Shown piece by piece: positions 1 through 36,460 of a stretch of DNA of 36,460 bases. The DNA is taken from the IMG/VR virus record IMGVR_UViG_2534681674_000020, positions 1-36,460 of that record; one strand, 5' to 3'. Under the pieces are notes generated by a model. That model was not told the DNA's origin, made no database searches, and saw nothing but the letters and a program-made list of their open reading frames with translations. Both the position numbers and the translations under genes were made by a program. Numbering within the stretch: the first letter of the stretch is position 1; each line of letters begins with the position of its first letter. This DNA comes from a virus. Lineage: Duplodnaviria > Heunggongvirae > Uroviricota > Caudoviricetes.

Positions 1-1
1 A

Positions 2-622
2 AATCCAATTAGATTCAGCGCAGAGTCATTAGATATTATTGAGAAAAAATTGTCTTCTCCAGATTTTAAGCATACCAACTGGGGAGATGATGATTTGCAA
101 GTTCTCCGTGCAGAAATTAGAAATCATTACAGAGAAGAACAAAAGCTAGAATGTGTATATTGTCATGAGCCTATTGGGGTAAGAGCTGCACAAGCTGCTC
201 CTATAGAGCATATTGTGCCAAAATCTCAATATCTATGTTTTATTTTTGAACCTAAGAATCTATGTGTAGTATGTCCTGACTGCAATGAATTCAAAGGTAA
301 AAATGAAGTGTTATTTGAACCCGTAATAAATGGGGGGCGGCGCAAAAACTATCCAACTGCATCTGCATCATTTCGCATCGTTCATCCACATATAGATGAT
401 TATGAGATGCATATTATAAAAGCAAATCGTGTTTATGTGGACAAAACACCTAAAGGGCACTATACCATTGGAATATGTAAACTAAATAGATTTTTTCATT
501 ATTTTGGGATGTGTGATGAATTTGTTAATGATGCAAAAATTGCTGAGGCAAATGAAAATTTTTTCAAAAAAGGTAGTATTACTACTAATGAATTATTGGA
601 TGATGACATTCATTTGATTTAA
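2..622 (+). CDS. HNH-family nuclease domain protein, 5'-partial (reading frame open to window start; listed ORF begins at TTG 50)
   Basis: Frame is open from nt 2 with no stop before 622. Translation shows a CxxC...HIVP...N...CxxCN..K pattern typical of HNH endonucleases. Strongly AT-rich relative to neighbouring phage genes. Confidence 0.5.
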   Translation, partial: NPIRFSAESLDIIEKKLSSPDFKHTNWGDDDLQVLRAEIRNHYREEQKLECVYCHEPIGVRAAQAAPIEHIVPKSQYLCFIFEPKNLCVVCPDCNEFKGKNEVLFEPVINGGRRKNYPTASASFRIVHPHIDDYEMHIIKANRVYVDKTPKGHYTIGICKLNRFFHYFGMCDEFVNDAKIAEANENFFKKGSITTNELLDDDIHLI

Positions 623-935
623 CTATGAATTATTATATTGTAAAGTAATCAGGTAAGATATGTTAGACAGTGAGACTATTGCCTTACAGAATTCATTATT
701 CTTATGGATCGCCTTTCTGACTGATTTCATATTGGCGGGGTAACGGGAGTTAAGTAGAATGGCTGCGGGTGCTTGAGGCTATCTGTCTCAGGCATGAACA
801 CCAAAGGCAGATAGAGAAAAGCCCCAGTTAACATTACGCGTCCTGCAAGACGCTTAACATTAATCTGAGGCCAATTTCATGCTAGACACATGTAGGTTAG
901 CCTCTTACGTGCCGAAAGGCAAGGAGAAGCAGGCT

Positions 936-1091
936 ATGAAGCAGCAAAAGGCGATGTTAATCGCCCTGATCGTCATCTGTTTAACCGTCATAGTGACGGC
1001 ACTGGTAACGAGGAAAGACCTCTGCGAGGTACGAATCCGAACCGGCCAGACGGAGGTCGCTGTCTTCACAGCTTACGAACCTGAGGAGTAA
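936..1091 (+). CDS. hok: Hok/Gef-family type I toxin (51 aa), HokD/RelF-like
   Basis: Translation MKQQKAMLIALIVICLTVIVTALVTRKDLCEVRIRTGQTEVAVFTAYEPEE matches Hok-family membrane toxins. Strong SD AAGGAGAAG at 921-929. An in-frame upstream extension from 879 gives a 70-aa mok-like frame. Confidence 0.85.
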   Translation: MKQQKAMLIALIVICLTVIVTALVTRKDLCEVRIRTGQTEVAVFTAYEPEE

Positions 1092-1161
1092 GAGACCCGG
1101 CGAGGGAGAAATCCCTCGCCACCTCTGATGTGGCAGGCATCCTCAACGCACCCGCACTTAA

Positions 1162-1190
1162 CCCGCTTCGGCGGGTTTTTGTTTTTATTT
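1162..1190 (+). terminator. Rho-independent terminator after hok
   Basis: GC hairpin cccgc-ttcg-gcggg followed by a T-run (tttttgttttt). Confidence 0.6.
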
Positions 1191-1307
1191 TCAACGCGTT
1201 TGAAGTTCTGGACGGCGCCGGAATAGAATCAAAAATACTTAAGTAGCGCGCAGGGATAAGAGGGATGGTCCCTTAAAGGGGAGAGCTAATTATCCGGAAG
1301 GATTCTG

Positions 1308-1559
1308 ATGATGAACATCGAAGAACTGCGTAAAATTTTTTGTGAAGATGGCCTCTATGCTGTGTGCGTTGAAAATGGAAATCTTGTTAGTCATTACCGC
1401 ATTATGTGTTTGCGAAAGAATGGGGCTGCGTTAATTAATTTTGTGGATGGTCGAGTGACAGACGGATTTATCTTGCGCGAAGGTGAGTTTGTCACTTCAT
1501 TACAGGCACTGAAAGAGATCGGAATAAAAGCAGGCTTTTCAGCTTTTGCAGAAGAATAA
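1308..1559 (+). CDS. rem: Small prophage protein, Rem-like (83 aa)
   Basis: 83-aa ORF with SD-like GGAAGGA upstream. Position between hok and the DUF968 gene matches the hokD-rem-ydfU arrangement I recall from the Qin prophage. Function unknown. Confidence 0.5.
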   Translation: MMNIEELRKIFCEDGLYAVCVENGNLVSHYRIMCLRKNGAALINFVDGRVTDGFILREGEFVTSLQALKEIGIKAGFSAFAEE

Positions 1560-1625
1560 ACTCATCTACAATCTTGCGCGGGGCTGAACTCCCGCTGAGT
1601 AACACCGTGCCACCGGAGAAAACCG

Positions 1626-1904
1626 ATGGCACGCAACGTAAAATATTACAATTCTGATAATTCGCCCGTTCTTGCCTGCACGCACGAGCGGTATTCTCAC
1701 GCATTCAAGTCTGAATGGTTCCAACACCCTCCATGTACTGAAGAGCAGGCTGAATGGATAATTCAGTGTTACCGCAGGCGCGGATACGAGGTTAAGAAAG
1801 CCCTTAGTCTCGACTACCGTCACTGGATAATCTCCGTCAGGCTTCCTTACTCTGAACGCCCACCGCGTCCGTCTCGCACATTCCAGCAACGCATCTGGAG
1901 GTAA
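1626..1904 (+). CDS. Hypothetical protein (92 aa); possibly a frame-shifted or overlapping leader of the downstream DUF968 gene
   Basis: ORF from the six-frame track. The Pro/Arg-rich C-terminal tail looks atypical, so boundaries are uncertain. Confidence 0.3.
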   Translation: MARNVKYYNSDNSPVLACTHERYSHAFKSEWFQHPPCTEEQAEWIIQCYRRRGYEVKKALSLDYRHWIISVRLPYSERPPRPSRTFQQRIWR

Positions 1905-1905
1905 C

Positions 1906-2955
1906 GTGCGGGTATTACTTCGACCTGTTCTGGTACCGGAACTCGGGCTGGTGATCGTTAAGCCGGGCCGTGAATCCATGCCAGTATTCCACAATACCCG
2001 GGTATTGATGGAGCCGGAACCGAAAAGCATGCGTAATCTGCCGTCCGGGGTCGTTCCTGCCGTTCGCCAGCCGCTGGTGGAAGACAAAACATTGCTGCCG
2101 TTTTTCAGTAACGCACGGGTGATTCGTGCTGCTGGTGGTGCTGGTGCATTGTCTGACTGGCTGTTGCGTCACGTGAAATCCTGCCAGTGGCCACACGGCG
2201 ATTATCATCACAGCGAAACTGTCATTCACCGTTATGGTACCGGCGCAATGGTGTTGTGCTGGCACTGCGACAACCAGCTGCGTGACCAGACATCCGAATC
2301 ACTCGAGCAACTTGCTCATCAAAACCTGTCAGCATGGATGATTGACGTCATCGGTCACGCAATAAGCGGTACGCAGGAGCGTGAATTATCTTTGGCTGAA
2401 TTATCCTGGTGGGCGGTCCGCAATCAGGTGGCGGACGCGCTACCGGAAGCGGTATTACGTCGTTCGCTGGGGGTGCGTGCGGAAAAAATCCGCTCAATGT
2501 ACCGTGAAAGCGACATCGTGCCGGGAGAGCAGACCGCCACCAGCATACTGAAGCAGCGCACAAAAAATATTGCGTTACTGCCTGACGTCCACCAGCAACA
2601 GAACCCACCACAGGAAAAGACGGTGGTCAGCATTGCCGTTGATCCTGAGTCTCCGGAATCTTTCATGAAACGACCTAAACGTCGCCGCTGGGTTAACGAG
2701 AAATACACACGCTGGGTGAAGACTCAGCCGTGTGCGTGTTGTGGTAAGCCAGCCGACGATCCCCATCACCTGATTGGTCATGGTCAGGGCGGAATGGGGA
2801 CAAAATCTCACGATATTTTCACGCTACCGCTGTGTCGGGAGCATCACAACGAGCTTCATGCGGATCCGCTGGCGTTCGAAGAAAAGCATGGCTCTCAGGT
2901 TGATTTAATTTTTCGTTTTCTTGATCACGCCTTTGCAACTGGCGTGCTTGGGTAA
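1906..2955 (+). CDS. DUF968 (YdfU-like) prophage protein with C-terminal Cys/His-rich HNH-like motif
   Basis: 349-aa ORF. C-terminus has CACCG...PHHLIGHG...CREHHNELH. Position upstream of rusA and Q matches the nin-like region. Start is uncertain (GTG 1906 or ATG 1978). Confidence 0.65.
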   Translation: MRVLLRPVLVPELGLVIVKPGRESMPVFHNTRVLMEPEPKSMRNLPSGVVPAVRQPLVEDKTLLPFFSNARVIRAAGGAGALSDWLLRHVKSCQWPHGDYHHSETVIHRYGTGAMVLCWHCDNQLRDQTSESLEQLAHQNLSAWMIDVIGHAISGTQERELSLAELSWWAVRNQVADALPEAVLRRSLGVRAEKIRSMYRESDIVPGEQTATSILKQRTKNIALLPDVHQQQNPPQEKTVVSIAVDPESPESFMKRPKRRRWVNEKYTRWVKTQPCACCGKPADDPHHLIGHGQGGMGTKSHDIFTLPLCREHHNELHADPLAFEEKHGSQVDLIFRFLDHAFATGVLG

Positions 2956-2967
2956 AAGAGGTGACTG

Positions 2968-3327
2968 ATGCTCATAGATTTGGTTTTACCTTACCCGCCG
3001 ACGGTGAACACTTACTGGCGACGCCGTGGCAGCACATATTTTATCTCGGAGGAGGGAAAGCGTTATCGCCGGGCTGTGGCGCTTATTGTTCGCCAGCAGC
3101 GGCTGAAATTAAGCCTGTCCGGAAGGCTGGCGATAAAGATTATTGCAGAGCCACCGGATAAGCGCCGTCGTGATCTGGACAATATCCTGAAAGCACCGCT
3201 GGATGCGCTGACGCATGCCGGACTTCTCATAGACGACGAGCAGTTTGATGAAATCAATATTGTGCGCGGTCAGCTCGTTTCTGGTGGGCGGCTGGGCGTG
3301 AAGATTTACAAAATTGAAAGTGAGTGA
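2968..3327 (+). CDS. rusA: Holliday junction resolvase RusA
   Basis: 119-aa product with the conserved RRRDLDN core and overall collinearity with E. coli RusA. SD AAAGAGGTGA upstream. Confidence 0.85.
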   Translation: MLIDLVLPYPPTVNTYWRRRGSTYFISEEGKRYRRAVALIVRQQRLKLSLSGRLAIKIIAEPPDKRRRDLDNILKAPLDALTHAGLLIDDEQFDEINIVRGQLVSGGRLGVKIYKIESE

Positions 3328-3890
3328 GCATAAATATGATATACCCGGAAATTACAGGCAAAAGCGGTGAGCATTTACGCCTGAAAACGCTGGAAAGTGT
3401 CTGGATCCAGGGGAAACTGCGTATGTGGGGGCGTTGGTCGTATATTGGCGACGGTAAGACGGGAAATATGTTCAACCAATTACTGACCTCTAAAAAGCTG
3501 ACAAAAACGGCAATTAACGAGGCGCTCCGGAGGATGAAAAAAGCGGGTCTGGACAAACCTGAACTTGAGGCTTTTTTGCGGGATATGATCAACGGCAATC
3601 AAAAAAGCTGGCTGGCACATTGTACCGATTCAGAGGCGTTAATAATCGACAGGGTTATTGGTGAAGTACTGGCAGGTTATCCCGGGCTGCTCAATGTTCT
3701 GAGTCAGCGTTATGTGGGGCGGGGGATGACTAAGCGCAAAATGGCTGAACTGCTGAATGATGCACATCCGGAATGGAGTTTAAGAACCTGTGAAAGACGC
3801 ATTGAGCATTGGCTAAAGGTGGCAGAATTTATTTTGTACAAACCAATGGTTATGGCTTTTGGTATAGAGAAAAAAGTTATTGCTTTTTGA
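3324..3890 (+). CDS. Late-gene antitermination protein Q-like
   Basis: 188-aa ORF directly after rusA and directly before a tR'-like terminator and the late genes. Called by synteny with lambdoid phages; the Q family was not verified by motif. Start may be GTG 3324 or ATG 3336. Confidence 0.55.
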   Translation: MSINMIYPEITGKSGEHLRLKTLESVWIQGKLRMWGRWSYIGDGKTGNMFNQLLTSKKLTKTAINEALRRMKKAGLDKPELEAFLRDMINGNQKSWLAHCTDSEALIIDRVIGEVLAGYPGLLNVLSQRYVGRGMTKRKMAELLNDAHPEWSLRTCERRIEHWLKVAEFILYKPMVMAFGIEKKVIAF

Positions 3891-3968
3891 CGTAAAAACT
3901 GCTTCAATTCCGGTAAGCTTCGCAAAGCTGTACCGCGAGGCGAATAGCAGACATGGACATTTGAAAGA

Positions 3969-3991
3969 GCCCGCTTTTTGCGGGTTTTTTT
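3969..3991 (+). terminator. tR'-like rho-independent terminator downstream of Q
   Basis: Hairpin gcccgc-ttttt-gcgggt followed by a run of seven T. Position is typical of the lambdoid late-operon terminator that Q antiterminates. Confidence 0.65.
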
Positions 3992-4113
3992 ATGACTGAA
4001 AAACGGCACGGGGCGTTAAATGCGCTGGTGGTTGCGAATACCGGTCTTTCTGCTTACTGGCTTTTTGGACAAGAGTTATTGGTATGTCACGTTAACCAAA
4101 AGGGAAAAAAGAC

Positions 4114-4311
4114 ATGCTAAAACAGCAGGATATGACAGAAACCGCCAGAGTGGTGTTTAATGAATTAAGCGTTACCGACCCGGCGACAGTCGGGGAGATT
4201 GCGCAGAATACTTACCTTTCACGCGAACGCTGCCAGTTAATACTGACCCAGCTTGTTATGGCGGGTCTGGCAGACTATCAGTTCGGTTGTTACAGACGCC
4301 TTCCGCAGTGA
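4114..4311 (+). CDS. Small winged-helix protein, PapI/FaeA-like (65 aa)
   Basis: ORF of 65 aa. The central segment (VTDPATVGEIAQNTYLSRERCQLILTQLVMAGL) resembles the PapI/FaeA HTH pattern by eye. Lies immediately upstream of a DNA methyltransferase. Confidence 0.45.
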   Translation: MLKQQDMTETARVVFNELSVTDPATVGEIAQNTYLSRERCQLILTQLVMAGLADYQFGCYRRLPQ

Positions 4312-4461
4312 AGGCTTTTTTATTTGTGGTAAATGGGCGGCTGGTGGGTGTTAGGGGCACCTACCAGCCATCTGCTCATGCGTTGGGTTCACAAGCAAAC
4401 CTCAGGCCCACTGCTTTGCGCAAAAGCAGAATGAGCCTATCAGAGACAGGCTTAATGATCC

Positions 4462-5538
4462 ATGCTTAATACTGTAAAAATATCCAGTTGTGAGTTAATC
4501 AACGCTGATTGCCTGGAATTTATCCAGACCTTACCGGAAAACTCTGTCGATCTGATAGTCACAGACCCGCCATACTTTAAAGTGAAGCCCGAGGGCTGGG
4601 ATAACCAGTGGAAGGGCGACGATGATTACCTGAAGTGGCTGGACCAGTGTCTGGCGCAGTTCTGGCGGGTGCTGAAACCTGCCGGAAGTCTTTACCTGTT
4701 CTGTGACCATCGCCTGGCATCTGACATTGAAATCATGATGCGTGAACGCTTCAATGTGCTGAACCATATTATCTGGGCGAAGCCGTCCGGACGCTGGAAC
4801 GGGTGCAACAAGGAAAGCCTGCGGGCGTATTTTCCGGCCACAGAACGCATTCTGTTCGCGGAACATTATCAGGGGCCGTATCGTCCGAAAGATGATGGCG
4901 ATGAGGCGAAGGGCAGGGCACTGAAACAGCATGTGATGGCCCCGCTGATTTCTTACTTTCGTGATGCGCGTGCTGCTCTTGGGATAACAGCAAAACAGAT
5001 TGCAGATGCCACAGGAAAGAAAAACATGGTGTCGCACTGGTTCAGTGCCAGTCAGTGGCAGCTACCGAACGAAAGCGATTATCTGAAATTACAGTCGCTG
5101 TTTGCCCGGGTGGCAGAAGAGAAACATCAGCGGGGAGAACTGGAAAAGTCCCATTACCAACTGGTCAGCACATACAGTGAGCTGAACCGACAGTACATGG
5201 AACTGCTGAGTGAATATAAAAATTTGCGGCGGTATTTCGGTGTGACGGTGCAGGTGCCGTACACCGATGTGTGGACGCATAAACCGGTGCAGTACTATCC
5301 AGGGAAACATCCGTGCGAAAAACCGGCAGAAATGCTGCGGCAGATAATCTGCGCGAGCAGTCGTCCGGGTGACCTGGTGGCGGATTTTTTCATGGGTTCT
5401 GGCTCAACCATAAAAGCAGCTATGGCGCTCGGGCGTCGTGCAACTGGTGTTGAACTGGAGGCAGAACGTTTTGCGCAGACCGTTAAGGAGATTAGTCACA
5501 TCCTTACATGCTCAATTGATGACGGGAAGGATGAATAA
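4462..5538 (+). CDS. Orphan DNA methyltransferase (beta-class amino-MTase; N6-adenine or N4-cytosine)
   Basis: 358-aa product with a DPPY catalytic motif near the N-terminus and an FxGxG AdoMet-binding motif (DFFMGSGST) near the C-terminus. No cognate restriction gene is visible. Confidence 0.85.
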   Translation: MLNTVKISSCELINADCLEFIQTLPENSVDLIVTDPPYFKVKPEGWDNQWKGDDDYLKWLDQCLAQFWRVLKPAGSLYLFCDHRLASDIEIMMRERFNVLNHIIWAKPSGRWNGCNKESLRAYFPATERILFAEHYQGPYRPKDDGDEAKGRALKQHVMAPLISYFRDARAALGITAKQIADATGKKNMVSHWFSASQWQLPNESDYLKLQSLFARVAEEKHQRGELEKSHYQLVSTYSELNRQYMELLSEYKNLRRYFGVTVQVPYTDVWTHKPVQYYPGKHPCEKPAEMLRQIICASSRPGDLVADFFMGSGSTIKAAMALGRRATGVELEAERFAQTVKEISHILTCSIDDGKDE

Positions 5539-6760
5539 AGATATGGTCAGTTCAGGCTGTGAAGCAAGTAGACAGATAAGGCTGCAATAAAAACTGACAA
5601 TAGTAAAATAGCTTTTTCCCAGGTAGTCATGAATACGATCTCTTAAAGCGCCCGCTGATACCAGCGGGCAATACATACTGGCATTAATGTTAAGTTCAGG
5701 GATAATTCATCGTATTTTGTGGTACGACGCTATCAATATTAATAAAAAGTATTTTTCATGTAAAATTTCTGTTTTTTTGATCTGATTCTCGTTTCCTGGG
5801 TTATGATGTTGTTGTGAACCATGCTGTTGAATGATAATGTTCGGGTATAAAATTGTTGCTGATATGTAGCGCAGTGAGCAGGTGGTATTTCTGTTGCTGA
5901 GTGTACGGATACAGTGCTTCCCTCCCTCAGCGGGGGGGCAGGTGTGCTGTGGTTTTAGAGACACCGGAAACGAGAATGATGCGGGTTTGCTGGTGCCGGG
6001 ATAGAGTCGCCGGAGGTCATGACATAGAGCAAAAAAGGAATGTGCATGCAAATACACACCTCTTCGGAGAGCTCTTCTTTATATGGATGAGCCTCAAGGT
6101 CAATAGTTTATCTGTTATGTATTCATATGTTGTTACTTATATAATCCATACGGGCATATCATCAGTACACACATACTATTATGGCATTTTATTTTTGTTT
6201 TAACTGAATTCCCGGGGCACTCTTTTTGATTTCTGATAAGGAACCAGAATTTTCTGTTAAATGGTGTCACGTTGTAAATGGTTAATGGAAGCAGCTTATT
6301 ATCCATAATCACACCTGAGTTAACAGGTGTGAGAATACTTCCGGGTGGCAGGAACACATCTGACTGATACCAGATTATCAACTTTATTTTACACCATACA
6401 GTTGAAAACGTTATTCCGCTTGATGGGCATATCACTGTGTCAATAACTATCCATTCCATCTTTTAACCTTCTCGGTACACATTGCTTTCGATTGTTTTGC
6501 TAAAAATCATAGTCAATAAATCAGTGTAACTCATTGAAAAAGATCGTCTTCTTTGTCTTCCTGGGGTTTTCTTTTCTAATTTTGTATCACTTTGGTTCAA
6601 GTTGTTTCATTTTTTTGTAATACAAATTAGCAGGATGAGCGGGAATATAAAAAAATCGGATGTTTTTGTAATGGATATTATTTTTTTGTAAAATAATGTA
6701 TTTTTATTTAAATCTCTATCAGAAAAGAATTTATTGTTCCTTTATATGGTGGAAAAGGTC

Positions 6761-8697
6761 ATGGTATTTAAACACTACGATGTGGTCAGGGCGGCGTCGC
6801 CGTCAGATCTTGCGGAAAAGCTGACACAAAAACTGAAGGAGGGGTGGCAGCCATTTGGCAGCCCGGTGGCCATCACGCCTTATACTCTGATGCAGGCCAT
6901 TGCGGCGGAAGGTGATGTCACCACACCTGTGTTGGTGAAGCCGTCGGATGGAGAAGGCACAGTAATCAGCGCCACCAGAGACCCGGAGTATTACTTTGTT
7001 GTGGTTCTGGCGGGGCAGTCAAACAGCATGGCATATGGTGAAGGCCTTCCGCTGCCGGAGACATATGACCGTCCGGACCCGCGTATTAAGCAGCTGGCGC
7101 GCCGCAGTACGGTGACACCGGGCGGTGCAGCATGCAAATATAACGACATCATTCCGGCGGACCATTGTCTGCATGATGTGCAGGACATGAGCCGCCTTAA
7201 CCATCCGAAAGCGGACCTGTCAAAGGGGCAGTACGGAACCGTGGGGCAGGGGCTGCATATCGCCAAAAAACTGCTGCCGTTTATACCGGCGAATGCGGGC
7301 ATTCTGCTGGTTCCGTGCTGTCGTGGTGGTTCAGCGTTCACCACCGGAGCTGATGGCACATACAGTGACGCGAGTGGTGCTTCGGAGAATTCAACCCGCT
7401 GGGGTGTGGACAAGCCGCTGTATAAGGACCTTATCGGTCGAACAAAAGCAGCACTGAAGAAGAACCCGAAAAATGTGCTGCTTGCCGTGGTGTGGATGCA
7501 GGGGGAATTTGATTTTGGCGGTACGCCGGCAAATCACGCAGCACAGTTTGGTGCGCTGGTTGATAAATTCCGTGCAGACCTGGCGGATATGGCAGGTCAG
7601 TGCGTCGGTGGATCTGCTGACGGTGTTCCCTGGATATGCGGGGACACGACGTATTTCTGGAAGCAGAAGAACGAATCCTCGTACCAGACGGTGTACGGCA
7701 GCTACAAAAACAAACGGAAAAGAATATCCATTTCGTACCGTTCATGACGGATGAGAACGGGGTGAATGTGCCGACGAACAAACCGGAAGAAGACCCGGAC
7801 ATTCCGGGTATCGGATATTACGGTTCGAAATGGCGTGACAGCTCAGCCACCTGGACGTCACAGGACAGGGCGAGCCATTTCAGCGCCTGGGCACGCCGCG
7901 GGATTATTTCCGACCGTCTGGCAACGGCGATTTTGCGCCATGCGGGAGGAGTGGCGCTAAACGCGGGGGCATCATCGACAGTATCAGAGGTGCGCCCGTC
8001 ATCGCCTTCCGGTGCAGAAGCCACAGGCGTCACAACACTGCTCTCTTACCTTGCCAGCGAGTCAGAGGGAAGCCTGAAAGTACAGGGATGGTCAGCCAGT
8101 GGCGGCAGGGCAGAAGTGGTCAGCGATGCGGAGGGAACCGGAGGTAAGGCAGTGAAGCTGACCAAGGAAGCCGGTAAAAGCAGCTGGGTGCTGGAGTACG
8201 CCGCGGGCAACGGTGCGGCTCTGTTACAGAAAGGGGGGCAGATTCGCTGCCGCTTTAAGGTTTCGGGAGCGCTGGCTGCGAACCAGTATGTTATGGCGTT
8301 TTACTGGCCGGTATCTTCACTGCCACAGGGCGTTGCCCTGACCGGAGACGGGGGGAATAACCTGCTGGCAGCGTTCTACATCCAGACAGATGCAAAAGAC
8401 CTGAATGTGATGTACCACAATGCGAAAGTGGCGACAAACAACCTGAAACTGGGAAGCTTTGGCGCATTTGATAACGAATGGCATGCGCTGGCTTTCCGCT
8501 TTGCCGGGAATAACAGCCTTCAGGTGACGCCGGTTATTGATGGTCAGGATGGTACACCGTTCACGCTGACGCAGTCACCGGTCAGTGCCTTTGCGGCGGA
8601 TAAACTGCATGTGACAGACATTACCAGAGGTGCGACTTACCCGGTACTGATAGACAGCATTGCGGTGGAAGTGAACAGCACAGACACTGCGGCATGA
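6761..8697 (+). pseudogene. nanS-p: Prophage sialate O-acetylesterase NanS-p-like (DUF1737 + SGNH/SASA esterase), disrupted by a frameshift
   Basis: Two overlapping ORFs (6734..7747 in frame 2, 7636..8697 in frame 1) together form one approximately 645-aa protein. N-terminus MVFKHYDVVRAASPSDLAEKL is DUF1737-like. Frame change lies within 7630-7747, probably in the A-rich tract around 7705-7716. SD GGAAAAGG before ATG 6761. Confidence 0.7.
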
Positions 8698-8833
8698 TAA
8701 AAAAACCGCCAGCGACAGGAATGGACGCTGGCGGTGGTAATACCTATGGAGAAAAAATAAAGGAACGATACTTTCGTGCTCTGGTTTTTTAAATGAAAAC
8801 AGTTCTTATTGTCAACAATAACGGAAAGAAATT

Positions 8834-9013
8834 ATGACATTTCTGAACCAGTTAATGCTGTACTTCTGTACGGTGGTCTGTGTGCTGTATCTCCTTTCGG
8901 GTGGATACCGGGCCATGCGTGACGTCTGGCGCAGACAGATTGACAAAAGGGCCGCTGAGAAAATCAGCGCCAGTCAGTCAGCCGGAAGCAAACCCGAAGA
9001 GCCGCTCATTTAG
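8834..9013 (+). CDS. Small putative membrane protein (59 aa)
   Basis: ATG at 8834 with a hydrophobic N-terminal segment (LMLYFCTVVCVLYLL). Below the ORF-track length cutoff; found by manual translation. Confidence 0.3.
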   Translation: MTFLNQLMLYFCTVVCVLYLLSGGYRAMRDVWRRQIDKRAAEKISASQSAGSKPEEPLI

Positions 9014-9053
9014 CGGCAACTTTCTTAATCACATCTTTCGACGAGAAAATCCC

Positions 9054-9326
9054 ATGTCAGAAATTACATCCCTGGTCACTGCTGAGGCAGTGAAGGAAGT
9101 CCTGCGCTCTGAAGAAGTCCTGAGCGCACTGAAACAAAAACTTCGCCATAACCTGGAAGCGCGTCTTGATGCAGAGGTTGATGCCATTCTGGATGAGCTG
9201 CTTGGTGTACAGGCAGAGCCACCGACTGAAGCGGGAGATACCACCGCAGAGAGCGGTGAAGTTCAGCCTGAATCACCGGTCGCCGATGCGACTGAACCTC
9301 AACCCGAATCGGTCATGATGCTGTAA
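9054..9326 (+). CDS. Hypothetical acidic protein (90 aa)
   Basis: Internal ATG 9054 of ORF 8880..9326, beginning [16 protein letters not shown]. Lies upstream of the holin. Confidence 0.35.
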
Positions 9327-9402
9327 CGGGGAGTCAGGGCCATCAGTAAACAGCTGCTGGCCTTTTTCATGTTGTGAGCTTCCGGATAACGGGAGACGGG
9401 GT

Positions 9403-36460: not shown

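Follow-up and report, generated by a model that had tools for sequence, protein, structure and literature searches.

What is the AT-rich gene at the left edge of this prophage, and does it work alone? The window, which is the whole stretch of DNA analysed here (36,460 nucleotides), is the right-hand two thirds of a lambdoid prophage. Its first gene occupies positions 2-622 on the plus strand. The original prediction described it as an HNH nuclease gene cut by the window edge, open to the first base, different from the phage backbone in base composition and next to hok. It also proposed that the protein belonged to an uncharacterised anti-phage defence system, whose main part would lie outside the window.

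The translation of positions 2-622 shows 206 codons without a stop, ending with TAA at 620-622. The frame is open to the first base of the window, as described. At the composition of this gene, one would expect about 7% of random codons to be stops, and by our own arithmetic a frame of 206 codons would stay open by chance with a probability of about 1e-7. The GC content of the gene is 33.5% (21% at third codon positions), compared with 50.1% for positions 695-5000 and 52.8% for the whole window, so the difference in composition is real. Likewise, the predicted signature CxxC...HIVP...CxxCN is present. It consists of CVYC, EHIVPKS and CPDCN, in this order (C56/C59, H75 and C96/C99/N100 in full-length numbering). 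The Pfam HNH family PF01844 matches the product with 24.0 bits, above its cut-off of 21.4.

The upstream DNA and the neighbouring genes were recovered from genomes identical to the window over positions 1-1582, and profile searches were run on them. In these genomes the gene begins with ATG CCA AAA ATT AAA (MPKIK), directly 5' of window base 1. The HNH protein of one of them, strain 2013C-4974, has 211 amino acids (WP_001124204.1). The protein does continue upstream, as predicted, but by 14 nt and its first five codons only. Because only the MPKIK codons fall outside, the gene is essentially complete in the window (about 98% of it), where positions 2-622 hold codons 6-211 and the stop.

Directly upstream, the same genomes encode a protein of 457 aa annotated as "AAA family ATPase" (WP_000827089.1), whose stop codon reaches to the base before the window. 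The main part suspected outside the window is therefore a separate gene. Its reading frame and that of the HNH gene share 14 nt, an overlap suggestive of translational coupling. Pfam assigns AAA_21/AAA_15 to the ATPase. All its nucleotide-binding motifs are intact: the Walker A GKNGVGKS at residues 34-41 (K40), the signature SSGEQ at 286-290, the Walker B IILIDE at 308-313 (D312/E313) and the H-loop THS at 346-348. In the source of the window itself, this gene is presumably present and intact too, judging from the genomes identical over bases 1-1582. The promoter scan upstream of the ATPase gene gave 12 promoter-like sites against 11.6 expected, which is the level of chance. The terminator scan 3' of the HNH gene found none.

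Both proteins fit existing PADLOC models of type I Septu over their full length. More precisely, the PtuA1 model PDLC00283 matches the ATPase with an E value of 1.2e-165 (residues 2-455 of 457). The PtuB1 model PDLC00325 matches the HNH protein with an E value of 1.1e-83 (residues 4-209 of 211). Positions 2-622 are thus very probably ptuB, encoding the effector of a stand-alone type I Septu anti-phage system, an HNH (beta-beta-alpha-metal) nuclease with PtuA as its partner. The identity of the gene, its family membership and the intact catalytic and ATP-binding motifs are established in this analysis. Septu type I (PtuA/PtuB) was reportedly first described by Doron et al. in 2018. The pair found here has the same two-gene operon of an ABC-type ATPase and an HNH protein, with no architectural difference. 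It also has no third gene, reverse transcriptase or ncRNA, and it lies in a defence slot of a mobile element.

The original prediction was right about a defence component at a prophage accessory site. On the other hand, the system is not uncharacterised. Septu is already catalogued and detectable by existing tools, and structures and mechanisms have been published (PDB 8EE4/8EE7; PMC12819146; PMC13096335). This allele is an individually uncharacterised member of the family; searching the literature by RefSeq accession, and for Septu in E2348 or in prophages with hokD, turned up no study of it. The result gives a name, that of a defence system, to a pair annotated generically in RefSeq as "HNH endonuclease / AAA family ATPase", including the pair of the enteropathogenic strain (EPEC) E2348/69. 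It is a real but ordinary finding, Septu as cargo in a lambdoid prophage, and it opens no new mechanism.

The search of 5.8 billion proteins yielded 159 homologues of PtuB. Their hosts are Dickeya, Cronobacter, Pseudomonas, Achromobacter, Aeromonas, Photobacterium, Acinetobacter and Burkholderia. In an alignment of 51 homologues, the amino acids C56, C59, E74, H75, N91, C93, C96 and C99 are invariant, as is an H-P-H-x-D block further downstream, and at least 90% of the sequences have N100. The catalytic residues and the zinc-binding cysteines of the protein are intact in this alignment.

We compared the two proteins with solved structures. As a single sequence, PtuB had a botulinum toxin as its best phmmer match in the PDB (E 0.13), and the PtuB chain 8ee7_C was found with E 0.23. 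With the profile of the 51 homologues, PtuB-type chains fill all the top ranks: 9n69_F (5.5e-6), the HNH protein of retron Ec83 (3.8e-5) and the Septu PtuB 8ee7_C (0.015). In the fold comparison, the PtuB model matches PtuB over about 150 residues, well past the HNH core, with an identity of at most 17% to the solved chains. The C-terminal part of the model is helical (H150-198); in type I Septu, this domain of PtuB would contact the C-terminal extension of the PtuA oligomer. For PtuA, the phmmer match to the solved PtuA and AriA chains of the PDB is limited to the signature/Walker B lobe.

The conservation of the pair was followed in 5426 complete E. coli genomes. By megablast, at least 80% of window positions 1-3000 is covered in 17 of them, and most of the records listed below those 17 begin aligning at position 695. 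The ptuAB DNA is present with at least 99.9% identity in 19 genomes, always with both genes, and the prototype EPEC strain E2348/69 is one of these carriers. Both frames are intact, with all the catalytic motifs, in 18 of the 19. In one genome, ptuA is annotated as split. Homologues with 45-70% identity in Photobacterium, Burkholderia and Pseudomonas are likewise directly preceded by an AAA_15/AAA_21 gene that overlaps them by the same 14 nt; in Photobacterium, this gene is shortened and adjoins an IS element. The ATPase-HNH pair is conserved across genera, non-prophage contexts included, and this two-gene architecture is likewise established. The PtuAB clade of PDLC00283/PDLC00325 has a wide distribution in the Gamma- and Betaproteobacteria. 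Among 50,697 phage records, the ptuAB DNA had no relevant match, only one of 250 nt to a Vibrio phage with 69% identity.

In the prophage, ptuA and ptuB are part of an AT-rich cassette of about 4.3 kb (36.6% GC), which also contains a DUF5677 gene and a frameshifted tyrosine-recombinase gene. It lies between the replication genes and hokD, and its boundaries are established. The left junction is at about position 9832 of locus L005, after the replication genes. The right junction is at about window position 695, where most of the shorter genome matches start and where the alignment to a prophage with another cargo gene turns near-identical. Positions 623-694, to which we assign no strand, are the AT-rich 3' tail of the cassette (29% GC) up to this junction with the conserved prophage DNA, as delimited by alignments and GC content.

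The chromosomal site of the prophages with this same cassette varies: it is potC in E2348/69 and tRNA-Ser/mtfA in others. The flanks of the cassette in different prophages are only 95-99.9% identical. The different integration sites and the divergent flanks point to a recent transfer of the cassette as a unit. That ptuAB is intact despite these flanks argues for a recent spread of the cassette, for selection to keep the pair intact, or for both.

The genes that travel with the pair deserve a separate description. The 280-aa DUF5677 protein and the recombinase pseudogene lie upstream of ptuA, outside the window (L001 11746-13214), and co-travel in at least 17 E. coli genomes. The DUF5677 protein has no PADLOC match, and its PHROG, 4167, is of unknown function. 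A DUF5677 ORF was chosen as a defence candidate in one preprint, which does not count it among its active ORFs. In related genomes, IS3 copies are present at other positions around the Septu cassette. Apart from the Septu cassette, hokD and rem, the record NZ_CP148379.1 (L010, 8461 bp), deposited as a circular plasmid, contains only prophage early genes (cI, cro, ydaT and the O- and P-like genes of replication); it represents either an artefact of assembly or a circle that was excised.

To the right of the cassette there are two neighbours that do not belong to Septu. The hok/sok regulatory leader occupies positions 767-941 of the plus strand; the Rfam model RF01794 (sok) matches over its full length with 118.3 bits, against a gathering score of 59. 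The type I toxin gene hokD follows on the same strand at 936-1091, according to the RefSeq annotation of identical DNA (L001 15936-16091). The gene is thus next to hok, as had been noted. The terminator scan found a terminator-like hairpin at 1160-1177, 3' of hokD. The leader being intact, hokD may still be under antisense control here.

The original prediction also placed the nuclease in the position that relBE holds in Qin-like prophages. The order relB-relE-hokD-rem-ydfU of K-12 Qin was confirmed, and the nuclease does occupy that slot. The relBE genes of Qin have the same place relative to hokD-rem-ydfU, in a cargo slot that follows the replication genes and precedes the nin-like region, and are unrelated to ptuAB. 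The junctions are also different. The K-12 insert reaches the ribosome-binding site of hokD, with the hok/sok leader removed, whereas here the leader is intact and the junction is about 70 nt upstream of it. In the prophage of E. coli VE-V10-F, the slot upstream of hokD (L003 4627-5559) contains a 310-aa HEPN-domain protein. With relBE, a HEPN protein or Septu in the same slot, the region upstream of hokD is a cargo hotspot. It means that in Qin-like and other lambdoid prophages toxin or defence cargo is exchanged at this slot.

We considered whether the pair might be inactive as a defence in this host, either as a silent remnant or as a module acting mainly as an addiction-type toxin, which would stabilise the cassette beside hokD. 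The prophage is decaying: next to the pair is a recombinase pseudogene, there are IS3 copies, terL is interrupted by an in-frame stop and the esterase gene is split. In addition, the promoter signal is not above chance, and released PtuAB is toxic in retron systems (PMC12819146). Nevertheless, the frames and the catalytic motifs have remained intact in 18 of the 19 genomes, at 99.9% identity or more, despite the 95-99.9% identity of the flanks and the different integration sites. We give this explanation little chance of being right.

A further explanation is that the genes belong to another defence family with an ABC ATPase and a nuclease, such as PARIS (AriAB), AbiL, PDC-M01 or an OLD/Gabija-like system, and not to Septu. 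The C-terminal ATPase lobe of PtuA also matches the AriA, PDC-M01A and AbiLi models (E 1e-17 to 1e-28), and AriA is its best single-sequence match in the PDB (E 1.6e-12). However, most of these matches, those of AriA and PDC-M01A, cover only about 80-120 residues around the signature and Walker B (the AriA models about 80-130, with E 3e-22 or weaker). The AbiLi match is longer (residues 29-381) but weak (E 5e-18), while the PtuA1 models span the whole protein with E 1e-165. The partner is also an HNH protein of the PtuB fold, and not a Toprim AriB, an AbiLii or a helicase. A family other than Septu is, for these reasons, very improbable.

Septu-like pairs can also serve as the effector module of type I-A retrons, of the Ec78/Eco7 or Ec83 kind, where a reverse transcriptase and msDNA restrain PtuAB. 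Those retrons have a reverse transcriptase, ncRNA and msDNA, and none of them is present here. In three genomes (12-15 kb flanks), no reverse transcriptase gene is annotated within 12 kb, and the upstream genes are the DUF5677 gene and the recombinase pseudogene. In the E2348/69 locus, no retron msr RNA reaches the Rfam gathering score. The NCBIfam equivalogs of retron Ec78 are far under their cut-offs: NF041760 (PtuA) with 65.8 versus 500 and NF041761 (PtuB) with 30.6 versus 150. Finally, PtuA has 457 amino acids, against 542-552 for the full-length solved retron-type chains. Retron-type PtuA carries an N-terminal extension and a helical flap (PMC12819146), and the extension of about 90 residues is missing here. 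The absence of retron parts is established. With no reverse transcriptase, no retron RNA and the equivalogs below cut-off, the pair is a stand-alone type I Septu, and a retron effector pair is hardly credible.

A homing endonuclease, or a terminase-associated packaging HNH of the prophage itself, would account for an HNH motif inside a prophage and for the weak match of PHROG HNH-endonuclease families (E 4e-7 to 7e-4), but we regard it as practically dismissed, because this match is confined to a core of about 65 residues (approximately 42-116) and the terminase genes lie more than 11 kb from ptuB, at about 12.2-14.8 kb of the window. The full-length match is to PtuB and not to phage HNH families, and the fold match extends over some 150 residues. 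The ABC ATPase partner is conserved with overlapping frames across genera. The gene also lies in a cassette of foreign composition, and the pair has no relevant match in the phage records. The original prediction had mentioned a partnerless gene and a degraded fragment as further outcomes; with its full-length PtuB match, its ATPase partner and its intact frame, the gene is neither.

Taking the pair as a stand-alone type I Septu, we compared it with systems already studied. The PtuB of the E. coli ATCC 25922 Septu (PDB 8EE4/8EE7) is only 17% identical to PtuB here in the structural alignment. For its PtuA, the Walker B lobe alone gives a sequence match (E 3.2e-7), and this PtuA is reported to lack ATPase activity (PMC12819146). 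The same paper describes stand-alone Septu as a hexameric, inflammasome-like PtuA scaffold that carries PtuB. There, DNA nicking drops with rising ATP, and the activators are phage proteins such as the tail fibre.

[quoted passage not shown] Its defence is abolished in mutants of Walker A and Walker B and in the PtuB mutants H75A and N91A (PMC13096335). Like the pair described here, EcB88 is a stand-alone PtuAB with proteins of similar size (its PtuA has 452 aa). The equivalents of its essential residues are K40 and D312 of PtuA and H75 and N91 of PtuB. Nevertheless, it belongs to another subfamily. The PtuA proteins have 29% identity over 139 residues, and the surroundings of the PtuB active site are unlike. 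We also considered that this PtuB could be the same protein as the tested E. coli Septu, as both papers refer to H75 and PMC13096335 to N91. This was rejected, as the supplementary sequences are of a different subfamily. The H75/N91 numbering shared with EcB88 is a coincidence.

From these relatives we infer the PtuAB complex, the trigger, the substrate and the defence phenotype of this subfamily. By analogy, the most likely scheme is that the 457-aa PtuA, an ABC/SMC-like ATPase, would form an oligomeric scaffold to which PtuB is bound and on which it stays inactive as long as the cell is uninfected. Infection by a phage, perhaps sensed via phage proteins, a fall in ATP or both, would free the nuclease activity. 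This activity would nick DNA, as seen in vitro, and would lead to cuts in the variable loop of host tRNA-Tyr, as in the E. coli systems examined in vivo. The outcome would be growth arrest and a loss of phage yield, similar to abortive infection. In this way, the cassette would protect the lysogen against other phages.

Given the low similarity to every Septu or retron PtuAB studied experimentally, the trigger and the substrate of this subfamily may differ. With an identity of at most 17% to any solved PtuB, this PtuAB clade might sense another phage cue, or cut another substrate than in the tRNA-Tyr cleavage and DNA nicking of other Septu systems. This seems unlikely to us, and so does the separate idea that DUF5677 is a functional third component or a regulator. 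The points of interest left for this Septu subfamily are its phage range, its trigger, its substrate and the role of the co-travelling DUF5677 gene.

The rest of the window has the order of a lambdoid prophage. After hokD come rem, a DUF968 protein, RusA, a Q-like DUF1133 protein, a methyltransferase and iraM. They are followed by the lysis genes, the head and tail genes, lom, a tail fibre gene and an effector gene. The DUF968 (YdfU-like) protein, encoded at 1906-2955, has a sub-threshold HNHc_6 match at residues 271-319. It is a second HNH-like element, unrelated to ptuB. At 6734-8697, a gene for a SASA-type carbohydrate esterase / DUF6645 protein is split into two overlapping ORFs (6734-7747 and 7636-8697), and near-identical genomes carry it with a frameshift annotation.

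Between the lysis and packaging regions, positions 10553-11766 contain an IS3-family element with two overlapping ORFs and an ALIL frameshift pseudoknot at 10834-10950. The terL gene has an in-frame TAG at 13955-13957 (…EKLDH*VLMDK…), and it is otherwise 99.5% identical to an intact homologue of 643 aa. With this stop, the prophage is probably unable to package DNA.

In the tail fibre gene, a 45-nt tandem repeat at 33785-33875 encodes a collagen-like Gly-X-Y stretch, and the Pfam matches of this gene are Collagen, phage_tail_N and Phage_fiber_C. Finally, positions 34854-35840 encode a protein of 328 aa with a HEIIH motif and a match to Pfam Peptidase_M85 (E 1.4e-112), the family of the NF-kB p65-degrading zinc protease of the NleC type. 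This gene, at the right end of the prophage, encodes a type III secretion effector.

Follow-up and report, generated by a model that had tools for sequence, protein, structure and literature searches.

The stretch of DNA analysed here (the window; 36,460 nt) is a degraded lambdoid prophage of Shiga-toxigenic Escherichia coli. An identical sequence is carried by E. coli 2013C-4974, in which RefSeq annotates both of the ORFs that are the subject of this work. On the plus strand, a Q-like late antiterminator gene is followed by an intrinsic terminator, a gene for a 65-aa protein (4114-4311) and a gene for an adenine DNA methyltransferase (4462-5538), together forming the head of the late/lysis region. 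An earlier, sequence-only reading of the window had reported the two ORFs at these coordinates and had placed them just after Q and a tR' terminator; both points hold.

The Q-like gene (3336-3890, plus strand; a RefSeq CDS) is of the DUF1133 type (PF06576, 3.7e-105; phrog_753, 'anti-termination protein Q-like') and also scores 33.1 bits against PF06530 Phage_antitermQ, for which the cut-off is 26. The tR'-like terminator (3970-3991, plus strand), read from the sequence, consists of the hairpin CCCGC-TTTTT-GCGGG plus T7, and no pR' promoter is identifiable in the interval 3891-3969. According to the RefSeq annotation, the neighbours of the cassette are the Q-like gene, iraM and a frameshifted esterase gene, and in a Pfam scan the other large ORFs of the window match lambda-like structural genes and NleC.

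The terminator is kept in 23 of 23 aligned loci with compensatory changes in its stem. The promoter types on its 5' side vary between loci, a lambda-like TATATTTGACATTAACGATGGG being among them, and the Q-type genes that precede the cassette belong to at least four different Pfam antiterminator families. Homology to Stx phages starts at about position 3980 of the window and homology to other phages stops near position 5480. Thus, the terminator is the left boundary of the conserved module, and the Q-like gene is context for the cassette and lies outside the mobile module. In Stx phages the cassette slot is directly before tRNAs and stx, and in SfV, N15, phiKO2, OS31, VHML and Valp1 the cassette is adjoined by holin and lysin genes.

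An orphan methyltransferase of the M.EcoGII type

The methyltransferase ORF (4462-5538, plus strand) starts with ATG and encodes 358 residues (RefSeq WP_000935499.1, 'DNA-methyltransferase'). The protein matches PF01555 N6_N4_Mtase (E = 5.9e-43) and PADLOC MTase_II (1.5e-160), and the motifs TDPPYF (residues 34-39) and FMGSG (residues 310-314) stand in the order of beta-class N6-adenine enzymes. The RefSeq flanks and the Pfam scan of the remaining large ORFs contain no restriction enzyme. The methyltransferase is therefore an orphan without a cognate restriction endonuclease in the window, which bears out the earlier description of a DPPY and FxGxG methyltransferase that lacks a restriction partner.

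Of 350 residues, 320 (about 91%) are identical to M.EcoGII, a few of the mismatches possibly being misreadings in the machine-read reference sequence (PMC11551740, supplement file 5). M.EcoGII and M.EcoGI are non-specific adenine methyltransferases of a prophage of E. coli O104:H4 C227-11 (Murray et al. 2018, PMC5778455), with which the window enzyme shares the beta-class motif order, the prophage location and the orphan status; the window enzyme is accordingly a predicted sequence-non-specific adenine methylase of the M.EcoGII type. M.EcoGII is silent in the lysogen, deleterious once expressed and probably serves in anti-restriction; it also methylates RNA, and the recombinant enzyme is fully active alone (PMC5778455). 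The same paper names phage 1720a-02 as the carrier of an enzyme very similar to M.EcoGII, and it makes no mention of an upstream gene or leader of M.EcoGII, the word 'upstream' occurring in it 0 times. In phage 1720a-02 we find the small gene, the RNA leader described below and the methyltransferase gene, all present as in the window.

The window copy itself has two peculiarities. Residue 82 is D in place of a G that is present in 227 of 229 homologues, a change private to the window, and the C-terminal tail of about 18 residues differs from that of M.EcoGII because homology to other phages ends upstream of it. Given G82D and the decayed state of the prophage, this copy may be inactive. For the comparisons below, loci found by methyltransferase alignment are close relatives of at least 89% identity, and distant ones were found by tblastn on phage records.

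A structured RNA leader before the methyltransferase gene

The methyltransferase start is preceded by a structured RNA leader of 136 nt (4329-4464, plus strand), the helices of which were first found by RNAalifold on a plain MAFFT alignment, before any model fitting. Four helices are present: P1 (4333-4350/4357-4379), P2 (4387-4391/4456-4460 plus 4393-4396/4450-4453), P3 (4405-4411/4431-4437) and P4 (4412-4417/4423-4428). A single-sequence fold of the window leader has an energy of -72 kcal/mol (z = -3.86) with the same helices in the minimum-energy fold, and the covariance model R1 scores the window leader at 120.7 bits. In an alignment of 34 diverse sequences (A12), double compensatory changes occur in 30 of 39 pairs and 91.9% of the cells are paired, a level that none of 500 shuffles reaches and that compares with 28-47% in slid controls. 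The strand signal from G-U pairs is weak (91.9% versus 87.7%), and the orientation rests on context.

The closing helix P2 pairs nucleotides -2 to -12 relative to the AUG, and the mRNA structure thus occludes the methyltransferase start; covariation supports this pairing, with double changes in 4/4 pairs of alignment helix 4 and in 4/5 pairs of alignment helix 3. No well-placed Shine-Dalgarno sequence precedes the gene in the window. The start-site helix together with the missing Shine-Dalgarno sequence suggests that translation of the methyltransferase would be intrinsically low or conditional, and the leader appears to limit production of a toxic enzyme.

Among methyltransferase homologues with enough upstream sequence, a regular expression detects the leader in 216 of 218, and in L024, one of the two misses, it is recovered by the covariance model. 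In divergent phages the leader lies directly 5' of the methyltransferase gene in 11 of 12 cases with scores of 29-71 bits. Related methyltransferase genes of lambdoid, N15-like and Vibrio phages have it on their 5' side, and many of these phages lack the small gene. The full leader is not universal, as in a sub-lineage (L250, L251 and L254) only a short spacer, which includes a normal Shine-Dalgarno sequence, lies between the small gene and the methyltransferase gene. Rfam 15 has no match to the leader at gathering level, and at E ≤ 10 matches are at chance level only (MEG8, REN-SRE and P26, the last with 17 bits where gathering requires 36). By these comparisons, the leader is a conserved new element without an Rfam family.

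Two further features of the leader were considered and not retained. The sequence AUG-GGC-GGC-UGG-UGG could encode a leader peptide, MGGWW, with tandem Trp codons; neither the frame nor the peptide is conserved, e.g. in Proteus, and the covarying P1 stem accounts for the sequence. A pseudoknot between the P1 loop and CCUAYCA, seen by eye, is not claimed, its register being inconsistent between lineages.

The 65-aa gene and its linkage to the methyltransferase gene

The 65-aa ORF (4114-4311, plus strand) starts with ATG and belongs to the phage protein family phrog_331; RefSeq lists the product as WP_000917749.1, 'hypothetical protein', and the NCBI labels in use for it are 'TrmB family regulator' or 'hypothetical'. 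The block CQLILTQL..AGL in helix 3 is invariant in protein sequence across 20 loci while its codons vary synonymously. The ORF is a real gene with purifying selection on helix 3. The AlphaFold2 model is a canonical, stand-alone winged helix (H1-strand-H2-H3-wing; pLDDT 88), and in Foldseek it most resembles winged-helix domains for protein-protein contacts in SAM-dependent methyltransferases, along with the MotA activation domain. The family is small, with matches in only 86 representative clusters among 1.84 billion proteins. R39, R61 and R62 are conserved basic residues in helix 3 and the wing, and the H1-H2 and wing regions are the variable parts of the family. Sequence searches of the PDB with the protein and with the family profile return nothing meaningful, and NCBIfam and PADLOC have no match. 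The median pI of the family is 5.6, compared with 8.8 for PapI, and such an acidic-to-neutral value is atypical for a nucleic-acid binder.

The gene is flanked by two conserved elements. On its 5' side, conservation across the loci that have the small gene defines a box, CTTGCTG-N13-CAGAGTTAYNTGTRTG (4053-4090, plus strand), which in the window reads CTTACTG...CAAGAGTTATTGGTATGTCAC. Its sequence and its distance to the ATG are kept in every locus with the small gene, the most divergent included, and where the small gene is absent the box is absent too. RNAalifold predicts no conserved RNA structure at the box upstream of the small ORF, and we therefore treat the box as a DNA element. It is not palindromic and falls below the sigma-70 consensus threshold of a promoter scan; it looks like a promoter or operator of the small gene. 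On the 3' side, a terminator-like hairpin that we refer to as P0 (GCCTTC-CGCAGT-GAAGGC plus a T-run; 4298-4325, plus strand) takes in the stop codon of the 65-aa ORF. The P0 stem covaries among Enterobacteriaceae, and a hairpin at this position survives in most loci without the small gene.

Of 31 genome loci, which range from Escherichia to Proteus and Plesiomonas, 29 have an M.EcoGII-like methyltransferase gene after the small gene, so that the pairing proposed from the window stands. Across these loci and the look-ups of divergent members described below, the exceptions are a contig end, one contig that is too short and one locus in which the methyltransferase gene is deleted. In the 28 loci with both genes intact the spacer measures 142-154 nt (150 nt in the window); its lengths across loci are not multiples of three, and we therefore rejected the idea that translation runs on in frame from one ORF to the other. 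Divergent members of the small family (38-49% identity) have the same neighbours where contigs extend past the gene (four judgeable look-ups), and all loci examined show one order, in which Q and the terminator are followed by the small gene, the methyltransferase gene and lysis or cargo genes. This pairing is far beyond chance.

The dependence is one-way: in the loci that could be judged the small gene occurs only with the methyltransferase gene, and the latter also occurs without the former. The small gene is missing from the cassette in 10 of 155 leader-bearing loci and in all N15-like, Vibrio and Aeromonas phages examined. Given that such cassettes exist, the small gene is not required for methyltransferase expression. 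In N15, gp51 adjoins the methyltransferase module and is probably a remote homologue of the small protein (hhalign probability 90%; 25% identity). Three loci (L053, L122 and L137) have an alternative upstream gene of 131 aa that has no PHROG match.

A model for the cassette and its alternatives

Combining the anatomy of the locus with the literature on M.EcoGII, we suggest that the locus is a late anti-restriction cassette of the M.EcoGII type in which expression of a toxic enzyme would be gated by terminators and an RNA leader and in which the winged-helix protein would be an accessory regulator. We give this reading a probability of roughly 0.6, and everything in it that goes beyond the anatomy we infer from sequence. 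In this model, (i) a temperate phage would make a non-specific N6-adenine methyltransferase late in lytic growth, (ii) progeny phage DNA would be methylated and would in that way escape restriction in the next host, and (iii) as the methyltransferase would be harmful to the cell, its expression would be gated at several levels. At the level of transcription, the tR'-like terminator and then the hairpin at P0 should be passed only by Q-modified polymerase. At the level of translation, pairing of the nucleotides just before the AUG in the leader helix P2 would hold synthesis back. In most lambdoid versions, the 65-aa gene with its own promoter-like box would have been inserted between both terminators, and its constant association with the methyltransferase gene suggests that its product tunes expression or activity of the enzyme, with the box DNA, the leader RNA or the enzyme itself as candidate targets. 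A late-expressed anti-restriction role, one of two that the sequence-only reading had put forward, would agree with what is reported for M.EcoGII (PMC5778455).

The other role, in which the 65-aa protein is a co-regulator of the PapI/FaeA type that forms a methylation-dependent, phase-variable epigenetic switch with the methyltransferase, is highly improbable. PapI and the 65-aa protein are both small stand-alone winged-helix proteins, a fold that they share with hundreds of families; the small gene adjoins an adenine methyltransferase gene; and hhalign aligns the family with PapI weakly, at the level of the fold (66% probability, 18% identity). However, neither the window protein nor 26 family members match the FaeA/PapI family PF04703 at E ≤ 1, whereas the PapI control scores 110 bits (6.5e-32), and PapI (PDB 2HTJ) lies outside the top 50 Foldseek matches of the 65-aa model. 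The family also differs from PapI in its acidic to neutral charge and in its context, which has no Lrp, GATC-box or fimbrial component. Moreover, heritable methylation patterns at specific sites cannot be reconciled with enzymes of the M.EcoGII type, which lack specificity and stay silent in lysogens; as they methylate adenine in any context, a Pap-like switch would have no defined site to act on. The resemblance to PapI/FaeA is thus retained at the level of the fold and lost at the level of family membership. As evidence against a switch, the sequence-only reading had named a small ORF that lacks HTH homology and expression, together with a well-known Dam-like enzyme that is independent of the upstream gene; half of this applies, as the enzyme family is well characterised, as M.EcoGII and not as Dam, and has relatives without the upstream gene. 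The proper label for the small protein is 'M.EcoGII-cassette winged-helix protein, function unknown', in place of 'PapI/FaeA-like' and 'TrmB family regulator'.

Three further readings assign different roles to the parts. In one, which we regard as rather unlikely, the small gene is an independent 'moron' (box promoter, gene and terminator P0) that is expressed in the lysogen, is unrelated to the methyltransferase and merely occupies a permissive slot. The promoter-like box that travels with the gene, the terminator-like hairpin that follows it and the variable H1-H2 and wing regions, which suggest a fast-evolving interaction surface, fit this reading, as does the fact that the leader and methyltransferase would function without the small gene in many phages. 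Yet true morons normally occur in varied contexts, and in the judgeable cases among the 31 loci and four divergent look-ups the small gene is never found away from an M.EcoGII-like methyltransferase gene; the N15 remote homologue also adjoins such a module. Alternatively, the small protein would act on the enzyme and not on nucleic acid, as an antitoxin-like inhibitor or as a partner that restrains or targets a promiscuous methyltransferase. The pI, the protein-protein character of the top structural matches, the toxicity of the enzyme and the strict dependence of the small gene on the methyltransferase gene, and not the reverse, argue for such a partner; the conserved R39, R61 and R62 fit nucleic-acid binding instead, and recombinant M.EcoGII is fully active by itself (PMC5778455), so that we consider this reading improbable. 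Finally, the leader could be a self-contained sensor, i.e. a SAM/SAH-type riboswitch or an autoregulatory site that is bound or methylated by the methyltransferase, with the small protein uninvolved. The segments GAAC-CA-AGGCC-CA and GAGCCUAUCA are unpaired and yet highly conserved around covarying helices, Vibrio phages included, the leader occurs without the small gene, and M.EcoGII methylates RNA (PMC5778455). Against this, the leader resembles no Rfam family, SAM and SAH riboswitches included, and a passive translation-damping structure or an RNase III processing site explains the same data; a sensor is therefore unlikely. We favor the late anti-restriction cassette with an accessory winged-helix protein.

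A more far-reaching proposal, which we put forward tentatively and regard as doubtful, is that the leader represents a new cis-regulatory RNA class for promiscuous phage adenine methyltransferases and acts as an active switch, not as a passive damper. Such a switch might respond to the winged-helix protein, which would then be an RNA-binding counterpart of Mu Com, to the methyltransferase itself through m6A on conserved unpaired adenines or to a metabolite. If true, it would provide feedback control of a toxic DNA/RNA-modifying enzyme.

The anatomy of the cassette has parallels in known systems. In phage Mu, the com-mom operon encodes a protein of ~62-65 aa directly upstream of a toxic, late adenine-modifying anti-restriction enzyme, and the mom translation start is buried in an mRNA helix. 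The two systems may be alike in their logic (a small protein, a start-hiding hairpin and a toxic late anti-restriction enzyme), a resemblance that is functional only and does not involve homology. Com is a zinc finger, whereas the cassette protein is a winged helix and has no four-cysteine motif; Mom is not a SAM-dependent methyltransferase, whereas the cassette enzyme is a PF01555 methyltransferase; and the cassette has non-overlapping genes, a multi-helix leader of 136 nt and a small protein that many relatives do without. Controller (C) proteins of restriction-modification systems are likewise small proteins of DNA-binding type encoded 5' of a modification-related gene and preceded by a conserved box. 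However, C proteins control a restriction gene, have an Xre-type HTH and recognise C-boxes that are palindromic, whereas the cassette has a winged helix, a non-palindromic box and no restriction enzyme. A further parallel is the gp51-gp52 late region of N15 and phiKO2, in which the order is winged-helix gene, late promoter, terminator, leader RNA, M.EcoGII-family methyltransferase gene and holin gene. The N15 winged-helix gene is located 5' of the late promoter, whereas that of the lambdoid cassette is located after the terminator.

Chromatin and RNA footprinting make wide use of M.EcoGII and its relatives as reagents, and no phage enzyme illustrates more clearly how many restriction systems can be overcome simultaneously. 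To our knowledge, how phages silence such toxic methylases in lysogens and dose them during lytic growth has not been described. Three candidate regulatory parts are now defined: a double terminator, a deeply conserved structured leader that is absent from Rfam, and a cassette-restricted winged-helix protein with its DNA box. In many Shiga-toxin phages the cassette heads the late transcript that also carries stx, and modulators of read-through or RNA processing at this position could therefore also affect toxin expression.

The methyltransferase and its prophage

The window represents a lambdoid prophage from Shiga-toxigenic E. coli, and strain 2013C-4974 is 100% identical to it over positions 3300-7000. 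The gene order runs from hokD/sok and rem through a DUF968 gene and RusA to a Q-like gene (DUF1133/Phage_antitermQ), continues with the 65-aa ORF, the methyltransferase gene, iraM on the opposite strand and a frameshifted DUF1737/SASA/DUF6645 esterase gene, and ends with lysis genes broken by an IS3 element, lambda-like head and tail genes, and NleC. It has the look of a prophage in decay. The NanS-p esterase-like gene (6734-8697) is divided by its frameshift into overlapping ORFs (6734-7747 and 7636-8697) and is listed as a pseudogene in RefSeq. Rfam matches were obtained for the sok antitoxin RNA with hokD (767-941) and for the ALIL frameshift pseudoknot of the IS3-family element that splits the lysis region (10834-10950), and an NleC-type type-III effector gene (34854-35840; Peptidase_M85, E=1.4e-112) lies at the far end, beyond the tail-fibre genes. 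iraM (6133-6459, minus strand), which encodes an anti-adaptor stabilising RpoS, occupies the slot of the tRNAs and stx in Stx phages and is the only long ORF in region 5540-6700; StxS, the pR'-tR' small RNA of Stx phages, likewise up-regulates RpoS (PMC7547250).

Both ORFs of the sequence-only reading, the 65-aa ORF (4114-4311, plus strand) and the 358-aa methyltransferase (4462-5538, plus strand), lie exactly where it had placed them and are annotated in RefSeq. The methyltransferase carries the claimed motifs in beta-class order (DPPY N-terminal, FMGSG C-terminal), and its description as an orphan agrees with RefSeq annotation of the flanks and a Pfam scan of the other large ORFs of the window, neither of which shows a restriction endonuclease gene. 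It matches PF01555 (E=5.9e-43), and its closest solved relatives are beta-class enzymes, e.g. M.RsrI, CcrM and M.MboIIA. M.EcoGII, a 349-aa beta-class protein encoded by an E. coli O104:H4 prophage, is a non-specific adenine methyltransferase that is unexpressed in the lysogen, is deleterious when expressed and probably serves to overcome host restriction; phage 1720a-02 encodes a very similar enzyme (PMC5778455). Because the window enzyme is identical to M.EcoGII at 320 of 350 positions (sequence from the PMC11551740 supplement) and phage 1720a-02 is among the best nucleotide matches to the cassette region (91.9%), the methyltransferase is, by sequence identity, a member of this known and characterised family.

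Two features set the window copy apart from its relatives. Residue 82 (codon 4705-4707) is Asp (LYLFC-D-HRLAS), whereas it is Gly in 227 of 229 homologues from the fetched loci, even in those 99% identical to the window enzyme; in what looks like a decaying prophage, Asp82 may reduce or abolish the activity of the enzyme. Moreover, nucleotide homology to other phages stops at ~5480, ~55 nt ahead of the stop codon, and the C-terminal tail encoded from there to 5538 (…AERFAQTVKEISHILTCSIDDGKDE) differs from that of relatives, which looks like a recombination junction within the gene. Residues 167-195 (4960-5046), in the presumed target-recognition domain, give a weak HTH_3 (Xre-type) match (E=0.021).

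The small winged-helix gene

In the helix-3 block R-C-Q-L-I-L-T-Q-L-x-M-A-G-L the protein is invariant over 20 loci and synonymous codon sites vary freely; judged from this pattern, the small ORF is a real gene. Its AlphaFold2 model is a canonical winged helix (pLDDT 88). The sequence-only reading had likened the protein to PapI/FaeA and proposed an epigenetic or anti-restriction module with the methyltransferase; its observation of the gene pair is sound, and its PapI/FaeA reading is not. The protein falls outside the PapI/FaeA family: neither it nor 25 relatives match PF04703 at E<=1, whereas PapI itself, its sequence checked against PDB 2HTJ, matches at 6.5e-32. An hhalign comparison of the family with PapI yielded only 66% probability and 18% identity. 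In a Foldseek search of the PDB, 2HTJ fell outside the top 50 and all matches had E>2e-3; they were generic winged helices (O-methyltransferase N-terminal domains, IclR and MarR regulators, MotA, the SelB-SECIS domain). Its members are acidic to neutral (median pI 5.6; PapI, 8.8). Below threshold, the strongest Pfam signals come from DprA_WH and TrmB, and PHROGs assigns the protein to phrog_331, of unknown function. The family is small: when 1.84 billion representative proteins were searched exhaustively with an HMM, 86 clusters only were recovered.

The pairing itself holds widely. Among 31 loci with relatives of the small protein, one genome per species, an M.EcoGII-like methyltransferase (58-98% identity) comes next in the same orientation in 29; of the other two, one is a contig end and one a methyltransferase deletion. 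The spacer measures 142-154 nt in 28 loci with both genes intact. In four of five family members chosen among the most divergent, an antiterminator gene precedes and an N6_N4 methyltransferase follows, the fifth contig being too short. Since the antiterminators upstream of the cassette fall in four different Pfam families over the whole data set, the cassette is, on its sequence context, a mosaic module independent of Q type. In N15 (L236 706-933) and phiKO2 (L237 703-930), gp51, a 75-aa winged-helix gene just upstream of the late promoter, encodes a protein that is probably distantly homologous to the small one (hhalign 90%, 25% identity), and is followed by late promoter, terminator, leader and methyltransferase; this is a further argument for a functional linkage.

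The left edge of the cassette is a tR'-like terminator (3970-3991, plus strand). Upstream of the small gene lies a conserved DNA element, the box, CTTGCTG-N13-CAGAGTTAYNTGTRTG (4053-4090, plus strand). It occurs in every locus with the small gene, always equally far from the ATG, and is absent wherever the gene is absent. Its geometry, a -35-like TTGCTG, a 17-nt spacer, a -10-like TAYNTG and ~35 nt of leader to the Shine-Dalgarno, suggests a promoter, albeit one far from consensus; no conserved RNA structure was predicted in the box region. At 4298-4325, overlapping the stop codon of the small ORF, is a hairpin with a covarying stem and a T-run. Taken together, box, gene and terminator resemble a self-contained insertion between tR' and the leader. 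An extra terminator-like hairpin with a T-rich tail (4024-4045), between tR' and box, is found only in some lineages. In three IMG/VR contigs (L053, L122, L137) a 131-132-aa gene (…GICFEFIERRRKEITGLVDTIGN) abuts the leader in place of the small gene, although L137 holds merely an 81-aa relative that shares the C-terminus; the replacement gene matches no PHROG, and a hairpin of its own comes after it.

The structured leader RNA

Conservation is higher in the spacer than in the small protein, and compensatory changes are obvious there. RNAalifold on a plain MAFFT alignment gave a long hairpin, P1, and a second domain, P2-P4, in whose closing helix GGUCA-c-AAGC pairs with GCUU-ac-UGAUC, the 3' arm stopping two bases before the methyltransferase AUG. 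A covariance model trained on 25 representatives scores the window at 120.7 bits (4329-4464, plus strand); no Rfam 15 family matches this leader. Among 66 distinct sequences 93.9% of cells pair, with double changes in 14 pairs, and among 34 sequences including divergent phages (N15, phiKO2, a PY54-like Yersinia phage, Serratia OS31, Hafnia yong2, Vibrio VHML, Valp1 and ST2-1pr, and Aeromonas PhAER-1) 91.9% pair, with two-sided compensatory changes in 30 of 39 pairs, statistics that are inflated because the alignments are model-fitted and the sequences related. None of 500 column shuffles of the 34-sequence alignment matched the observed values, and sliding partners by 1-3 columns lowered pairing to 28-47%. 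The same helices were seen before any model fit and in the window's own minimum-energy fold (-72 kcal/mol, z = -3.86). TGATCYATG at the methyltransferase start (4456-4464), which holds GATC and, two codons upstream of the ATG, an in-frame TGA, is invariant in all aligned loci, as the P2 pairing between UGAUC and GGUCA explains.

The leader goes with the methyltransferase rather than with the small gene. Scanning IMG/VR and genome loci for its pattern returned 155 occurrences: 140 with both genes, 10 with the methyltransferase alone and five with the small gene alone (four contig-end cuts, one methyltransferase loss). A regular expression found the leader at 216 of 218 methyltransferase homologues with sufficient upstream sequence, and the covariance model recovered it in one of the two misses (L024) and upstream of the methyltransferase in 11 of 12 divergent phages. 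It adjoins the methyltransferase start in N15-like, OS31, yong2 and VHML-type phages and ends ~130 nt ahead of the annotated start in Valp1, ST2-1pr and PhAER-1; it was not found in phiO18P, the sole exception, where holin and endolysin genes closely flank the methyltransferase gene. Leader-bearing methyltransferase genes have no well-placed Shine-Dalgarno, whereas a sub-lineage with a short spacer (L250, L251, L254) carries no more than a terminator or P1-like hairpin, together with a regular AAGGA Shine-Dalgarno, which suggests that the leader limits or conditions methyltransferase translation.

Proposed control of the cassette

In total, these data demonstrate how the cassette is built, which family its enzyme belongs to, that a conserved RNA structure covers the bases before the AUG, and that the small gene depends on the methyltransferase but not the reverse. 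The enzyme itself is of a known type. The leader RNA and the winged-helix gene confined to this cassette appear to be undescribed: they are missing from Rfam and from those M.EcoGII and Stx late-region papers that could be searched.

Enzymes of the M.EcoGII type are established as non-specific, toxic and silent in lysogens. Without Q action, pR' transcripts end at tR'. We suggest that (i) the methyltransferase would be produced solely from Q-antiterminated late transcripts, (ii) the leader would restrain or condition its translation, and (iii) the winged-helix protein would modulate the cassette, with the box DNA, the leader RNA and the enzyme as candidate targets. Because many phages manage without the small gene, its product cannot be an obligatory activator. 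Although homology is absent, the nearest functional analogy to the cassette is com-mom of Mu.

Follow-up and report, generated by a model that had tools for sequence, protein, structure and literature searches.

An intact iraM-family gene beside a putative STnc100 relic in the moron slot of a defective lambdoid prophage

The AT-rich tract at positions 5539–6760 of the viral sequence analyzed here (IMG/VR record IMGVR_UViG_2534681674_000020; the whole stretch of 36,460 nucleotides is termed the window) contains an intact, already annotated iraM-family gene, encoding a predicted RssB anti-adaptor on the minus strand. We consider it highly probable that the tract as a whole represents the moron slot of a defective lambdoid prophage, in which this gene is accompanied by decayed slot furniture. 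A known, annotated moron gene and decayed furniture make up the tract, which is novel neither as a kind nor as a member. The initial annotation had described a strongly AT-rich interval between a methyltransferase gene and nanS-p, at the place of tRNA genes and stx in Stx phages, with only short, unconvincing open reading frames (ORFs) and no recognizable stx sequence, and had suggested a decayed cargo gene, an H-NS-silenced regulatory region or a non-coding RNA locus. All three suggestions contain an element of truth, yet none of them captures the principal feature.

Results

Position and composition of the tract

The placement given initially is exact, as the tract runs from the methyltransferase stop codon to the nanS-p start (Table 1). 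Its G+C content of 37.0%, compared with 52.8% for the window, is the lowest of any 1222-bp interval in the whole window, with 0.14% of the sliding windows equally low, and the spacer from iraM to nanS-p (6460–6760) reaches 28.2%. The equivalence to the tRNA/stx position also holds, as judged from the gene orders of Stx2c phage 2851 and strain STEC299 given below. In line with the initial reading, we detected no stx remnant in the tract: tblastn with the A and B subunits of Stx1 and Stx2 returned noise (E ≥ 0.29), and blastn against phages gave matches confined to the iraM part. A tRNA search had been proposed at that time; run with ARAGORN, it identified zero tRNA genes in the whole window, as did Rfam, and relatives carry three. 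The Rfam scan, likewise proposed, left positions 5400–6900 empty at the gathering score as well as at E ≤ 10, the sole matches in the whole window being sok (767–941) and the IS3 ALIL pseudoknot (10834–10950). The prophage itself exhibits several lesions, comprising the frameshift in nanS-p, a truncation, next to an IS3 element, of the ORF that follows the holin gene, and a gpJ devoid of its N-terminus, indicating that it is defective.

Table 1 Features of the tract and its two neighbouring genes
Feature	Position	Strand	Remarks
N6/N4 DNA methyltransferase gene	4462–5538		Pfam PF01555
Methyltransferase 3′ flank	5539–5892	+	homologous to the STEC299 pre-tRNA (Thr/Arg/Gly) leader
Perfect 8-bp G+C-rich hairpin	5650–5669	.	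GCCCGCTG-ATAC-CAGCGGGC; conserved in STEC299
Decayed or strongly diverged STnc100 (Rfam RF02076) homologue	5892–6085	+	convergent with iraM
Hairpin within the putative relic	5920–5938	+	CCCTCCC-TCAGC-GGGGGGG; counterpart of STnc100 CCCCC-UGUGCG-GAGGGG
Candidate weak intrinsic terminator of iraM	6031–6065	−	A/U- and G·U-rich hairpin followed by UUUUUU
Degenerate STnc100 terminator	6060–6084	+	CTCT-TCGG-AGAG followed by CTCTTCTTTATAT
iraM-family gene, predicted RssB anti-adaptor	6133–6459	−	108 aa plus stop; RefSeq WP_001443281.1
Invariant 5′ region of iraM	6460–6537	−	no variable site in 13 distinct sequences; alignable with STEC299
Variable AT-rich spacer from iraM to nanS-p	6538–6760	.	within the 28% G+C interval 6460–6760
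nanS-p/DUF6645 sialate-esterase gene	start 6761		frameshifted

The minus-strand ORF is an intact iraM gene

The 108-residue minus-strand ORF, initially dismissed among the short and unconvincing ones, proved to be a genuine iraM gene that is already annotated. Its product scores 144.2 bits against the NCBIfam model NF007393 (IraM; PRK09919), for which the cutoff is 121 (E = 1.6e-42), with residues 1–107 aligned on profile positions 1–110 of 114, and it matches the sequence of K-12 IraM in PDB entry 8TWD_A with E = 2e-29, ungapped across residues 1–77 comprising the structured β-barrel domain. A Pfam scan of the protein yielded no family; for its homologues the database lists PF11183, the Pfam label of PmrD. 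Searching 5.8 billion proteins returned 26 homologues, nearly all named IraM. For the BLASTN comparison suggested by the initial annotation, complete E. coli genomes were searched with the tract by megablast; this gave 28 full-length matches of at least 99% identity (100% to 2013C-4974), and beneath all 28 of them the single annotated gene is iraM, designated anti-adapter protein IraM in RefSeq. Of 5426 complete E. coli genomes, 4726 have a member of the IraM family; the allele of the window is rare, being present at 99% identity or more in 29 of the 5426, where RefSeq lists it as iraM, with 10 at 80–90% identity. The protein is 55% identical to K-12 IraM over its full length and ~60% across the structured 77 residues, ~60–62% identical to a group of 111-aa proteins and ~63% to the Stx2c-phage allele, and forms a subgroup of its own with the STEC299 allele (82–84% identity).

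The reading frame is full-length and preceded by a Shine–Dalgarno-like GAAGG (6467–6471) located 7 nt before the ATG. The dN/dS ratio was 0.18 relative to the STEC299 allele, the nearest diverged one, and ~0.09–0.10 relative to that of phage 2851. We further compared 13 distinct copies, obtained from the window and from 16 contigs that a 22-mer retrieved from IMG/VR. The segment 6110–6537, including the iraM coding sequence, exhibited zero variable sites, whereas 14 SNPs plus indels were observed in 5539–6109 and 5 SNPs plus homopolymer indels in 6538–6760. The low dN/dS of 0.18 and the lack of variable sites next to variable flanks indicate that iraM is under purifying selection.

We next to this evaluated the 15 RssB-contact residues (clusters I–III and Pro66) reported for IraM (PMC10844676), of which 10 are identical to K-12 IraM and 5 conservatively replaced. 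All five cluster-I contacts are identical (I4, I6, W22, K26, I42), as are F18, W30, I61, Y62 and P66; the substitutions T13S, C14S, L75I, H63N and I64V leave clusters II and III partly changed. The N63/V64 state is common to ten of ten aligned database homologues and is also found in the STEC299 and phage 2851 alleles. Together, the full frame, the dN/dS ratio, the invariance and the contact residues point to a working protein.

The view of the tract as non-coding in essence, whether as a cargo gene in decay or as a spacer silenced by H-NS, with no functional gene in it, is thus hardly tenable. Such a view would agree with the very AT-rich composition, with the lack of tRNA genes, Rfam families and stx remnants, with the defective state of the prophage and with the genuine decay of a part of the tract, the STnc100 relic described below; it is contradicted by an ORF that exceeds the curated IraM cutoff, matches the sequence of a solved IraM structure, and combines its low dN/dS with invariance in 13 distinct copies despite variable flanks. 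The decay proposed initially concerns the STnc100 non-coding RNA gene and not the protein cargo, as iraM is intact and selected. None of the other ORFs qualified as a gene: those at 5707–6057 (−, 116 aa) and 5901–6203 (+, 100 aa) belong to no Pfam or NCBIfam family and are both disrupted by a deletion in the contig L013, those at 5512–5676 (−), 6463–6600 (−) and 5687–5785 (+) equally have no family in either collection, and the frame of the 32-aa ORF among them is not kept in STEC299.

Predicted function and partner of the protein

By homology, the protein would bind the response-regulator adaptor RssB and form a bridge from the receiver domain of RssB to its C-terminal domain, and RssB held in this manner would no longer deliver RpoS, the stress sigma factor, to the ClpXP protease. 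Expression of iraM would accordingly raise RpoS and with it the general stress response of the lysogen. This assignment of RssB binding and RpoS stabilization is a prediction from the identity to K-12 IraM given above. IraL, a homologue at a similar distance, binds RssB by a different mode and answers a different signal (PMC4045071), so that the mechanistic details of the protein studied here may differ as well.

A change of partner, by which the IraM-like protein would bind another response regulator as PmrD does, or would serve the phage instead of the host, appears very improbable. It could be accommodated by an identity to K-12 IraM of 55% and no more, by the partly substituted contacts of clusters II and III, and by the resemblance of the IraM fold to PmrD, the sole structural relative of IraM, which binds PmrA (PMC10844676) and whose Pfam label the homologues bear. 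However, the complete identity of cluster I within 10 of 15 identical contacts overall, the N63/V64 state shared by the ten aligned homologues and by the alleles adjoining STnc100 in STEC299 and phage 2851, and the score above the cutoff of an IraM-specific model all speak for RssB, which IraL, similarly distant from IraM, still binds. RssB remains the predicted partner.

Slot architecture in related prophages

In STEC299, the methylase gene is followed by tRNA-Thr/Arg/Gly, STnc100 (+), iraM (−) and an esterase gene, and in the Stx2c phage 2851 the order is Q, three tRNAs, stx2c, STnc100 (+), an unannotated iraM homologue (−) and nanS-p. In both, Rfam identifies a full-length plus-strand STnc100 that directly adjoins the 3′ side of iraM (146 bits in STEC299, 158 bits in phage 2851), and in six other phages it locates STnc100 right behind stx or the tRNAs. 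The Stx2a phage Min27 carries stx2, STnc100 (+), AsxR (−) and nanS-p, with AsxR occupying the place of iraM, matching the arrangement of 'convergent sRNAs in the moron site' reported by Tree et al. (PMC4104026). These orders suggest a slot model consisting of tRNAs, cargo, STnc100 (+), AsxR or iraM (−), and nanS-p. Two viral contigs, L013 and L017, contain an identical iraM and an intact nanS-p, and have the N6 methylase replaced by a cassette of C5-methylase, GmrSD_N and HEPN; this different left neighbour indicates that the iraM block is an independent mobile module.

For the left part of the tract, blastn aligned window positions 5480–5794 with 4942–5263 of the STEC299 locus L002 at 83% identity, and a weaker homology relates 5840–5892 to L002 5264–5316 (Smith–Waterman score of 19 compared with 11.4 ± 1.2 for shuffles, reached by 0 of 200). 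This part is the homologue of the STEC299 pre-tRNA leader, with the tRNA genes lost. The perfect hairpin located within it has a folding energy of −17.4 kcal/mol with z-scores of −2.3 on the plus and −1.9 on the minus strand. It is devoid of a U-tract on the plus strand, has no more than GCUUUAAG on the minus strand and is not flagged by a terminator scan; it may act as a weak terminator or RNA-stability element. A T-arm-like string, 'GATGCGGGTT', which we considered as a tRNA remnant, belongs to the STnc100 homology block, and ARAGORN and Rfam were negative for it.

A putative STnc100 relic convergent with iraM

At the syntenic STnc100 position, on the plus strand between cargo/tRNAs and nanS-p and convergent with the minus-strand element, we found a segment that we read as an STnc100 relic. 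A covariance model built from 8 STnc100 genes gave its best window match at 5892–6082 (+), over its full length, with 8.2 bits and an E-value of ~0.02. Within this match, 5968–6013 is identical to the STnc100 of phi367 at 35 of 46 positions, with a Smith–Waterman score of 24 compared with 10.7 ± 1.4 for dinucleotide shuffles (0 of 300); control segments in the same test were not significant. The homology of 5892–6058 is weak, as besides these 8.2 bits neither nhmmer with an STnc100 profile matched the window nor did Rfam RF02076 (gathering score 47 bits) match 5400–6900, even at E ≤ 10, genuine copies scoring 138–208 bits. Only the covariance model and pairwise Smith–Waterman comparison with shuffle controls reveal the STnc100 homology.

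In the segment the central block is still recognizable; the first hairpin is also kept, and the terminator persists as a vestige. The terminator falls within a blastn alignment of 6059–6800 with L002 6231–6995, where the STnc100 of L002 ends at 6257; its stem comprises 4 bp compared with 8 bp (GCCCCTCT...AGGGGC) in the relatives, and it is not called by the terminator scan. The alignment to the model shows deletions or gaps at the closing stem GCAUGGUG/CACCAUGC and at the CCGGG hairpin (CCGGG-AGGCA-CCCGG) of STnc100, and both invariant blocks, GCATGGTGAAT and CACCGGGAGGCACCCGGCACCATGCA, are interrupted. The fold of −57.8 kcal/mol is not better than that of shuffled sequences (z = +0.22), whereas two genuine copies yield z-scores of −3.44 and −3.46. 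Furthermore, the G-run of the first hairpin (5932–5938) varies from 6 to 11 G across the 13 distinct copies and is missing from L013 and L017, owing to a deletion of ~53–59 bp at 5878–5937. It is the broken blocks, the short terminator stem, the shuffle-like fold, the variable G-run and this deletion on which the assignment as a relic is based: the sRNA gene has decayed.

The alternative, a functional sRNA, either strongly diverged and of the STnc100/PasD type or altogether new, that converges on iraM and is possibly antisense to its 3′ end, is in our judgment unlikely. Position and strand match STnc100, and PasD, considered here by its description, provides the precedent of an STnc100 relative undetectable by BLAST, located directly upstream of an esterase gene (preprint 10.64898/2026.05.13.724894). 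The segment is moreover at least 98% identical in 29 genomes and 16 viral contigs, although such identity between copies reflects recent common descent and not constraint, and a 17-nt inverted repeat (5785–5801/5961–5977) lends the fold of 5770–5990 a z-score of −2.4. Against a functional RNA stand the structural losses described above, namely the broken invariant blocks, the 4-bp terminator stem, the uncalled intrinsic terminator and the shuffle-like fold of the segment itself, as well as the presence of variant sites here and none in iraM among the 13 distinct copies, with a variable G-run and a 53–59-bp deletion in two contigs. We thus keep the relic as the preferred reading, and the non-coding RNA locus suggested initially stands for the relatives, whose slot contains STnc100 and tRNAs, but not for the window copy, which fails every structural test.

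The segment 5795–6058 (264 bp) is present in 29 of 5426 E. coli genomes, once in each and always in the same context. This single copy number and single context led us to reject a MITE, as suggested by the 17-nt inverted repeat. A wider origin was sought in GTDB species genomes by exact 22-mer, yielding one chance match in an unrelated membrane-protein gene of a Bulleidia MAG. The sRNAs known from this slot (AsxR, AgvB, Esr41 and intact STnc100) had no Rfam match in the window; for AsxR/AgvB (RF02703/RF02702) the positive control, Min27 AsxR, scored 88 bits.

Control regions of iraM

The invariant 5′ region contains a −10-like TATGAT at 6506–6511 (−), which is TATACT in STEC299, and lacks a good −35 element. 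We place a putative promoter at this TATGAT; a consensus scan gave no convincing sigma-70 promoter near iraM, its sole minus-strand upstream match being 185 nt from the ATG. The adjoining spacer up to nanS-p aligns poorly with STEC299, phage 2851 and K-12, and contains at 6609–6700 three direct repeats of the TTTTTTTGTAA type with a T-run of polymorphic length. The spacer probably includes more of the sequence that controls iraM, and H-NS is likely to target it. The tract shows the AT-richness of xenogeneic DNA, with 37% G+C overall and 28% in 6460–6760, compared with 52.8% in the window. For K-12 iraM, H-NS regulation is the subject of a 2012 paper by Battesti et al. (cited in PMC4428439), and analogy with this case together with the composition makes H-NS silencing at 6460–6760 plausible. 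The PhoP-box-like motif (T/G)GTTTA-N5-(T/G)GTTTA, allowing at most 2 mismatches, occurs 0 times in 6460–6760 and twice upstream of K-12 iraM, counts that are no higher than chance. Since the upstream region of the gene cannot be aligned with that of K-12 iraM, the inducing signal probably differs.

On the downstream side, the candidate terminator of iraM lies ~70–100 nt after the stop codon, and the fold of 6030–6135 (−) amounts to −21.5 kcal/mol with a z-score of −2.2. The consensus terminator scan misses this hairpin because its stem is too poor in G–C pairs. The iraM gene points against the phage late operon and would form an independent transcription unit.

Discussion

Taken together, the outcome that the initial annotation had set against its own proposal, a common conserved element or just what is left of some known gene, has essentially come about. 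The importance of the tract amounts to little beyond correct annotation. The iraM allele has an upstream region that points to another inducing signal. Nevertheless, the locus offers a case of an sRNA gene decaying beside a retained protein moron, and a practical lesson: where the stx slot of a lambdoid prophage shows an AT-rich gap, the opposite strand should be read before the gap is taken as empty, as small reverse-oriented morons such as iraM sit there. Extra IraM paralogues borne on prophages may also raise the RpoS-dependent acid and stress tolerance of food-borne STEC.

A more speculative scheme, to which we would attach little probability, is that the divergent prophage IraM is wired to a signal other than Mg2+/PhoP and is shut off by convergent late transcription upon prophage activation. 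The shut-off would follow from iraM being antisense to the late operon, which depends on Q (3324–3890) and from which the decayed STnc100 terminator would no longer shield it. If true, RpoS stability would be coupled to the state of the prophage in non-O157 STEC/EPEC lineages (O121, O111, O103).

Comparison with known systems

IraM of K-12 (YcgW/ElbA) is an RssB anti-adaptor induced by Mg2+ starvation through PhoP. The protein of the window belongs to the same family by model and sequence, has a similar length (108 compared with 107 aa), conserves the RssB-contact clusters and shares a C-terminal tail in which four Cys are invariant and a PYG motif occurs. Both genes are AT-rich, horizontally acquired and adjoin prophage DNA, the K-12 gene lying beside e14. 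In contrast to K-12 iraM, with which it shares 55% identity and no alignable upstream region, the window gene resides in a lambdoid prophage, where it occupies the moron slot of the late operon and is convergent to the STnc100 relic.

A further parallel is given by IraL of UPEC CFT073, a diverged homologue 58.9% identical to IraM and encoded on the potB island, which despite a different promoter and genomic island still acts on RssB (PMC4045071). This precedent suggests that alleles at such a distance keep the RssB target while their regulation can change. Unlike IraL, the window protein forms its own subgroup with the STEC299 allele, at ~60–62% identity to the 111-aa group, which probably includes IraL. 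The iraM homologues of the Stx2c phages (2851, 1717 and others) and of the Stx2a phage Stx2_EH2201, where the gene is annotated, occupy the same slot on the minus strand; the Stx2c-phage proteins differ by an identity of ~63%, and those phages keep tRNAs, stx and an intact STnc100.

With STnc100 (RF02076), the window segment shares position, strand, central block, first hairpin and a vestigial terminator, but it stays below the Rfam gathering score and lacks the closing stem, the CCGGG-AGGCA-CCCGG hairpin, a stable terminator and a thermodynamic signal. Finally, the window differs from slots bearing AsxR or AgvB in that neither is present, and iraM stands where Min27 has AsxR.

Invariant cysteines in the carboxy-terminal tail of IraM

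In the alignment of IraM family proteins the cysteines C81, C92, C97 and C102 were invariant in all 11 aligned members, as was the ICPYG motif of the carboxy-terminal tail (residues 81–105 of the window protein). Together, these four cysteines and the motif suggest, at the sequence level, that the tail could form a metal-binding site or a disulfide knot. This tail is missing from the crystal structure of K-12 IraM and had been described as less conserved. A Pfam-A scan of the protein encoded at 6133–6459 yielded no family at E ≤ 0.01, whereas PF11183 is precomputed in the protein database for all of its homologues, a mismatch that may be due to the model version or the threshold.

Homopolymer variation and neighbouring genes

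Across near-identical copies, the G-run at 5932–5938 ranged from 6 to 11 G and the T-runs at 6609–6616 and 6680–6687 differed in length by 1–3, which looks like simple slippage. The variable G-run is part of a hairpin arm in the decayed STnc100 homologue.

For L013 and L017, two IMG/VR contigs carrying an identical iraM, homology to the window begins at window position 5517, and to the left of the iraM module a defence-like cassette takes the place of the window's N6/N4 methylase. The nanS-p/DUF6645 gene is unbroken in L013 (657 aa), unlike the frameshifted window copy. Between Q and the methylase gene, a small ORF displayed weak TrmB-like helix-turn-helix similarity (17 bits, under the cutoff), and this ORF together with the hairpin at its end may represent the phage tR' region. 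In the RefSeq region identical to the hok/sok locus of the window, hokD is annotated.

Features of the window and of the related contigs
Feature	Coordinates	Strand	Details
hok/sok type I toxin-antitoxin locus	767–941	+	sok by Rfam, 118 bits; early/nin region of prophage
Small ORF, 65 aa	4114–4311	+	between Q (DUF1133 type, 3324–3890) and methylase gene
Strong terminator-like hairpin, then TTTTTTATTT	4298–4315		at end of 65-aa ORF
nanS-p/DUF6645 esterase gene, frameshifted	6761–8697		split into ORFs 6734..7747 and 7636..8697
IS3-family element with programmed frameshift	about 10550–11770		ALIL pseudoknot at 10834–10950
Cassette: GmrSD_N (DUF262) protein, MAE_28990-type HEPN protein, C5 cytosine methylase	L013 7973–10831; also L017

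Prophage defect and the K-12 iraM neighbourhood

The IS3-family element is inserted after the holin gene, adjoining a truncated ORF and an amino-terminally truncated gpJ; thus, the lysis-to-tail part has been deleted and the prophage is defective. In K-12 (region L004 3681–5108), iraM lies just beyond the annotated e14 boundary and adjoins ymgK, ymgL and ycgX, the latter encoding a DUF1398 protein. A DUF1398 gene is also found downstream of the lysis genes in the prophage of the related strain STEC299, and the sharing of this gene is a hint that iraM in K-12, too, sits in a remnant of a lambdoid late region.
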